A DNA stretch of 64,000 bases from Candidatus Pacearchaeota archaeon. GTDB lineage: Archaea > Nanobdellota > Nanobdellia > Pacearchaeales > GW2011-AR1. Positions within the stretch are counted from its first letter, which is position 1. Each line of letters begins with the position of its first letter. A program made the translations under genes and the position numbers. Below are positions 1 through 64,000 of this stretch, piece after piece. The notes beneath the pieces were generated by a model. It saw nothing but the letters and a program-made list of their open reading frames with translations, had not been told where the DNA came from and made no database searches. Location: assembly GCA_018304175.1 (NCBI GenBank), contig JAGVWT010000002.1, forward strand, positions 564 through 64,563. The letters run 5' to 3'.

Positions 1-1
1 A

Positions 2-454
2 AAGAAATTAAGGAAAGTATTTATAATAGTTATTATTAGTTTAGGAATCTTATCTTTTCTTCTATATGTTCCAAATAACAATGAGATTGATGAAGAGTAT
101 ATACAAAAACATCTAAAAGAAGATGCAGAAAAGAATTTTAATGAGATTGTAGAGAGAAATTTGATAGAGTTATATGGGTATGATATTATTTCTGTGAGTT
201 TTATTGGAGATAAGAAAATTGGAAATGGGTGGGTTTCTGTAACTATGAAGTCTCTTGGTAATAGAGAAGACCAGTTATTAAATGGATTGTCAATGTTGGT
301 TTCTGTTTCTAATACTGCTGGATTTAATGTTGAAAGTTATAATGTGAATATACTCTCTCCTACAGAAGAATGTAATTATTATGTAAGTAAGGCTAGTTGG
401 GAGGATTATATTAAAAATTATCAAGAAATTGAATATACTGGAAGTTGTTATTAA
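2..454 (+). CDS. hypothetical membrane-anchored protein, 5'-truncated by the window edge
   Basis: Frame of listed ORF 161..454 stays open back to nt 2 and encodes a hydrophobic helix (VFIIVIISLGILSFLLYV) upstream of the listed TTG. No family motif recognised. Confidence 0.45.
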   Translation, partial: KKLRKVFIIVIISLGILSFLLYVPNNNEIDEEYIQKHLKEDAEKNFNEIVERNLIELYGYDIISVSFIGDKKIGNGWVSVTMKSLGNREDQLLNGLSMLVSVSNTAGFNVESYNVNILSPTEECNYYVSKASWEDYIKNYQEIEYTGSCY

Positions 455-491
455 GGGAAAAATATAAAATTGAAGAATTCTTAAAAAATTA

Positions 492-1148
492 ATGAAAGAA
501 ACAAAGGAAAAGAAAATAAGAGAATGGGGAGTTCTTCTGTTAGCAATAGCAACACTTACATCAACTATTTATTTTGGTATTATAACATATGACTTACAAC
601 AAAAAACTACCCCAACAATAATACCCAACATACAAATAAGCCTTCTTGATAAACCTTTTTATGCCACATATAACTTAGTAAGGGTGGTTCACGATACATC
701 TGAAGAAGATTTTGATGTCAGTAAAGACGCTTTAAATTTTAAAATAACTAACTTAGGTCAGAAAGATGCAGGTTACCTGAATTTTTATGTTAAAGACCTT
801 GAGGAAGAATATGGGTTTACTCCTAGCCATATTGAAAATTTACAAAGATTCAATAACAGCTTTTTTCAGATTCCTTTTTGGAACAGGGCTTGCAATGATG
901 TAGTTTTGGACACAAAAGATAAAAATCAAAGTTATAACGTTGCTTATGAAGGTTGTAGAGAAATTAGAGAAAATTTAAATATAGGAATAAAAAATTTATT
1001 GCTTAGGGTAGATTGTCCTTTTTGTTTTGATAAGAACAGCCAATGTTACCCATTCAAAATATGTATTTATTCTTCAAATAGCACTTTTTGTGGAAATAAA
1101 GGAGATTATTTTGACTTAAAACCAGAAAGTTGTCCAGAGGATTGGTAA
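492..1148 (+). CDS. hypothetical protein, N-terminal TM anchor, Cys-rich C-terminal region
   Basis: 218-aa ORF with one N-terminal hydrophobic helix (WGVLLLAIATLTSTIYFGIITY) and multiple Cys near the C-terminus. No known motif. Confidence 0.5.
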   Translation: MKETKEKKIREWGVLLLAIATLTSTIYFGIITYDLQQKTTPTIIPNIQISLLDKPFYATYNLVRVVHDTSEEDFDVSKDALNFKITNLGQKDAGYLNFYVKDLEEEYGFTPSHIENLQRFNNSFFQIPFWNRACNDVVLDTKDKNQSYNVAYEGCREIRENLNIGIKNLLLRVDCPFCFDKNSQCYPFKICIYSSNSTFCGNKGDYFDLKPESCPEDW

Positions 1149-1149
1149 A

Positions 1150-1632
1150 ATGAAAAAAGAAGAAATTATGTTAGTAGAATATCAAAAGGCACAAGATTCA
1201 GCAGAGCACCATAATAACATTATGTGGACTCTCATATACATAGGGATAGGTCTCTCTCTATTTATTTTATATAAATTTTATACTGAAAATTATCCATTAG
1301 AAGAAGAAATGTTAATCTTTGGGATGGTTATTTTATCTTATTTTAGTTTTATAATATATCAATCAAACTTAAACAAATTTCTAAAATATGGGATTTGTAA
1401 AGAAATAGAGAAAAAACATAAAAAATATTTCTTAGGTCAACACACTAAAACTGGTTCAAGAGTTTTATCTTATTTTTTCCTTAATGTAATAATCTCTACT
1501 CTTCTCTACACTTATATTCTTTCTTTACCTCAAAAATACGTTTCTTTTATTTATGTAGGCTGGTTTTTTATAATTCTTCAAATATTTTATGTTATTGAAT
1601 ATACCATAGTTACGACAAGGAAGAAGAGATAA
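1150..1632 (+). CDS. hypothetical multi-pass membrane protein
   Basis: 160-aa ORF starting 2 nt after the upstream stop, with 3-4 hydrophobic segments. Confidence 0.5.
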   Translation: MKKEEIMLVEYQKAQDSAEHHNNIMWTLIYIGIGLSLFILYKFYTENYPLEEEMLIFGMVILSYFSFIIYQSNLNKFLKYGICKEIEKKHKKYFLGQHTKTGSRVLSYFFLNVIISTLLYTYILSLPQKYVSFIYVGWFFIILQIFYVIEYTIVTTRKKR

Positions 1633-1785
1633 ATTTATATATAGGCTGTTCTTTTATAATTTATCCTAATAAAATAGGGCGTTTAACAAATTCTGTTTGC
1701 TCGGTCGGGGCGTTTCGTAAAAAATAATTTATGGAAAAAGTTAAAAGTAAAAAATTCTTACATTAATAATAAATTTTTAGGAAAT

Positions 1786-2037
1786 ATGAACAAATCCACA
1801 ATTACAGGAAGTATAAACGCAAAAGCATTTGAGTTGCTTGAACAGTATTCAGAGGGTCTACGTTGGTCAGAACTGCTCTCAAAAATTAAGGCATCGTATC
1901 CCAATTTTCATCCGAAAACAATCAACGGATGCGTCTGGAAACTTGTCGAAAGATTTCCTGATAAAGTTTACAAACCATCTAAAGGACTTTTCCGTTTGCT
2001 GAAATATAAACCCAAAAGCAAAAATAAATCTACATAA
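1786..2037 (+). CDS. small winged-helix-like DNA-binding protein (tentative)
   Basis: 83 aa. The pattern LRWSELLSKIK...TINGCVWKLVERFPDKVYKPSKGLFRL resembles Mrr_N-type wHTH domains. Weak, by-eye call only. Confidence 0.35.
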   Translation: MNKSTITGSINAKAFELLEQYSEGLRWSELLSKIKASYPNFHPKTINGCVWKLVERFPDKVYKPSKGLFRLLKYKPKSKNKST

Positions 2038-2264
2038 CTTTCTTTATGTCTGCTAGTGTTTCTGTTGTGGTGTCTAACCAAACGAAAACTTAACAATCTC
2101 TCTAACCAACAGTCTTATAAAGCATGAGTTTAATCATATTATATATCAGTAGAAGATAACAGATAAATGTTAGTAAGTCTTGAGCAGTAAAATGTTTTAG
2201 TGACTTACGCTCAAGAATATTTCTTGAATTGATTTGTTAGTTGTCATTATTGACTAAGTTTTAA

Positions 2265-3479
2265 ATGGAAAAATTCATAAAACTAGGATTAAGCACAGAG
2301 TTAATAGACGTGTTGAAGCAATCTGGTTTCAAAGAGCCGTCTGAAATTCAGGAGAAAGCAATACCTCTGGCATTAGCTGGAAAAGATATTATTGGAGGTT
2401 CTGCAACAGGAAGCGGAAAAACCCTTGCCTTTGCTTCTGCAATTATTGAAAACCTAAAACCAAATAGAGAAATTCAGGCATTAATATTAACTCCCACGAG
2501 AGAGCTTGCAGAACAAGTAGCGACTTCAATAAGACATTTTTCTAAAAATAAAAAACTTAATACAACTGCTGTTTATGGAGGGGTAAGTATTGGAAATCAG
2601 ATTAAACAACTCTACACAACAGATATTCTTGTTGGAACACCTGGAAGAATTATAGATCACATAAACAGAAAAACGTTAAAATTAGATGGTATTAAATTTC
2701 TTGTTTTAGATGAAGTAGACAGAATGTTTGATATGGGTTTTAGAAGAGATGTTGAAAAAATAATCAATTATTGTCCGAGAGAAAGGCAGACCATGATGTT
2801 TTCGGCCACAGTTTCCCAAGACATTGATTATTTGTCTAAAAAATATACAAAAAATCCTGTGGAAATATCTGTATCTTCTTATGTTGATCCATCAAAGTTG
2901 AAACAGGTTTATTATGATGTTTCAGACCATAAAAAGTTTTCATTACTTGTCGGTTTGCTAAAGACTGAAAATGCAGATTTAGTTATGGTCTTTTGTGGCA
3001 CAAGAAGAAACGCTGATTTTATTGCGAATAATTTAGTAAGAGCAGGGATACAAGCAAGTGTTATTCATGGTGGTGTTGAACAGAAAAAAAGAATAAAGGT
3101 TCTCGACGAGTTTCATAAAAAGGGCACTGGAGTTTTAGTTTGTACAGATGTTGCTGCTCGTGGTTTGGACATCAAAGGAGTAAGCCATGTATACAACTAT
3201 GATGCTCCGCCTGATTTAAAGGATTATATCCATAGAATTGGAAGAACTGCTCGTGCTGGGAAGGAGGGAAAAGCGATAACTATTTTAGCCAGAAAAGACT
3301 ATGAAAAATTTGGAAACTTATTGCGTTCCGAAGAGATTAAGATAACTCTTGAAGAATTGCCTAAATTTGAAATTGTCCAAATAAAAACGAATTTCAGAAA
3401 GAATAATAATTGGTTTAATAAATCTCCTGGAAGAAAAAATTATGGTGGAAACAGGAGAAATTGGTCAAGACGAAGGTAG
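2265..3479 (+). CDS. DEAD-box ATP-dependent RNA helicase
   Basis: Motif I GSATGSGKT, Ia PTRELA, Ib TPGR, II DEVD, III SAT, VI HRIGRTARAG. Basic R/G/N-rich C-terminal tail. Confidence 0.93.
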   Translation: MEKFIKLGLSTELIDVLKQSGFKEPSEIQEKAIPLALAGKDIIGGSATGSGKTLAFASAIIENLKPNREIQALILTPTRELAEQVATSIRHFSKNKKLNTTAVYGGVSIGNQIKQLYTTDILVGTPGRIIDHINRKTLKLDGIKFLVLDEVDRMFDMGFRRDVEKIINYCPRERQTMMFSATVSQDIDYLSKKYTKNPVEISVSSYVDPSKLKQVYYDVSDHKKFSLLVGLLKTENADLVMVFCGTRRNADFIANNLVRAGIQASVIHGGVEQKKRIKVLDEFHKKGTGVLVCTDVAARGLDIKGVSHVYNYDAPPDLKDYIHRIGRTARAGKEGKAITILARKDYEKFGNLLRSEEIKITLEELPKFEIVQIKTNFRKNNNWFNKSPGRKNYGGNRRNWSRRR

Positions 3480-3530
3480 ATAATTTTAATTTAATGCTTA
3501 ACAGCCTGTTGTTTGAAATCAACATACTTT

Positions 3531-3632
3531 CTTAAAAATCTCTCACTTCAAAGTCGTTCGAATTTGATATAACTGTTAATGTAAAAATTTATTTTTAATT
3601 AAAAGTTTTGAACGTTACTTTTTCAAAGTTGC
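3531..3632. repeat. intergenic palindromic repeat family R, copy A
   Basis: cttaaaaatctctcacttcaaagtcgttcgaatttgatataactgttaatgtaaaaattt is near-identical to 14245..14300. The right arm aaagttttgaacg is an inverted copy of cgttcgaattt. Confidence 0.55.
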
Positions 3633-3690
3633 TGTATTTTTAGAAAACATATTCTCTAAAAGCCAAACTCTTTTTGTAGCATACATTTGA

Positions 3691-4191
3691 TTACTTAACC
3701 CTTTTGACAATATCAAAGATGGATTTTTTTTCGAAAGTGCTGATTTTCATTTCAGGTAAATCAATAACAACTTTAAGAAGCCCGAGCATTGAAATGAAAA
3801 CCGTGCAAATCAGGAAATCTTTTCCTCTTGATTTTTGCAGTGAGATTATTATTTTTTGAATTTTGCTTTTAACATTGTTTTTTTCCATCTCACCTAAGAT
3901 AATATTTTCAACTTCTGTAAAATCAACGTCTTGCACTGAAATTTCTCTTGGAAATTCTTTGTCAAAATTTTGGAGCTGAACAACTTTTACATCTCCATTT
4001 TCAAACTGAAAACTGAACATTTCTCCTTTGCCCTGAATACAATAATCAAGGTGCTGTTTGTCTCCGTTGTTTTTTTCCTCCCTATCTATCACAAAAAAAC
4101 CAGAACACAAATATGCTCCTTTATTCTCCTTCATGAAATTTTTAAACTCTTTTGAATTGGAAAGTTTTTCAATGTAAAATTTAAGGTTCAT
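3691..4191 (-). CDS. hypothetical protein
   Basis: 166-aa ORF with no recognisable motif. The antisense ORF 3970..4155 is judged a shadow. Confidence 0.45.
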   Translation of the reverse strand: MNLKFYIEKLSNSKEFKNFMKENKGAYLCSGFFVIDREEKNNGDKQHLDYCIQGKGEMFSFQFENGDVKVVQLQNFDKEFPREISVQDVDFTEVENIILGEMEKNNVKSKIQKIIISLQKSRGKDFLICTVFISMLGLLKVVIDLPEMKISTFEKKSIFDIVKRVK

Positions 4192-4313
4192 TCTTTGTTT
4201 TTAATTTCCCCTTTTTATTGGTCTATAAAACATTTATTTGCCATCTTTTTATTTATTGTTGTATTCTTATATTCTATTTTGTATAATATTCAAACAATCA
4301 GACTGTTTGTTTG

Positions 4314-6032
4314 TTACTTTTTATTTTCTATTTCCTCTTTTAATGTCATGGTGAAGTCGTTAATGTTAAGCGTCTGAATCTTATTATCTCCTTTAACTCT
4401 TACAGCAAGGTTTTTTTCCTTTTCTTCTTTATCACCGACGACAATTATGTATGGGATTCTCATGATTTCTGCATCTTTTACTTTTCCTGGAATTGGGATG
4501 CTTTTGAAATCAGCGTCAATTCTTAAATTAGGGATTTTTTCAGCGAGCTGTTTTATTACTTCTTTGGAATATTTTGTGTTTTTATCCGTGAAGCTCAAGA
4601 CACGGACTTGAATTGGTGCAAGCCATGTTGGAAGCCTTCCGTTTGTGTGCTCTAAAAGAATACCAATAAATCTTTCCAATGAACCATAGATTACCCTGTG
4701 GATTACAATCGGGGTTTTCTCCTTTCCGGTTTTATCAATATATTTAAGTTTGAATCTTAACGGTATTTGCATGTCTAATTGTATTGTCCCCATTTGCCAT
4801 TCTCTTCCGAGAGAGTCTTTCATAAGGATATCAACTTTTGGCCCGTAAAAAGCTCCATCACCTTCTTCAATCTTGAATTTTTTCCCAGATTTTATCAAAA
4901 CTTCCTTGAGTATTTTTTCAGCTTTGTCCCACAGCTTTTTGTCGCCCATAAACTTTTTCGGTCTTGTTCCAAGCCTGAACGAATAGTCCATCTTGAAAAC
5001 TCCATAAAATTTTTCACAGATTTCAAAAATATCTTCATACTCGCTTTTAATCATGTCTTCTGTTATGAAGTTATGTGAGTCATCTTGTTGAAAAGACCTA
5101 ACTCTCAACAACCCATTCAGAGTTCCTGAAAGCTCGTATCTGTGCAGTTTGTCAGTGTCAGATAATCTTAACGGCAAATCTTTGTAACTTCTTGTTTTTG
5201 ACCTGAAAATTACCATGGCGTTTGGACAGTTCATTGCTTTTAAACCATAATCTCCTTCGTCGGTTTTTGATATGAACATGTTTTCTTTGTAATGTGTCCA
5301 ATGCCCGGAAATCTTGTACAACGAACTTTTATTTATCAACGGTGTTATAGTTTCTTCATAACCTCTCTTAGAGTGAAATTCTCTCCAGAATTTAATCAAC
5401 TCATTGTAAATTTTTGTTCCGTTCGGAAGCCAGTAAGGCATTCCCGGAGATGACTGATTCAACAAAAACAATTCCATCTGCTGTCCTATAATTCTGTGGT
5501 CATTGCTTTTCAATTTTGAAGTATCTAATGGAGATTGCTTTATTTCATGCAAAAATTCTTCTGGGTTGTATTCTTCTTTTTCAGGCTTCTTTGAATTCGA
5601 CGAGTCAATGCTAATCTCCCTACTCAATTCTGAAAGAGGATGACCTTTGACTTTCAGTTCAAATTCTTTGTAATATCCGAAAGGTGCCCTTGTGACCTTC
5701 AAGCTTTTTGTTTTTCCCAATTCTTTCTCAGCTGTCTCCAGGATTTTAATTGCTATGTCGGGAGAAGCCAGATTTTTTGACAAATGTGCGTAAGGATACA
5801 AAACTATGTTTTTCGCTTTAACTTGTTCTGCGATGTCCTTGATATTTTTGACCAGCTCTTTGGCAACTTCATTTACATCAGTATCATTTTTTTCTACAGA
5901 AGTTAAAATAGCCAAAGCATCTTTCACTTCAGAAGGTTTTCTTTCTTTTTCAGTCAAATCGGCGATGTTTTTCAGTGCTTTTTTCAGTGGTTTGAACCTG
6001 ATGTATTCCGTGTGTAGTGCGAGAATCTTCAT
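4314..6032 (-). CDS. thrS: threonyl-tRNA synthetase, archaeal type
   Basis: Class II aaRS core (HRYELSGTLNGLLRVRSFQQDD, GAFYGPK, VIHRVIYGSLERFIG), C-terminal anticodon-binding domain, and an N-terminal domain of the archaeal editing type. Confidence 0.93.
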   Translation of the reverse strand: MKILALHTEYIRFKPLKKALKNIADLTEKERKPSEVKDALAILTSVEKNDTDVNEVAKELVKNIKDIAEQVKAKNIVLYPYAHLSKNLASPDIAIKILETAEKELGKTKSLKVTRAPFGYYKEFELKVKGHPLSELSREISIDSSNSKKPEKEEYNPEEFLHEIKQSPLDTSKLKSNDHRIIGQQMELFLLNQSSPGMPYWLPNGTKIYNELIKFWREFHSKRGYEETITPLINKSSLYKISGHWTHYKENMFISKTDEGDYGLKAMNCPNAMVIFRSKTRSYKDLPLRLSDTDKLHRYELSGTLNGLLRVRSFQQDDSHNFITEDMIKSEYEDIFEICEKFYGVFKMDYSFRLGTRPKKFMGDKKLWDKAEKILKEVLIKSGKKFKIEEGDGAFYGPKVDILMKDSLGREWQMGTIQLDMQIPLRFKLKYIDKTGKEKTPIVIHRVIYGSLERFIGILLEHTNGRLPTWLAPIQVRVLSFTDKNTKYSKEVIKQLAEKIPNLRIDADFKSIPIPGKVKDAEIMRIPYIIVVGDKEEKEKNLAVRVKGDNKIQTLNINDFTMTLKEEIENKK

Positions 6033-6072
6033 AAAGTAAAAATAGCAAGGAGATTTATAAAATTAGTGCTTG

Positions 6073-6348
6073 TTACATAAACTTAATTTGTTTTACTTCT
6101 TCAAAAATTCTCTCAGCGTATTGCCAACCTTTGCCAAGAAGTATGTAACTAAAATTGTCCTTATTGTTTAACTTTTTTGCTGCATATCCATTAGCAGAGA
6201 GGTAACTAATACCTCCTAAACAATTTATTTTTACAAATTCAATTGAAGGAATTTCTTTATCCGCGCTTTGAGTCAGCAGAACCAATGCTCCCAAGATTGC
6301 TCGGCTCTTTTCTAATTCAATATCTTCAAGTGCACTCATAAAAAACAT
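6073..6348 (-). CDS. hypothetical protein
   Basis: 91-aa ORF between thrS and trpS on the same strand. No motif. Confidence 0.35.
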   Translation of the reverse strand: MFFMSALEDIELEKSRAILGALVLLTQSADKEIPSIEFVKINCLGGISYLSANGYAAKKLNNKDNFSYILLGKGWQYAERIFEEVKQIKFM

Positions 6349-6383
6349 AGAAATTATTGATTAATAAATATTTATGTTCTCAA

Positions 6384-7529
6384 TCACCACTTCAAAAACT
6401 TTTTTACTTGTTTTTTCGCTAGAGTTTTCTTTTTCTGATGTTCTTTGAGAAACATGTTAATTTTTTCAATTAAAATCTCTTTTAGTTCGCTTGTCAAGAG
6501 TTTTCCTGATTTGTAATTGTCATGAATTTTTTGCAACTTTTTGTCGTCGGGCTCGAAGAGCATTTTCAGATATTGATATGAAATGTCTTTTTCAGGAACA
6601 CCTCCGTGTTTTCTGTGTTCTGCTACTGTATCTCTTCCTCCTGAAAAAGCATATTTTTTGATTTTTGCTTCGACTTCATTTGGAGAATCTGAAGTTAATA
6701 TTGCACTCGCTGATTCAGATGATGACATTTTGCTGTTCATTCCTGAAAGAGGTGGGAGAAACAAGCATTGAATGCTTGCAGGTTTGTAATAGCCGAGTTT
6801 TGGTAAAATGTCTCTTGTTAACCTAAAGTGTGGGTCTTGGTCAATTGCATGAGGGATTAGGCAAGGAATATTCCTACTTTTTAACACGCTTGGAAGAAAC
6901 GCCGGAACTGCCTGCATTGAAGTGTAAAAAATGCTCCCAATATTTGACTGCTCATTCATTCCGAATGAAGATTTCACCATGGAGAAAGTTATCTTTTTTG
7001 CGACTTTACATGCTTCTTTATACATCAAATTTGCATGCATTGTATCAACTAAAAAGCGGGTTTTTTTTGGGTCGAAGCCTAAGGCTATGACATCTAATAT
7101 GTTATCATTTAAGTATTCTTGAGCTTTTTCAAAACTTAAACCTTGTTTGAACAGGAATTTTTCTTCGTCGGGAAATTGAAACCACAATTCAGCGTTGAAT
7201 TTGTCCTGAAGCCACTTTGTAAAAATCCATGGCATTAAATGGCCTAAATGAACTGGTCCTGAAGGAGCTCGTCCTGTGTAGAGGAAAAATTTTTCCCCTT
7301 TTTCATATTGATTAAGAACCCAGTTTAAATCCCTGTGGGCAAAGAAAACGCCTCTTCGCAACATAAAATGCAGTTCTTTCGTGTGTTTTTTTATTTTTTC
7401 AAGAATTTGCTCGTTTATTTTCTCAACTCCAAAATCCCTGATAAGCTTTTCATAATCAACTTCTCCATGAACTTCCCATGGCGTAACCCTAAAATGTTCA
7501 CCATTCTTTTTTTCAATATTCATTCCCAA
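6384..7529 (-). CDS. trpS: tryptophanyl-tRNA synthetase, archaeal/eukaryal type
   Basis: Class I aaRS with HIGH-type signature PSGPVHLGHL and a KMSSS loop. Length and layout fit archaeal TrpRS. Confidence 0.88.
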   Translation of the reverse strand: MGMNIEKKNGEHFRVTPWEVHGEVDYEKLIRDFGVEKINEQILEKIKKHTKELHFMLRRGVFFAHRDLNWVLNQYEKGEKFFLYTGRAPSGPVHLGHLMPWIFTKWLQDKFNAELWFQFPDEEKFLFKQGLSFEKAQEYLNDNILDVIALGFDPKKTRFLVDTMHANLMYKEACKVAKKITFSMVKSSFGMNEQSNIGSIFYTSMQAVPAFLPSVLKSRNIPCLIPHAIDQDPHFRLTRDILPKLGYYKPASIQCLFLPPLSGMNSKMSSSESASAILTSDSPNEVEAKIKKYAFSGGRDTVAEHRKHGGVPEKDISYQYLKMLFEPDDKKLQKIHDNYKSGKLLTSELKEILIEKINMFLKEHQKKKTLAKKQVKKFLKW

Positions 7530-7613
7530 ACAAAGTTAGTGATATTTTTAAACTTTACAGAATTGGAAGAAAAATGTAACAAATTTTATAAACAAGTTTT
7601 ATGTTAATAATTT

Positions 7614-9662
7614 ATGAAAAAGTGGGTGTTTGTCTTCATTTGCATGGTTTTTATTGCGTCGGTTGTATCAGCAGAAATAATTCTTAATCAGCAGCCAAAT
7701 GAAATTTATAATCTTGGTGAAAGGATAAATATTCCTATTACAGTTACTTCAAGCATCGGAATTTATGATTTTATGAAAACAGAACTAATTTGTGACGGGC
7801 TTTTAAGGGAATTACCTAAAGAAGAAATTGTTTTACCAGCAAATGAAGTTGTGAAAATTGAAAAATCAGTTTTGTTGATAAAAAGATTCACAGAAGAAGT
7901 GAAAGGAACCTGTCAAATAAAAATCTCATTTGAAAACAAACCTGAAGAATACGTTTTATCTGACAAGTTTATAATTTCTGATTCTGTGATTGTTAAGCTT
8001 GACACGACTCAGTTGGAATACAATCCTGAAGAAAAAATTGTTTTGGAAGGAACAACAACAAGGGAAAATGGCGTTGCTGTAAATGGATTTGTTGAAGTTA
8101 CAGTTGTAGCTGAAAATTCAGAGAATAAAACATTCCAGAATACCGTAAGCAACGGATTTTTCTCTATTGATTTTTCAATGCCGAAAGAGACAAAGGCAGG
8201 ACAATATTTTATCAAGATAAATGTCTATGAAAAAGATCCTCTTGGAGAAATTTCTAATACTGGCTTTTTAGATATTAATATCTTAATCAAACAAGTTCCA
8301 ACAACATTGGAGATATTTTTTGAGTCAACAGAAGTTGCTCCTGAAGAAAATGTGAGGGTGAAATCTATTTTACATGACCAAACTGGCGAGAAGATTCCGG
8401 GAGTTGCAATCATGAGTATAAGAAATTCAGAAAACAAGACTATAGAACAATTAGAAAAACAAACTGATGAATTTTTTGAATATCTGATAAAGTATAACGA
8501 GAAGCCTTCAGAATGGTCTGTTGTTTCTATTTCAAGTGGTTTAACAGCGACGACAAAATTTAAAATAATGGAAAATGAAGATGTTGATGTTGAAATCGTT
8601 AATAGCACTTTGATTCTCACAAATAAAGGGAATGTGCCTTACAACAAAACAACTTTAGTTAAAATTGGAGAGAGCACCTTGGAGATTTATCCTTATTTAG
8701 AAGTTGACGAAGTAAAAAAATATAGCATAAGCGCGCCTGACGGAGAATATGTTTTGGAAGTATTGGTTGACGGAGAAAATAAAATCTCAAAAAACACTCT
8801 GCTGACTGGAGATGCAATTAACTTAAAAGAAATATCCAACAACACAGTAATTACTTTTGTGCAACATCCAATTGTGTGGATTTTCGTAATTTTTATTTTG
8901 GGATTTGTTTCATACATAATTTTTAGGAGGAGTTATAGAAAGAGTTATACTGGTTACGTTCCCGGATCTCCTAAAGGAAAAATTAATAACGTAGTAGATA
9001 CTATGACGGCGATGACTCCACTGCAAAAAAATCTCATGATTGAGCCCAAGAATAAAGCAGAGTTGTCATTCTCGTTAAAAGGGGAGAAACAAAATTCAAG
9101 TGTTATCTGTTTGAAGATAAAAAATTACAGCAGAATTAACATGAAAGATCAAAATATAAAAACATTTTTTAATGAAGTAGACGAAATTGCAAGGGAAAAC
9201 AAGGCAGCGCTTTATGAAAACCAAGATTGTGTATTTTTGATATTTTCTCCTATTATAACAAAGACATTCAAGAATGAGAGAAAAGCTGCTGAAGTCGCTG
9301 AAAAAATCAAAAGAATTCTTGAGGAACATAACAAACTTTACAGAGAAAAAATAAACTTTGGAATTTCGGTTAATGTTGGTGATATAATTGCAAAAATGGA
9401 TAAGGGTGTTTTGCAGTTCATGAGTTTGGGTAATTTTATAACAGCTCCAAAAAAACTTTCTTCCATTTCAGATGGTGAGATTTACATAAGCGAGAAAGTA
9501 AAAGAAAGATTAATTTCTGATGCCAAAACAGAGAGGCATGAGAAAGATGGAGTTGTCTTTTACACAATAAAAGAATTTAGGATAAGGGAAGACCATGGGA
9601 AATTTATAGGCAATTTCTTAAGGAGACTTGAAAGCGATAAGAAGGATGTAAAGAGTAACTGA
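7614..9662 (+). CDS. single-pass membrane receptor-like protein: large extracellular region, TM helix, cytoplasmic degenerate class III nucleotidyl-cyclase-like domain
   Basis: Signal/TM at the N-terminus and a second TM (IVWIFVIFILGFVSYIIF). The C-terminal ~190 aa follow the cyclase-homology secondary pattern (SVICLKIKNY..., QDCVFLIF, INFGISVNVGDIIAKM, GNFITAPKKLSSISDGEIYISEKV) but lack the first metal-binding Asp. Confidence 0.55.
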   Translation: MKKWVFVFICMVFIASVVSAEIILNQQPNEIYNLGERINIPITVTSSIGIYDFMKTELICDGLLRELPKEEIVLPANEVVKIEKSVLLIKRFTEEVKGTCQIKISFENKPEEYVLSDKFIISDSVIVKLDTTQLEYNPEEKIVLEGTTTRENGVAVNGFVEVTVVAENSENKTFQNTVSNGFFSIDFSMPKETKAGQYFIKINVYEKDPLGEISNTGFLDINILIKQVPTTLEIFFESTEVAPEENVRVKSILHDQTGEKIPGVAIMSIRNSENKTIEQLEKQTDEFFEYLIKYNEKPSEWSVVSISSGLTATTKFKIMENEDVDVEIVNSTLILTNKGNVPYNKTTLVKIGESTLEIYPYLEVDEVKKYSISAPDGEYVLEVLVDGENKISKNTLLTGDAINLKEISNNTVITFVQHPIVWIFVIFILGFVSYIIFRRSYRKSYTGYVPGSPKGKINNVVDTMTAMTPLQKNLMIEPKNKAELSFSLKGEKQNSSVICLKIKNYSRINMKDQNIKTFFNEVDEIARENKAALYENQDCVFLIFSPIITKTFKNERKAAEVAEKIKRILEEHNKLYREKINFGISVNVGDIIAKMDKGVLQFMSLGNFITAPKKLSSISDGEIYISEKVKERLISDAKTERHEKDGVVFYTIKEFRIREDHGKFIGNFLRRLESDKKDVKSN

Positions 9663-9664
9663 AT

Positions 9665-10483
9665 CTATTTTTTCTTTTTCTTGAATTGAGTGGTTTTTTC
9701 TGATTTTGATTTTTCATCTCTGATTTTTTCTATAATTGTTTTTCCTATATTAAAGAATTTTGTCGCTAAGCCGATTATTATCAAGAATATCCCAACAAAC
9801 AATAATATCATTAAAACCGTGTTTGACGTGGAGAGCATTATTGAAATAAACTTCACAAAAATATCACTGAGTATTTGTATCTCTCCAAATAGATTTTTTC
9901 CAAGAAAAAGCACAAAACTATCAATCTTTGTAAGGGGAAGAACAGAGATTATTAAGATTGAGCCAATAATTATCAGGAAATTTCCTTTATTTTCAAAAAG
10001 GAAAAACATTATTCCTGCCAACAAAATAGCAACAAAAAATGATATGTAGAATTTTCCTTTCCAGTATTCTTTTGCATGTTCTGAGATAATAAAGAAAGGA
10101 TATTGGTATTTTTCAAAACATTCAACAAAGCCACATTCATATTCACTGTAGTAAACTTCTTCTACTATTTGTTTTGCTTCATATTCAATGAAAGCTTCTT
10201 CTCCTTGAGCAACAATATTGCACGGAACATCAAAAACAAAATCATCCTGTGTAAAAACAAAGTTTGCGTCTTGGTTTATTGCACAATACTGTTCTGCTAA
10301 TGCAAGATAAGAAGATATTTGTTCATTGCCTTCTGTGAGGTCTTTCGCAAAAGAAACAATTTCCGGCTGAACATTTTCATAATCAAGCGACAAATACAAA
10401 ACTAAAAAGAAATTCATTGCGATTAATGAAGCCAACAATAAAATTCCTAAAAAGATTTTTCCTATACCTCTTATAATCCCCAT
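9665..10483 (-). CDS. hypothetical multi-pass membrane protein
   Basis: 272-aa ORF with an N-terminal TM and 3-4 C-terminal TM segments. Lys-rich tail. Confidence 0.5.
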   Translation of the reverse strand: MGIIRGIGKIFLGILLLASLIAMNFFLVLYLSLDYENVQPEIVSFAKDLTEGNEQISSYLALAEQYCAINQDANFVFTQDDFVFDVPCNIVAQGEEAFIEYEAKQIVEEVYYSEYECGFVECFEKYQYPFFIISEHAKEYWKGKFYISFFVAILLAGIMFFLFENKGNFLIIIGSILIISVLPLTKIDSFVLFLGKNLFGEIQILSDIFVKFISIMLSTSNTVLMILLFVGIFLIIIGLATKFFNIGKTIIEKIRDEKSKSEKTTQFKKKKK

Positions 10484-10525
10484 ATTTGGAAGAAGAATTA
10501 TTTGTTTATAAAATTACTTGAAACT

Positions 10526-11398
10526 CTACATTTTTTCCAGAGCCTTTATTCTTTTTTCAATAGAAGGATGCGTTGATGTCAAGTTCTTAAGTGGATTTGA
10601 AAAAAACAAAGGAGCGACTGCTTTGCTTACTTTTTTTTCAGGGAAAACGTTTTCGCGCTCTATTTTTTTTAATGCTCCAATTAATCCTCTAGGATAACGA
10701 GTAAATTTAACTGCAGAAGCGTCTGCATTATATTCTCTGCGACGGGAAATTGCTAACTGAATTAAATTAACAACAATTGGGGCAAGAATCGCGAGAAGAA
10801 CTCCCACAATAATAAGGAAAACATTTTTGTTATCTCCATTACCATTAAACCATAAACTGTGCAGGAACATCTCAGAAATTATTGCAATCATTCCGACCAT
10901 TATTGTTGCTACAGTCATGTATTTAATATCATAGTTCGCGACATGTCCAAGTTCGTGGGCTAAAACACCGCGAAGTTCTTCTTTGTCAAGTTTTTCTAAT
11001 GCACCTGTTGTTACGCAGATAACTGCGTTTTCAGGGTTTCTTCCTGAGGCGAAAGCATTTATCTGCCTTGATTCCATGACATAAAGTTTTGGTTTTGGAA
11101 TTCCTGATGCAATACTTAGAGATTCTACTAAGTCATGATACAATTTGTATTTTTCATGCGAAGCAGGTTTTGCTCCGACACTTGCGACAGCGATTCTTCC
11201 TGAGTTGTAATAAGTTAACCAGATATAAGTAAGCGAGAAAATTATTGATATAATCATTATCAGGAAAAAATATCCTGGTGCGAATGCGAACGAAATTAAA
11301 TAACCCAATGCAATAAAAATTATGAAAATTGAAAAAATCAGGAAAAATGACTTCCAATTGTTCCTTGAAATTTGGTCATTGAAATCTACTTTTTGCAT
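10526..11398 (-). CDS. htpX: HtpX-like M48 zinc metalloprotease
   Basis: HELGHV zinc motif, downstream EYNADA, four TM segments. Typical HtpX length. Confidence 0.9.
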   Translation of the reverse strand: MQKVDFNDQISRNNWKSFFLIFSIFIIFIALGYLISFAFAPGYFFLIMIISIIFSLTYIWLTYYNSGRIAVASVGAKPASHEKYKLYHDLVESLSIASGIPKPKLYVMESRQINAFASGRNPENAVICVTTGALEKLDKEELRGVLAHELGHVANYDIKYMTVATIMVGMIAIISEMFLHSLWFNGNGDNKNVFLIIVGVLLAILAPIVVNLIQLAISRRREYNADASAVKFTRYPRGLIGALKKIERENVFPEKKVSKAVAPLFFSNPLKNLTSTHPSIEKRIKALEKM

Positions 11399-11472
11399 AA
11401 AGAGAATTGTAAGGTTTAGTATAAAAAAGTTTGTGAATTATAAATTTAGGAAGTTTTATAAATAAGTATTTT

Positions 11473-12300
11473 ATGCTTAGTCTTATGACATTAATTATGA
11501 AAATGAGTTTAAGACAAGAAAATGTACATAGGGTATGTGGTCCTTTACTGGGGCTCTCACCATTAGAATTAGAAGTTTTACTAGACCAAAGTTTTGAGGA
11601 AGTTAGAAGTTTTTATGAAGAGAACCACGGATTAAATAAAAATCTAGAAAAAAGACAAAATTACTTTTTTGCAAAAAGCTTCTTAGATGGATGTAAATCA
11701 GTAACGGGAAAAATTTCCAGAGAAAAACATTTAGAAACTCCCCAGATTTTTGTAGAAATGGGAGAAAAAGGATATTCTACAAAATACAATCCTCAAATTA
11801 ATCAGAGAATTGCAGAAAAATTGGCACAGTTCAAAAGAACTAATGGAAATAAAGTGCCAGCTGATAAAATATTTTCAAAGCAATTCACACAGAATAGAAA
11901 TTGGATTATTGAACAACAGCTTGCAATTGTAAAATATTTATGTGATTTACAAGAAATATATCTACAAACTGGGAATCTATTAGATTTAAAACCGGTAAAT
12001 CAACAAAATATTGTGGAACATATAAATTACTCTGCGTCCAGCGTGTGCAGATTAATTAAAAATTTATCTACTAAAATTCCAAGTGGAAGAGTTATTTTTG
12101 CATATGAATTAATTCCTGGAGCAAAGGAGACAAATCAGAAAGGAACTTATGCATTAATGCGACTTAAAGAAGACCAAACCCTATATGAAAATGGAAGATG
12201 GAAAGTTTCAGATAGAGAATTAGTACCAATTTTGGAAAATAGATTTGGTATTCAGGTAGCAAGAAGAACTATTTCTAAATATAAGAGAATGACAAAATAG
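11473..12300 (+). CDS. sigma-54 (RpoN)-like protein lacking an obvious core-binding domain
   Basis: C-terminus ...VSDRELVPILENRFGIQVARRTISKYKRM matches the RpoN box (ARRTVAKYR). Upstream LKPVNQQNIVEHINYSASSVCRLIKN...GRVIFAYELI parallels the sigma-54 DNA-binding domain. The N-terminus MKMSLRQ...LGLSPLELEVLL resembles region I. The true start may be an internal ATG (about 11487-11500). Confidence 0.6.
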   Translation: MLSLMTLIMKMSLRQENVHRVCGPLLGLSPLELEVLLDQSFEEVRSFYEENHGLNKNLEKRQNYFFAKSFLDGCKSVTGKISREKHLETPQIFVEMGEKGYSTKYNPQINQRIAEKLAQFKRTNGNKVPADKIFSKQFTQNRNWIIEQQLAIVKYLCDLQEIYLQTGNLLDLKPVNQQNIVEHINYSASSVCRLIKNLSTKIPSGRVIFAYELIPGAKETNQKGTYALMRLKEDQTLYENGRWKVSDRELVPILENRFGIQVARRTISKYKRMTK

Positions 12301-12316
12301 TTAAAAATTTATTTCA

Positions 12317-12874
12317 CTAATCTTTGAAATCAACCTTCACATTTTTTCTCTCGGATTCTGCGATTTTCAGATGTTCTTTTGGCTTTCTTCCATAAAGATT
12401 CGCAAAAAAACTTCCTGGGAAACTTTGACACATATTATTATAGCTTAAGATTGAGTCATTGTAAAATTGTCTTGCGTAAGCAATTCTGTCTTCTGTTGTT
12501 GAAAGCTCCCTTTGCAATTCCAGGAAGTTTGTGTTTGCTTTCAAATCAGGATATGCCTCTGCAATTGCGAATAGTTTTCCAAGCGCTTTCTCAAGAAGGC
12601 TGTCTGCTGCGAGTTTATCTGTTGTGTTTTTTGCGCTGACCAGAGATTTTCTGGCGTCTGAGACAGATTTTATTACTGTTTTTTCGTGCTTTGCATAGCC
12701 TTTCACAGATTCAATAAGATTTGGAATTAAATCGGTACGTCGCTTTAATTGAACATCAATCTGGCTCAGCGAATTGTCAATTCTGTTCGACAAAACTACA
12801 AACCTGTTGTAATAATAAATGAAAATTAAAACTACAAAAATTGCTAAAGCCAGTAATATCCATAACCAATTCAT
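12317..12874 (-). CDS. lemA: LemA family protein
   Basis: N-terminal TM followed by the LemA-type stretch YNRFVVLSNRIDNSLSQIDVQLKRRTDLIPNLIESVKGYAKHEK. Confidence 0.85.
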   Translation of the reverse strand: MNWLWILLALAIFVVLIFIYYYNRFVVLSNRIDNSLSQIDVQLKRRTDLIPNLIESVKGYAKHEKTVIKSVSDARKSLVSAKNTTDKLAADSLLEKALGKLFAIAEAYPDLKANTNFLELQRELSTTEDRIAYARQFYNDSILSYNNMCQSFPGSFFANLYGRKPKEHLKIAESERKNVKVDFKD

Positions 12875-12922
12875 GTCCCTTAAATGAAAATTTAATTTAT
12901 AAAACTATTGAAATAATCTCAC

Positions 12923-13291
12923 TTATCTCCCTTGAGATATATATGATTCTACAATATTATAATCCTTTATCTTACTTCCATCGAACATTTTTCTTTCTGA
13001 AATTTTAACTTCTCTTGGAGCAATAAAGTTAAGCATAATTCTTTCAAGATCATTTGAATTGTATTTTGGACCTGGTAGTTCTACTTTACACAACGGAGTG
13101 ATATCATAAGACTCCCATTCACCTAAAGTAATTATATCACTTAGTCTATTTTCTCTTAATTCTAAATCTACTTTGATTAGAATATCAAGTTCATTTTCTA
13201 TATGGCGAACTATAATATTAACTTTCCGATTATTTTTAGTATCAAAAATAGTTATTCCTTGGTTTAACTTATAATTTAGCCTTAAAACCAT
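12923..13291 (-). CDS. hypothetical protein
   Basis: 122-aa ORF, no motif. Confidence 0.4.
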   Translation of the reverse strand: MVLRLNYKLNQGITIFDTKNNRKVNIIVRHIENELDILIKVDLELRENRLSDIITLGEWESYDITPLCKVELPGPKYNSNDLERIMLNFIAPREVKISERKMFDGSKIKDYNIVESYISQGR

Positions 13292-13381
13292 TCTTTTTTA
13301 GGGTGGCTTTCTTTAAAAGAATTGCTGTATTTTATCCTATAATTGCAAAAAGTTTATTAATGTTAAATTCAGGCTAGTTAA

Positions 13382-13771
13382 ATGGACTTGAAAAAATATT
13401 CTTCAATTTCATTAAGACTTGGTTTGTCTATAGTTTTATTCTCATTTTCATATATGCAGTTTACAAATTCTGGCTCATGGGTTGGTTTGGTTCCGGGATA
13501 TATGTCGTTCATTTCAGCAGTGTATGTTGTTTATTTTAATGCATCTATGGAACTTATTCTTGGTTTGTTGATTTTTTTTGGATTGTATACAAGGGTTGCA
13601 GCAGGGATTTTGGCGCTGCAATTAATTCCGATAATATTTAATTTAGGAATAAATTCTCCGTCGGGAATAAGAGATATTGGAATATTTTTTGCAGCCCTGG
13701 CTTTGGTATTAAGCGGAAGTGATTACTTGACTTTGAGTTCTTTGTTAAAAAAAGATAAAATTTATAAATGA
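13382..13771 (+). CDS. DoxX-like small membrane protein
   Basis: 129 aa with 4 TM segments. MELILGLLIFFGLYTRVAAGILAL resembles the DoxX core. Confidence 0.55.
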   Translation: MDLKKYSSISLRLGLSIVLFSFSYMQFTNSGSWVGLVPGYMSFISAVYVVYFNASMELILGLLIFFGLYTRVAAGILALQLIPIIFNLGINSPSGIRDIGIFFAALALVLSGSDYLTLSSLLKKDKIYK

Positions 13772-13777
13772 AATTTA

Positions 13778-14218
13778 TTGCAAATTAAAATGATAAATTC
13801 AAAAGACAAAAAAGGCCAGGGATTACTTATCATAATCGTGATAGCTGTAGTATTAATCGGTGGATATTTCTTATTTCAAGTGGATATTTGGAATAATGGT
13901 GAAGATGAAAACACCAAAGTGAATCAGGAAACTGGGCAGGTTGTAAGTGAGGAAAGTCATAGTGAAGATAAACTTGAAGAGGTGATTTTCACAATGTCTG
14001 AAGTTCAAATGCACAACTCAAAGGAATCGTGTTACACTGTAATTGACAGAAAGGTTTATGATTTAACAGCTTGGATTCCGCAGCATCCTGGCGGAGAAGC
14101 AAATATACTCAAACTTTGCGGGATAGACGGGACAGGATTGTTTAGGGGGCAACATGATAATAACCCAAAGCAAGAGAATATTCTAAAGGGATTTTATATT
14201 GGGGATTTGAAGAATTAA
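13778..14218 (+). CDS. membrane-anchored cytochrome b5-like heme-binding domain protein
   Basis: N-terminal TM, then a cyt-b5 core with an HPGG motif (YDLTAWIPQHPGGEANILKLCG). Confidence 0.75.
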   Translation: MQIKMINSKDKKGQGLLIIIVIAVVLIGGYFLFQVDIWNNGEDENTKVNQETGQVVSEESHSEDKLEEVIFTMSEVQMHNSKESCYTVIDRKVYDLTAWIPQHPGGEANILKLCGIDGTGLFRGQHDNNPKQENILKGFYIGDLKN

Positions 14219-14226
14219 TGGTACTA

Positions 14227-14369
14227 CGCTCGGCTTTGCCTCGCTTAAAAATCCTCTCGCTCGTAAACTCGCTCGAATTTGATATAATTGTTAATGTAAA
14301 AATTCTGAATTAATCATAAATTATTTTTCGGAGTTAAATATCTTAATAAATATCGAGTCGTTAGACGAG
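14227..14369. repeat. intergenic palindromic repeat family R, copy B (most complete)
   Basis: Left arm cgctcggctttgcctcgct + taaaaatcctctcgctcgtaaactcgctcgaatttgatataattgttaatg, then an AT-rich spacer. The right arm atatcgagtcgttagacgag is the inverted counterpart. Confidence 0.6.
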
Positions 14370-14463
14370 TCAATTTTATTTAATGTTTGACAAACTGTAA
14401 AAATTAGAATCTGAACATAGAACACAGCAAAACTTTTATTAACTTCTTAAATTTTTAATTTAC

Positions 14464-16743
14464 ATGGGAAAAGAAGGTGATAAAACGAATTATTCTTCAG
14501 AGTTTATCAAGTGGTTTTCAGAACTAAACAAAAATTCTGGGAATGTTGCAGGAGGCAAAGGTGCTAATCTTGGTGAGATATACAATTTGAAAATTCCAGT
14601 TCCTCCTGGTTTTGTTGTGACAGCACAGGCATATGATTATTTTATTGAGAAATCAGGCATTAGAGAAAAAATGTCAGCGTTACTTGAAGATATAGACTAC
14701 GAAAAAACAGAAAAACTTGACGAGACGACAAAAAAAATCCGGGAACTTATTTCAAACTCGAAAATGCCGAAGGATTTGGAAGATGAAATTATTGAATCTT
14801 ATGAAACTCTTTCAACTGAAAGAGCTGAAGGAGAAGCAGACGAAATAATTGGTCAAACTTCTGAACAGGCTTACGTAGCTGTAAGGAGTTCAGCAACTGC
14901 AGAAGACTTGCCTGATGCCTCATTTGCCGGACAGCAGGAGACTTTTTTAAATGTTAGGGGAAAGGAAGAGCTTATTGAAAAAATAAAAAAATGCTTTGCA
15001 TCTCTTTTCACATCAAGGGCAACTTATTACAGAAAGAAAAAAGGATTCAAAGACATAAATATCAAACTTGCAGTGATTGTGCAGAAAATGATTAATGCAA
15101 CAAAATCAGGGGTTGTATTTTCCAAAGAGCCGACGGGAAAAAACCAAAATATAATAATAGAATCTGTTTATGGTTTAGGGGAAGGAATTGTTTCTGGGAT
15201 GATTACTCCTGATATGTATGTACTGTCTGGCAACGAAGATGAATTAAAAATAATAGAAAAGAAAGTTTCTGACAAGAAAATTGCAGTGGCGTGGAATGCT
15301 GATAAAAAAATTGAAGTAAAACTCCCAGAGGATAAATCAAAATCGCAAGTCTTGAATAATTATGAGATTGAAAAACTTGCAAAAACAGCTTTGAAATTGG
15401 AGGAACATTACAAAAAACCGCAAGATATTGAGTTTGCAATTGACTCAGATGGAATTTATATAGTTCAGACAAGAGCTATAACCACAATATCAAAGACACA
15501 AAAAGTAAGAGAGATTTACGGTGAAGTCATTTTGGAAGGAATTCCTGCATCGCCCGGGATTTCTTTCGGAAATATAAAAATTATAAAATCAATGCAGGAT
15601 TTAAACAAAATAAGTAAAGGAGATGTTCTGGTAACTAAGATGACAAATCCTGATATGGTTGTAGCGATGCAGAGAGCAGAGGCAATTATAACAGATGAAG
15701 GGGGTTTGACAAGTCACGCCGCGATTGTTTCAAGAGAGATGGGAATTCCTGCTGTTGTTGGAACAGACAAAGCAACGTCAATGTTGAAAGAAAGAGAAAC
15801 AGTAACTGTCGACGGTTTTACAGGGAAGATTTACAAAGGCAAAGTTTCAGAGGCAGTTCAAAAAGAAGTTCAGCAAGTTACATCAAAAACAAAAACGAAA
15901 ATAAAAGTTACAATTGACTTGCCGAGTTTTGCAGAGCGAGCTGCTAAAACAAATTTGAAAGAAGTTGGATTGCTGAGAATTGAAGGCATAATTGCTGAGT
16001 CGGGGAAACATCCAAACTATTTTGTTCAGGATAAAAAAATTAAAGACTATGAAGAAATAATTTTTAAAGGTGTCAAAAAAATCTCAGAATATTTTGACAA
16101 GTTATGGGTTAGGACATCTGATGTCCGCAGTGACGAGTTTTCTAATCTTCAAGGTTCTCCGAAGCAAACAGAGACAAATCCTATGTTAGGATTCCATGGA
16201 ATAAGATTTGGAATAAAAAATCCTGAAATTTTGAAGGCAGAGCTCAATGCTTTAAGGAGAGTTGCTAGGACAGGAAAAGAAATCGGCTTGCTTCTTCCAC
16301 AAGTAATTTCTGTTGATGAAGTCAAAAAAGTCAAGCATCTTGCCAAGGAAATAAATTTCTCAGACGCGGAAATAGGTGTGATGATAGAAACTCCTGCAAG
16401 CGTTCAAATAATCAGGGAATTATGTGAAATAGGAATTGATTTTGTTTCTTTCGGGACGAATGACCTTACTCAGTACACTCTTGCAATTGACAGAGGCAAT
16501 GAAAAAGTTCAGTATATTTACGATGAAATGAATCCTGCGGTTTTGCACCAATTGGAATATGTCATAAGAATTGCGAAGAAAAATAATGTTCAGACTAGCA
16601 TTTGTGGACAGGCAGGAAGCAAAAAAGAAATGGTGAAGTTTTTAGTTGAAAAAGGAATTGATAGCATATCTGTGAATCCTGACGCTGCGAAAGAAATTTC
16701 AGATTATGTCGCGGAGTTGGAAAAAAATAAAATGTCTAGCTAA
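14464..16743 (+). CDS. ppsA: phosphoenolpyruvate synthase (pyruvate, water dikinase)
   Basis: N-terminal ATP-grasp (GGKGANLGE), phosphohistidine swivel GGLTSHAAIVSREMGIPAVVG, C-terminal PEP-utilising barrel (FGTNDLTQY). Confidence 0.93.
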   Translation: MGKEGDKTNYSSEFIKWFSELNKNSGNVAGGKGANLGEIYNLKIPVPPGFVVTAQAYDYFIEKSGIREKMSALLEDIDYEKTEKLDETTKKIRELISNSKMPKDLEDEIIESYETLSTERAEGEADEIIGQTSEQAYVAVRSSATAEDLPDASFAGQQETFLNVRGKEELIEKIKKCFASLFTSRATYYRKKKGFKDINIKLAVIVQKMINATKSGVVFSKEPTGKNQNIIIESVYGLGEGIVSGMITPDMYVLSGNEDELKIIEKKVSDKKIAVAWNADKKIEVKLPEDKSKSQVLNNYEIEKLAKTALKLEEHYKKPQDIEFAIDSDGIYIVQTRAITTISKTQKVREIYGEVILEGIPASPGISFGNIKIIKSMQDLNKISKGDVLVTKMTNPDMVVAMQRAEAIITDEGGLTSHAAIVSREMGIPAVVGTDKATSMLKERETVTVDGFTGKIYKGKVSEAVQKEVQQVTSKTKTKIKVTIDLPSFAERAAKTNLKEVGLLRIEGIIAESGKHPNYFVQDKKIKDYEEIIFKGVKKISEYFDKLWVRTSDVRSDEFSNLQGSPKQTETNPMLGFHGIRFGIKNPEILKAELNALRRVARTGKEIGLLLPQVISVDEVKKVKHLAKEINFSDAEIGVMIETPASVQIIRELCEIGIDFVSFGTNDLTQYTLAIDRGNEKVQYIYDEMNPAVLHQLEYVIRIAKKNNVQTSICGQAGSKKEMVKFLVEKGIDSISVNPDAAKEISDYVAELEKNKMSS

Positions 16744-16744
16744 A

Positions 16745-16920
16745 CTTCATTTCGTTCGGATTGATTTATTCATCCAATCCTGCCTTCGGACAAGGATTTT
16801 CGTAAAATAGAACTTTAATGTGAATATATGGGGTGAATATATTTTGGTTTTATGAGTTAACCTTACATACATCGAGTAACTTCAGAGCGAGGGAATTTAT
16901 GAGTGAGCCGAAGGCGAGCG
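16745..16920. repeat. intergenic palindromic repeat family R, copy D
   Basis: The reverse complement of the right arm, cgctcgccttcggctcactcataaattccctcgctctgaagttactcgatg, aligns with copy B. The left arm cttcatttcgttcggattgatttatt aligns with copy A. Confidence 0.5.
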
Positions 16921-16958
16921 ATCTTCAAACAAATTTTATAAACTCCTTTCTCTTTTTT

Positions 16959-17660
16959 CTAAGTAAATAATTTCTGAAAAAGTTCTTTATTATCAAAAAG
17001 ATGGGTTTTTCCTTTGATTATAAAAATCCGATTATGGCTTTTAAGGTATTTTATTATTTGCTCTGCCATAAACTTATCTCTGAAAGTATTAATCTTCCTT
17101 GTTGCTTCATTAGTTATATTATAATTTAAAGAAGAATTGAAATAATTCCCATATATGTTGTCTAAGATAAAATCTTTGTCAAATGTTTCTAGAAAAATTC
17201 TTTTAAAATTTGAAGAAGTATAATCATAATTTTCCCATTGTGAGTTTTCTTCAAATTCTTTTAAAACAATTTTCATTTTTTCTTCAGAAGATAAAGGCAA
17301 GTCTTTCCTCAATAAAGAGTCTAAGTTTCTTAAAAAAAAATAGAGAAAAGCAAGATCTTTTCCATAAATATTTTCAATAAATTTTATACATTCTTTCTCT
17401 GAAGGGTCATTTGGCAACAATAAAATTTTCTTTTTTTTAGCAAAATAAGAAACAAAACCCATTTCCCAACCCCTTGAAATTGCATCGTCTTCACTCAGAA
17501 ATTCCGCATTTTCGTAACCTCCTTCAATTAATATAACATCGGGCCTCATTTTTTCTAATTTGCTTCTTATTAAATCAATTTGGAATAAATCAGTGCTGTG
17601 GGAAACTCCAATAAAAATTATTTCTTTGCCATTTTTCTCAAATCTTTCTACAAGAACCAT
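16959..17660 (-). CDS. TraB/PrgY/TIKI-superfamily protein (putative peptidase)
   Basis: IIFIGVSHSTD...RPDVILIEGGYEN...IIKGKTHLF parallels the TraB signatures GTAHVS / PDxVxVE / GxGH. I prefer the ATG at 17660 (2 nt after the upstream stop) over the listed TTG at 17681. Confidence 0.5.
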   Translation of the reverse strand: MVLVERFEKNGKEIIFIGVSHSTDLFQIDLIRSKLEKMRPDVILIEGGYENAEFLSEDDAISRGWEMGFVSYFAKKKKILLLPNDPSEKECIKFIENIYGKDLAFLYFFLRNLDSLLRKDLPLSSEEKMKIVLKEFEENSQWENYDYTSSNFKRIFLETFDKDFILDNIYGNYFNSSLNYNITNEATRKINTFRDKFMAEQIIKYLKSHNRIFIIKGKTHLFDNKELFQKLFT

Positions 17661-17662
17661 TT

Positions 17663-17869
17663 TTAACTCGATTTTGACCAATTATCCCAATTTCCCCATT
17701 TATCCCATTCAGTATTATTCCAATCTACATCCTCCCAATGAAGATATCCTTCATTTCCATCTGAAGAATAACTTCCTTCAGATTTTCTTTGGAAAGAATA
17801 AGTGCTTTCAGCTACCCTTTCAATTAATTCCTCTTTTTCAAGTATTTTATCAATGAGGGATCTTATCAT
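17663..17869 (-). CDS. Trp-rich small peptide, candidate RiPP precursor
   Basis: 68 aa. Helical N-terminal half, C-terminal HWEDVDWNNTEWDKWGNWDNWSKSS (six W-x-D/N/K triplets). The ATG lies 1 nt after the rSAM stop, and its own stop lies 2 nt before the next ATG. Confidence 0.55.
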   Translation of the reverse strand: MIRSLIDKILEKEELIERVAESTYSFQRKSEGSYSSDGNEGYLHWEDVDWNNTEWDKWGNWDNWSKSS

Positions 17870-17870
17870 T

Positions 17871-18976
17871 TTAAACCAATTCTAAAATGGCATCTGTAAG
17901 AGCCATTTTGGTATTCCTGCAATATTGAGTCTCACTAGTATTTATATTTTTGTGTTCAAAATATTTGTTACTTGCTTGTCCACCTCCACAAACGGAGTAA
18001 TAAGGGCACTCTTCTCGACATTGTCTAACTCCTTTAATAAAATCTTGTACATAGTAACTTTTGATTCCCCTCTCCAATATCAAACGTAATGGTTCTTCTA
18101 ATATATTTCCTACAGAAAAATTATAATTTTTATCTCCAGAAATATCTGCAAATTCAGGGGAAAGTAATATTACTTCTCCTGAAGAACTTATTGTTGGAAT
18201 AAGTTCCACTTCCAAAGGAAGCATTTCATTCTTTATAGTTTCTTTATTTTTACAAATAAAATCCATTCTTCTAAACAATCTATCAAATTCTCTTACTCTT
18301 ACTGAAGGACTATCTCTCCAAGCCACATATAATTGCCTCCAAAATTCTTTAACCTTTTCTGTTGATTTAACACCTCCCAAATTTACCCCCTCTTTTTCTT
18401 CTATATTGATACATAAACTTTTACATCCTGTGTCTTGAGCAAATTCGTAAATTTCAGTAGCACTATCAAGAGAATCTTCTGAAACAACAGCTATAATTGA
18501 AAAAGGAATATTATAATCAGACAAATATTCAATTCCTTTTAAAATTCTAAAATATGTCTGAAAGCCATGAAGATCTTTTCTTTTTGAATTTAATTCAGGA
18601 GGACCATCAACACTTACTCCAACCTTGAAGTTATAATTTTTGAATAGTTCACACCATGCCTCATTTATTAAGGTAGCATTAGTTTGGATATTATGTTGAA
18701 CTTTCGATTCTAACCCTTTCTTAGAAAAAGGAAGTATAATTTTATCAAAATGTTTAATTCCTGTAGCTAAGGGTTCTCCCCGTGCCAAATCACAGGTACC
18801 TTATTCAATATATGCTCACCTATATAATCAGCCAAATTTTCTGTAACTTGTCCAGGCATTTTTCTTTTTACATCTCTAAGCGGAAGATAACAATATTCAC
18901 AATCAAGGTTACAAAAAGTAGTGGGCTGCAAAACAAACATGCTCAACCTAAATCTAGGATCATTTAAGTTATCCAT
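17871..18976 (-). pseudogene. radical SAM / SPASM-domain peptide-maturase-like enzyme, interrupted by a 1-nt frameshift (possibly a sequencing error)
   Basis: N-terminal CNLDCEYC (CxxxCxxC). ...VIWHG then shifts frame within the G run (C4 at 18778..18781 on +), and adding one G restores WHGGEPLATG. The C-terminal CREECPYYSVCGGG...ETQYC is SPASM/anSME-like. Confidence 0.75.
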
Positions 18977-19054
18977 ACAAATGCCATCCTAAAATTCTTT
19001 ATAACATTTATGGTTTTAAAAAATATTTATAAAGTTCTTTTCATATTTCCTTAA

Positions 19055-19966
19055 ATGAATAAACGCGGAATTAGTATCGTAATTGGTTACGTGCTTTTAA
19101 TCGCAATGGTTCTTGTCATCGGAGGTTTTGTTTACTCATGGTTGAGCACGTTTGTTCCGACAGAGCAACTTGAATGCAGCGACGGAGTTGGAATGTATAT
19201 TAACAGTTACACTTACAACTGCGACACAGATGAATTAGTCCTGAATTTAAGAAACAACGGGCGTTTTGGTGTCGCAGGTTATTACATACGAGGTACTGAG
19301 TCTCAAACAGAGACGCTCCCGATAACAGACCTCTCTGAATACGAAGAAACAGATGACTTTTTCGAAGGGGCTGTTTTATTCCAAGGATTCGGCGACAACA
19401 ACTTGAAACCAAATTCAAAAATCAAAAACACATTTGACTTTTCATCTGCTCCTTTTTCGCAGATTTACAAAATTCAATTAATCCCATTAAGAAGCGAAGT
19501 AATCAACGACAAAAAAACTTTATTGAGTTGTACTAATGCAGAGATTCTCACAGAAGTGAGCTGTTACGCGGTTGGCAGCAACGGGATTTTAAGTGCAAGT
19601 TACTCAAATTTGTGCAAAAACTGCGGAACACAGCCAGACTTTACTGGAACATCATGTTCACCAGGTGCTGATTGGTGGTATTATGAATCAACATTAAGAG
19701 AAACAGGTGGTTCTGTTGGATTGACAATCGAAGAAAGACAGAAGTGTTTTGTACACCAAAATCCAGAAGATGATTATTGTGGAGATATAAAAACAGATAT
19801 TGAAGGAGATTATGGAACAAATGAGATTAGTGCGGGAGGAGTAATAAATGCAGATGATTTTTGGGTTTGTACAGACCAAGCAACAATGACTGTAACAGAA
19901 ACATTTTGGGGTGTTGATGACAATGGAAAAGATGTTGAAGATAGTTATACATTTACTGTTAGTTAG
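19055..19966 (+). CDS. archaeal type IV pilin-like (class III signal peptide) protein
   Basis: N-terminus MNKRGISIVIGYVLLIAMVLVIGGFVY fits the archaeal prepilin motif (K/R-G followed by a hydrophobic helix). The C-terminal region is Cys-rich and unassigned. Confidence 0.55.
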   Translation: MNKRGISIVIGYVLLIAMVLVIGGFVYSWLSTFVPTEQLECSDGVGMYINSYTYNCDTDELVLNLRNNGRFGVAGYYIRGTESQTETLPITDLSEYEETDDFFEGAVLFQGFGDNNLKPNSKIKNTFDFSSAPFSQIYKIQLIPLRSEVINDKKTLLSCTNAEILTEVSCYAVGSNGILSASYSNLCKNCGTQPDFTGTSCSPGADWWYYESTLRETGGSVGLTIEERQKCFVHQNPEDDYCGDIKTDIEGDYGTNEISAGGVINADDFWVCTDQATMTVTETFWGVDDNGKDVEDSYTFTVS

Positions 19967-19969
19967 CGT

Positions 19970-20671
19970 TTAAAATACTTTTATAACTATTGAGGTAATA
20001 TCATCTTTTTTTCCACCGAAATATTTTCCTTTTGATTTTTTAGTGAAAGGAGATTCCCTTTTTTTATCAAGTGAGAAAACATGGGCCTTTTCAACTAGAA
20101 TTTTGGCGACATCACCTTGTTTATTCATCTCTTCTATAATTTCTCTATCAAAAATATTATCAAACAATCCATCTGTTGCGATTAGGATGATATCTCCCTT
20201 ATTTAGTTTTATCCTTGTTTTTTCACAATCTTCAGGAGTATTTTTTACAGATTTTCCATTATATTTTCCTATTTGATACGGATAATTAAAATCAAAAACT
20301 TGCTCTTTAGATGAATAATACACTTTATTATTTCTTATGATTTTGAATCCAGAATCTCCCAAGTGGATTATATCTAAAATATTATTTTCTATTTTTCCCA
20401 TACACAATGTTGTACTTCCATCAGAAAACACATCTTCATAGGACATTTTTAATAAATCAACTGGCGTGATATCTCTTCTACTATCAGCAATTTTTTTGCA
20501 GTTTTGCATTAGTTCATTTGGAAAAATGCTTGGATCTATACCTTTTGATTTCCATCCTCCAACTCCATCGGCTACTCCAAAAATATTTTTATTTTGTGAA
20601 ATAAAATAAGCATCCTCTGATTTCTCTTTTTTTGGGTGCTTTAATCCACAAGCAAAGACTTCTATCTGCAT
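19970..20671 (-). CDS. PP2C-family Ser/Thr protein phosphatase
   Basis: GVADGVGGW, DGSTTLCMG, LGDSGF, IATDGLFDN and DDITSIVIKV, which are the canonical PPM motifs. Confidence 0.9.
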   Translation of the reverse strand: MQIEVFACGLKHPKKEKSEDAYFISQNKNIFGVADGVGGWKSKGIDPSIFPNELMQNCKKIADSRRDITPVDLLKMSYEDVFSDGSTTLCMGKIENNILDIIHLGDSGFKIIRNNKVYYSSKEQVFDFNYPYQIGKYNGKSVKNTPEDCEKTRIKLNKGDIILIATDGLFDNIFDREIIEEMNKQGDVAKILVEKAHVFSLDKKRESPFTKKSKGKYFGGKKDDITSIVIKVF

Positions 20672-20687
20672 ATAAACTTCAAAATAA

Positions 20688-20700
20688 TAAAATTTAAAAA
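20688..20700. promoter_or_regulatory. candidate shared TATA-like box of a 50-nt divergent promoter
   Basis: aaaatttaaaaa lies ~24-27 nt from both the ATG at 20671 (-) and the ATG at 20722 (+). This is consistent with leaderless archaeal transcripts. Inference only. Confidence 0.3.
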
Positions 20701-20721
20701 GTGTGCTATTTTTGATTAGTT

Positions 20722-20907
20722 ATGGGAGAAAGCCTTGAAACAAATCTGAGAGATCCTACGGAGACTGTTTTGTCTAGGGCAAAGGAAAAAAGAAAGGTGT
20801 ATTTAAATGGAACGGACTATTCAACAAGTCCAAGCAGTCCGGTAAGCCCTCCAACCCCTTATAGCCCGCCTAGCCCTCCAGATTCTTATGATACTAGAGA
20901 TTCTTAG
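20722..20907 (+). CDS. small Ser/Pro-rich protein
   Basis: 61 aa ending ...STSPSSPVSPPTPYSPPSPPDSYDTRDS. Locally GC-richer codons. Sits between the PP2C and the kinase-like gene. Confidence 0.4.
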   Translation: MGESLETNLRDPTETVLSRAKEKRKVYLNGTDYSTSPSSPVSPPTPYSPPSPPDSYDTRDS

Positions 20908-20919
20908 AAATTCTGCAAA

Positions 20920-21792
20920 ATGAAAGATGAATTTTCAGAAATAGTTAAAGATATTCTTAATAAAGATAAAAATATCAGTGTTTTAGAAAAATTATCAAAA
21001 ACAAAAAATCCGTGTTATATAATTCAAGATTCCGAAGGAAATAAGTATTTTTTAAAAATATCAAATCATGAGGATTGTATCCAAAGAGAAATTAGGGCAA
21101 TAGAATTTTATTCAAGAAACAATCTTGCAAACATAGTAAAAATAACCTCATATAATCGTAATAGTTTGGTTACTTTTTATGAAGATGGATTAGAAGAGTT
21201 AGATCATGTTGAAATGATTAGGGAATTATCTAGTTTTCATCAAAGATCACTGAATCATCATAACTTCGAAGAATTCAGCAATGATAAAATATTCCAGCAT
21301 GAAACTAGGGATAAGGCTATTAAAAGAACTAAAAAATATGAGAATATAATCTCTGAAATAGGAAATCCGATAGAATTCAGAAGTTTTCTTTTAACTATGT
21401 CGCCAGAAGATTTTAAGATCTTCCCAAGAATTCTTTGCCATGGCGATCCACATAAATGGAATATCATGAGAAGAGCTGATGGCTCTACAATATTCTTAGA
21501 CGAGGAATTTGCAGCCTACACTGAACCAACATTTGATATTGCAAGGAGTATTGTCTCGGGTAATCCCGAAGATTTATACTCTTCGATCGGGCTTTATATT
21601 GAATTTATGAAAGAAACTCCAATGATGAAACATGGAGAATCAACTCTTACTAGAGCCATACTCTATGATGTTGTCTCTCAATCTATTAGCAGGGTTTTGT
21701 CATATAGAAAAAGACATCAAAATGATGATTTGGCTAAAAAGCAAATAAATAAAATAAAGAGTTTGATGGATTATATATTTGATAGTAAATAA
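20920..21792 (+). CDS. protein-kinase-like fold phosphotransferase (APH/choline-kinase family)
   Basis: YFLKIS (beta-3 Lys), catalytic loop LCHGDPHKWNIM, metal-binding FLDEEF. Confidence 0.7.
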   Translation: MKDEFSEIVKDILNKDKNISVLEKLSKTKNPCYIIQDSEGNKYFLKISNHEDCIQREIRAIEFYSRNNLANIVKITSYNRNSLVTFYEDGLEELDHVEMIRELSSFHQRSLNHHNFEEFSNDKIFQHETRDKAIKRTKKYENIISEIGNPIEFRSFLLTMSPEDFKIFPRILCHGDPHKWNIMRRADGSTIFLDEEFAAYTEPTFDIARSIVSGNPEDLYSSIGLYIEFMKETPMMKHGESTLTRAILYDVVSQSISRVLSYRKRHQNDDLAKKQINKIKSLMDYIFDSK

Positions 21793-21843
21793 AAGGAAAA
21801 ATTAAATCCTCAAAGTACTAAAAAAACTAATTAATCATATAAA

Positions 21844-22461
21844 ATGCTTCAAGATATAAAAAATCTAATAAAAAACAAGAATGTTATTTTATTTGGAGAA
21901 TTTCATGGAACAAAAGAAATCCCAGAAATGCTTTCGCAATTTTTCTCTGAAATGGCAAAAGATGAAAATTTCAATATGTGTTTAGAGATTCCAGAAGAGT
22001 TTCAAAATTTAGAGCCGGATAAGATTCTTTCACATGCCAAAGAAGCCGATACAAGCGGGTTGATTAGTAAAGAGTATATTAAATTACTTAAGGATATTCC
22101 AAGAAATATAAAAGTGTTTTTTATTGCTCCAAATTTTATAAAAAATCAGGAAGATGTTGAAAATGGGCTAGCAAATAATATTCTAAAAATTCTTGATGAT
22201 AAAAAAACATTTGTAATTTTAGGCAATATCCATGCTTCTAAAACCCCGATAAATCTTGGTAATTTTAAAATTATAACTGCTGGAACCATATTAAATCAAG
22301 AGTTAAAGAATAAATTGTTTAGTATAAATATCTCACCAAAAAAAGGCAAATTTTATAATTTTGGTGTTAAAGAAATAAAGGATAGTGATGATATAAATTT
22401 TAATAAGGGTTTTGATTATGTTTTAAGAATAGATAGGGTCAGTCCTTGCTCGCTTTTATAA
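21844..22461 (+). CDS. ChaN/TIKI-superfamily protein
   Basis: The N-terminal VILFGEFHGTKEIPEML resembles the ChaN GE-H signature. Same superfamily as the TraB-like ORF at 16959. Confidence 0.45.
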   Translation: MLQDIKNLIKNKNVILFGEFHGTKEIPEMLSQFFSEMAKDENFNMCLEIPEEFQNLEPDKILSHAKEADTSGLISKEYIKLLKDIPRNIKVFFIAPNFIKNQEDVENGLANNILKILDDKKTFVILGNIHASKTPINLGNFKIITAGTILNQELKNKLFSINISPKKGKFYNFGVKEIKDSDDINFNKGFDYVLRIDRVSPCSLL

Positions 22462-22481
22462 TTTAAATCTTCAAAGAAAAA

Positions 22482-22832
22482 CTAATTTCCACCACTTCCA
22501 CCACCGCCACCACCAGAATCACTTCCTGAACTTCCACCACCTGCTACTGCAGCGCCAAGACCTAAAAGCAAAAGCAATCCTCCAATGCAGACAACAGTGT
22601 TGTCTTCGCAGAAACTTTTATCATCTTCTTGTGCTTCTTGCGCTCTTAAAACTCTGTCGCCGTATGAAGTATCATTTGCTGAATAACTTTGAGTTTGAGA
22701 ATTTGGATTATTCAGAGTATAACCGAAAGCAGTTACTTGAGGTGTTGCACATCCTGCTACAGAACCTGCTAAATAACTCGCCATTGCAACTCTTGCAATT
22801 CCTTTTCCAAGCTTTGAATCTAAGTATTTCAT
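22482..22832 (-). CDS. putative lipoprotein/membrane protein with a Gly-rich tail
   Basis: Lipobox-like SVAGC, a C-terminal TM (VVCIGGLLLLLGLGAAVA) and a GGGSSGSDSGGGGGGSGGN tail. Confidence 0.45.
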   Translation of the reverse strand: MKYLDSKLGKGIARVAMASYLAGSVAGCATPQVTAFGYTLNNPNSQTQSYSANDTSYGDRVLRAQEAQEDDKSFCEDNTVVCIGGLLLLLGLGAAVAGGGSSGSDSGGGGGGSGGN

Positions 22833-22928
22833 ATAAAATCCAATATTACCTACTTTTTAAAGATTTCTGTGATAGTGCATATCATAAATCAATAAAAAGA
22901 TTTAAAAATATGTAAGATATGTCTTACT

Positions 22929-23198
22929 ATGGTTAAAATAACTACAACCAAGATAAGTTCGAAAGGACAAATAGTAATACCTTCAAGCATGAGAAAGGAT
23001 TTAAGAAAGGGTGAAGAGCTGATTATAATAAAAGATGATGAAAGATTTATCATTAAGAAAGTAAATAATTTAACTAAAAACATAAGAGAAGACCTTGAGT
23101 TCGCAAGAAAAACAGAAGAAGCATGGAAAAGAATAGAAGAAGGAAAGGGTACGAGGATGAACTTTGACGATTTTATCAATGAAATGAAAAAATGGTAG
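22929..23198 (+). CDS. AbrB/SpoVT-family antitoxin
   Basis: N-terminal TKISSKGQIVIPSSMRKDL, the swapped-hairpin AbrB/MazE motif. Overlaps the toxin gene by 7 nt. Confidence 0.8.
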   Translation: MVKITTTKISSKGQIVIPSSMRKDLRKGEELIIIKDDERFIIKKVNNLTKNIREDLEFARKTEEAWKRIEEGKGTRMNFDDFINEMKKW

Positions 23199-23437
23199 GT
23201 ATTGTCTTCGATAAAAAATTCAAAGAGACTTTTTCTAAAATTAAGGATGAGTTATTAAAACAAAAAATTATAAAACAAATAGAAAAAATAAAAACTAATC
23301 CAAAAGCCGGGAAACCAATGAGATATACAAGAAAAGGAACAAGAGAATTATACATCAAACCATTTAGACTTTCTTATGCTTACTCAATTAATGATACAAT
23401 TTATATTTTAGATTTGTACCATAAAAAGAAACAGTAA
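23192..23437 (+). CDS. RelE/ParE-family toxin
   Basis: 81 aa. GKPMRYTRKGTRELYIKPFRLSYAYSINDTIYILDLYHKK is a RelE-like layout. Confidence 0.72.
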   Translation: MVGIVFDKKFKETFSKIKDELLKQKIIKQIEKIKTNPKAGKPMRYTRKGTRELYIKPFRLSYAYSINDTIYILDLYHKKKQ

Positions 23438-23446
23438 AACATAATT

Positions 23447-23688
23447 GCTTCGCTAACGCTCAGTTATTCTCTCACATCATTAATGTACAAAACCAAATTT
23501 TACATTATCAATTAAAAAAATACCCATGAGTTTATAAAATTTGTTTGAGAAAGTCTCACTCGCATTTCATGCTCACTTAAAAAAGCTCACTTGTAAATTC
23601 GTTCGAGATTTTTGCGTTTATTAATATGAAAAATTTGATTTTTATTTGTTAATTATTATATCAAAACTGAGCGACTTTGGAGTGAAGC
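23447..23688. repeat. intergenic palindromic repeat family R, copy E (compound)
   Basis: Contains ctcactcgcatttcatgctcacttaaaaaagctcacttgtaaattcgttcgagattttt (a full R arm). The inverted arm ttatatcaaaactgagcgactttggagtgaagc has the reverse complement gcttcactccaaagtcgctcagttttgatataa. Confidence 0.55.
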
Positions 23689-23729
23689 AATTTTTTCATA
23701 AATAAAAACAACGAGTGTAGTGGGGAGAA

Positions 23730-24860
23730 TTACTGCGAAACTGTTTTTTCCAAAGAAGGAACAATTTCAAATTCGTTTGATGCTCTGTATTCATTGTTGA
23801 TTTTCCAGACTGCCTTGTAATTTCCATAACCACCTTTTTCAACGAAGAAAGGAAGGAGTGGAAATCGCTGTGTTGTTTGGTTGCAAGTGTGATTTGGGAG
23901 ATAATTTCCAAATTCATTGTTTTCCTTGTGAATGTGGTCTATGTGAAAAAATTGCGTTGCAGTATTAAATGAATTAATTCTCATACTAATAAAATCACCA
24001 CCATAACAAGTCTCTGCTTTGTAGATTACTTCTCCTCTAGGAGAATAAACTTCAAGGTCAATAGTTCCTTTTACTATTCCTCTATTTGAAGCTTCTTTAA
24101 AAAGTAACCTAAATTCTTCATCTTCTTTGAATGTATTTTTAATGCCGACATTTTCATTAGGCCCAGTTCTCCCATCATTGTTGAAATCCCTGTTATAATT
24201 ATATGCGAAAGCGTAAGATTTATCCGCCGCTAACCATAATCTGCTATTTCTAAATTCTTCATCGACTAAACCTTGTTGGAAATTTGTTGGATTTGTTGTT
24301 CGTTGATTTTGTGTTGTAGTGTTTGTATTCAAACTTGCTGTTTGTTGTGCTTGTTGTGTTTGATTATAATTTCTTACACTTTCATTCAAACTTGCTATTT
24401 GTTGTGCTTGTTGTGTTTGATTATAATTTCTTACACTTTCATTCAAACTTGCTATTTGTTGCTGGTTGTTATTTGAATTATCGTTAATAGTAACTTCTGT
24501 TTCTGCCGACCTTGTGGTTAATCCGTAGTTAGTTAAATTTTCTCCGAGTATTGCAGCTCCTGGCGCCATTCTTTGTCTTTGAGGATTTCCACTTTGTGCT
24601 GCGTTTTGTGCTGCGGCGCCGAGTAAACTTCCTAAAAGAACATATTCTAATCCTGGCTCATTTTCAATTGTTTCACACGCAACCAGACTTGTAGACAAAA
24701 TTCCTGCTGCCACGATGTTTCTGACTTTTCTTCCCAAATCCATAAGATACAGAAGATTGTCGGCTTTTAAAATTTTTGGTAGCTTGAGGTTTTGATGTTG
24801 CCCATTAAAAAATTGTCTCTGAGACATTTTACTTGTTTTCCCAGAATAAATCTGTGACAA
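23730..24860 (-). CDS. putative lipoprotein with 19-aa tandem repeats
   Basis: Lipobox LSTSLVAC after the MDLGRKVRN n-region. A TATA-like ttttaaaa lies ~30 nt upstream, so the likely true start is the ATG at 24743. Repeats are QQIASLNESVRNYNQTQQA x2.4. Confidence 0.55.
   Translation of the reverse strand: MSQIYSGKTSKMSQRQFFNGQHQNLKLPKILKADNLLYLMDLGRKVRNIVAAGILSTSLVACETIENEPGLEYVLLGSLLGAAAQNAAQSGNPQRQRMAPGAAILGENLTNYGLTTRSAETEVTINDNSNNNQQQIASLNESVRNYNQTQQAQQIASLNESVRNYNQTQQAQQTASLNTNTTTQNQRTTNPTNFQQGLVDEEFRNSRLWLAADKSYAFAYNYNRDFNNDGRTGPNENVGIKNTFKEDEEFRLLFKEASNRGIVKGTIDLEVYSPRGEVIYKAETCYGGDFISMRINSFNTATQFFHIDHIHKENNEFGNYLPNHTCNQTTQRFPLLPFFVEKGGYGNYKAVWKINNEYRASNEFEIVPSLEKTVSQ
24327..24465. 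repeat. 57-nt tandem repeat, ~2.4 copies, in-frame inside the CDS
   Basis: attcaaacttgct(g/a)tttgttgtgcttgttgtgtttgattataatttcttacactttc is repeated head-to-tail at 24327, 24384 and 24441 (partial). Confidence 0.9.
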
Positions 24861-24891
24861 ATTTTATAAATAAGAAAAACTACTTTATTAT

Positions 24892-25431
24892 ATGCCTAAG
24901 AAAAAAATCATTTCTGACAAAACGATTTCTAAGATTCCTCAAAGAAAAATTCCTTCTGTTCCTGTGAAAAGAATAAATCCTCTTCAAGGAAATTTAAGGG
25001 GTTATAACAAAGATGCTGAAAAAGTTCTTATAGAAAATTTTGTCGCTTTGCAGAAAGTCATGACAAATCTCTCGCTTAAATTTGATGAATTGACAATTCA
25101 GATATCAAAACTTTTGGAATTGTTTGAGATTTCAGCAAAGTCGCTCGCTGAGAGAAGAGATTTTGGAATGGGTGATGGAAGAGCACATAGAGAATTATCT
25201 GGAAAATTAGATAATTTAATGGAGCAAAATAAAACTCTCGCCCGTGGATTGAGTTTGCTTCATGAACCTAGGCAGATGATGCCTCAACCATCTCAGATGC
25301 AGCAGCCAATGAGAAATCCTCCGCCGCAGAATATTAACAGACCATCAAGATTTAATCCTCTTCCTCAGAAACAAGCAGTTGAAACAGATGACTACAAAAA
25401 ATCAATTTCTCCAGAGGAAAAAGAGGAATGA
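24892..25431 (+). CDS. hypothetical coiled-coil protein with a Q/P-rich tail
   Basis: 179-aa ORF. 4-nt overlap (ATGA) with the downstream gene. Confidence 0.45.
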   Translation: MPKKKIISDKTISKIPQRKIPSVPVKRINPLQGNLRGYNKDAEKVLIENFVALQKVMTNLSLKFDELTIQISKLLELFEISAKSLAERRDFGMGDGRAHRELSGKLDNLMEQNKTLARGLSLLHEPRQMMPQPSQMQQPMRNPPPQNINRPSRFNPLPQKQAVETDDYKKSISPEEKEE

Positions 25432-26132
25432 GATTATTATCTGAACTAAACATTTCACAGAAAAAATTAATCTTAATTGAGTTCACACGCGAATTATTAA
25501 AAAATTCACTTGGGAATCATGTTTCTGAATTTAAAACTCCATCTCTTATGGATTTTAGGAGAAAAGAAATAAAAATTCCTGAGAGGCAAGTTTTTCCTAT
25601 AACTCAAGAATTTTACAGAGAGCAACCAAAGAAATTTCCAGTAGTAAAAAAAAGGGTAGAGCAGATTGAAGATTATGAAAAATCAATGATTGAAAATATG
25701 TCAGATGAATTTATTCCACGTTCTGGAAAAAGTGTTTTCACGAGAAGAATGCCAGAACAGCTCGTGATTCCAGAGCCAAGACTTCCTCCAAGGTTCCAGT
25801 ATTTGAAGCCTTCGCCAACCGAGCATGAAATTTATTTAGGAAGATTAAATTCACTTATAAGAGATCCTTTTGTTAAAGCCATAGAATGTAATGGTGCTGG
25901 AGAAGAAATAATAGTTATAGGGAATTTTGGAAGGAGAAAAACAGAGATTATTCTTGACAAGGGAGAAGTTGATGAAGTAATAACAAAATTCTCTGAAGAA
26001 TCAAAGATTCCTCTGCATACGGGAATTTACAGCGTCGTCTACGGAAAGCTAGTTTTTTCAGCTGTAATATCTGATTTGCTCGGTGGAAAATTCATAATCA
26101 AGAAAATGAATTACAATCCCAATTTTAGATGA
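25428..26132 (+). CDS. FlaI/PilB (type II/IV secretion ATPase) N-terminal domain only; the ATPase core is absent
   Basis: LNSLIRDPFVKAIECNGAGEEIIVIG...TEIILDKGEVDEVITKFSEE...GKFIIKKM parallels the FlaI segment up to the tIRKF motif. The ORF stops before any Walker A, and repeat copy F starts 4 nt downstream. Confidence 0.45.
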   Translation: MRLLSELNISQKKLILIEFTRELLKNSLGNHVSEFKTPSLMDFRRKEIKIPERQVFPITQEFYREQPKKFPVVKKRVEQIEDYEKSMIENMSDEFIPRSGKSVFTRRMPEQLVIPEPRLPPRFQYLKPSPTEHEIYLGRLNSLIRDPFVKAIECNGAGEEIIVIGNFGRRKTEIILDKGEVDEVITKFSEESKIPLHTGIYSVVYGKLVFSAVISDLLGGKFIIKKMNYNPNFR

Positions 26133-26135
26133 TTG

Positions 26136-26356
26136 TCTCGCTCGTAAACTTGTTATTGTTTCATTAAATTGTCTAGTGCAAATGCTCGCTATCGCTCGAT
26201 TTTAATAAACGCTCCGAGCCAAACTCCGTTAAGGTTCTCCGCGAAAAATTGTTGATGAAAATTGGAAATTAAAACGTAAAAAATCTTGGTTTTCTATGTT
26301 AACAATTAAATCAATTTGCGAAGCAGAATTTATAAGCGAGCCGTTAGGCGAGCGAG
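26136..26356. repeat. intergenic palindromic repeat family R, copy F
   Basis: The left arm is tctcgctcgtaaacttg. The reverse complement of the right arm, ctcgctcgcctaacggctcgcttataaatt, aligns with copy G (tcactcgcctgacggctcgaatgtaatt). Confidence 0.5.
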
Positions 26357-26368
26357 TAATATATTTTT

Positions 26369-27841
26369 TCAGATTTTATAACTCCCAATAATTCCAATAT
26401 CTTCTTGCGATTTCCCTGAACCCGACGAGCCTTCTTCAAGAAGTTTTTTTGCTAAATCTTTCAAGAAAAGAGTTATATCTTTTTCAACTTCGTTTTTTAA
26501 TTCTGTTTCAGGGATTTCGGGATAGTATCTCTCAGCCCAAAACTCACCTATTTCATATCTTACGTTTGCTCCATTAATGGTTTGCTCTGCTTTTGTAACT
26601 TCAACTGAGATGTTTCCAAATTCTTTTTCAAGAGCTTCTCTTTCTTCTGAAGTAAGCTGAAGTGATTCTGTAGTTTCAATAATAGGTATGATTGTTTCTG
26701 GAATTTCTTCTTCACTTGTTGCTGTTATTTCTCCCGGAGAAATTTGCGTTGTAAGTGAAAGTATTTCTTCATCTTCGTAAATCAAGCTGATTTTTAATTC
26801 TCCTTCTTTTGTGTTTATTCCAAAATTGGAAAGGTCAATTTCAAAAGCTTCTGCAACTTCTCCTAAATATTCTTCTCCGAATCCCATTTCAACTTCAATG
26901 TAGTTTGCGCTTACAATTGCTTCACCATCTTTAATTTCTAAATTTACATTCTCACTTCCCTGAACTAGTTCAACAGACTCACCTTCTTTAAGTTGGTAGA
27001 TAAATGGATTAGTAGGAGAGACTTCACCTTCAATAACATTGTTAATTTCGAGAGATGCTTGTCCTGTAATTCCCAAAAATAAATTGAAGAAATTTGAAAT
27101 AAAATTCCCTGTTATTGGTGAAAGTTCTTGAGATTCTTCTGTTGGTTCATTACTAGTTTCTTCTGAAGTGCTTTCAGTAGAAGTTTGTTCCGAGGCTTTT
27201 TCATTATCTTGTTCTGGAAGTTCTTGTTCTTCAGTTTCTAATTCCCCTGTAATTGTTTCTTCAGAATTTTCCGTATCTAAACTTTCCGCTGGTTTTTCCT
27301 CGGGAATCTCTTCAATAGGTTCTTCGATAATTTCTTCTTGAGTTCCGGTTGTTTCTTCAACGTTTTGTGTTTCCTGGGATTCTGTCTCTGAAGTTTCTTC
27401 TACAACTTCTGTTGTTGTTTCTGTATCTGCAGGTTCATTTTCAGTAGTTGATTCTTGGATTATATTAAGAGTAAATGGAATTGATTCTGTGGATTTTTTT
27501 TCACCTTCAACACCAAATCCTTCTCCCTGTCCTGTAATTAATGAGCCTTCAATGTAAAAATTTCCCTGCTTTATTTCAGAGCTTATGAAATCACTTAAGT
27601 CATATCCGTAAGTTTCTCCCCCATTCTCTATAACTATTCTTGAATTAGCAGGAATTAACTCACCTTCTTTCAATGAAAGCTTCAATACTCCAGTAAGCTG
27701 TTCACCTTCGACATGTGTTGCCTTCAAATCCAAAACAGCTTTTCCAGTAGTTGGATTATTAGAATATGCAAAGCCGTAAATTAACAGAACAGTTAATAAA
27801 AATATAGAAATGAATCCTAAAATTGTATTAAATTTTGACAT
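26369..27841 (-). CDS. secreted/anchored acidic low-complexity protein
   Basis: N-terminal TM/signal (ILGFISIFLLTVLLIYGFAYS) and a long E/T-rich acidic stretch. Confidence 0.5.
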   Translation of the reverse strand: MSKFNTILGFISIFLLTVLLIYGFAYSNNPTTGKAVLDLKATHVEGEQLTGVLKLSLKEGELIPANSRIVIENGGETYGYDLSDFISSEIKQGNFYIEGSLITGQGEGFGVEGEKKSTESIPFTLNIIQESTTENEPADTETTTEVVEETSETESQETQNVEETTGTQEEIIEEPIEEIPEEKPAESLDTENSEETITGELETEEQELPEQDNEKASEQTSTESTSEETSNEPTEESQELSPITGNFISNFFNLFLGITGQASLEINNVIEGEVSPTNPFIYQLKEGESVELVQGSENVNLEIKDGEAIVSANYIEVEMGFGEEYLGEVAEAFEIDLSNFGINTKEGELKISLIYEDEEILSLTTQISPGEITATSEEEIPETIIPIIETTESLQLTSEEREALEKEFGNISVEVTKAEQTINGANVRYEIGEFWAERYYPEIPETELKNEVEKDITLFLKDLAKKLLEEGSSGSGKSQEDIGIIGSYKI

Positions 27842-27904
27842 CTTCCCTCTTTTACCTCAATCAGAAGAAAAAAGTGTATTTAAATTTTCCGAAGGGAAAC
27901 TTGT

Positions 27905-28231
27905 TTAAGAAATATCATCTTTTGTTGCGTTAGTTGTTACTTCTTCTCCTTTTTTTATGTCTCTTGTAGCGATGTCGCATTTTTCTTTTAGGTTTTGAGT
28001 TGTGTTTGGATTTTTAGAGTGGTTTACATATCTTTCTGGTTCTGAATAGAGATTTAATTGCCCAAAATGTGTATGGACATAATTTTTTAAGTTTTCTGAC
28101 AGTTTTTCGTATTCTTCTTTTGTTAAAGGTTTGAGATTGTATTTTATTACAACTTCCCCTTTTTTGAAATTCCTATTTGCGTAAGTTCCTTTACCTTCTA
28201 AATTACCTTTCCTAATTTTTACATCACTCAT
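27905..28231 (-). CDS. minimal SET-domain protein (putative lysine methyltransferase)
   Basis: GKGTYANRNFKKGEVVIKY, then YVNHSKNPNT (variant of NHSCxPN), then ATRDIKKGEEVT. 108 aa. Confidence 0.68.
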   Translation of the reverse strand: MSDVKIRKGNLEGKGTYANRNFKKGEVVIKYNLKPLTKEEYEKLSENLKNYVHTHFGQLNLYSEPERYVNHSKNPNTTQNLKEKCDIATRDIKKGEEVTTNATKDDIS

Positions 28232-28240
28232 TTTAAGAAT

Positions 28241-28525
28241 TTATCCAGAACTTTCTTCAGTCGGCGTTACTGTATTCCCTGCTTGATTTGGGTCGTAAGG
28301 AATAAGTATTACTGATTCTCCTTCATTTACATTAATTTGCACGAATCCTTGCTCTTGAGCTCTTTTCACAATTTCGTTCGCCATGTCTACTGCGCCCTGA
28401 TTATAAAACCCAATTGTATAGCCACTGATTGAAGGTTTTATAACATAATCATAAAGGACAAAAAATGATAATCCTATGACTAACAAAATTAAAATAATCA
28501 CCACCCAATTTTGTCTTTTTACCAT
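28241..28525 (-). CDS. small N-terminally anchored hypothetical protein
   Basis: 94 aa with an N-terminal TM (NWVVIILILLVIGLSFFVLY). Confidence 0.4.
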   Translation of the reverse strand: MVKRQNWVVIILILLVIGLSFFVLYDYVIKPSISGYTIGFYNQGAVDMANEIVKRAQEQGFVQINVNEGESVILIPYDPNQAGNTVTPTEESSG

Positions 28526-28558
28526 AATCTTATAAATTTTTGTTATTTAAAAAGTTTG

Positions 28559-29254
28559 TTAAGTTGAAATCTCTACTACATTTATTACATCTTTCCACAA
28601 AATATTTCCATTGTTACTTAAATACACAGATATTGTATCGCCGGGCTCGAAGTTTATTATGTCTCTTGACTGAATATCAAAGTCCTGTTTTACCCCTATT
28701 GAAGACACGGGAATTGAATTTCCAAATCCTAATGGGTCTGAATTTTTATAGATTATTAATTCAATTGTTCCTTCACCACTTACTACTTCCAAGCTTGTTG
28801 AAATTCCCGTGATGCTTCCTTTTCTCAGCATGACATATCCGTTTTCAGCGCTTCCTTGTGCCCCTGTCGCTGTGTTTAAAAATAATGAAGAATTGCTTTC
28901 CCCACTAAAGCCAAAATTAAGCAATGTTGTTGAGATTGGTGTCTGTAAAATCTTTTGTATGTTTTTCTTCGACGCTGTTAATATAAATATAGAAGGGCCA
29001 TCATTAACATTTACTTGGTAAATTTCAATTGCCTCTTCATCAATATTTTTTATGCTGAGGTTTTCTGGTAGGTCATTGAAGTCGATAGAAGTTATATTTT
29101 TTATTTCCTCAACTGAGATCCCTTTTTTTTCAGCAACATTTTTCAGAAATTCGTCAACTTTATCATCAATATCGTTTGATGACTGAGCGTAAACTCCTAC
29201 AATTAAAAGAGAAGATACTAAAACAGCCAACAAAAATACACCACTTTTTTGCAT
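28559..29254 (-). CDS. secreted hypothetical protein
   Basis: 231 aa with a signal-like N-terminus MQKSGVFLLAVLVSSLLIVGVYAQS. Confidence 0.45.
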   Translation of the reverse strand: MQKSGVFLLAVLVSSLLIVGVYAQSSNDIDDKVDEFLKNVAEKKGISVEEIKNITSIDFNDLPENLSIKNIDEEAIEIYQVNVNDGPSIFILTASKKNIQKILQTPISTTLLNFGFSGESNSSLFLNTATGAQGSAENGYVMLRKGSITGISTSLEVVSGEGTIELIIYKNSDPLGFGNSIPVSSIGVKQDFDIQSRDIINFEPGDTISVYLSNNGNILWKDVINVVEIST

Positions 29255-29334
29255 AAATAATAAATAGAAAACTTTTATTTAAATCTTTCTGACTATATCT
29301 TAAAATTAATAAATGGGGATGTTTTCTGGTAATA

Positions 29335-29616
29335 ATGGAAGATAAGATAACAAGGCGAAAACTTGGGAAATATTTTGAGATTACTGAAAAGGCTCTCAAT
29401 ATTGTGAAGAAAAAAATTGTGAAGGGAAAAAGCAAAGAGTCGAAAGAAATAATTGACATGGTTTCAAACTACCTTTCTGATGCAAAATATTTCCGAGACA
29501 AAAAAGATTTTGTCAATGCGTTTGCCGCACTAAATTATGCACACGGCTGGCTTGATTCTGGCGTTCGACTTGGAATTTTCAACGTCAAAGACAACAAGCT
29601 TTTTACTGTGAAATAA
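29335..29616 (+). CDS. conserved archaeal hypothetical protein (DUF357-like, tentative)
   Basis: 93 aa. DAKYFRDKKDFVNAFAALNYAHGWLDSGVRLG resembles the DUF357 core as I recall it. Confidence 0.35.
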   Translation: MEDKITRRKLGKYFEITEKALNIVKKKIVKGKSKESKEIIDMVSNYLSDAKYFRDKKDFVNAFAALNYAHGWLDSGVRLGIFNVKDNKLFTVK

Positions 29617-29656
29617 AATAGATAAATTATAAAAACACCTCTGACTTTTTCCTCAT

Positions 29657-30343
29657 ATGAAAAAGGTGGTTGTTATAAGCTTAGGCGGGAGTCTGATAAT
29701 TCCTGACAAAATTGATATTGGTTTTCTCAGACATTTCAAAAAAGTTATAAGAAAAAACTTACATAAATATAGTTTTGTTATTGTCTGCGGGGGCGGAAGC
29801 ATAGCGAGAAAATATATCTCGGCGCTCAATGAAATTGGAGTAAGCGAGAAATTGCAGAATTATGCAGGAATCTCAGCGACGAGAACGAATGCGAGATTTA
29901 TGAGTTATTTATTCAACCAAGATCCAGAGAGAGGAATTCCTCAAAAGATTAAGCAAGTAAAAAGTTATTTGAGAAACCAAAATGTTGTCTTTTGTGGGGG
30001 TTTAGAATACAAACCAAATCAGACAAGCGATTCTTCTGCTGCCGCAATTGCACGAAACTTCGGGACGACTTTCATAAACATCACAAATGTTAAAGGACTT
30101 TATGACAAAAACCCAAAAGAATTCAAAAATGCGAAATTCATACCTAGGATTTCATGGGAAGAATTTTACAAAATGGCTTCAAAATTAAATTACAAACCCG
30201 GACAGCATTTTGCTTTGGATCAAACTGCGGCAAGGATGATTTTAAATAACAAAACTTTAACATATATAATTGGCAAGGATTTAAAACAGCTTAACAATTT
30301 GCTCAACAACAAGGAATTTATAGGAACCAGGATTGAGGGATAA
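29657..30343 (+). CDS. pyrH: UMP kinase, archaeal type
   Basis: Amino-acid-kinase fold with VVISLGGSLI and FVIVCGGGSIARKY. ~228 aa, as in archaeal PyrH. Confidence 0.82.
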   Translation: MKKVVVISLGGSLIIPDKIDIGFLRHFKKVIRKNLHKYSFVIVCGGGSIARKYISALNEIGVSEKLQNYAGISATRTNARFMSYLFNQDPERGIPQKIKQVKSYLRNQNVVFCGGLEYKPNQTSDSSAAAIARNFGTTFINITNVKGLYDKNPKEFKNAKFIPRISWEEFYKMASKLNYKPGQHFALDQTAARMILNNKTLTYIIGKDLKQLNNLLNNKEFIGTRIEG

Positions 30344-30808
30344 ATGTTAAAAAATTTTATCTTGATACAAGAGAGTGATTTTAACAAAGCCAGGAATTCA
30401 ATAAGGAAAAATAGTAGTTCAGGAAAGGAAATAGTTTTCTCAAGTGCCGACGACGAACTTAACAGAATGATTCTTGAAAAAGAGAAAATCAGTGTTTTAA
30501 TGATAAACCAGTCAAACAGGCATGACAAGATGAAGCAACGTGACTCAGGATTTAACCATGTTATGGCGAAAATTGCTAAAAAAAACAATGTAATTATAGG
30601 TATAAATCTTGATGAAATTCTGAATTCTGAAAAGAAAAAGAAAGCAGAAATTCTCGCCCGCATTAGGCAAAATGTAAAAATCTGCAACAAAAATAAACTC
30701 AAAATGAAATTTATATCTTTTGTGAAAAACGAGAAAGATTCTTATGACTTAAAAGCCCTGGGCTTGGCTTTAGGAATGCCGACATGGATGGCGAACACAT
30801 TGGCTTGA
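30344..30808 (+). CDS. RNase P protein component 3 (Rpp30/p30)-like, short form
   Basis: GFNHVMAKIAKKNNVIIGINLDEIL...ARIRQNVKICNKNKLKMKFISF...DLKALGLALGM parallels the C-terminal two thirds of archaeal Rpp30. Only 154 aa. The ATG abuts the pyrH stop. Confidence 0.5.
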   Translation: MLKNFILIQESDFNKARNSIRKNSSSGKEIVFSSADDELNRMILEKEKISVLMINQSNRHDKMKQRDSGFNHVMAKIAKKNNVIIGINLDEILNSEKKKKAEILARIRQNVKICNKNKLKMKFISFVKNEKDSYDLKALGLALGMPTWMANTLA

Positions 30809-30914
30809 CTAATCTTCAATATATCAGAAACACAATAACAAAGCAAGGTGCGAGTAGAAGGATTTTTGAAAACTACTTAAAAACATTTTTATAATCACTA
30901 ATTGTTAGATAAAA

Positions 30915-32441
30915 ATGGATGTAAAAAGAACCATAGAATCTTTGAGTGCAAATGAAATAAAGATAATTCCTTATCTTGAAAAGAGAAAAATAGGGGAGAT
31001 TTGCAAGGCTTCAGAATTAAGCAGAGTTGCTGTTTTGAGGGCTTTGAAGTTCCTGGAGAAAAAAAGTATTTTAGAAATTTCTTACAATAAAGAGAAAATA
31101 ATTGACTTGGGAAATAATGGTGTAATGTACAAAAAATCGGAGCTACCAGAAAGAAAACTTGTCAATTTACTTATGAGCAAACATATACTCTTGCTTGAAG
31201 AAGCTAAAAAACTTTCTGATTTAACTGACGAGGAATTTAAAGCATCCATCGGAATACTGAAAAACAAAGGGTTTATTGAATTGAAAAACGGGAAGATTCT
31301 TTTGAATACAAACAAAGAAGATATTTCAAAAAAAACCGATGAGGAAATACTTATAGAATCTTTGCCGTTGAGTTATTCTAAATTGAATGATGAGCAGAAA
31401 GAAGTTTTGAAAAATCTACAAAGAAGAAAGGAAATAGTTATTGAAAGAGGCAGAAAAACTGTGGATTTTGAACTGACAAGTTTTGGAAAAGAAATTCTGA
31501 AATCGAAGATAAGAAGCGACTTGATAGAGCAGGTTACTCCTGAAATCCTTAAGAAAGATTCTTCTTGGAAGGGAAAAAAATTCAGGCGTTACGATGTACT
31601 TGCTTTTTTGCCTGAAGTTCATGGAGGAAAGAGACATTTTGTAAATCAGGCAAGCGACTACGCAAGAAAAATATGGACAGACATGGGCTTCAAAGAAATG
31701 GAAGGAAGCATGATTGAAAGTTCTTTCTGGGTTTTTGATGCTTTGTTCACACCTCAAGATCATCCTGCGAGAGAAATGCAAGACACTTTTTTCCTCGGTA
31801 AAAAAGCAGAAATTCATGACAAAAAACTTGCTAAGTTTGTTAAAGACAGCCACGAGGGAAATCTAAAAAATCTTGGAAGTAAAGGATGGCAGTATGATTG
31901 GGATGAAGAAGAAGCAAAAAAACTTGTCCTGCGAACACATACAACTTCACTTTCAGTTAGAACTCTTGCAGATTTGAAAAATAAAAATCAAAAACTACAG
32001 GGAAAGTTCTTCGCTTTGGGAAAAGTCTTCAGAAATGAGACGGTTGACTGGAAGCACGGATTTGAATTCAATCAGACAGAAGGAATTGTCATAGATAAAA
32101 ATGCAAATTTCAGGCATCTTTTAGGTTACTTAAAACAATTCTTCAATAAAATGGGATTTGAGAAAATAAGATTTCGCCCGAGTTTCTTCGCTTACACAGA
32201 GCCAAGTGTTGAAATAGAGGTTTACCATGAAGGAAGAAAAGAATGGCTTGAACTTGGAGGAGCAGGGATTTTCAGGCCTGAAGTGGTTGTGCCTTTGCTT
32301 GGAGAAAATATTCCTGTGTTGGCATGGGGTCCTGGATTTGACAGAATTTTAATGGACTATTACAATGTAAAAGACTTGAGAGAATTATACAGCAATGATT
32401 TGAATCAACTTAGGAAAATTAAATTCTGGATGAAAACATGA
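30915..32441 (+). CDS. pheS: phenylalanyl-tRNA synthetase alpha subunit, archaeal type
   Basis: N-terminal wHTH repeats plus a class II core (HPAREMQDTF, FRNE, GAGIFRPEV, GPGFDRI). Confidence 0.93.
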   Translation: MDVKRTIESLSANEIKIIPYLEKRKIGEICKASELSRVAVLRALKFLEKKSILEISYNKEKIIDLGNNGVMYKKSELPERKLVNLLMSKHILLLEEAKKLSDLTDEEFKASIGILKNKGFIELKNGKILLNTNKEDISKKTDEEILIESLPLSYSKLNDEQKEVLKNLQRRKEIVIERGRKTVDFELTSFGKEILKSKIRSDLIEQVTPEILKKDSSWKGKKFRRYDVLAFLPEVHGGKRHFVNQASDYARKIWTDMGFKEMEGSMIESSFWVFDALFTPQDHPAREMQDTFFLGKKAEIHDKKLAKFVKDSHEGNLKNLGSKGWQYDWDEEEAKKLVLRTHTTSLSVRTLADLKNKNQKLQGKFFALGKVFRNETVDWKHGFEFNQTEGIVIDKNANFRHLLGYLKQFFNKMGFEKIRFRPSFFAYTEPSVEIEVYHEGRKEWLELGGAGIFRPEVVVPLLGENIPVLAWGPGFDRILMDYYNVKDLRELYSNDLNQLRKIKFWMKT

Positions 32442-32442
32442 A

Positions 32443-34101
32443 ATGGCAACAATAACTTTCAACAGGAAGATTTTTGAGAACGAGATAGGGAAACTCGATG
32501 AAAAAATGCAGGAAAAGATTTCTATGTTTGGAACTCCTCTTGAGACTTTCAACTCTGAAGAAATTCAGATAGAAGTTTTCCCAAACAGACCAGATTTACT
32601 TTCGTATCATGGTTTTAAGAGAAGTTTTTTGGCTTTTCTTGGGAAAAAAACAGGGTTGAGAAAATATAATTTGTCTTCTCCAAAAAAAGATTACAAAGTT
32701 GTTATTGAAAGTTCTGTTAAGGATATAAGACCACATACGGCTTGTGCAATCATAAGCGGATTAAAATTGGATGACGAAAAAATCAAGGAAATAATTGAAA
32801 TGCAGGAAAAAATTCACGCTACGCTTGGAAGAAAGAGAAAAAAAGTTGCGGTAGGAATTTATCCCTTGGAAAAAATTACATTACCAATAATTTTTAAGGC
32901 TTTAGAACCAGAGAAAATAAAATTTATTCCTTTGGAAGGAAACAAAGAAATGTCCGGAATTGAGATACTAAGAAAACATCCTACAGGTATTGAGTACTCA
33001 CATTTGTTAAAGGGAAAAGAAAAATTTCCTGTTTTTGTCGACGCTAAAAATAATGTACTTAGCATGCCTCCAATAATAAATTCAGAACTTACCGGTAAAG
33101 TGACCATAGATACAAAAGATGTTTTTGTTGAATGCTCTGGTTTTGATTTTGAAACATTGAAAAAATGCCTTAATATAATTTCCACGACTTTGGCTGATAT
33201 GGGTGGCAAAATAAATCAGATGAGTATAGTTTCTAAAGGGAAAAAAGAAATAACTCCTAATTTTGGAGAAGAAAAAATGAAAATTTCCTTAGAGAATACA
33301 AATAAACTTTTGGGTTTGAATCTTAATGAAAAACACCTTAAGAACTTGCTTGAGAAAATGGGTTATGAATATAATAAAGGAACTGTGAAAATTCCTTCTT
33401 GGCGAACTGACATATTACATGAAGTTGATTTGATTGAAGATGTCGCGATTGCTTATGGTTATGATAATTTTATTCCAGAAATACCAGAGATTTCTACAAT
33501 AGGAAAGGAAAGTAAAAGGGAAATAGTAAAAAGAAAAATTTCTGAGATTTTGATAGGTTTGAACATACTAGAAGTTTCGAATTATCACCTTACAAATAAA
33601 AATTATCAATTCAAGAAAATGGCTTTATCAGAGAAAAATCTTGTTGAGCTTGAGAGCTCAAAGACAGATTACAATATTTTAAGAAAAAATCTGAGCCATT
33701 TTCTTTTAAAAAATTTTTCCGATAATGTTGATGTCGAATACCCTCAAAAAATTTTTGAGATTGGGGAGATTTTTGAGTTGGGGAAAGAGAAAATATCTGA
33801 AAACGAGTCTCTTGCAGTTGCGGTTGCGCCTGGAAATTTTACAGAGTTGAAACAAATTCTTGAATACTTATCAAGAATGCTAAACATTCAGTTTACTTTT
33901 ACAGAGGCCAGTAATTTCCCAGATTATTTCATTGACGGGAGAGTTGTTGAAGTCATTTTTGAGAAAGATAAAATTGGTTATATTGGGGAAATTCATCCTA
34001 ACATTTTAAAGAACTGGAAAATAAAAATGCCGGTTGCTTTGTTTGAAATAAGTTTAGAAGAGGTTTTGGATAAATTATGTCTGGATTCTCACCCAAAATA
34101 A
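32443..34101 (+). CDS. pheT: phenylalanyl-tRNA synthetase beta subunit, archaeal type
   Basis: 552 aa with a B3/4 and B5 domain layout. Immediately follows pheS (1-nt gap). Confidence 0.92.
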   Translation: MATITFNRKIFENEIGKLDEKMQEKISMFGTPLETFNSEEIQIEVFPNRPDLLSYHGFKRSFLAFLGKKTGLRKYNLSSPKKDYKVVIESSVKDIRPHTACAIISGLKLDDEKIKEIIEMQEKIHATLGRKRKKVAVGIYPLEKITLPIIFKALEPEKIKFIPLEGNKEMSGIEILRKHPTGIEYSHLLKGKEKFPVFVDAKNNVLSMPPIINSELTGKVTIDTKDVFVECSGFDFETLKKCLNIISTTLADMGGKINQMSIVSKGKKEITPNFGEEKMKISLENTNKLLGLNLNEKHLKNLLEKMGYEYNKGTVKIPSWRTDILHEVDLIEDVAIAYGYDNFIPEIPEISTIGKESKREIVKRKISEILIGLNILEVSNYHLTNKNYQFKKMALSEKNLVELESSKTDYNILRKNLSHFLLKNFSDNVDVEYPQKIFEIGEIFELGKEKISENESLAVAVAPGNFTELKQILEYLSRMLNIQFTFTEASNFPDYFIDGRVVEVIFEKDKIGYIGEIHPNILKNWKIKMPVALFEISLEEVLDKLCLDSHPK

Positions 34102-34583
34102 CTCTTACCACCAACATCCATTTTGTTGTCCCAGTTTTTTTCAATTGTTTCAAGAATCTCAATAAACTGTTGACTTATCTTTTCCCATAATTCACACCCT
34201 TTCCTAATGAATTCAGCTTCTTTTTCTTCTGAATATTTTAAGTCAACTTTCATTAATTTGATTTCATTTTTTGACAGCTCTTTGTAAATTTCATTTAATG
34301 TTCTTTTTTCTTTTTCTGTTAATGTTTTAGTCATGGAGAAAACAAAAATTGATGCGTTTGTTGGGTTGAGCAGATTTTCTATGTATCTCATGTAAGCGAA
34401 AATTCTGTCAGATACAAATTTTCTTATTTCTCTCAGCAAAAAATCAGTTTCTATTTCAGCAATTTTTTCAATAGAGAAATCTCTGTTCATTTCTTCAAAA
34501 CTAGGTAAGTTGTGTTTTTCCCGGATTATTTTGTAATTCTTCTTTAATTTATCCAGTTTGCTTTCTTTATTGTTGTCTGACAT
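34089..34583 (-). CDS. hypothetical protein
   Basis: 164-aa helical ORF. Convergent with pheT and overlapping it by 13 nt. Confidence 0.45.
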   Translation of the reverse strand: MSDNNKESKLDKLKKNYKIIREKHNLPSFEEMNRDFSIEKIAEIETDFLLREIRKFVSDRIFAYMRYIENLLNPTNASIFVFSMTKTLTEKEKRTLNEIYKELSKNEIKLMKVDLKYSEEKEAEFIRKGCELWEKISQQFIEILETIEKNWDNKMDVGGKSYFG

Positions 34584-34621
34584 AATCTGGGAATAGAAAT
34601 GAGTTTTATAAAGTTAATGAA

Positions 34622-34712
34622 AAGCCTGTGCTGAGGATTGAACATGAGGGGCAACCATGTTTCCCCTTACACTAACCCCTTCCTAATTAGTTTAAACCTA
34701 TTTATTAGTTCA
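34622..34712 (-). repeat. tRNA-flanking element E plus a 22-nt exact duplicate of the tRNA-Thr 3' end
   Basis: 34622..34643 (aagcctgtgctgaggattgaac) is identical to 34740..34761. 34644..34712, read on the minus strand, is ggtttaaactaattaggaaggggttagtgtaaggggaaacatggttgcccctcat (hairpin AGGGG/CCCCT). Confidence 0.8.
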
Positions 34713-34740
34713 ATACTATTTCGCTTTGCTCAATAGCATA

Positions 34741-34813
34741 AGCCTGTGCTGAGGATTGAACTCAGGACCTCTACCTTACCAAGGTAACGCTCTACCAACT
34801 GAGCTACACAGGC
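34741..34813 (-). tRNA. tRNA-Thr (anticodon GGU)
   Basis: Folds by hand as GCCTGTG/CACAGGC acceptor, GCTC/GAGC D-stem, TTACC-TTGGTAA-GGTAG anticodon arm, CTGAG-TTCAATC-CTCAG T-arm. 73 nt, no encoded CCA. Confidence 0.9.
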
Positions 34814-34821
34814 GTGTTTAT

Positions 34822-34901
34822 GTAGCGAACTAATCAGTTTAAACGAATTCAAACCGGAAAGTGCGCGAGAAAACTTCGTGTTCTCGCTGAGCTACACAGG
34901 C
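34822..34901 (+). repeat. tRNA-flanking element E (inverted copy) plus a 15-nt exact duplicate of the tRNA-Thr 5' end
   Basis: gcgaactaatcagtttaaacgaattcaaaccggaaagtgcgcgagaaaacttcgtgttctcg (hairpin GCGAGAA/TTCTCGC), followed by ctgagctacacaggc (34887..34901), which equals 34799..34813. Confidence 0.8.
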
Positions 34902-34949
34902 ATTCGCTCAGCTAAAAGAATAAAAACGCGTTTAAAAAAATTTGCAGAA

Positions 34950-35249
34950 TTATCTTCTAAGCCAATTTCTGATAACGAGTATCAAATATACAATCAAGAA
35001 CGCAAGTGTTACAAATCCTGAAAGCAATGAAATCACACCGAAAAAGTTTACTGCGAGAATATTTGAAAGATTCTTGTAGAATCCCAAAGAAATTCCGAAA
35101 ATCACTGCGAATATTAGTAGATTTTTCAGAGCAAGGTTTGTTTTTCTGGTCGGAGCTTCTTTAGATGAAATATTCTGGTAAGATTTTCTGCTGCTCCTCT
35201 TGGAAATCCTTTTAGCCCTCTTTTTTCTAGCCATATAAGGTTTAGTCAA
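34950..35249 (-). CDS. small membrane protein with a basic N-terminus
   Basis: 99 aa with a K/R-rich N-terminus and two TM helices. Confidence 0.4.
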   Translation of the reverse strand: MTKPYMARKKRAKRISKRSSRKSYQNISSKEAPTRKTNLALKNLLIFAVIFGISLGFYKNLSNILAVNFFGVISLLSGFVTLAFLIVYLILVIRNWLRR

Positions 35250-35291
35250 AAAGACTTTTTAAATATTATCATTCACTTTTCAAGAAATATG

Positions 35292-35612
35292 TTATGTATC
35301 ACTCGTCATAGTTTTATTGTTATAACTCCAATCCATTTTCAGTGTGTTTGAAGTTAATGTTCTGACATTATTCCACGCATTTCCAAACCACAAAAAATAT
35401 GTTTTTCCGAATTCAACTGCTCCTGAAACACTTGACAAATCAGGGTCTGTTTTAAAGTAAACATAAGTTAATGAAATTGTTAATAGCAAGAATAATGCTA
35501 AGGTAAGCTTAATCACGATTTCTTGTTTTACATTTGCGACTTTCATTACAATAAATACAACTACTATTAAAATAATAACAAAAACGCCAACGCTGGACAT
35601 TTCAACTGCCAT
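35292..35612 (-). CDS. small membrane protein
   Basis: 106 aa with two TM helices. Confidence 0.4.
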   Translation of the reverse strand: MAVEMSSVGVFVIILIVVVFIVMKVANVKQEIVIKLTLALFLLLTISLTYVYFKTDPDLSSVSGAVEFGKTYFLWFGNAWNNVRTLTSNTLKMDWSYNNKTMTSDT

Positions 35613-35692
35613 TAATTACTTTAGTACAGAAAGTATAAAAAACTTTTGAATTACAAAAAGATTAAAAAATCCTTATTTCTCAAATAAGTTGT

Positions 35693-35765
35693 AGCCCCAT
35701 AGTACAGCGGTCAAGTATACTGCCCTCTGAAGGCGGTGACCCAGGTTCGAATCCTGGTGGGGCTA
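35693..35765 (+). tRNA. tRNA-Gln (anticodon CUG)
   Basis: AGCCCCA/TGGGGCT acceptor (A1-U72), CTGCC-CTCTGAA-GGCGG anticodon arm, CCAGG-TTCGAAT-CCTGG T-arm. 73 nt. Confidence 0.9.
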
Positions 35766-35770
35766 TTTTC

Positions 35771-35861
35771 AGGATTCTTGAACTAAATCGGTTTAAACAA
35801 TTAGGAAAGGTTAAGCGAAGGAAAACGTAGTTGTCCTCGCTTCGAATCCTGGTGGGGCTAT
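35771..35861 (+). repeat. tRNA-flanking element E plus a 20-21-nt exact duplicate of the tRNA-Gln 3' end
   Basis: ttgaactaaatcggtttaaacaattaggaaaggttaagcgaaggaaaacgtagttgtcctcgc, followed by ttcgaatcctggtggggcta (35841..35860), which equals 35746..35765. Confidence 0.8.
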
Positions 35862-35865
35862 AATT

Positions 35866-35982
35866 TCACTCGCCTGACGGCTCGAATGTAATTAGATTAT
35901 TAACGCAAAAACTTTAAGGTTAATATTAGAAAAGTTTTGATTATATGTTAATATTAAAATGTGAGCGACTTCGAAACGAACG
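35866..35982. repeat. intergenic palindromic repeat family R, copy G
   Basis: The left arm is tcactcgcctgacggctcgaatgtaattagattattaacg. The reverse complement of the right arm is cgttcgtttcgaagtcgctcacattttaatattaac. Confidence 0.5.
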
Positions 35983-36035
35983 TATTTTTAAGATTTAACA
36001 ATTAAATTTAAATATACTAAGATATTGAATTAATT

Positions 36036-36296
36036 ATGGTGAAGACTTCTGAAAAAGAGGTTGGGAGAATTTCAACTTATTTCAAAGATGTTGGTGTTGC
36101 TGCGATTGAATTAACCGGCGATTTGAAAGTTGGGGACACAATTCATGTAAAAGGGCACACGACTGACTTCAAACAAAAAGTTTCCAGTATGCAGATAGAC
36201 AGAAAAAACGTACAGAGCGCGAAGAAAAAGCAACACATTGGAATAAAAATTTCTGACAGAGTCCGGCCAAATGACGCTGTTTTTTTGGCTAAGTGA
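36036..36296 (+). CDS. small EF-Tu domain-2-like beta-barrel protein (tentative)
   Basis: 86 aa. VGVAAIELTGDLKVGDTIHVKGHTTDFKQKVSSMQIDRKNV resembles translation-factor beta-barrel domains. Confidence 0.35.
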   Translation: MVKTSEKEVGRISTYFKDVGVAAIELTGDLKVGDTIHVKGHTTDFKQKVSSMQIDRKNVQSAKKKQHIGIKISDRVRPNDAVFLAK

Positions 36297-36313
36297 TTTT
36301 AATTACCTGTAAT

Positions 36314-36478
36314 TCATATCATATCTAATCCAACTTTTTTTCTCTCGTATTTCATTCTTTTTTGATTCTTTATACTTTTTAGTAATCTTGAGATAGTTTT
36401 TTCTTCATTATATGCAGGAATAATTATGCTTATCTTTATTATTGACTGAATGAATAAAGATTTAAAAGTATTATACAT
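36314..36478 (-). pseudogene. remnant of a family-2 glycosyltransferase gene (N-terminal ~25 aa only)
   Basis: From the ATG at 36478: MYNTFKSLFIQSIIKISIIIPAYNEEKTISRLLKSIKNQ is the GT2 N-terminal signature (IIIPAYNEE). It then diverges and stops after 54 aa. The listed longer ORF runs into the tRNA-Glu duplicate. Confidence 0.5.
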
Positions 36479-36490
36479 ATAAAATAAATA

Positions 36491-36550
36491 GCAAAGCCCC
36501 GTTAGTTCAGTAAAAGAAACCCGATGGTTTCTTTTCAACTTCCTCGAAAC
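36491..36550 (-). repeat. 20-nt duplicate of the tRNA-Glu 5' end (with 5 nt of upstream flank) plus a diverged E-like hairpin
   Basis: gcaaagccccgttagttcag (36491..36510) equals 36603..36622. It is followed by the hairpin AAGAAAC-ccgatg-GTTTCTT and ..cttcctcgaaac (reverse complement gtttcgaggaag, compare E gtttaaac..aggaa). Confidence 0.65.
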
Positions 36551-36607
36551 GCGGAACGGCGATTTCAAATTGCCTCCGACGAAATCGCGGAGAACTCTTG
36601 GAGCAAA

Positions 36608-36826
36608 GCCCCGTTAGTTCAGAGGCCAAGAATGCGGCCCTCTCAACTGATAACTTTATTGGTTTCGGTTTTCTTGGGCTTGAAATAAACAAAGAAGAGT
36701 TATCTCGGCGAGAGAAAAGCTCTTGCTAAATGCAGCTTTGTTTATCGGTTCAGGAAAAGGGTGATTTCCTAACGGAAACTCACCGAGAGAACGGCCGTGA
36801 CCCGAGTTCGAATCTCGGACGGGGCG
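36608..36826 (+). tRNA. tRNA-Glu (anticodon CUC) with a ~146-nt intron at the canonical 37/38 position
   Basis: Exon 1 is GCCCCGT TA GTTC AGAGGCCAA GAAT G CGGCC CTCTCA. Exon 2 is C GGCCG TGAC CCGAG TTCGAAT CTCGG ACGGGGC G. Intron GAGAG (36785..36789) pairs with the anticodon-loop CTCTC. Intron about 36646..36791, junctions +/-2 nt. Confidence 0.8.
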
Positions 36827-36834
36827 TTGTTATG

Positions 36835-36874
36835 AGATGTGTTTTTTATTCAGGTATAAAACAAAAACACATCT
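36835..36874 (+). other. perfect 12-bp hairpin directly downstream of tRNA-Glu
   Basis: agatgtgttttt (36835..36846) pairs perfectly with aaaaacacatct (36863..36874), with a 16-nt loop. Function unknown (processing or termination?). Confidence 0.5.
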
Positions 36875-36880
36875 GTCTGA

Positions 36881-36954
36881 GGTTTGAAAAAATAGTTTAA
36901 GGAAAAGGGGAAAATCGAAAAAAACCACTAGGTTGTTTTCAAGTTCGAATCTCG
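36881..36954 (+). repeat. tRNA-flanking element E (diverged) plus a 13-nt duplicate of the tRNA-Glu T-arm
   Basis: ggtttgaaaaaatagtttaaggaaaaggggaaaatcgaaaaaaaccactaggttgttttc, followed by agttcgaatctcg (36942..36954), which equals 36805..36817. Confidence 0.65.
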
Positions 36955-37026
36955 CTTGAGATAGTAGCATTTACAAAAATGATAAAAAACCAAAACTTTT
37001 ATAAAAGCTTTTTTTCTATTAATAAA

Positions 37027-37073
37027 GTCTAACTTCGGTTAGACGTGGAGGGATGACTTCGGTCTATTCCTCC
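37027..37073 (+). other. two adjacent GC-rich hairpins, each capped by a TTCG tetraloop (candidate small structured RNA)
   Basis: GTCTAAC-TTCG-GTTAGAC (37027..37044) and GGAGGGATGAC-TTCG-GTCTATTCCTCC (37047..37073), in an otherwise AT-rich spacer between tRNA-Glu and dnaG. Confidence 0.4.
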
Positions 37074-37332
37074 TTCATTTTCTTGCAGAGTTTTTTATAA
37101 CCAAAATCCTTAAAAAGTCTCCAAAAGTATAATGTTATTGAAAAATACCGATTAGTATATTTCATTATCAAATTCACAATCACTTTCGTTTTTAGCTTTC
37201 CAGCGAAAGAAACCGTTTGGAATCATTTGAAATAGCAAAAGGCTGTTTTAAGAGCAATGAAAGAATTGCAAGGTATTTTTCTAAGTCTGTTATTATAACA
37301 GAAATTAAGTAAACAAATTAAAATAAAATAAT

Positions 37333-38502
37333 ATGGCTAAAGTAAGCCCAGTATCGATAAAATATATGATTTATGCGAATTTTATTGCAGAAGGTGCTTT
37401 GGAAAAACCTGATGTTATCGGAGCAATATTCGGGCAAACCGAAGGATTGCTTGGAAGCGACTTGGAAATGCGTGATTTGCAGAAAGAAGGAAAAATCGGC
37501 AGAATAGAAGTTGATTTGGAAAGAAGCGAGAAAAAAACAAAGGGACAAATAAAAATCCCAACTGCTTTGGATCAGTCAGAGACTTCTCTAATAGCTGCAG
37601 CAATTGAAACAATTGAAAGAATCGGACCAAGCGACGCGCAGATAGAAGTTGAAAGAATAGAAGACGTGCGCGGAAGCAAAAGAGATTTTATTGTTGAAAG
37701 AGCGAAGAAATTGATGAAAGAACTGCAGTCAGGCGCAGATTCAAGAGAGTTTTCAACTCAAGTCAAAGATTATTCAAGAATTTCTGGAATCACTGAATAT
37801 GGCGATGAAAAACTTCCTGCAGGAGACATTTCTGAAAGAGAAGTAATTGTTGTTGAAGGGCGTGCAGATGTTGTTAACCTATTGAAGAATGGAATAAAAA
37901 ACGTAATAGGAATGAACGGAACAAATCTCCCAAATACTATAAGAGATTTGAGCAGGGAGAAGGAAATCACTTTATTTGTTGACGGAGACAGAGGCGGAAA
38001 ACTCATAGCACGCAACGTTACTGATAATGCAAATGTGAAGTACATTGCAACAGCTCCTGACGGAAAAGAAGTCGAAGAATTAAATGGCAAGGAAATTTTC
38101 ATGTGCCTTAGAAAAAAAGTTCCTGTTGAAGAATTTTTTTACAGGGCAAACAGAAGATTTGATTACAGTGAAAAACCTGTACAAACACCAAGTCGAACAG
38201 CAGAAGTTAAAGAAGAAGATTTAAGCGACAAAGAAAGAGATGAACTCAGGGCAGTTTATGAAAGTAATAAGAAAAGAGGAAAGGCAATAATTCTTGATAG
38301 AAACTTCAAAAAAGTCAAAAGTGTTTCTGCGAAAAGTATTGTTGGTTCTTTAAGAAACCTTGATGAAAAACCATATGCAATAGTAATCGACGGAACGGCA
38401 ACTGCAATTGCTATAAATGCAGCTGAAGACGCAGATTGCAAAGTAGTTGTCGCAGATAATTTTTCTAATACAAGCTCAAAGCTAAAACTTCTGAGCTTGT
38501 AA
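37333..38502 (+). CDS. dnaG: archaeal DnaG-type primase / exosome-associated Toprim protein
   Basis: N-terminus KYMIYANFIAEGALEKPDVIGAIFGQTEGLLG is the archaeal DnaG signature. Toprim core VIVVEGRADVVNL...LFVDGDRGG. Confidence 0.9.
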   Translation: MAKVSPVSIKYMIYANFIAEGALEKPDVIGAIFGQTEGLLGSDLEMRDLQKEGKIGRIEVDLERSEKKTKGQIKIPTALDQSETSLIAAAIETIERIGPSDAQIEVERIEDVRGSKRDFIVERAKKLMKELQSGADSREFSTQVKDYSRISGITEYGDEKLPAGDISEREVIVVEGRADVVNLLKNGIKNVIGMNGTNLPNTIRDLSREKEITLFVDGDRGGKLIARNVTDNANVKYIATAPDGKEVEELNGKEIFMCLRKKVPVEEFFYRANRRFDYSEKPVQTPSRTAEVKEEDLSDKERDELRAVYESNKKRGKAIILDRNFKKVKSVSAKSIVGSLRNLDEKPYAIVIDGTATAIAINAAEDADCKVVVADNFSNTSSKLKLLSL

Positions 38503-38512
38503 TTTTTCTTTT

Positions 38513-39871
38513 TTAATAGTTGTCTAGATGGTTATCTGGATTATCTAAAAATATTCTTAATTTTCTGCCACGAGAAAAGTGGCGTAATTTTCTAATTGCT
38601 TTACCTTCTATTTGACGAATTCTTTCCCTAGTAACTCCAAGATTATCTCCTACTTCTTCTAATAAAAGGTCGTTGTCTTGATTAAATCCAAATCTTTCTC
38701 TTATAACACGTTCTTCTCTTGGAGTTAAAGACATTAAAGAATTAGAGACAACTTTTCTTTTATCATTTTTTACTACATTAGCAAACTGATTTCCATTATC
38801 AACTTCAACATCAATGTCAATTCCTTGATTTTCTTTTATTTCTGACAGTTGGTTATAATTTCCCGTTAAAGTCAAGTGTACATATCCTGAGATTGGATTA
38901 TGCCTGTTTTCTCTTCCAACATTTGGAAGTACATTCCTATTTTTAATTTTTTCAGCAAGTATTTTAATAAAGTCTTCATCAGATTTTCCTTGACGCTTTA
39001 CTTCTTCACATAACTTTATGAATTTTTCTTTTTTATTAGTGGGAATACTGGTGAAATATCCATTTTCAAGAGCATATTTTGATACAGTAGAAGCTACATT
39101 TGTCTTTATAAAACTGGAAATTCTCCCAGCTTCTGGTAGATAATTTTTCATTCTTTTTATTAAAGCTTCTGCACTAACATCTATTAAATCCCCTAATTCT
39201 ACGTAAGAAGGAAGATAATCAACCTTTGGTCTGAATCCGGTAACATATCTAATTTCTTCTTCGTCTTTATCTAATTCCTGCCTTCTACGGACAACATAAA
39301 ATTTGTTTGAACCTTTTAAAAAATCTGATGCAATATGAGTTATGTAAGGCATTGTTTTTGTGATAATTTCATTTATCGTCATTATTTGTTTGTCAGACCT
39401 TGTTTCAACTGTGTCTCCATATCCATCCATCAATTCAGTAAAATATTCTAAACCAAGTTTGTCAATTGCACGCCAACCTTCATCAGGGAAATTTCTTATT
39501 TCATCTAATGTCTTTAAACCAGGATATTCATCTTTTATTAAATCCTTAAATTTATGAGAAGCTTTTCTATTACTTGGTTCTGTAAGTGCATCCATTAAGG
39601 AATTGTATTTTTTAATTCCTATGCTTCTGTTTTCAAAATAACTTCTTACTCTATCAAAATAATTTCTGACTAAAATAGGAGTATGCTTTGTAATTTTGGC
39701 AATTTTGTTTATGTCAAAACTCAAATCAGAATTTCCTCTAGAAATGTGATTATACACATCAGTGAAACGGTCGTCTATTGTTTTTAAACCATTGTTTGCT
39801 TTTACTTGTGCTTCATAATCTTCTTCATACATGCTGTTTTGATTTAATTCTTTATTTATAAATATTCCCAT
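38513..39871 (-). CDS. sigma-70-family-like protein (clear region 4, divergent upstream regions)
   Basis: The C-terminal [50 protein letters not shown] closely parallels RpoD region 4.1/4.2 (LTxRExxVLxxRFG...[29 protein letters not shown]). Confidence 0.65.
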
Positions 39872-39956
39872 AATACAATAATTAATTTATTATTCTCTCT
39901 TATATTCACATAAAAAATCACGACGACATCCAAATTATATAGCTATCTCACTAATC

Positions 39957-39988
39957 GTTACTAACAGTTAGTACTATTTAGTTAGTAA
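39957..39988. promoter_or_regulatory. palindromic candidate operator in a divergent promoter region
   Basis: gTTACTAAC-a-GTTAGTAc (39957..39974) is a near-perfect palindrome. A third half-site GTTAGTAA lies at 39981..39988. It sits between the sigma-70-like gene and the surface-protein gene. Confidence 0.3.
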
Positions 39989-40048
39989 ATTGTGTTGTTA
40001 CCATAAAGTTTATAAATAGCCTTTACACACTAAAAATTAAAGAAAACT

Positions 40049-41260
40049 TTGTTTTCTATCTTAAATAAAATGGAAAAAAGCAAAATGGATGTCACAAAAT
40101 TTTTGGTTTCTTTAGTGACAGTTATGACAGTATTGCTTGTAGCAACAATCAGTGTCAGCGCAACAACAGACGAAATTGTAACAATAGAATCTGTTAAAAT
40201 CGATGGCATCACTGAAGTCTTCAATGAAGATATAAGTGTAATTGCTGGAGAAAAGATTTCTGTACAAGTTATCTTTGAAGCACTTGAAAATGCATCTGAT
40301 GTAAGAATCGAAGCAGAGCTTCGTGGTGTAAAATCAAGTCCTGATGTTGAAGTGCTTGTTGGAGATGTTGAAGAGGGAAAGAGATACATCAAAACTTTGA
40401 GTTTGACTGTGCCTCATGACCTTAAAAACATAGTAAGCGACGACATTGTTTTGGAAATAACAGTCTGGAACAAAGACTTCAAAACAAACGTTGACGAAAT
40501 AACTCTTAGAGTTCAAAGATCAGCATACGATGTTGCTGTAATGTCAGTAGAAACAAGTCAGACAATAAACGCTGGCGATACATTCGCAGTTGATATTGTT
40601 CTAAAGAACATTGGTTACAATGATCTTGACGATTTGTATGTTACTGCAGCAATTCCTGCACTTGGAGTCATATCCAAGGCTTATTTCGGTGACTTGGTTG
40701 CAATAGAAGTAGATGACGACGACTCAGACAAGAGCGACACAGTTAGGGGAAGAATGTACCTTACAATGCCGTTCAGTGCTGGTCAAGGAGTTTACAGCTT
40801 GGAAGTTGGAGTAACAAATGAAGATTTGTCTCTTAGCCAAGTTAAGCAAGTTTTCGTTGCAAACGAAGTACCTAACGAAGTAATAAAATCAGGAAATAGC
40901 TTGATACTTGTAAATCCTTCAAACAAGATTAAGATTTACAATGTTATTCCTGAATCACCAGCTACAGTAAGTAATAGTGTAGTTGTTGTGCCAGCAGGTT
41001 CAAGCAAGACTGTAGAAGTTAGTTCTAACGGAGCAAAGACCTTCACTGTAAATATATTGAGTGGAGACAGACTTGTTGGAACAGTTGACTTCACGGGAAC
41101 TACAGGATTAGGAACAGGATATAGCGATGTGAACACAGCAAGCCCAACAACTGTATTGGTAGTTATTTTGACTATCATATTCGTTGTATTGCTTGTTGCA
41201 TTAATTGTCTTGTTAACTAAGAAACCGGAAAAAGAAGAATTCGGAGAAAGTTATTACTAA
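40049..41260 (+). CDS. cell-surface (S-layer-like/CARDB-like) protein with a C-terminal TM anchor
   Basis: Signal-like N-terminus (FLVSLVTVMTVLLVATISVSA), beta-rich repeats and a C-terminal TM (VLVVILTIIFVVLLVALIVLL). The start may be one of the internal Met codons. Confidence 0.6.
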   Translation: MFSILNKMEKSKMDVTKFLVSLVTVMTVLLVATISVSATTDEIVTIESVKIDGITEVFNEDISVIAGEKISVQVIFEALENASDVRIEAELRGVKSSPDVEVLVGDVEEGKRYIKTLSLTVPHDLKNIVSDDIVLEITVWNKDFKTNVDEITLRVQRSAYDVAVMSVETSQTINAGDTFAVDIVLKNIGYNDLDDLYVTAAIPALGVISKAYFGDLVAIEVDDDDSDKSDTVRGRMYLTMPFSAGQGVYSLEVGVTNEDLSLSQVKQVFVANEVPNEVIKSGNSLILVNPSNKIKIYNVIPESPATVSNSVVVVPAGSSKTVEVSSNGAKTFTVNILSGDRLVGTVDFTGTTGLGTGYSDVNTASPTTVLVVILTIIFVVLLVALIVLLTKKPEKEEFGESYY

Positions 41261-41497
41261 TTTCCTTTATTTTTTTATTTATTTTTGTAATAACTTCTCT
41301 TTTTTATAAAAGAGTTGTGAATTAATAATAATCTATTTTTTGAGGTTAATATTTTGATAAATATTTAGCTTGACAAATAATCACAATAATTTTTATAAAG
41401 GACTTAGTATATAAGCAAATATGGCTATGGTTAAGTATGCAACAGACAACTCTTTCTTGAATAATAACAGGGACAAAAAAATATCGTTGATATTTTT

Positions 41498-41779
41498 TTG
41501 CTGTTGTGGACAATATACCTTGGTAAAGGAAGTGGTTTAGAAGGAAAATTAATAATAAAAAACAAGAATTTAGAATTAAGTGTTGAAGACAAAAAGGATG
41601 TTTACAATGAAGGAGAATGTTTATTTTGTGTTAAATATGAGGATAACGAAGTCTTTAAAGGCCGCCGTCTTTTCGATAACGAAGATTTGCAGGGTGGTTT
41701 AATAGTCCTGGAATCATATCATTTAGGAGAATGGGAATCTGAATTACGGGCTCTCGCTTATGGGTTTGGTAGATTTTAA
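41498..41779 (+). CDS. hypothetical protein
   Basis: 93 aa from a TTG start. An ATG-initiated 39-codon ORF at 41422 lies in another frame just upstream of a T7 run, so the start or frame is uncertain. Confidence 0.35.
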   Translation: MLLWTIYLGKGSGLEGKLIIKNKNLELSVEDKKDVYNEGECLFCVKYEDNEVFKGRRLFDNEDLQGGLIVLESYHLGEWESELRALAYGFGRF

Positions 41780-41781
41780 GC

Positions 41782-42402
41782 TTAACCTAACAACGGCACG
41801 AATAAAAAGCCCGGAATTTTTTCTTTCACAACGAGTTTGTTTTTTGATTTTACGAATTGAGTCATTGTTTGTGTAGATTCGTAAGACTTTCCAATTGGGG
41901 CAACGATAATTCCTGACTGTTTCAACTGCGAAACAAGACGTTCAGGAATTTTTTGAGCTGCAGCACTTATTAAAATTCTGTCAAAAGGTGCTTTGTCTTT
42001 CAAGCCGAAATTTCCATCGCCGTGATAAACTTCAATGTTTTTGTGATTTTTTAAATTCTTTTTCGAATTTTTAACCAGTTCTTCTCTGACTTCCAACCCA
42101 AAAACTTTTCCCTTCTTCCCTACAATTTCTGAAATCAACGCAAGAGCGTAACCACAACCACTTCCTATCTCTAAAACTCTTTGCCTTTTTTTTAATTTTA
42201 AAAGAGATAACATCACAGCAATTGTGTAGGGCTGTGAAATAGTCTGCCCTAAGCCAATCGGCAAAGCAATATCTTGATAAGCATAATTTTTTTTATCTTC
42301 AGGAATGAAATTTTCTCTCTTGACTTTTGAAAAAGCTTCAAGAATCTCGCTTGAAAACTTTTTTTCCTTCAAGCTTTGCAAAAGAATTTCTTTTTGATTC
42401 AT
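41782..42402 (-). CDS. pcm: protein-L-isoaspartate O-methyltransferase
   Basis: GQTISQPYTIAVML, SAM motif VLEIGSGCGYALA, DRILISAAA. Confidence 0.9.
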   Translation of the reverse strand: MNQKEILLQSLKEKKFSSEILEAFSKVKRENFIPEDKKNYAYQDIALPIGLGQTISQPYTIAVMLSLLKLKKRQRVLEIGSGCGYALALISEIVGKKGKVFGLEVREELVKNSKKNLKNHKNIEVYHGDGNFGLKDKAPFDRILISAAAQKIPERLVSQLKQSGIIVAPIGKSYESTQTMTQFVKSKNKLVVKEKIPGFLFVPLLG

Positions 42403-42453
42403 GTATCAAAATACTACAGCAAGATTTAAAAACCTAACACAACAAAAGTTTAG

Positions 42454-42807
42454 ATGACAAAAAAAATCACTCCGAAACATGTTTCAGTAAGTATTATCTT
42501 AAATAAAATCCCTCTCGAAAAAATAGTTCAGGAATCAGTTCTTAGAGACATAGAAGAAAATGTTGGGTTTCTTGCTCTTATGCCTCCTTTAGAAGTTTCT
42601 CCTGATTATAAAGGCGAAGATATTAGTTATCGAAGTTTTTTGAGATATATATCAATTGAAGTGCACCCAACACAAGATGCTTTAAAACCATCATCATATC
42701 ACATTGAGGATTACGCTCACGTCAAAGGAAGTAGAAAAGATAAAGACGGAGTTGCAACAAAAAGGTACACACAAAAAGAAGTAGATGCAATGATAAAAGA
42801 TTTTTAG
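42454..42807 (+). CDS. hypothetical protein
   Basis: 117-aa ORF. Shares a loose PP-x-V...YKG-x-I-x-Y pattern with the next ORF. Confidence 0.4.
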   Translation: MTKKITPKHVSVSIILNKIPLEKIVQESVLRDIEENVGFLALMPPLEVSPDYKGEDISYRSFLRYISIEVHPTQDALKPSSYHIEDYAHVKGSRKDKDGVATKRYTQKEVDAMIKDF

Positions 42808-42821
42808 ATAAAATCACTAAA

Positions 42822-43238
42822 ATGGGATTAAAAGATGTAAGGTTAGAGATAAGGGTTTCAGGAAATATTTCTCCTGAAAAATTATTAGAAATTAATAGTA
42901 ATATTAAATATATTAAAAGATTGCCTCCCTTTAAAGTTGATTATAGGCTTAAAGGAAAAATAATCAACTATGAAAAAGGATATAGGGAAATAAGAGTTTT
43001 GAAAGGGCTTAAATCATTTGAAGAAATGAAAGAAATGGAAACCACAAATGGTTTAAGACCTATAGGAATTTATGATAAATCTCCATTTAATGCTGATTTT
43101 TTACAATATTGGGTTACTGATTGGGCAAATGTTGCAGACACTGAGTATAACAATGGTTTATTACCTGTAGCTGTAAAATTATATAACGAAAGAAAATTGA
43201 ATAGATTAAGGATTAGTAGAATCAAACCTTCAAACTAA
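42822..43238 (+). CDS. hypothetical protein (possible paralogue of 42454..42807)
   Basis: 138-aa ORF, no family motif. Confidence 0.4.
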   Translation: MGLKDVRLEIRVSGNISPEKLLEINSNIKYIKRLPPFKVDYRLKGKIINYEKGYREIRVLKGLKSFEEMKEMETTNGLRPIGIYDKSPFNADFLQYWVTDWANVADTEYNNGLLPVAVKLYNERKLNRLRISRIKPSN

Positions 43239-46089
43239 CTATCTTACTTACACCTTCATGCATACTTACTCCATAAAGAATGTTTGCGTTTGAAATTATT
43301 TCATCATTATGTGTTATCACAATATACTGTCCTTTCTTCATATATTTCTTTAGTAATTCGGCTAATCTTGCAGAATTTCTCTTATCCAAAGCAGCGTCGA
43401 TTTCGTCTAAAATGTAGAAAGAATATGGCTTGTATTCCTGAATTGCAAAAATTAATGAGAGAGCAACTAAGGTTTGTTCTCCTCCTGAAAGGGAAGTCAC
43501 GTCAAAATATTTTCCATGCCCTGTTTTTACAATAATTCTTATTCCTGATTCGGTCGCAAAAGGCTCTTTTTTGTCTTCAAGTTCAAGGGAAACCATCCCC
43601 TTTGCACTAAGGCTTGAAAAATTTCTTGAAAAGATTTCATTTAATTCGTTTAGAGTTTTCAAAAATGTTCTTTTCTTTTTTGTGTCGATCTCGTTTATTA
43701 TTTTAAGGATTTCTTCTTTTTCTTTTTCAATAATGTCTGATTTTTCCTTTACAGAATCGTAATCCTTTTTAACAGAATCATAAATCTCCAACGAAAGAAG
43801 ATTTACGCTTCCAATGCTGATTAGGATTTGTTTTGCTTTTTCAAGTCGTTCCAATAATTCTTCCCTATTAGATTTTATTATTTCAATTCCTATGAAATCA
43901 GAAAAATCAGTTTCCAGATTCTCAATCTTTGCATTTATCTCTGCTTTTTCTATGTTAAATCTGTTAATTTCCTGTTCGATATTATGGACTAAATTTTGAT
44001 TCTTGACATCATCCATTTCTGTTTCTCGTATTTTTTTCTGATAATCATCTCTTTCAGAAATAAGCTTCTCAAATTTTCTACTCAGTTCTTCTTCCTGTTC
44101 TCTTTTTTCCGACAGCAAATCATCTTTTTCATCAAGGAGTTTTTTATGTTCATTCAAGTCTTCTTTTAATTCTTCTTCTTCCCTAATTGATTGTTTAAAT
44201 GAAATTTTTGCTCTTTCAAGTTCTTTTTGCTTGAACGAGACCTCGGCATTAACATTTTCGTTGCTCCTTATAGAAATTTCCTGCAACTCAATTCTAGAAG
44301 TTTCATACCTTTGTTCAACTGAAGAACTTTCAGCAACTGTCTTCTCAAGCCTGTTGCTGATTCTTTCAAGCTCTTTCAACTCTAAGCTAATTTTTTCAGT
44401 TTTCTCATGCAAAGTTTTCAGCTGATTTTTCTTTTCTCCAACACTCATGAGTTTTATTATATCTGATTCTCTTTTTTGAATTTCCATCTTTAATTGCTCA
44501 ATGTCGTATTCAAACAAACTCTTTTTTTCATTTATCTCAGAAAGTTCTTTATCTGCCTTTTTTATTTCTTCTTCCAAAAAGAGCAACGAATCATCTGCTT
44601 CCTTGTGAATTGCATGAATATGATTTTGAGTAATTTTAGATTTGCAAACAGGACAAATGTCTATTTTTGATATTTTTTGCTTTAAATCCCTGTGTTTGGA
44701 AATTTCATGTTCGTTTCTATAAGATATTTTTTCAAGCTCGGTTTCTCTGTGAATAATCTTCTTCAATGAATCTGCTTTTTCCTCTAGAATTTTTTTCAAT
44801 GAATCAACTTTCTTCCTATCTGTTTTAGAATCAAATATTTCAATAGATAATTGGTTTATCTGGCTTAAGATAAATTCGGATTCTTTTAAATAGTTCTGAA
44901 TTAAATTTTTCTTGTCATTTATTCTTTCTTTTATTGATTTTAATTCTGATTTTATACTGTAGAATTTTTTTACTTCTCCCTGTAACTTCTCAATTTCCCT
45001 CTTCTTTTCTTCAATGTCTCTATGTTTTTGTGTTAATGTCCCCGATGGTGATTTCTGTAAATCCTTTATAGATGATTCATTGTCTTTGATTACTTTTTCA
45101 AGCTCTGATTTTTCCCTCGATATCTCAGAAAGTTTATTTTCATAGTGTTCTATCTTTACACCCATTCCAGACATTTCTGCACGAAGGTTTGCAATTTCTC
45201 TGTTCAAATTATCCTGCTCAAATCCTGTTGACTTCTGAATTGTCAAATTTATAGAATTTATTTTAGATTCGTAGCTTTCTATCTTTGACATTATTTCCGA
45301 AATTATTTTTCTCGTCTTTTCTATTTCCTTTGATTTTTCCGAGACTTCAAAGTTTATTTTCTCGAGCTCTTTTCTTCTTTTAGATAAGTCGCTGAAAATT
45401 ATGCTTGCTTTGAATTTTTTTATCTGCTCTTCAATCTTTTTATACTTCAATGCCTGTTGCCTTTGCTTTTCGAGATTATTTAAGTATGCAGTTCTCTCCC
45501 TTAAAATTGTTTGAATTTCTTTCAGCTTGTTTTCTGTTTTTTCAAGTTCCTTAAGAGATTTTTCTTTTCTTATTTCATAGATTGAAATTCCTGAAACTTC
45601 CTCAATAATTCCGCGTCTCTCGAGAGGAGGCATTCGTACAAAATTCTGAATTTCTCCTTGGAGAATTATATTAAATCCCTGCGAATCTATTCCCGCCTGA
45701 GCAAGCAAAAACAAAACTTCCTGCCGGGTTTTTGTCTCATCGTTTATTTTGTAAATACTCTGGCCGTTTTTTCTTACGATTCTTTTTATTGAAACCTCGT
45801 TGCTGTCTATTGAGAAAACGCTGTCTGAATTGTCAAAAACTAATTCAACAGAAGCTTCTTTTGAGGGACCAACAGATTTAGTTCCTAAAAATATCAAATT
45901 CCCGGATTTCGCTGCCCTTAAGGATTTTGAACTTAATCTTCCTAAAACAAAACAGAGTGCATCTGAAATATTACTTTTTCCGCTTCCGTTAGCACCTATA
46001 ATAACATTTATTTCAGGTGTAAAAGGCAGTTCTGTTTTCCTCGGGAAACTTTTGAAACCGTACATTACCAACTTTTTTATGAATAGCAT
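43222..46089 (-). CDS. SMC-head ATPase with continuous coiled coil and a central CxxC (zinc-hook-like) instead of a hinge
   Basis: Walker A GANGSGKSN, SMC-type QGEIQNFVRMPPLERRGIIEEVSGISIY, signature LSGGEQTLVALSLIFAIQ, Walker B YILDEIDAALD. CPVC at residues 479-482 of 955 (nt 44644..44655). Confidence 0.85.
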   Translation of the reverse strand: MLFIKKLVMYGFKSFPRKTELPFTPEINVIIGANGSGKSNISDALCFVLGRLSSKSLRAAKSGNLIFLGTKSVGPSKEASVELVFDNSDSVFSIDSNEVSIKRIVRKNGQSIYKINDETKTRQEVLFLLAQAGIDSQGFNIILQGEIQNFVRMPPLERRGIIEEVSGISIYEIRKEKSLKELEKTENKLKEIQTILRERTAYLNNLEKQRQQALKYKKIEEQIKKFKASIIFSDLSKRRKELEKINFEVSEKSKEIEKTRKIISEIMSKIESYESKINSINLTIQKSTGFEQDNLNREIANLRAEMSGMGVKIEHYENKLSEISREKSELEKVIKDNESSIKDLQKSPSGTLTQKHRDIEEKKREIEKLQGEVKKFYSIKSELKSIKERINDKKNLIQNYLKESEFILSQINQLSIEIFDSKTDRKKVDSLKKILEEKADSLKKIIHRETELEKISYRNEHEISKHRDLKQKISKIDICPVCKSKITQNHIHAIHKEADDSLLFLEEEIKKADKELSEINEKKSLFEYDIEQLKMEIQKRESDIIKLMSVGEKKNQLKTLHEKTEKISLELKELERISNRLEKTVAESSSVEQRYETSRIELQEISIRSNENVNAEVSFKQKELERAKISFKQSIREEEELKEDLNEHKKLLDEKDDLLSEKREQEEELSRKFEKLISERDDYQKKIRETEMDDVKNQNLVHNIEQEINRFNIEKAEINAKIENLETDFSDFIGIEIIKSNREELLERLEKAKQILISIGSVNLLSLEIYDSVKKDYDSVKEKSDIIEKEKEEILKIINEIDTKKKRTFLKTLNELNEIFSRNFSSLSAKGMVSLELEDKKEPFATESGIRIIVKTGHGKYFDVTSLSGGEQTLVALSLIFAIQEYKPYSFYILDEIDAALDKRNSARLAELLKKYMKKGQYIVITHNDEIISNANILYGVSMHEGVSKIVSLKV

Positions 46090-46129
46090 AATTAAAGAAT
46101 AATTAAGAAGTTTTTAAGATTTGTTAAAA

Positions 46130-46798
46130 TCAAACATTCAACTTTTTTTGCTCGGTTTTTCCTGCAGCGACTTTCCATGTAGCCCAGGATTTTCTGAAAA
46201 TTCCGTGATTGTGATATTTCTTCAAGTTTTTTTTGAGAAACATTATAGTTATTGGGTCTGAACTATAACCACTTCCTATTTCGCTCCCATATTTTTTTCT
46301 GAGATTTGACATTTCTTTTTCTCGAATGTCTTTTGCCATTATAGAAGCTGCTGAAACAGCGATGTGGTTTACATCTGCTTTGTGTTCGCATGAAATTTCT
46401 AGATTTGAGAGATTTTTGACTTTTGATCTTAAGAGCATAGTCCATGCATTGATGTTTGTTGAAGGACAATCAACAACAACTTTTATTTTTTCGAAACCCT
46501 TGTTTATTCTGTTGATTATTTTTGCGCAGGCAAGTGCTTCCACTTTGTTGAGGTTTATTCCGTTTTTTGTTGAAGTGTCTATTTCTTCAGGATGAACAAC
46601 AACGATTTCAAAAGTTATTGCTTTATTCCTAACTGCTTCGGCTAAGAAATCTCTCTTTTTTTCTGAAAGCTGTTTGCTGTCTTTAACTCCGAGTTTTTTT
46701 AATTCTTTTTCTATTTCTTCATTGACTAAAACTCCTGCCAAAACCATTGGTCCTATCACAGGACCTCTACCTGCATCATCAATTCCTAGAATTAACAT
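46130..46798 (-). CDS. rnhB: ribonuclease HII
   Basis: LGIDDAGRGPVIGPMV (catalytic DE), DSKQLS, ASIMAKDIRE, GSGYSSD. Confidence 0.92.
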   Translation of the reverse strand: MLILGIDDAGRGPVIGPMVLAGVLVNEEIEKELKKLGVKDSKQLSEKKRDFLAEAVRNKAITFEIVVVHPEEIDTSTKNGINLNKVEALACAKIINRINKGFEKIKVVVDCPSTNINAWTMLLRSKVKNLSNLEISCEHKADVNHIAVSAASIMAKDIREKEMSNLRKKYGSEIGSGYSSDPITIMFLKKNLKKYHNHGIFRKSWATWKVAAGKTEQKKLNV

Positions 46799-46840
46799 AT
46801 CATTTCAAGAAATTTTTTGTTTTTAAAGATTTCTGTAAAA

Positions 46841-46916
46841 TAGCGGGGGTGGGATTTGAACCACACGACCTCGGGGTTATGGGCCCCGCGAGCACTCCAG
46901 ACTGCTCTACCCCGCT
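46841..46916 (-). tRNA. initiator tRNA-Met (anticodon CAU)
   Basis: A1-U72 acceptor AGCGGGG/CCCCGCT and anticodon arm CGGGG-CCCATAA-CCCCG (three G-C pairs). The T-stem GTG(T)GG/CCCAC needs one bulged U. 76 nt. Confidence 0.82.
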
Positions 46917-46997
46917 TCAGCATTTAAAGAATAGAATCACTTTTAAAGGTTTTTGAATATAAAATCTTAAAAGTAACTTAACCTTACTAAAAATCAA

Positions 46998-47078
46998 GCC
47001 CAGTTCGCATAGTGGTATTGCACGAGATTGCTAATCTCGGCCCTTCGGGGCTCGCAGGTTCGATTCCTGCACTGGGCG
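46998..47078 (+). tRNA. tRNA-Ser (anticodon GCU)
   Basis: GCCCAGT/ACTGGGC acceptor, CGAGA-TTGCTAA-TCTCG anticodon arm, long variable arm GCCC-TTCG-GGGC, GCAGG-TTCGATT-CCTGC T-arm. Confidence 0.85.
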
Positions 47079-47190
47079 TCCAAAATTAAAATGGAGAAAG
47101 AAAATGAGAAAAAACAAATTAAACTGAAAGTTCCTGCTTTGAAATTACAGGAATGGCAACATGAGGCAAATAAGAATATTAAAGAATAAC

Positions 47191-48027
47191 TTATTTACCA
47201 ACATCACTTGTTTTTTCATAGCGAATGTATAGTTTGTCTAAAATGTTCAAGATGTTTTGCCTTTGTTCAGAAGTTCCAAGACCTTTCCAGTCCAAAATCG
47301 CGAAGTCAATTTCGTCTTCTGTTTTCTTGATTGTTTCCTTTATCATTTCTTCTGTCAGTGGAAAAACGTAAGAAGGTATAACATGAGAAATTGCAACATT
47401 AGATTTTAATTGTATGTTGTTGAAGTTCGGGCAATAGTGCGGTCCGCCGATTGCTACTGCATTCTCATTGTAGGAATTTATCTCAAATGAATCAATTGTA
47501 TCTGAAATTGTTTTAGCGACGACAAAACCTGCTCTTCGATCTTCGTATTCTCTTTCAGTTGAGCCAATTTCAATGAACACACATGGCTTATCAATTAAAG
47601 GCCCGTGATGAGTTGCTTCCAAAGTAACAGAATAACTTTTTAGGTTGTACTTTTCTGTATTTTCCTTGAGTTTTTCAAAAAGCTGTTTATTGAACTGGGC
47701 AGAAGTTTTGCACAATTTTCCGGTTTCACCGCCGAATTCAGCGTTTCTGAGATTTCCAGGAGGATGTACAGTTAAGGAAGGCATGTTTTTTTCTGATTTG
47801 TGTTTTGAAGCGAAAATCACAAAATCATATTTATTAATTCTATCCAAGTCCAAGTTTTCAGTATAGAGAATTTCGTCATCAACAAGATAAAAATCAAAAA
47901 ACCTTTCAGGGTTTTTTTGCATTCCTGAAATAACAGGATTTTTCCTGAATTGGGAAAGATGAGTTGTTATATTAACACCAGCCTTATCTTTCTTGCTTGC
48001 GATAATCAGGAATTTTTGATATGTCAT
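47191..48027 (-). CDS. dtdA: D-aminoacyl-tRNA deacylase, archaeal DtdA type
   Basis: LTVHPPGN...GG, TLEATHHGP, FIEIGSTEREYED. These are DtdA family signatures. Confidence 0.85.
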   Translation of the reverse strand: MTYQKFLIIASKKDKAGVNITTHLSQFRKNPVISGMQKNPERFFDFYLVDDEILYTENLDLDRINKYDFVIFASKHKSEKNMPSLTVHPPGNLRNAEFGGETGKLCKTSAQFNKQLFEKLKENTEKYNLKSYSVTLEATHHGPLIDKPCVFIEIGSTEREYEDRRAGFVVAKTISDTIDSFEINSYNENAVAIGGPHYCPNFNNIQLKSNVAISHVIPSYVFPLTEEMIKETIKKTEDEIDFAILDWKGLGTSEQRQNILNILDKLYIRYEKTSDVGK

Positions 48028-48101
48028 AGAAAATTGTGAAGAATAGAGATTTTAAATTTTATTACAATAATCTTTATAAATCAAAAACTTTAACCATAAA
48101 G

Positions 48102-49454
48102 ATGAGGGTGATGATTGTCGACTCTGGTACAAGGGGGCATGTTATTTCTGAAGCTTACGAAAAAAGTGATTTGGTTAACAGCATTGTCGTGGCGGGAATG
48201 GGAAAGAATAATTTTGTTGCATGGAACAGAAAAAAAGAAGTTATCGCAGAGAAAAATTGTTCTGTGAAGTCTCCAGAATCTATTTTAAGGACAGCGAAAA
48301 AGTATATGCCTAATTTAATTGATGTCGCACAGGATAACGCTTTGGCGCTAGGTAGTGTGGATTTGTTGCAAAGTCAAGGATTCAAAGTTTTCGGACCTAG
48401 CAAAAAAGCATCAAGAATTGAATGGGATAAAGCGTGGTCGAGGAATTTCATGAAAAAATTTGGTATACTTCACCCAGAGTTTAAAATTTTCAAATATGAC
48501 GACGTAGTCGATGCAGAGAATGGATATGTCAGCGACATAGATTTTGCCGATATATTGTTGGCAAAAGGCAGAAGCATCTATATAAAAGCTTCTGGATTGT
48601 GTGAAGGAAAGGGCGCGTTAAGGGTAAGATATGAAGAAGATGTAGAAAAAAATATTTTGAAAATGGGGGAGTTTGGCAAAGCTGGAGAAACTTTTCTTGT
48701 TGAGGAAGGTTTGGAAGGGGAAGAATTTTCTTTTTATGCAATTTCTGATGGAATGAATTTCAAGATTTTAGGAGACGCGAAAGATTACAAAAGAGTGTTT
48801 AACAACGATGAAGGAGAGCAAACAGGGGGAATGGGCTCTTATTCTCCAACAGAGATGAGGATATTTTTACATCGTCATAAAAACAATCTTGTTGGAAAAG
48901 TGATTAATGGGCTTGGGAAAAATAATGGGGAAAATCATACATGTGTTGGAAATCCCTTCAGAGGAATATTATATGTCGGGGGAATCATTCCCAATGAAAA
49001 CCACCACAATAATAAACCACATGTCATTGAGTATAACGTGAGATGGGGAGATCCTGAATGTCAGGTTATACTTCCCGGAATAAAAAATTACTTAGAACTT
49101 GTTTTGGCTTCAATTGATGGAAATATTGAAAATATAAAAGTAGAACATAATGGACTAAAAAGAGTTTGTGTTGTAGGAACATCAAAAGGGTATCCTGGAG
49201 ATTATGAAGATGTAAGGGGAAAGAAAATTTTGGGTTTAAGGGAACTTATTGAAAAAGGTTCTGAAGAATTAAAGGTTTACGGAGAAGGGATATATGTTAA
49301 AGATGGGGAATTTTATGCTAACGGCGGCAGATTGTTTAGCATTGTGGGAGAAGGAAAAACAAAAGTGGGAGCAAGAGGAAGAACATACGAAGCGATGGCT
49401 AATGTAAACATTGAAGGAAACAATCTTCATTACAGAAAAGATATTGCTGCTTGA
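48102..49454 (+). CDS. purD: phosphoribosylamine-glycine ligase
   Basis: MRVMIVDSGTRGHV, ATP-grasp, GGMGSYSP, WGDPE. I prefer the ATG at 48102 (TATA-like tctttataaatc ~25 nt upstream) over the listed GTG at 48036. Confidence 0.85.
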   Translation: MRVMIVDSGTRGHVISEAYEKSDLVNSIVVAGMGKNNFVAWNRKKEVIAEKNCSVKSPESILRTAKKYMPNLIDVAQDNALALGSVDLLQSQGFKVFGPSKKASRIEWDKAWSRNFMKKFGILHPEFKIFKYDDVVDAENGYVSDIDFADILLAKGRSIYIKASGLCEGKGALRVRYEEDVEKNILKMGEFGKAGETFLVEEGLEGEEFSFYAISDGMNFKILGDAKDYKRVFNNDEGEQTGGMGSYSPTEMRIFLHRHKNNLVGKVINGLGKNNGENHTCVGNPFRGILYVGGIIPNENHHNNKPHVIEYNVRWGDPECQVILPGIKNYLELVLASIDGNIENIKVEHNGLKRVCVVGTSKGYPGDYEDVRGKKILGLRELIEKGSEELKVYGEGIYVKDGEFYANGGRLFSIVGEGKTKVGARGRTYEAMANVNIEGNNLHYRKDIAA

Positions 49455-49523
49455 AAAGGCAATTTTAAATTTTGTTGAGGTTTGGTTACAAAAAGTTTTT
49501 AAAACACTTATAACACACTAAAA

Positions 49524-49919
49524 TTGATTAAAATGGATAGAAAAAAAGCACCAAGAAAACTAAAACAGTGTTTTGATAAAATATTTGAAGACTATTGTCA
49601 ATCCATTAAAGGGGGAACAGCGATAACTATGTTTGCTCCTGATAACGAGATAAGTAGGTTAGTCCTTAAAGAGTTTGGTAATTATCTTGAGCAAAGAGCT
49701 AATTTTGAAAACTGGGAATATAAACCAGAAAACTTTCAAGTAGTTTACAGTAATCAAATTAGTGACCTCAATAATGAAGTTAGATTATACAACCCTAATG
49801 AGAAAAATGTAGGTTATGAAATGCTTCCAGGAAGCGAAGTACTTTTAAGACTGCCTCAAGAAAGGGCTGACAGAATACGTGATACTTTGGATTGGATTAG
49901 ATTTAATAATGTATCTTAA
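49524..49919 (+). CDS. hypothetical protein
   Basis: 131-aa ORF, no motif. Confidence 0.4.
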   Translation: MIKMDRKKAPRKLKQCFDKIFEDYCQSIKGGTAITMFAPDNEISRLVLKEFGNYLEQRANFENWEYKPENFQVVYSNQISDLNNEVRLYNPNEKNVGYEMLPGSEVLLRLPQERADRIRDTLDWIRFNNVS

Positions 49920-49930
49920 CTAATCACATT

Positions 49931-50182
49931 ATGGAATCAAGTTTTACTTTGTTGATTGGAGGTGTTGTTCTTCTCTTAGGAATTCCCACTGGAGACTTTC
50001 TCGCGAAAATCACAAAAGAAGAACTCGGTGAAAATCAAAAATATCTTAGAATTATAACACTCGTCAGTTTTGTTGGAGCACTTGTTAGTTTAATCCTCGG
50101 AGAAGATATCTTTTTGTTTAGCTTTTTGTTTATATCAATTGTTACGAGTAGAAGTTTGGCTGGAAAGAAAAGTAAGAAATAA
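49931..50182 (+). CDS. small membrane protein
   Basis: 83 aa with 2-3 TM helices. Confidence 0.4.
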   Translation: MESSFTLLIGGVVLLLGIPTGDFLAKITKEELGENQKYLRIITLVSFVGALVSLILGEDIFLFSFLFISIVTSRSLAGKKSKK

Positions 50183-50185
50183 ATT

Positions 50186-50276
50186 GCTCCACTCCGAAGT
50201 CGCTTGTTATTTGCGTGAGAGAAAATTATAATGTGGTCTGATTAGATATCGAGAGATGGCGTGAGTTAAGCGAAGC
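50186..50276. repeat. intergenic palindromic repeat family R, copy H
   Basis: The left arm gctccactccgaagtcgcttgttatttg aligns with the reverse complement of the copy E right arm (gcttcactccaaagtcgctcagttttg). The reverse complement of the right arm, gcttcgcttaactcacgccatctctcgatatc, aligns with 23447..23480. Confidence 0.45.
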
Positions 50277-50488
50277 ATTTTTAAGATATTTGAAAAAGAA
50301 AAATGAAAAAAATAGATGATTATTTATTTCGAAAGATTATTTTTTCTTTTTCTTTCTTTTTTTTGCCATGGCTTCACCTCTTAAGTAATTTGAATAAGGA
50401 ATTTTAGGTTTTATACTTATATTTTCACTAAAGAAGTAATACAAACCATCACAATAATTTTTTTAAATCAAGATTAAGTTGTTGGTTT

Positions 50489-51550
50489 ATGCCTATTGAC
50501 ACACATGTTCATCTAAGAGACGAAGAGCAAAAGCATAAAGAAACAATAAAACATGGTTTAGAAGTTGCTTTTGATTCTGGAGTCCACGCTATTTTCGATA
50601 TGCCTAACACAGCGCGTCCTGTTATCACAAAAGAAAGAATTCTCAATAGATTAAAATTAGCGAAGGATGCAAATGTCCCAGGAGTTTTTTATGGGTTGTA
50701 TCTCGGATTAACAAATGAAGCAGAACAAGTAAAGCAAGCAGTTGATATTTATATGGAAGGAGAATTTTCTCCATATCTCGTCGGCATGAAACTTTATGCA
50801 GGACATTCTGTTGGAAATTTAGGAGTTACAAGAATTGAACAACAAGAAGCTGTTTATGAAACTCTTTCAAATTCAGGGTATAGTGGAGTTTTGGTTGTGC
50901 ATTGTGAAAAGGAATCTTACATAAACAGGGAGAATTTTGATCCTAAAGTAGCAGTAACTCACTGCCATGCTCAACCTGAAAAAGCAGAAATTGAATCTGT
51001 GAAAGACCAGATTAGATTAGCAAGAAAATATAATTTCCCTGGAAAATTACACATTGCACACATTTCATCTCCTATAGCTGTAGGTATAGTCAATAAAACA
51101 AAAAAGGAAGGAATGGATATTTCTTCTGCAATTTGTCCACATCATTTTATTTATGATTGGAGGCAGATGAATGTTCCAAACGGGATTTTTTGGAAAATGA
51201 ATCCTCCGTTAAGAGAATACGAATCAAGGGAAAAAATTTTTAAAATGCTAAGAAATGGGGAAATTGATTGGATAGAAACAGATCACGCTCCTCATACGCT
51301 AGATGAAAAAATAAAATCTCCTTTCATGTCAGGAATTCCTGGGTTGGCATGGTGGCCGTTGTTTATAGAATTTTTGAGTCAAAATAATTTTTCAGGAGAA
51401 CAGATAGAAAGGCTTACTTTTTCAAATGCCGCTGAAAGATTTGGGGTTGAAATCAAAAAAGTAAGAAGAGAAATAAAAGATCGACGCAAAGATTATCCAT
51501 TTGACCCTTACGAAAAAATTGCGCAGGAGTTAGAATGGCCGGCGGGATAG
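50489..51550 (+). CDS. pyrC: dihydroorotase-like amidohydrolase
   Basis: PIDTHVHLRD (HxH), FDMPNT, MKLYAGHS, VVHCE, HIAHISS, ETDHAPH. Confidence 0.8.
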   Translation: MPIDTHVHLRDEEQKHKETIKHGLEVAFDSGVHAIFDMPNTARPVITKERILNRLKLAKDANVPGVFYGLYLGLTNEAEQVKQAVDIYMEGEFSPYLVGMKLYAGHSVGNLGVTRIEQQEAVYETLSNSGYSGVLVVHCEKESYINRENFDPKVAVTHCHAQPEKAEIESVKDQIRLARKYNFPGKLHIAHISSPIAVGIVNKTKKEGMDISSAICPHHFIYDWRQMNVPNGIFWKMNPPLREYESREKIFKMLRNGEIDWIETDHAPHTLDEKIKSPFMSGIPGLAWWPLFIEFLSQNNFSGEQIERLTFSNAAERFGVEIKKVRREIKDRRKDYPFDPYEKIAQELEWPAG

Positions 51551-52680
51551 ATAGTTTGCTTAGAACTGAAGAATTAGTTGGTTTTTTTATAAGAAAACTT
51601 CTCCCTCAAAAAAGTGTTGTTTCACTTTATTCACAAGGAAGAAAAGAATTTCTTGAAGTTTTGAAAAAAGAAACCCCATTATTCACATACAATCCTCCAA
51701 AAGAACTTGAAAGAACTTTGTGGGGTTTGAAATTTAAGACTCCTTTAATGAATGCGGCTGGAATGTTCAAAAATGGGGAATGTTCAAGAATGGTTGAGAT
51801 GCAGGGAGCAGGAGCATATATTGGGGGAACAGGAACATATTCAAAAAGAGCAGGCGTTACTGAAATAGGGATTCATCTACCTTTTGTAACTTACCCAAAA
51901 TCCCATTCAGCGTCAAACAAGCTTGGTTTGAACAACGACGGAGATTCTGTAAATTATCTTAGGGCAGAAAGGATAAAAGAAAACTTAAGAATTCCGATAG
52001 GATGGAGTATTTCATCACCTCCAGAAATAAATGATGAAACAGACAGGCTAAAACTTCTTGTAATGTCTATGATGTTTTACCAACAAAGTGGTGTTGACTT
52101 TTTGGAAATAAATGAAAGTTGCCCAAATACAGAATCTAAAATGCCAGGACAAAATGACTTCTCAAGGAGATTGGAATATGTGAAAGAAAATTTCTTAGGC
52201 AAAAGGGAAAATTTTTTGGGAATAAGAGGAAGAAAACTTCCTGTTGTTGTGAAATTTTCAAATGATACAAGGATTGAACAGTTGCCGATGATTATGGATT
52301 TGTTATTTGAAAATGGATTTGATGGAGTGAATTTTGGTAATGCTTCATCAAACTACAGTTTAATGAGAGAGTCAATACATCCAAGCGAAAGAAAGCTTTA
52401 CGATTTTTACACTTCAACTTTTGGAGGGGGAGTAAGCGGCAAGCCATTAAAAGAGAAATCTCTCGAGCTTTCTGCAAGGGCTGTTAAATATTTGAAGGGA
52501 GGAAAACCATCTCAAGAATTTCATGTCATAAGGACTGGAGGAATTGAAACCCCGAAAGATTTGAAAGAATCACTTGAGACAGGAGTTTCTTTATGCCAAT
52601 GGTATACAGGATATATGACAAGATTCAGAAAAGATGGGCATGATGTTTATAAGAGGTTTTTTGAAGAGTTTGGTAAGTAA
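51535..52680 (+). CDS. pyrD: dihydroorotate dehydrogenase-like protein
   Basis: LMNAAGMFKNGE, FLEINESCPNT, VVVKFSND, SGKPLKEKSL, IRTGGIETPKD. Overlaps pyrC by 16 nt. Confidence 0.75.
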   Translation: MAGGIDSLLRTEELVGFFIRKLLPQKSVVSLYSQGRKEFLEVLKKETPLFTYNPPKELERTLWGLKFKTPLMNAAGMFKNGECSRMVEMQGAGAYIGGTGTYSKRAGVTEIGIHLPFVTYPKSHSASNKLGLNNDGDSVNYLRAERIKENLRIPIGWSISSPPEINDETDRLKLLVMSMMFYQQSGVDFLEINESCPNTESKMPGQNDFSRRLEYVKENFLGKRENFLGIRGRKLPVVVKFSNDTRIEQLPMIMDLLFENGFDGVNFGNASSNYSLMRESIHPSERKLYDFYTSTFGGGVSGKPLKEKSLELSARAVKYLKGGKPSQEFHVIRTGGIETPKDLKESLETGVSLCQWYTGYMTRFRKDGHDVYKRFFEEFGK

Positions 52681-52721
52681 AACATCAAAGTAAGGTTTAT
52701 ATAAAAAGATTTTCTGGTTTT

Positions 52722-53444
52722 TTGATGTTTTACTTAATAGGATTGGGTTTGAATGAGAAAGGTATCTCTATTCAGGCTTTAGAAATATTGAATAAATGTA
52801 AAAAAATATACATAGAAGAATACACAAGTGATTTTCCGTATAATAAAAAAACTCTGGAGAGAGTAATCCGCAAAAAAATAATTCCTGTTAGCAGAGACTT
52901 TGTTGAGAATAAATCTGAAGATATTATCTTAGAATCAAAAAAATCTAATATCGCATTACTTGTCTATGGCTCGCCTTTAGTGGCTACAACACATATCTCT
53001 TTAATTAAAGACTTGAAGAATAAAAAAATCAAGTACAAAGTAATACACAGCACTTCTATTCTAGATGCTTTAACCGAGACTGGTTTACAGATTTACAAAT
53101 TTGGAAAAGGGACTTCTATGCCTCGTTGGACAAAAAGTTTCAGGCCAGAAAGTTTTATTGACATAGTAATGGAAAATCAGAAAATAAATGCCCATACAAT
53201 AATTTTTGTTGACCCTGGACTCGAGATAATAGAAGCATTAGAACAGCTTAATGAATCTGCAAAAGATAAAAAACTGAAAATTGATAAAATAGTTATATGC
53301 TCAAGACTTGGCACAAAAGATGATAAGATTATTTATGATAAGATACACAATTTAATTAAAAGGAAAATAAAAAAGCCATATTGCATAATAATTCCGGGAA
53401 AACTACATTTTATGGAGAAAGAGTTTTTGGAGAATTATTCGTAA
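52722..53444 (+). CDS. dph5: diphthine synthase
   Basis: MFYLIGLGL...IYIEEYTS, LLVYGSPLVATTH. Tetrapyrrole-methylase fold typical of Dph5. Confidence 0.85.
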   Translation: MMFYLIGLGLNEKGISIQALEILNKCKKIYIEEYTSDFPYNKKTLERVIRKKIIPVSRDFVENKSEDIILESKKSNIALLVYGSPLVATTHISLIKDLKNKKIKYKVIHSTSILDALTETGLQIYKFGKGTSMPRWTKSFRPESFIDIVMENQKINAHTIIFVDPGLEIIEALEQLNESAKDKKLKIDKIVICSRLGTKDDKIIYDKIHNLIKRKIKKPYCIIIPGKLHFMEKEFLENYS

Positions 53445-53605
53445 TTGTTTCCAACGTTGTAATTATTAGAGTTAACAGAATGGCTTTTTGTTTCATAATT
53501 ACTGTTTCCTGAGTCATAGTTCCCGCCTGCTCCAGGAGTTCTGACTGAATATTCCCTCATTGAGCTTCCTTCATTTCCTTTTCCTGTTAAACATCCTAAA
53601 CACAT
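53435..53605 (-). CDS. unlisted small G/N/S/Y-rich ORF (56 aa), speculative
   Basis: Hand translation: MCLGCLTGKGNEGSSMREYSVRTPGAGGNYDSGNSNYETKSHSVNSNNYNVGNNYE. GC-richer than the surrounding spacer. It is below the ORF-track cut-off, and the TATA-like box is too close to the ATG. Confidence 0.25.
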   Translation of the reverse strand: MCLGCLTGKGNEGSSMREYSVRTPGAGGNYDSGNSNYETKSHSVNSNNYNVGNNYE

Positions 53606-53650
53606 AATATTTATAAAAATCAGGTATTTTTAAAGGTTTTTGTGTGAAAC

Positions 53651-53847
53651 ACGCTCGGCTTCGCCTCGCTAATGAGGGGAACCAAGTTTTCCCTTACATT
53701 AACTCCTCCTTTAAAAATCTCTTATTCGTAAACTCATTCATCTATCTTTTTATTAATTAATAAAGAAAAATTTTAAGTTATTGGAATTAAGGGATATTTT
53801 GTGAATGTTAATAAGCAAACTATTGTTGGCGAGCACGAAGTGCGAGT
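53651..53847. repeat. intergenic palindromic repeat family R, copy C, carrying an inserted E-type hairpin
   Basis: acgctcggcttcgcctcgct [atgaggggaaccaagttttcccttacattaactcctcct] ttaaaaatctcttattcgtaaactc. The flanks align with copy B, and the bracketed 39 nt (53672..53710) align with 34644..34683. Confidence 0.6.
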
Positions 53848-53903
53848 GTTTGGATTAAAAACGACAACGCAACTTTTATTAATCTGTTTCAATAATTATT
53901 GAA

Positions 53904-56744
53904 ATGTACAATTTCAAAATTTCTGAGAAGGAGATATTGGATTTCTGGAAGAAAGAAAATATATTTGAGAAGATTAGAAAGAAAAATTTCAAAGGAAAAA
54001 AATTTTATTTTATGGACGGGCCCCCTTACGCTACAGGGCATATCCACATGGGAACGGCACTTAATAAAATTCTGAAAGATGTTGCTATGAGGCAGAAAAG
54101 GCTTCAGGGATTTGATGTTTTTGATAAAGCAGGTTATGACACTCATGGCTTACCTATTGAAAACAAAGTTGAAAAAAATCTAGGATTTGAAAAAAAAGAA
54201 GATATTGAAAAATACGGAGTAAAAAGATTCATTGAGCAGTGCAAAAAGTTCGCGACAGAGTATATAGATGTAATGAATAAAGATTTTATCAATTTAGGAG
54301 TTTGGATGGATTTTGACAATCCTTACTTGACGCTTGAAAAAGAATACATTGAATCAATTTGGGACACATTTAAAAAAGCCGATGAGAAAAAACTTCTTTA
54401 TCTTGGTAAATATCCTGTGCATGTATGCCCTCATTGTGAAACAGCTGTTGCTTACAATGAAATTGAATATATGAAAAAAACAGACATTTCAGTTTATGTA
54501 AAATTCAAAATCAAGAAAAATGAAAAAAAATACTTAATCATTTGGACAACAACACCTTGGACTCTTCCAAGCAACACAGGAGTTATGGTTAACCCTAAAT
54601 TTGATTATGTTGAATTAGAAGTTCTTGACGAGCGCGGTGAGACATGGATTGTTGCAAAGGAAAAAGTTGAAAGTGTTATGAAAAATACCGGAAAAAAATA
54701 CAAGATAAAAAAAATATTCAAAGGCAAAGAAATCAAGGACTTAGAGTACGAAAATCCGCTTTCTTTAAATTTGAACCTTCCAGAATTGAAAAAAGCGTAC
54801 AGAGTAATCCTAAATGAAAGATATGTAAACCTTGAAGAAGGAAGTGGTTTGGTACATACGGCACCAGGATGCGGTAAAGAAGATTTTGAGGCTGGTCAAA
54901 GAGCAGGGCTACCTGTTGTTAGTATTGTAAACATTGAAGGCAAGTTTGAAAAAAACACTGGAAAATATTCTGGAATGAAAGCTGAAGCGGCTAACAAAGA
55001 AATCATCAGGGATTTAGAAGAAAAAGATTTTCTTGTACATAAAGAATCTTACGTCCATGATTATCCGGTATGCTGGAGATGTAAAAGCCAGTTGCTGATG
55101 ATTTCTGTACCTCAATGGTTTTTTAAAATTAGTGAAATAAAAGATAAAATTTTAGCTTCCAACGAAGAAGTTAACTGGGTTCCAAGTTACATGAAACTCA
55201 GAATGAAAGCGTGGCTTGAAGGAATTTCAGATTGGCCGATTTCAAGAAATAGGTATTGGGGAACCCCATTGCCGATATGGATGTGTAATAAATGTGATGA
55301 AAAAAAAGTCATCGGAAGTATTGGTGAATTAGAAAAATTTTCCAAGCAAAAAATAAAAGAAGTTCACAAGCCAGAGATAGATGAAATAAATTGGAAGTGT
55401 AAATGTGGTGGTGAAATGAAGAGAATTCCAGAGGTTTTGGATGTGTGGTTCGATTCTGGAGTTTCAAGCTGGGCAGCTTTAGGATATCCAAAAAATAAAA
55501 GATTGTTTGAAAAATTTTGGCCTGCAGATTTGAATATTGAGGGAAAAGACCAATTCAGAGGCTGGTGGAACTCTCAGTTGATTCTCTCTGAAATACGATT
55601 TGGGAAAAAACCTTACAAAAACATAATGGTTCACGGGATGATTCTCGACATGGGAAAAGTCAAGATGTCAAAATCTTTAGGGAATATAATTTCTCCAGAA
55701 GATGTGATTTCAAAGTATGGTAGAGATATGACGAGATATTACTTCACTAAAATTTCTAAAGGAGAAGATTTTGCTTTCAACGACAAAGAATTCAATGATA
55801 TCCAAAGATTCTTTAGGGTTCTGATTAATGTTAATAATTATTTAAACACGCTTGAAAAATCAAAAGGCAAACAAAAACTTAAACTTGAAGACAAATGGAT
55901 TCAATCAAGATTTAATTCTTTTTTAGAAGAAGTAGAAAAAAGTTACAATAAGTACAAATTTCCTGAAGTAATTCAGAAAACAGAGGATTTCCTGATTAAT
56001 GATTTAAGCAAGACTTACATTCATATAATAAGAGAGAGGGAAGATGAAGTTTTTGAAATTTTAAATGAGATAAGAAATAAACTTTTAGTGGTTTTATCTC
56101 CCGTAATCCCTTTTGTAACGGAAAAAATTTGGCAGGAATTGAAAGAAAGAAAAATTGTTAAGGGAAACTCGGTGCATTTGTGTGATTGGCCCAAATTTGA
56201 TAAGAAAAAAATTGACAAAAAGATTGAGAATGAATTTGGAATTGTTTTTGATATAATTGAAAAAGGTCTTGCTGAAAGAGACGCTGCAAAAATCGGTTTA
56301 AGATGGCCGTTGGCAAAATTAACAATTAACACAAACAGCAAATTTGAAAAAGATATTGAAAACATAATAAAAACGCAGCTTAATGTGAAAAAAATAGAAA
56401 TAAAAAACGCAAAAGAACTTTCTTTGTTACTCGATACTCAAATAACAAAAGAGCTTGAAGCCGAGGGTTACGCTCGTGAGTTGAGTAGAAAAATTCAAGA
56501 TTTTAGAAAAAAACTTGGCTTGGAAAAAAAAGACATCATTGAACTTTTCATTTTTACCGACGGAGAATTAAAGAAAAAGCTTGAAGGGCAAAAAACCTCC
56601 ATTATAGAAAGAACTAATGCAAAAAAACTGGAAATTTACTCAAATGTCGCAACTGGCAAGGAAACATTTAAAAACAAAACTGGCTTTGAAATAAAAGATA
56701 AAAAAGGGGAAATAGCAATCGTTAAAATAATCACTAAGAGGTAA
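53904..56744 (+). CDS. ileS: isoleucyl-tRNA synthetase
   Basis: GPPYATGHIHMGTA (HIGH), DWPISRNRYWGTPLPIW, KMSKSLGN, CP1 editing insertion. Confidence 0.92.
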   Translation: MYNFKISEKEILDFWKKENIFEKIRKKNFKGKKFYFMDGPPYATGHIHMGTALNKILKDVAMRQKRLQGFDVFDKAGYDTHGLPIENKVEKNLGFEKKEDIEKYGVKRFIEQCKKFATEYIDVMNKDFINLGVWMDFDNPYLTLEKEYIESIWDTFKKADEKKLLYLGKYPVHVCPHCETAVAYNEIEYMKKTDISVYVKFKIKKNEKKYLIIWTTTPWTLPSNTGVMVNPKFDYVELEVLDERGETWIVAKEKVESVMKNTGKKYKIKKIFKGKEIKDLEYENPLSLNLNLPELKKAYRVILNERYVNLEEGSGLVHTAPGCGKEDFEAGQRAGLPVVSIVNIEGKFEKNTGKYSGMKAEAANKEIIRDLEEKDFLVHKESYVHDYPVCWRCKSQLLMISVPQWFFKISEIKDKILASNEEVNWVPSYMKLRMKAWLEGISDWPISRNRYWGTPLPIWMCNKCDEKKVIGSIGELEKFSKQKIKEVHKPEIDEINWKCKCGGEMKRIPEVLDVWFDSGVSSWAALGYPKNKRLFEKFWPADLNIEGKDQFRGWWNSQLILSEIRFGKKPYKNIMVHGMILDMGKVKMSKSLGNIISPEDVISKYGRDMTRYYFTKISKGEDFAFNDKEFNDIQRFFRVLINVNNYLNTLEKSKGKQKLKLEDKWIQSRFNSFLEEVEKSYNKYKFPEVIQKTEDFLINDLSKTYIHIIREREDEVFEILNEIRNKLLVVLSPVIPFVTEKIWQELKERKIVKGNSVHLCDWPKFDKKKIDKKIENEFGIVFDIIEKGLAERDAAKIGLRWPLAKLTINTNSKFEKDIENIIKTQLNVKKIEIKNAKELSLLLDTQITKELEAEGYARELSRKIQDFRKKLGLEKKDIIELFIFTDGELKKKLEGQKTSIIERTNAKKLEIYSNVATGKETFKNKTGFEIKDKKGEIAIVKIITKR

Positions 56745-56812
56745 TCCTCTTAATTCACCCTTTTATCATAATAATCTTTAAAAGGATGGTGAGCCAAAAA
56801 TAAATAAGTAAA

Positions 56813-57619
56813 ATGATTGTAAAAGAAGAATTTTTAAGCAGACTTAGAAAAATATTTGATTTAAATCTTTACGAAGTTAAAGTTTGGACTGCATTGTTGT
56901 CTAGAGGAACTTCAACGGCTGGAGAGTTGAGTAGTATTTCTGATGTTCCAAGAAGCAGAACTTATGATATATTGGAAAGCTTGGACAAAAAAGGTTTCAT
57001 AGTACTGAAACTTGGAAAGCCGATTAAATTTGTGGCTTTGAAACCAGAAGAAGTTGTTGAGAGGGTCAAGAGAAACCTTGCAAAAGACGCTCAGGAAAAA
57101 ACAAAAAGACTTGAGACAATGAAAAACGATGAAGTTATTGAAGAACTCAACACTTTGTTTAGCCAGGGAATAAAATTTGTCGAGCCGACAGACCTATCTG
57201 GAAGTTTAAGGGGCAGACAAAACTTGTACAATCATATAGACATGATGATAAGAAATGCTGAAAAATTAATAACAATTGTAACAACAAAAGAAGGGCTTAA
57301 CAGAAAATTTGAGGCATTGCTTCCAAGCCTTGAAAAATGCAAAAAACGTGGTGTGAAAATAAGAATCGCAGCGCCGATTAACGCCAATAACATAAAAGTT
57401 GCGAGGGAATTAAAAAAAGTGGCCGAGGTAAAAAACATGGAAAAAATGAGGGCAAGATTTGTGATTATTGATTCAAACCAGATAATGTTTATGCTTCTTG
57501 ATGACGAAAAATTCCATCCAAACTATGATACTGGTGTGTGGATTAACACGGAATTTTTCGCTGACGCTTTAGAGCAATTATTTGAACTTGCGTGGAAGGA
57601 AATGAAGAGTGTGAAGTAA
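56813..57619 (+). CDS. TrmB-family transcriptional regulator
   Basis: N-terminal wHTH LYEVKVWTALLSRGTSTAGELSSISDVPRSRTYDILESLDKKGFI plus a TrmB C-terminal domain. Confidence 0.8.
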   Translation: MIVKEEFLSRLRKIFDLNLYEVKVWTALLSRGTSTAGELSSISDVPRSRTYDILESLDKKGFIVLKLGKPIKFVALKPEEVVERVKRNLAKDAQEKTKRLETMKNDEVIEELNTLFSQGIKFVEPTDLSGSLRGRQNLYNHIDMMIRNAEKLITIVTTKEGLNRKFEALLPSLEKCKKRGVKIRIAAPINANNIKVARELKKVAEVKNMEKMRARFVIIDSNQIMFMLLDDEKFHPNYDTGVWINTEFFADALEQLFELAWKEMKSVK

Positions 57620-57669
57620 TTTCTTAAAAATTCTATCACAATAGTCTTTAAAAACAAAAACTGTTTGTT

Positions 57670-58128
57670 TTGATTATGGGTATATGCAGGTTCAGTATAG
57701 ATAATTTTCTGTTACCAATTTCTTTTGAACAGTTTGAAGAAACAGCATCAATATTAGATATTTCTATGAATGGTGTTAATCCAAATACTACAAGTGAGTT
57801 ATTTCTAACTACTAACAAAGAAGATTATGAAGTTTGCAGTTTGACGATTTTTGATTCAAGAGTTGAAGAAGCTTTGAATAGAAGGGAAAGGCATAGCTTA
57901 GAAAATTTTAATAAAGATTTGTGGAAAAAATCATTTGAAACTGAATTGATTATAAAAGATAATACAATTACTGACCCATATACGGTTTTTTTGAGTGTAA
58001 GAAGAAGAGAACCAAGAATTATGAAATTTTATGCTTCTAGTTTAGATGAAAGGTCTCAAGAAGTTTTTGACAGTTTTAAAAAAGCAAGATGGTTCCAGAG
58101 AATTGGTAATAGTTATAGCAAACCTTGA
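57670..58128 (+). CDS. hypothetical protein
   Basis: 152-aa ORF, no motif. Confidence 0.4.
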   Translation: MIMGICRFSIDNFLLPISFEQFEETASILDISMNGVNPNTTSELFLTTNKEDYEVCSLTIFDSRVEEALNRRERHSLENFNKDLWKKSFETELIIKDNTITDPYTVFLSVRRREPRIMKFYASSLDERSQEVFDSFKKARWFQRIGNSYSKP

Positions 58129-58220
58129 AGGTTTGCACATGCTTATGCGAAGAGTATTCTGAGATGAAATTGTGAAATAAACACGGTAATTCTTTTAAAT
58201 TCATTATTTCTTGGGAAATC

Positions 58221-58646
58221 ATGTTGGAAATAAACAAAGACGGGTTGCTGAAATTTTTGTCAGAAGCTGGTAAAAAAAGTGAGAGAGATTTTTTTAGAAG
58301 TGGAGATTGGCAGCATCATAGTTTATATGTTGGGGGTATCAAAAATCCTTTAGGAGTAGATATATTTTTCAAAGGAAACTTTGTTTGGAAAATGCGCTAC
58401 CACAGACAACCAAGAGATTTCCCAGAAAAATATTTACAACATGATGTTTTTCCATTTCTTAAAAAAGCCTTGCTGTCAGCTCCGGAAGACATGCCTTTCA
58501 GAGGACCAAAATATTTTAAAGAATTAGACTTTGAATACTTTTTTGATATGAAAGGGGACTGGGAATATTTCACAGGAATAGAGAGAATTTTGCATGTTGG
58601 GGACGAAGTTTTCTTTCAGGATGTTATGGGTGGCTTAATTAAATAA
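58221..58646 (+). CDS. hypothetical protein (DUF5680-like, tentative)
   Basis: 141 aa. The pattern VWKMRYHRQP...FLKKALL...PFRGPKYF...FTGIERI resembles that family as I recall it. Confidence 0.35.
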   Translation: MLEINKDGLLKFLSEAGKKSERDFFRSGDWQHHSLYVGGIKNPLGVDIFFKGNFVWKMRYHRQPRDFPEKYLQHDVFPFLKKALLSAPEDMPFRGPKYFKELDFEYFFDMKGDWEYFTGIERILHVGDEVFFQDVMGGLIK

Positions 58647-58693
58647 CATCAAAAATAAAAAATTAAGAATAAGAAATTAAAAAATAAAAATAT

Positions 58694-58894
58694 TTATTTG
58701 TTGACGATAGCCATTATTGCTCCAACCACAGTTGTGATTACAACTACCCATCCAACAATTTGTGTCAGTATTAATGGAATCCATCTCACGGTCAAAACTC
58801 CATCAACCAATCCGAATCCTACTGCTAATGACACTAGAACTCCAGTCAGCCATAATATGAAGTTCAAAACCATTCCACTTTGTTTTCTTGCCAT
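58694..58894 (-). CDS. small two-TM membrane protein
   Basis: 66 aa. A strong SD-like aGGGGGTG lies 5 nt upstream of the ATG. The mirror ORF on the + strand is rejected. Confidence 0.55.
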   Translation of the reverse strand: MARKQSGMVLNFILWLTGVLVSLAVGFGLVDGVLTVRWIPLILTQIVGWVVVITTVVGAIMAIVNK

Positions 58895-58982
58895 TTAACA
58901 CCCCCTTTCAAATTAATAACTCCTAAGAGTATGATATTTATTATAATTTAGTATTTAAATAAGTTTTGTTTTACCGTCTTTA

Positions 58983-60659
58983 TTACATTCTGTCAATTGT
59001 TTCAATTCCTAAAAGTTTCAAGGAATTTTTTAACACAATTCTAAAAGATTCAACAATTTTGAGTCTGAAATTTTCATTTTCTGAGTTAATAACTTTGGAT
59101 GAATGATAAAATTCATTAAAAATCTGTGCTAGGTGATAGGAATAATTTGCAATTATTGCGGGATTTAAAGTTTTGTGAGAGTTTAAGACAATTTCAGGAA
59201 ATGATGACAGTTTTTTAACCAGCTCAACTTCATTTTCATTTAATTCATTAACTAAGAATTTTTTGTTTTTTTGTTTTTTTGTTTTTGATTTTCTTAAAAT
59301 GTTTGAAGCTCTTGCATAACTGTACAAAAGATAAGGCCCTGTGTCTCCTTCGAAATTCAGCGCTTCTTCCAAATTAAAATTTATTGGTTTGTTTGGGGAA
59401 ATTTTTAAAATTGAATACTTCACTGCACAAATAGCTATTTTTTTTGGATCTCCTCTTGTTTTTCTCTTTGATGTCTCTTTTTTTGCTTTTTTTACAGCAT
59501 CTTCAACAAAATCCTCAAGTAAAACAACATCTCCCTTGCGCGTCGACATTTTTCTTGACTTTCCTTTTTCACTTAAAAGAATAAAAGAGTAATGGACAAC
59601 TTTTGGATAATTTTTTTTCAAAAGTTTTAATGCTTCCGTGAGTTGCTGGAAATAAAGTTTTTGGTCTTCGCCAAGAATTATAATGTTTTCTTTTGCTTTG
59701 GAAATTTTATTTAAGGTATAGGCAATATCCCTCAAAGGATACAATCCAGTTCCATCACTCCTTGTTAAAACTAATACAGGGGATTTCATCTGCCCTTCAA
59801 TTGAAGTTCCTTTCAAATCTAACACAGAACGATTTTCATGTTTGAATAATTTTCCTGTTTTTTCTAATTCAAGCAGAATTTTTTTTGCCTTTCCTATATA
59901 ATCTGACTCATAATCAAATGAATCATATTTTATTCCTAAATCAGAAAGAATTTTTTTCTGTCCATCCACACAAATTTTTGTAACTTTTTTGAATCTTTTC
60001 ATGATTTTTTTGTCATTGTGTTCAAACTTATAAAGTAAATCAAAAACTTCTTTTTCCGCTTTTTTTGAGTTTTTAACTTTCGCTGCAACTAAAATATATT
60101 TTTTCAGCATTGAATCAAATTTTTGGTTTTCTGTTTTTCCATAAACAAGCATTGCTATTTGTTTTGAAACATCATTTACAAAATAATGGACTTCAACATT
60201 GTAATTCAAAAATCTCAAAATTTTTACTAAGCTGTCTCCAATAAATGCGTTCCTAGACCTTCCAACATGCGGCGAAGCGTTTGGATTTATGCTTGTATGT
60301 TCAACCAAAACTTTTTCATTTTTTCCAATGTTTGTTTTCCCATAATTTTCTTTTTCCTTTAATATTTGATTAATTATCTTCTCTGAAAAATCTTCCTTAT
60401 CGACAAAAAAGTTGATGTATCCTCCATTAACTTGTACTGATTTAATATTATTTGAAAGCTTCACTTCATTTTTTAATTTAATGGCAATTTCCTGTGGATT
60501 TTTTTTAAGTATTGGAGAAAGAAAAAAACATGGAAATGCAAAATCACCCATTTCTTGATTTGGAGGAATTTCGATTCTTTCTTCAATTTCTTTAATTGGA
60601 ATGTTAATTCTCTCTTTTTTTAAAGTATCTGCAAGAATTTTTGAAATTTCACTCTTCAT
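58983..60659 (-). CDS. argS: arginyl-tRNA synthetase
   Basis: SINPNASPHVGRSRNAFIGD (HIGH region), MSTRKGD (KMSKS equivalent), and a DALR anticodon-binding C-terminus ending ...DRM. Confidence 0.92.
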   Translation of the reverse strand: MKSEISKILADTLKKERINIPIKEIEERIEIPPNQEMGDFAFPCFFLSPILKKNPQEIAIKLKNEVKLSNNIKSVQVNGGYINFFVDKEDFSEKIINQILKEKENYGKTNIGKNEKVLVEHTSINPNASPHVGRSRNAFIGDSLVKILRFLNYNVEVHYFVNDVSKQIAMLVYGKTENQKFDSMLKKYILVAAKVKNSKKAEKEVFDLLYKFEHNDKKIMKRFKKVTKICVDGQKKILSDLGIKYDSFDYESDYIGKAKKILLELEKTGKLFKHENRSVLDLKGTSIEGQMKSPVLVLTRSDGTGLYPLRDIAYTLNKISKAKENIIILGEDQKLYFQQLTEALKLLKKNYPKVVHYSFILLSEKGKSRKMSTRKGDVVLLEDFVEDAVKKAKKETSKRKTRGDPKKIAICAVKYSILKISPNKPINFNLEEALNFEGDTGPYLLYSYARASNILRKSKTKKQKNKKFLVNELNENEVELVKKLSSFPEIVLNSHKTLNPAIIANYSYHLAQIFNEFYHSSKVINSENENFRLKIVESFRIVLKNSLKLLGIETIDRM

Positions 60660-60784
60660 AGAATAAATTAGTAAAAAGAGGTTATAAATTTTGCTTCGAC
60701 AAAATTTATTTCATAGCCAAATTGCCTCAACTCGCGCCCACACCAGATATTTATAACTTGACACATTATATTTTTGCCTGTTGC

Positions 60785-60842
60785 AAACGCTCGCTCCGAA
60801 ATCGCTCATGAGAGTAAATCGTGAGCACGAAAGTGCAAACGC
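60785..60842. repeat. intergenic repeat family R, partial copy I
   Basis: aaacgctcgctccgaaatcgctcatgagagtaaatcgtgagcacgaaagtgc shares the cgctcg.. and gagcacgaa(a)gtgc modules with copies C and D. Confidence 0.4.
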
Positions 60843-60844
60843 AA

Positions 60845-61462
60845 TTATCTCGCAGAGTCTGCCTGTTTTTCTGCTTCGTTTTTCTTTCTTACTGCAGAAC
60901 TGTCTCCGCTGTTTTCGTAGGCGAGAATTATTTCTTCTGCTAAACTTTGAGTTATGTTTTTTTTCTTGTTGAACGCCCTATCTGAAGCGCCGTGAACAAG
61001 ATTTTTCAATGCAATATTGACTCTTCTCAGAGGTGAGACATCAACTGCCTGCAAATACCTTGCTCCACCATATTCAATAACAGTTGTTTCGTCGCGAGGC
61101 GCGGAATTTTCAATTGCTTTGACTAAAACTTTTACTGGATTTGTTTTTGTCTTTTCCTCTATTATTTTAAAAGCACCAAGAACAATCATCATGTTTTTTG
61201 TATATTTTCCTGTTGAACTTCCCAAAATTATTTTGTGCTTTTTTCCCCTGTGTCCTGCAACAGAAAGCTTGTTCATCAACCTCTCAACAATATTGGTTTT
61301 TGTCTGTCCAAGTCTTTGAGTATTTCTTCCGTGGCTTTTCAAAATTAATTTTGTGTTGAGATTTATCACTGGTTTTAGTCCTGGGTCTTCAACATTTATT
61401 TCATCAAGGGAATACATATTAAAAATCTTGAAATTCAAATCCTGTGTTTTTTGTTCTGTCAT
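60845..61462 (-). CDS. rps7: 30S ribosomal protein S7 (uS7)
   Basis: Archaeal-length uS7 (205 aa) with ...GKKHKIILGSSTGKY..., ENSAPRDETTVIEYGGARY, EEIILAYENS. Confidence 0.92.
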   Translation of the reverse strand: MTEQKTQDLNFKIFNMYSLDEINVEDPGLKPVINLNTKLILKSHGRNTQRLGQTKTNIVERLMNKLSVAGHRGKKHKIILGSSTGKYTKNMMIVLGAFKIIEEKTKTNPVKVLVKAIENSAPRDETTVIEYGGARYLQAVDVSPLRRVNIALKNLVHGASDRAFNKKKNITQSLAEEIILAYENSGDSSAVRKKNEAEKQADSAR

Positions 61463-61722
61463 TATGCTACTCTCCTTTCTAATCTATAAATATTTTCAAT
61501 GAATATAATGGGATTTCCGTTAAGATAATTTTGGGGGACATTTTTTATATTCCTTATTGGCACTCTCAAATCATCAACGTAAAGCTCCTTGCCCCTAAAT
61601 CCCACCTCATAACTTATTTTTCCTTGAACAACTAAATTTCCATCCATATCAAAAACACTTCCCCTTTTACCTGCGAGTTCTTTCAATAATCTGTTGAACT
61701 TTCCTGCTCTTGTTTTTGTCAT
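61462..61722 (-). CDS. hypothetical 86-aa protein inserted between rps12 and rps7
   Basis: The ORF starts 1 nt after the rps12 stop, and its stop overlaps the rps7 ATG (ATGA). No motif recognised. Confidence 0.45.
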   Translation of the reverse strand: MTKTRAGKFNRLLKELAGKRGSVFDMDGNLVVQGKISYEVGFRGKELYVDDLRVPIRNIKNVPQNYLNGNPIIFIENIYRLERRVA

Positions 61723-61723
61723 T

Positions 61724-62146
61724 TTACCTTCTACCCTTTTCTATAACACCTTGCCATAATAAATGCAGAGGCTGATCATTTACTTTTATGATTTTGAATC
61801 TTACTCCTGGAATGTCTCCTTTACTTCTTCCTTGTTTTCCCCCAATTCTTTCAACCATTACTTCGTCGTGCTCGTCAATGAATTTTTGCGCAAGATTTCC
61901 TGGAATGAAAGCAGTAATTATTTTTCCATTTTTTTTCAGTTGAACTTTGCAGCATTTCCTCATTGCAGAGTTTGGTTGTTTTGCTTCTTTCTGAACTTTT
62001 TGCAAAACAATTCCTTTTGCCTGATTAGCCCCTTTCAGAGGATCTGACTTAGCGTAAAGTCCGAGAGTGGCGACTTTGTAATGGTGGTCTTTCCATCTAA
62101 ATTTCTTTCTTTTTTTCTCGAACTTCATTGCATTTTTTAATCCCAT
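61724..62146 (-). CDS. rps12: 30S ribosomal protein S12 (uS12)
   Basis: [42 protein letters not shown]. The archaeal N-terminal extension includes RWKD. Confidence 0.92.
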
Positions 62147-62229
62147 ACAAATACCTGATAAAATTTGTTTATAAATATTTCCAATGAAAATAGGGAAAAA
62201 ATTTAAAGGTAAAAAGGTAAGATTATCTA

Positions 62230-62275
62230 GAGCTTCACGAGTTCGCTCGTTTTCATCGCAAGCTCGTTAAAGAGG
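62230..62275 (+). promoter_or_regulatory. conserved GC-rich 46-nt leader hairpin ending in an SD-like AAAGAGG (copy 1 of 2)
   Basis: gagcttcacgagttcgctcgttttcatcgcaagctcgttaaagagg. 35/46 positions are identical to 63446..63491, upstream of or inside the paralogous gene. Stem GAGCTT/AAGCTC. Confidence 0.45.
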
Positions 62276-62280
62276 TATAA

Positions 62281-63399
62281 ATGAAAAAGAAAATATTTAT
62301 TTTGTTCTTGGTCTTTTCAATTGCACTTCTCTCATTTTTAAGGGCAGATATTTTCTCAATAAATTCCGGAGGCGGTAACGAAATTATTATTGATTCATTT
62401 GTGTACGGAGAAGGGGGTGTTTTTTCTTGCGTTCCTCAAACTTGCAGTGAGTTTGGATTTAATTGTGGAACTTATGTGGAATTTTGCGGGACAACTTTGA
62501 GTTGTGGCTCGTGTGCTTCAGGATTCACATGTACTAGCAATGTTTGCGTCGCTGTGCCTGCTGCGCCTAGCGAAGAAGAAACCGGGAGCGGAGCAGGGGG
62601 TGGTGGAGGTGGAGGAACTTTTGTTACTTCAGGAATTAACTTTGGAGATTTAATTGTAACGCCCGCTGAAGTAAGCGTATCTGCAATCCAAGGAATAGAA
62701 GAACAAAGAGAATTAATTTTAAGGAACAACGGGCAACTGACTATTTTTGCAAGCCTTGAAGTATTTGGAGAAGACATACGGGGAATAGTCGAATTAAGCG
62801 AAGCTACATCCTCTATAAGAGCTGGTGAAGAAAAAATAATCATACTCACCATCAATTCTGAAAGCAAAGAATTGTTAACGGGAAAAATTTTGGTAAGATA
62901 TTCTGGTTATACAAAAGAGGTTCCCGTTGTTATAGGAACAAAAACTGAAAATTTCCTGTTTGATATTTCTGTTTTTATCAGCGACACGTTTAAAAAAATA
63001 ACTCCTGGAAACAGGATAAACGCGCAGTTTAATTTAATTGAAGTCGGGCTTAATGAAAAAGTTGATGTTGTTGCGACATACATAATAAAAGACTTTGAAG
63101 GAAATAGTTATTATGAAGAAAGCGAGACTTTTTTTGTCCAAGATGAAAAAACTTACTCAAAAGAATTTAATACTGAAAACTTAGAAGCAGGAAAGTATGT
63201 TTTGGGATTTGGGATTGAATACCCTGGAGCTTTTGCTATTTCATCTTCAACTTTTGAAATATCTAAACCATTTTTAGGGCTTAATTTGATTACAATCATA
63301 ATAATTATAATTTTACTGGTTGGAATTGTTTTTGTTGTGTGGATTTCAAGAAGGATTATCCTGCGAAATCGCCTGCTCAGAAAATACAAAAGTAAATGA
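62281..63399 (+). CDS. secreted Cys-rich / Gly-run surface protein with a C-terminal TM anchor
   Basis: Signal peptide, CVPQTCSEFGFNCGTYVEFCGTTLSCGSCASGFTCTSNVC, GSGAGGGGGGG, and a C-terminal TM (LITIIIIIILLVGIVFVVWI). Confidence 0.55.
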   Translation: MKKKIFILFLVFSIALLSFLRADIFSINSGGGNEIIIDSFVYGEGGVFSCVPQTCSEFGFNCGTYVEFCGTTLSCGSCASGFTCTSNVCVAVPAAPSEEETGSGAGGGGGGGTFVTSGINFGDLIVTPAEVSVSAIQGIEEQRELILRNNGQLTIFASLEVFGEDIRGIVELSEATSSIRAGEEKIIILTINSESKELLTGKILVRYSGYTKEVPVVIGTKTENFLFDISVFISDTFKKITPGNRINAQFNLIEVGLNEKVDVVATYIIKDFEGNSYYEESETFFVQDEKTYSKEFNTENLEAGKYVLGFGIEYPGAFAISSSTFEISKPFLGLNLITIIIIIILLVGIVFVVWISRRIILRNRLLRKYKSK

Positions 63400-63438
63400 T
63401 AGAGTAAAGTTTAAATGTGTAAAATGTGTTTTGTAGAA

Positions 63439-64000
63439 ATGAAAAGAGGCTCACAGGTTTGCTCGTTTTCCTCACGAGCCTGTAAAAGAGGAGTTTTATT
63501 AGTCGTTGCAATTTTCTTAGTATTTTCTCTGATTTTCCTGATTTCCGGTAAGATTGAAACAAAAAGTGTATTACTGAAATATACACTCAATAAAGACAGT
63601 GTTCAAACAAAATATATCAGCATTTCCAGTGATGAAGGAGGAGAAATAGATTTGAGTGTTAATGGAATAGAAAAAGGAGTTATATTAGACCATGACAGTA
63701 TTGTGCTTGAAGAAGGGGAGGAAAAACAAGTTGAGGTTTTATTTGACACTAATTCTGTAAGTGAAGGGGTTTACGTTGGGAATATTAAACTAATGGGAAA
63801 TGGTGAAGAAAAAATTATTCCTGTAATATTTGAAGTAGAATCTGAAGATGTCTTTTTTGATTCCAATCTTGAGATTCCGTCAAGATATTCAAACATCGCC
63901 CCAGGTGGAACAATGACCCTGCAAATAAATGTCTTTGATTTGCTCGCAGGAGGTGGTCTTCAAGAAGGATTGGGAACATCATCAGTAGATGTAGAATACA
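63439..64000 (+). CDS. paralogue of 62281..63399, 3'-truncated by the window edge (not in the ORF track)
   Basis: Hand translation MKRGSQVCSFSSRACKRGVLLVVAIFLVFSLIFLISG...KIIPVIFEVESEDVFFDSNLEIP stays open to nt 64000. It resembles ...EVPVVIGTKTENFLFDISV of the upstream gene. Confidence 0.5.
   Translation, partial: MKRGSQVCSFSSRACKRGVLLVVAIFLVFSLIFLISGKIETKSVLLKYTLNKDSVQTKYISISSDEGGEIDLSVNGIEKGVILDHDSIVLEEGEEKQVEVLFDTNSVSEGVYVGNIKLMGNGEEKIIPVIFEVESEDVFFDSNLEIPSRYSNIAPGGTMTLQINVFDLLAGGGLQEGLGTSSVDVEY

Follow-up and report, generated by a model that had tools for sequence, protein, structure and literature searches.

A remodelled sigma-70 homologue with an RpoD-like domain 4 on an archaeal chromosome

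Within the 64-kb stretch of Candidatus Pacearchaeota DNA analyzed here (the window), the minus strand carries at 38513-39871 a gene for a sigma-70-family homologue of 452 residues, with an ATG start and a TAA stop, the product of which is identical to MBS3070804.1 at NCBI, named there 'sigma-70 family RNA polymerase sigma factor [Candidatus Pacearchaeota archaeon]'. As an earlier note on this DNA had described, the stop of this gene is separated by only 10 nt (38503-38512) from that of a convergent archaeal dnaG at 37333-38502 on the plus strand, the product of which contains Toprim domains and scores 401 bits with NF003108 vs. a cutoff of 300. On the other side, a divergent intergenic region (39872-40048), also recognized in that note, separates the gene from one on the plus strand (40049-41260) that encodes a putative surface protein of 391-403 residues, with an N-terminal signal-like segment, a C-terminal membrane anchor and sub-threshold matches only to Ig-like or MG10 domains; public gene calls start this protein at 40085 (391 residues), so that the intergenic region extends to 40084. 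The claim that two bacterial-type sigma modules reside within 28 kb was also upheld, with a sigma-54-like ORF confirmed at 11473-12300 on the plus strand (Sigma54_DBD, 43.9 bits vs. a cutoff of 22.8) and a gap of 26.2 kb between it and the sigma-70 gene.

The C-terminal 50 residues had been likened to regions 4.1/4.2 of RpoD, and indeed the segment quoted at the time (residues 382-431, ending in KAIRKLRH and followed by 21 more residues) lies under both the Sigma70_r4 and the RpoD models: Pfam Sigma70_r4 (PF04545) covers residues 379-431 with 57 bits vs. a cutoff of 24.1 (E 1.3e-15), and the RpoD models match residues 365-444, including the C-terminal tail, with 97.9 bits. A stretch upstream, previously seen as faintly region-2-like, proved to be a real region 2.2, as evidenced by the TIGR02937 model of the sigma-70 superfamily, which aligns with residues 219-431 and passes its curated cutoff (49.6 vs. 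42.9), and by the profile of the family described below, which reaches region 2 of RpoD/SigA. The TIGR02937 and RpoH alignments begin at residues 219-225; the family profile, when compared with PDB, aligns with the solved structures of RpoD/SigA over the whole of regions 2-4 (E about 1e-43), and its E-values against solved RpoD/SigA/SigB/RpoS range from 1e-43 to 1e-30. Scanning the protein alone with Sigma70_r2, r3 and r4, as had been proposed, was successful for r4 (57 bits) but not for r2, which was not reported, or r3, which was not detected. The proposed comparison with RpoD/SigA by AlphaFold gave, for all 452 residues, a model (pLDDT 75.5) that resembles bacterial sigma70/SigA chains only (PDB, probability 1.0), with bacterial sigma chains accounting for 50 of the best 50 Foldseek matches. 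Thus, with region 4 over threshold and region 2 recognizable via TIGR02937, the family profile, the fold and Sigma70_r2 in relatives, the protein belongs to the sigma superfamily. It is not a group 1 primary sigma factor of the RpoD/SigA type: scores are far from all of the RpoD/RpoS/RpoH equivalog cutoffs (97.9 vs. 555 bits for NF004208; 71.3 vs. 354 for TIGR02393), and the Pfam models of regions 1.1, 1.2 and 3 (PF00140, PF03979, PF04539) match neither the protein nor the family members scanned. We conclude that this is a genuine but remodelled sigma-70 copy on an archaeal chromosome.

The surroundings of the gene are those of a resident archaeal locus. Besides the archaeal DnaG, the window harbors a ThrRS with the archaea-specific editing domain, DTD2, PheRS alpha/beta and SMC as markers. 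Of the bacterial RNA polymerase core, which the earlier note had presumed to be lacking, no subunit was found among the scanned ORFs of the window. The possibility of a chimeric contig, which the earlier note had named as a refutation, can be dismissed because 17 contigs, which derive from no fewer than 8 independent assemblies, show the gene between the same neighbors; in addition, the gene shows 0 nucleotide differences at the 8 loci retrieved, and GC3 is alike across its parts (0.14 in the region-4 segment vs. 0.16-0.19 in the rest). Owing to this uniformity along the gene, we also rule out that a bacterial region 4 was grafted on recently. The 3' end of a tRNA-Gln is duplicated 2.7 kb from the gene; however, an att-bounded integrative element is rejected since the two copies, only 95 nt apart, do not bracket the sigma gene. 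A viral origin likewise finds no support: the family-specific part is absent from IMG/VR (two scans) and from GenBank phages (tblastn), neighboring genes have no PHROG matches, and the match of the protein to phrog_351, a phage sigma family, reflects the generic sigma family only. No defense genes were found in the neighborhood of the sigma gene.

When the N-terminal 367 residues were used in a word-indexed homology search, only the protein itself was matched; an exhaustive HMMER search revealed a family of 38 representatives, and the residue and domain counts given here refer to 33 members. Sigma70_r4 is matched by 27/33 of these members, Sigma70_r2 (PF04542) by 20/33 and TIGR02937 by 30/33. 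Members are only about 30% identical to one another, and their sigma-4 parts are on average more similar to RpoD (45%) than to each other (33%); in the closest relatives of our protein (P0122, P0125 and P0126), region 4 has drifted to 17-33% identity with RpoD. A profile-based word search with the family profile was swamped by bacterial RpoD, and a scan of GTDB genomes with the family-specific blocks yielded no confirmed relative. The phyletic spread of the family was read from four contig contexts only; on the three contigs other than ours, members adjoin archaeal housekeeping genes, including those for PCNA, diphthamide synthesis, L35Ae, prefoldin and Top6B. Taken together, these data show that the gene resides on the chromosome and belongs to a distinct archaeal family of the DPANN type, the ancestor of which was a bacterial group 1/2 sigma-70 factor.

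From its N-terminus, the protein comprises a helical extension at residues ~34-126 (39494-39772, minus strand, as all features of the gene; pLDDT 77-87), delimited by alignment, which has no Pfam match. This extension of roughly 100 residues is confined to a subgroup, namely P0121-P0126 and a stand-alone protein of 127 residues, P0153; a fold search of the N-terminal 195 residues against PDB gave no significant match (best E 1.1). There follows a family-specific conserved block that runs into a long region-2.1-like helix (residues 131-186; 39314-39481; pLDDT 91-98), also defined by alignment, with 37% mean identity within the family vs. 14% to bacterial RpoD and with W133, L139, Y143, G150, G152, R158 and Q162 as conserved columns. 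A charged, low-confidence insertion (residues 187-225; 39197-39313; pLDDT about 40), differing in length among family members, sits between the 2.1-like and 2.2-like helices. The equivalent of regions 2.2-2.4 (residues 226-277; 39041-39196) was placed by the TIGR02937 and RpoH alignments, the profile match to RpoD in PDB and the residue table, and is succeeded by weakly conserved region-3-like helices (residues 278-336; 38864-39040), located by profile alignment to RpoD/SigA, in which Pfam Sigma70_r3 is undetected here and in the family members scanned, with the proline of the RIP motif being kept in 26/33 members. An acidic disordered linker (residues 337-361; 38789-38863; pLDDT <60), spanned by the RpoD HMM alignment, occupies the position of region 3.2 and leads to sigma domain 4, which consists of regions 4.1/4.2 and the C-terminal helix (residues 362-442; 38546-38788; Sigma70_r4 and RpoD models).

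Key residues were tabulated by anchoring region 2.2 on the DLIQEG motif, in E. coli sigma70 numbering, which for Y430, W433, W434, Q437 and T440 we presume from anchoring on motifs. The region 2.2 motif DLIQEGN contacts the beta-prime clamp helices. In our protein it reads DLIDVSA, with D403, L404 and I405 kept and Q406, E407 and N409 replaced by D, V and A, respectively. Across the family, D403 (27/33) and L404 hardly vary, position 406 carries Q or N in 27/33 members, E407 is kept in 16/33 and N409 in 1/33, and the core-binding motif DL[IV][QN]EG is preserved in about half of the members. In regions 2.3/2.4, Y430, W433, W434, Q437 and T440 are changed to F, T, N, S and S, and each tryptophan of the pair is kept in a single member of the family (W433, 1/33; W434, 1/33). 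With these replacements, our protein lacks the strand-opening and -10/-12-reading residues of a functional sigma factor, as well as most of its region 2.2 core-binding residues. At the other end, the -35-reading residues R584, E585, R586, R588 and Q589 are all identical to those of RpoD (VTRERIRQ) and are kept in 21-24/33 members, L607 is likewise kept, and the C-terminal helix of sigma-4 (HxSR...LRxFL) is preserved. With identity to bacterial RpoD at 63% in sigma-4 vs. 12-21% in the sigma-2-like part, conservation argues that the DNA-reading end, domain 4, is under constraint.

In the divergent intergenic region, the sigma gene is preceded by a candidate archaeal TATA box (AATATAAG, 39899-39906, minus strand), -28 to -35 from its ATG, and the surface-protein gene by what looks like a classical archaeal BRE/TATA (aaag TTTATAAATA, 40005-40018, plus strand). 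TATA-like boxes are found 25-35 nt upstream of 4/5 family genes, and TTGAC upstream of 0/5; a search for motifs shared upstream of these five genes, of low power, gave nothing convincing. The sigma gene thus appears to be driven by an archaeal TATA-type promoter. The palindrome that had been reported in this region exists but is modest: TTACTAAC-a-GTTAGTAc at 39958-39974, with a further GTTAGTAA at 39981-39988, forms part of an imperfect palindrome/repeat cluster (TTACTAAC a GTTAGTAc ... GTTAGTAA, 39947-39988) of weak statistical support. Allowing up to 3 mismatches, the 17-mer was found here only, with 2 overlapping matches vs. 0.42 expected, a number equaled by 5/100 shuffles, and its half-site was not enriched elsewhere in the 64-kb window. 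The cluster might serve a dimeric regulator of some kind as an operator; it does not resemble a -35 box. As for the sites that domain 4 might read, no clear excess of TTGACA was seen in intergenic DNA of the window, with 7 occurrences where hexamers of matched composition average 4.4 (rank 33/180), and a scan for bacterial-type promoters gave 89 matches, mostly inside genes, only mildly more than the 67 +/- 10 in shuffles, both with the little power that 64 kb affords.

Compared with bacterial group 1/2 sigma-70 proteins (RpoD/SigA, RpoS, SigB), the protein shows no change in the order of regions 2.1-2.4, 3, a 3.2-like acidic linker and 4.1/4.2, and its region 4.2 is almost residue for residue that of RpoD, with the -35 contacts as well as the C-terminal helix in common. 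What differs is that the gene is archaeal, that W433/W434 and Q437/T440 as well as most of the region 2.2 core-binding residues are replaced, and that the N-terminal part contains a block specific to the family together with a novel helical extension. A sigma-70 gene in an archaeon is not new as a phenomenon, given the name already in NCBI and the report by Castelle et al. 2021 (PMC8204110) of such genes (fam00359) in DPANN archaea, on contigs with archaeal markers from Woesearchaeota/Pacearchaeota-type genomes and with mis-binning excluded. That report found no anti-sigma partners, described archaeal TBP/TFB/TFE in DPANN genomes and left the mechanism unclear. Our gene, from a Pacearchaeota MAG and likened to fam00359 by description, shares with it the location among archaeal genes and the absence of mis-binning; the residue losses and retentions, the family block and the N-terminal extension are additions to that report (PMC8204110), which contains no domain or residue analysis. 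We found no follow-up study on archaeal sigma homologues in the literature searched. The second-best NCBIfam match is MzaA of the MZA anti-phage system (NF041931), with 91.3 bits vs. a cutoff of 800; however, the match is limited to region 4 (residues 363-444 on model positions 635-716 of 726), and with dnaG and a surface-protein gene in place of MZA neighbors, the gene is not a member of that system.

As to function, we favor, with about even confidence, an exapted sigma factor that would bind specific DNA sequences and in this way regulate transcription by the archaeal machinery. The sigma layout is retained whole (a 2.1-like helix, 2.2-2.4, region-3-like helices, the acidic linker and domain 4), and domain 4 has stayed near the ancestral RpoD sequence, every -35-hexamer-reading residue included. 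Region 2.3/2.4 has lost its tryptophan pair and its -12/-10-reading residues, most core-binding residues of region 2.2 are missing from this protein as well, and a family-specific N-terminal block and a subgroup-specific helical extension have been added; promoter opening for a bacterial core enzyme would have been given up. We surmise that the target of domain 4 may be TTGACA-like and lie close to promoters of the archaeal TBP/TFB type, and that the remodelled N-terminal half may serve as a protein contact, be it with archaeal RNA polymerase, with basal factors or with itself. Such action would parallel that of other bacterial-type helix-turn-helix regulators on the archaeal machinery; most archaeal regulators are bacterial-type HTH proteins on the TBP/TFB system (for example PMC2995911), and the Lrp family would be alike in binding near a promoter and modulating recruitment of the basal machinery. 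Lrp-type regulators are not homologous, though, and are usually palindrome-binding dimers, whereas sigma domain 4 is a monomer on an asymmetric hexamer. The constraint on the -35-reading domain, the loss of melting and core-binding determinants, the archaeal expression signals and the lack of anti-sigma partners in DPANN (Castelle et al. 2021, PMC8204110) all favor the proposed regulator. Against it, neither the TTGACA count nor the promoter scan revealed target sites in the 64-kb window, and the sigma-2/sigma-3/linker/sigma-4 layout has been kept whole although a DNA-binding HTH alone would suffice. Moreover, full-length sigma factors of bacteria are in general poor DNA binders when free, which also speaks against a regulator of this kind.

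The whole layout, together with the DL[IV][QN]EG motif in about half of the family, better fits a role bound to RNA polymerase. As a rival, we have weighed an initiation factor that is still truly sigma-like but acts on the archaeal enzyme, which it would direct to a special class of promoters; the Rpo1 clamp coiled-coil would then receive its sigma-2-derived domain and the Rpo2 flap or wall its sigma-4. The order of domains is complete and linker lengths are maintained across a family of only about 30% mutual identity, D403 and L404 hardly vary and position 406 is Q or N in 27/33, the C-terminal helix of sigma-4 (HxSR...LRxFL) is kept, and the strongly conserved N-terminal block could be a new polymerase-binding surface. 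We regard this as rather unlikely, however, since the tryptophan pair and other strand-opening and -10-reading residues are lost family-wide, Q406, E407 and N409 are lost in this protein, promoters of a bacterial type could not be detected as a class in the window, the family genes themselves lie behind archaeal TATA-like boxes, and such a factor is without precedent. That the archaeal family as a whole works as a sigma-like initiation/specificity factor, with the sigma-2 domain and N-terminal block on the clamp and domain 4 on a -35-like box, is in our judgment unlikely; if true, these DPANN archaea would have hybrid bacterial/archaeal promoter selection, possibly alongside the sigma-54-derived protein. 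A bacterial core enzyme, whether in a bacterial partner or host of a presumably episymbiotic archaeon or undetected in the same genome, could also be the site of action. In bacteria, the C-terminal helix of sigma-4 packs against the beta-flap, and this helix is part of a sigma-4 that is 63% RpoD-like, -35 contacts included; in addition, DPANN genomes are rich in bacterial genes, and a symbiotic way of life is assumed for these archaea (PMC8204110). This is nevertheless highly improbable: the translation has no signal peptide or hydrophobic N-terminus, melting residues are lost, as are core-binding residues in this protein, the window is without a bacterial RNA polymerase subunit and archaeal TBP/TFB/TFE are expected in DPANN (PMC8204110), and the characterized DPANN hosts are archaea (PMC8204110).

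Degeneration of key sigma-2 residues, the drifted region 4 of P0122, P0125 and P0126 (17-33% to RpoD) and the targets not found in the window could also be those of a bacterial gene that was transferred long ago, has no function left and is slowly decaying. Such a relic is very doubtful, given an intact ORF of 452 codons with fully ameliorated composition, 38 representatives with invariant family-specific residues (R158, Q162, W133 and others), a sigma-4 that many members have independently maintained close to its ancestral state and structured domains predicted with high confidence. An artefact or foreign cargo, in the form of a chimeric or mis-binned contig or a gene of a prophage or integrative element, might be suspected from an unexpected sigma factor in an archaeon, the phrog_351 match and the duplicated tRNA-Gln 3' end 2.7 kb off, but is effectively refuted by the same gene order in 17 contigs and at least 8 assemblies with 0 nucleotide differences, housekeeping genes on both flanks and neighbors without PHROG matches, the family-specific part missing from IMG/VR and GenBank phages, a tRNA repeat that does not bracket the gene and the generic nature of phrog_351. 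Region 4 and LuxR/GerE HTH domains share a fold, and so a generic LuxR/GerE-type or other HTH regulator with a likeness to region 4 by convergence was considered as well. This is refuted: GerE gave no match at E<=1 in this protein vs. 57 bits for Sigma70_r4 (GerE, PF00196, matches 1/33 family members, E 0.0016), the RpoD match spans residues 365-444, regions 2 and 3 are matched by profile and the fold is that of sigma, in agreement with the earlier reading of region 4 as specifically sigma-70.

In textbooks, sigma factors vs. TBP/TFB set bacterial transcription initiation apart from that of archaea and eukaryotes. That many DPANN archaea keep a descendant of sigma-70 under selection raises the question of how a sigma factor is used without its polymerase, the more so as one protein contrasts a -35-reading domain frozen near RpoD with discarded promoter-opening residues. 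If the protein is only an exapted DNA-binding regulator, it would represent a clear case of domain reuse after inter-domain gene transfer; if archaeal RNA polymerase is contacted, it would be the first hybrid initiation system and would bear on the long-debated relationship of sigma to TFB/TFIIB. With the residue-level map and the family definition at hand, both possibilities can be tested with recombinant protein, without cultivation. The sigma-54-like ORF in the same window, although of an unrelated protein family, likewise keeps the promoter-reading C-terminal end (Sigma54_DBD, with an RpoN-box-like ARRTISKYKRM), while its N-terminal parts are missing or remodelled, as in the remodelling of the sigma-70 homologue.

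The open reading frame at 38513-39871(-), running from an ATG start to a TAA stop and encoding 452 residues, was confirmed, and its product is shown here to be a true homologue of the sigma-70 superfamily, of the group 1/2 type. The segment that the earlier note had likened to RpoD region 4 (aa 382-431) scored 57 bits with Pfam Sigma70_r4 (gathering cutoff 24.1), and RpoD models matched aa 365-444, including the tail after the helix-turn-helix; the faint region-2-like stretch also turned out to be genuine, with TIGR02937, the sigma-70 superfamily model, reaching 49.6 bits vs. a curated cutoff of 42.9 in an alignment from aa 219, and with RpoH-type models aligning from aa 225. Regions 1.2 and 3 were not found in the Pfam scan, and the RpoD equivalog cutoffs were missed by far (97.9 vs. 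555 bits for RpoD and 71.3 vs. 354 for RpoD_Cterm). There is no sigma-70 paralogue within the window.

When the N-terminal 367 residues served as query, word-indexed searching yielded no relatives; HMMER, run exhaustively over 1.84 billion representatives, recovered 38 proteins at E<=1e-3, 7 of them at E<=1e-10. Members of this distinct family, mostly ~280-370 residues long, have three conserved parts in common: 1) a block GW..I..LG.EY..L.Q.GYG....R..Q..I.NEI, in which W133, L139, Y143, G150, G152, R158 and Q162 (numbered as in the window protein) are invariant or nearly so; 2) a region-2.2-like part, DL[VI][QN]EG....I....NY.P.KG..STFI; 3) a region 4 of RpoD type. A further N-terminal extension of ~100 residues is present in the window protein and in P0121-P0126, its closest relatives (31-41% identity), and is also found as a stand-alone 127-residue protein (P0153). 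The 'PGL...W..ID..G' stretch has weak similarity (E 1.5e-4) to a 60-70-residue unit, four copies of which stand at the C-terminus of P0151, a 785-residue helicase-like protein.

Homology to sigma-70 is shown to be full-length, at both the profile and the fold level. Against solved chains, the family profile matched RpoD/SigA at E 1e-43 to 1e-33, SigB at 1e-32 and RpoS at 1e-30, with alignments spanning region 2.1/2.2, region 3 and the last residues of region 4. An AlphaFold2 model based on the family alignment had a mean pLDDT of 75.5 (84-98 over aa 50-190, 230-270 and 380-430), and its best 50 PDB matches were all bacterial sigma70/SigA chains of holoenzyme structures, each with a probability of 1.0; the low global TM-scores of these matches (0.17-0.21) are expected, since the model is of a free, compact protein and the PDB chains are of sigma factors stretched over the core enzyme. 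When aa 1-195 were modelled separately (pLDDT 74), no significant match was found in the PDB (best E 1.1), so that neither the family block nor the N-terminal extension has an assigned structure.

To compare individual residues, bacterial RpoD (P0049) was added to the family alignment, with numbering anchored on the DLIQEG and VTRERIRQ motifs; E. coli sigma70 numbering and residue roles follow the sigma-70 literature. Among the residues of region 2.2 assigned to binding the beta-prime clamp helices, D403 and L404 are kept in 27/33 and 31/33 members and in the window protein, where the motif reads DLIDVSA; Q406 is Q or N in 27/33 (D in the window protein), E407 is retained in 16/33 (V) and N409 in a single member (A). 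In regions 2.3/2.4, assigned to strand opening and -10/-12 reading, Y430 is F in 27/33 and in the window protein, W433 and W434 survive in 1/33 each (T and N in the window protein), and Q437 and T440 are replaced in both the family and the window protein. As for the -35 contacts of region 4.2, R584, E585, R586, R588 and Q589 are kept in 21-24 of the 33 members and all five in the window protein, which also keeps K593, K597, R599 and L607 of region 4.2 and the C-terminal helix, mostly kept in the family. Identity of the window protein to bacterial RpoD is 63% in sigma-4, 21% in regions 2.2-2.4 and 12% in the family block plus 2.1-like helix. The -35-reading domain of the window protein has been strongly conserved, its promoter-opening determinants have degenerated and N-terminal modules have been added. 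Family-wide, sigma-4 averages 45% identity to RpoD vs. 33% from member to member, which suggests independent retention of ancestral sequence; in the relatives closest to the window protein by N-terminus, region 4 has drifted to 17-33% identity to RpoD.

A second bacterial sigma derivative, the sigma-54-like gene of the earlier note, is likewise real (11473-12300(+), Sigma54_DBD 43.9 bits). Its 275-residue product matches the C-terminal half of sigma-54 only (TIGR02395 positions 215-423 of 434) and has ARRTISKYKRM, an almost exact RpoN box, at its end, while the activator-interacting region is absent, as is most of the core-binding one; it thus parallels the sigma-70 gene, keeping only the DNA-reading half. 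The existence of archaeal sigma-70 genes was already known, because Castelle et al. 2021 (PMC8204110) reported them (fam00359) from newly reconstructed genomes of DPANN archaea, Woesearchaeota in particular, excluding mis-binning, finding no anti-sigma factors and calling the mechanism unclear, and because NCBI names the identical protein MBS3070804.1 'sigma-70 family RNA polymerase sigma factor [Candidatus Pacearchaeota archaeon]'. We found no follow-up study in the literature searched. What we add is a definition of the family that is based on the part outside region 4, the full-length homology, the residue pattern (-35 reader kept, melting residues lost, core-binding residues partly lost), the novel extension of the subgroup and the parallel with the sigma-54-derived frame.

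The window comes from an archaeal chromosome; it has an even GC content (0.28-0.36) and genes for ThrRS with an archaea-specific editing domain, PheRS alpha and beta, class I synthetases, SMC, PurD, RNase HII, DTD2 and PEP synthase. The neighbour read as archaeal dnaG was borne out (37333-38502(+), NF003108 401 bits vs. a cutoff of 300); it converges on the sigma-70 gene, the stop codons lying 10 nt apart. That the gene is an artefact or mobile cargo is hardly credible: at least 8 independent assemblies (ENA, JGI, Logan) together have 17 contigs with the gene, always flanked by dnaG and the surface-protein gene and with 0 nucleotide differences, which excludes mis-assembly and the chimerism that the note had named as a refutation; no viral-family matches were found for its neighbours, nor was the family-specific part of the protein found in IMG/VR or GenBank phages. 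Three other members on long contigs lie in archaeal surroundings (including PCNA, prefoldin, diphthamide synthesis genes, L35Ae and Top6B) that differ from one another, on contigs of 27% to 46% GC, so that from these few contexts the family is archaeal and non-syntenic. A recent bacterial graft of the RpoD-like end is ruled out, because GC3 is very low and uniform over the whole gene (0.14 for region 4 and 0.16-0.19 for the rest). Separately, the last 21 nt (35746-35766) of tRNA-Gln(CTG) at 35692-35766 are perfectly repeated 95 nt downstream at 35841-35861(+), with none expected by chance; this could be an orphaned 3' half of a tRNA or the scar of an integrative element that had the tRNA as its attachment site, and it does not bound an element carrying the sigma-70 gene, lying 2.7 kb off without bracketing it.

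These data support the sigma-70 interpretation of the note, by the specific region-4 match, the full-length homology and the archaeal chromosome. A generic HTH regulator is scarcely conceivable, as matches among 33 family members were to TIGR02937 in 30, Sigma70_r4 in 27 and Sigma70_r2 in 20 vs. GerE/LuxR in 1, identifying a specific sigma-70 region 4 and not a LuxR-type HTH. Most likely, the protein no longer serves a bacterial core enzyme as initiation factor; we surmise, with about even confidence, that it is a sequence-specific DNA-binding regulator, in which domain 4 would bind DNA, the remodelled N-terminal half would supply protein contacts and the promoters regulated would be those served by the archaeal TBP/TFB machinery. 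The main rival, which we regard as unlikely, is that the protein still rides on RNA polymerase, here the archaeal one, and that this would be why the whole-sigma layout and, in half of the family, the DL[VI][QN]EG motif have been preserved; a hybrid initiation mode of sigma and archaeal RNA polymerase is slightly more doubtful. That it is a decaying relic, or that it acts on the polymerase of a bacterial partner, we consider improbable.

TTGACA occurs 7 times in the intergenic DNA of the window, where composition-matched hexamers average 4.4, without clear enrichment or consistent position, and upstream of five family genes neither TTGAC (0/5 within 220 nt) nor any shared motif was found. Bacterial-type promoter matches at 30-50 kb of the window numbered 89 vs. 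67 +/- 10 in shuffles, mostly inside genes; the best in these 20 kb, both near-consensus, lie just upstream of pheS (TTGAAA-18-TATAAT, 30866-30895(+), start at 30915) and pheT (TTGACA-17-TACAAT, 32338-32366(+), start at 32443) and are probably chance in AT-rich DNA. A TATA-like box stands 25-35 nt upstream of the ATG, the expected archaeal position, in 4/5 family genes.

The sigma-70 gene and the surface-protein gene (40049-41260(+)) are indeed divergent, with an intergenic region of 177-213 nt between them. The palindrome claimed there is present, as TTACTAAC-a-GTTAGTAc with a third half-site, but it is imperfect and of weak significance; this cluster of ACTAAC/GTTAGT half-sites (39947-39988), between the two promoters and unique in the window, may be an operator for some dimeric regulator. 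The surface protein has a signal-like N-terminus, a C-terminal membrane anchor and MG10 or Ig-like matches that are all sub-threshold; together with a 682-residue protein (7614-9662(+)) bearing an alpha-2-macroglobulin MG2 domain (35 bits, above cutoff), it may belong to the cell surface of a putative episymbiont. Within the 3' coding end of the sigma-70 gene, 64 nt beyond the stop codon of dnaG, is a hairpin with a T-rich tail (38566-38584(+)); terminator-like sites at 30-50 kb of the window number 18 vs. 9.9 +/- 3.3 in shuffles. Upstream of dnaG, ~0.8 kb without a long frame (~36570-37330) adjoins a short one (36314-36568(-)) with the N-terminal motif of a family-2 glycosyltransferase, at which public calls for one contig carrying the locus place a 54-residue gene with a weak Glycos_transf_2 match; the two look like a gene remnant. 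The candidate BRE/TATA of the surface-protein gene, aaagTTTATAAATA at 40005-40018, is by its sequence a textbook match.
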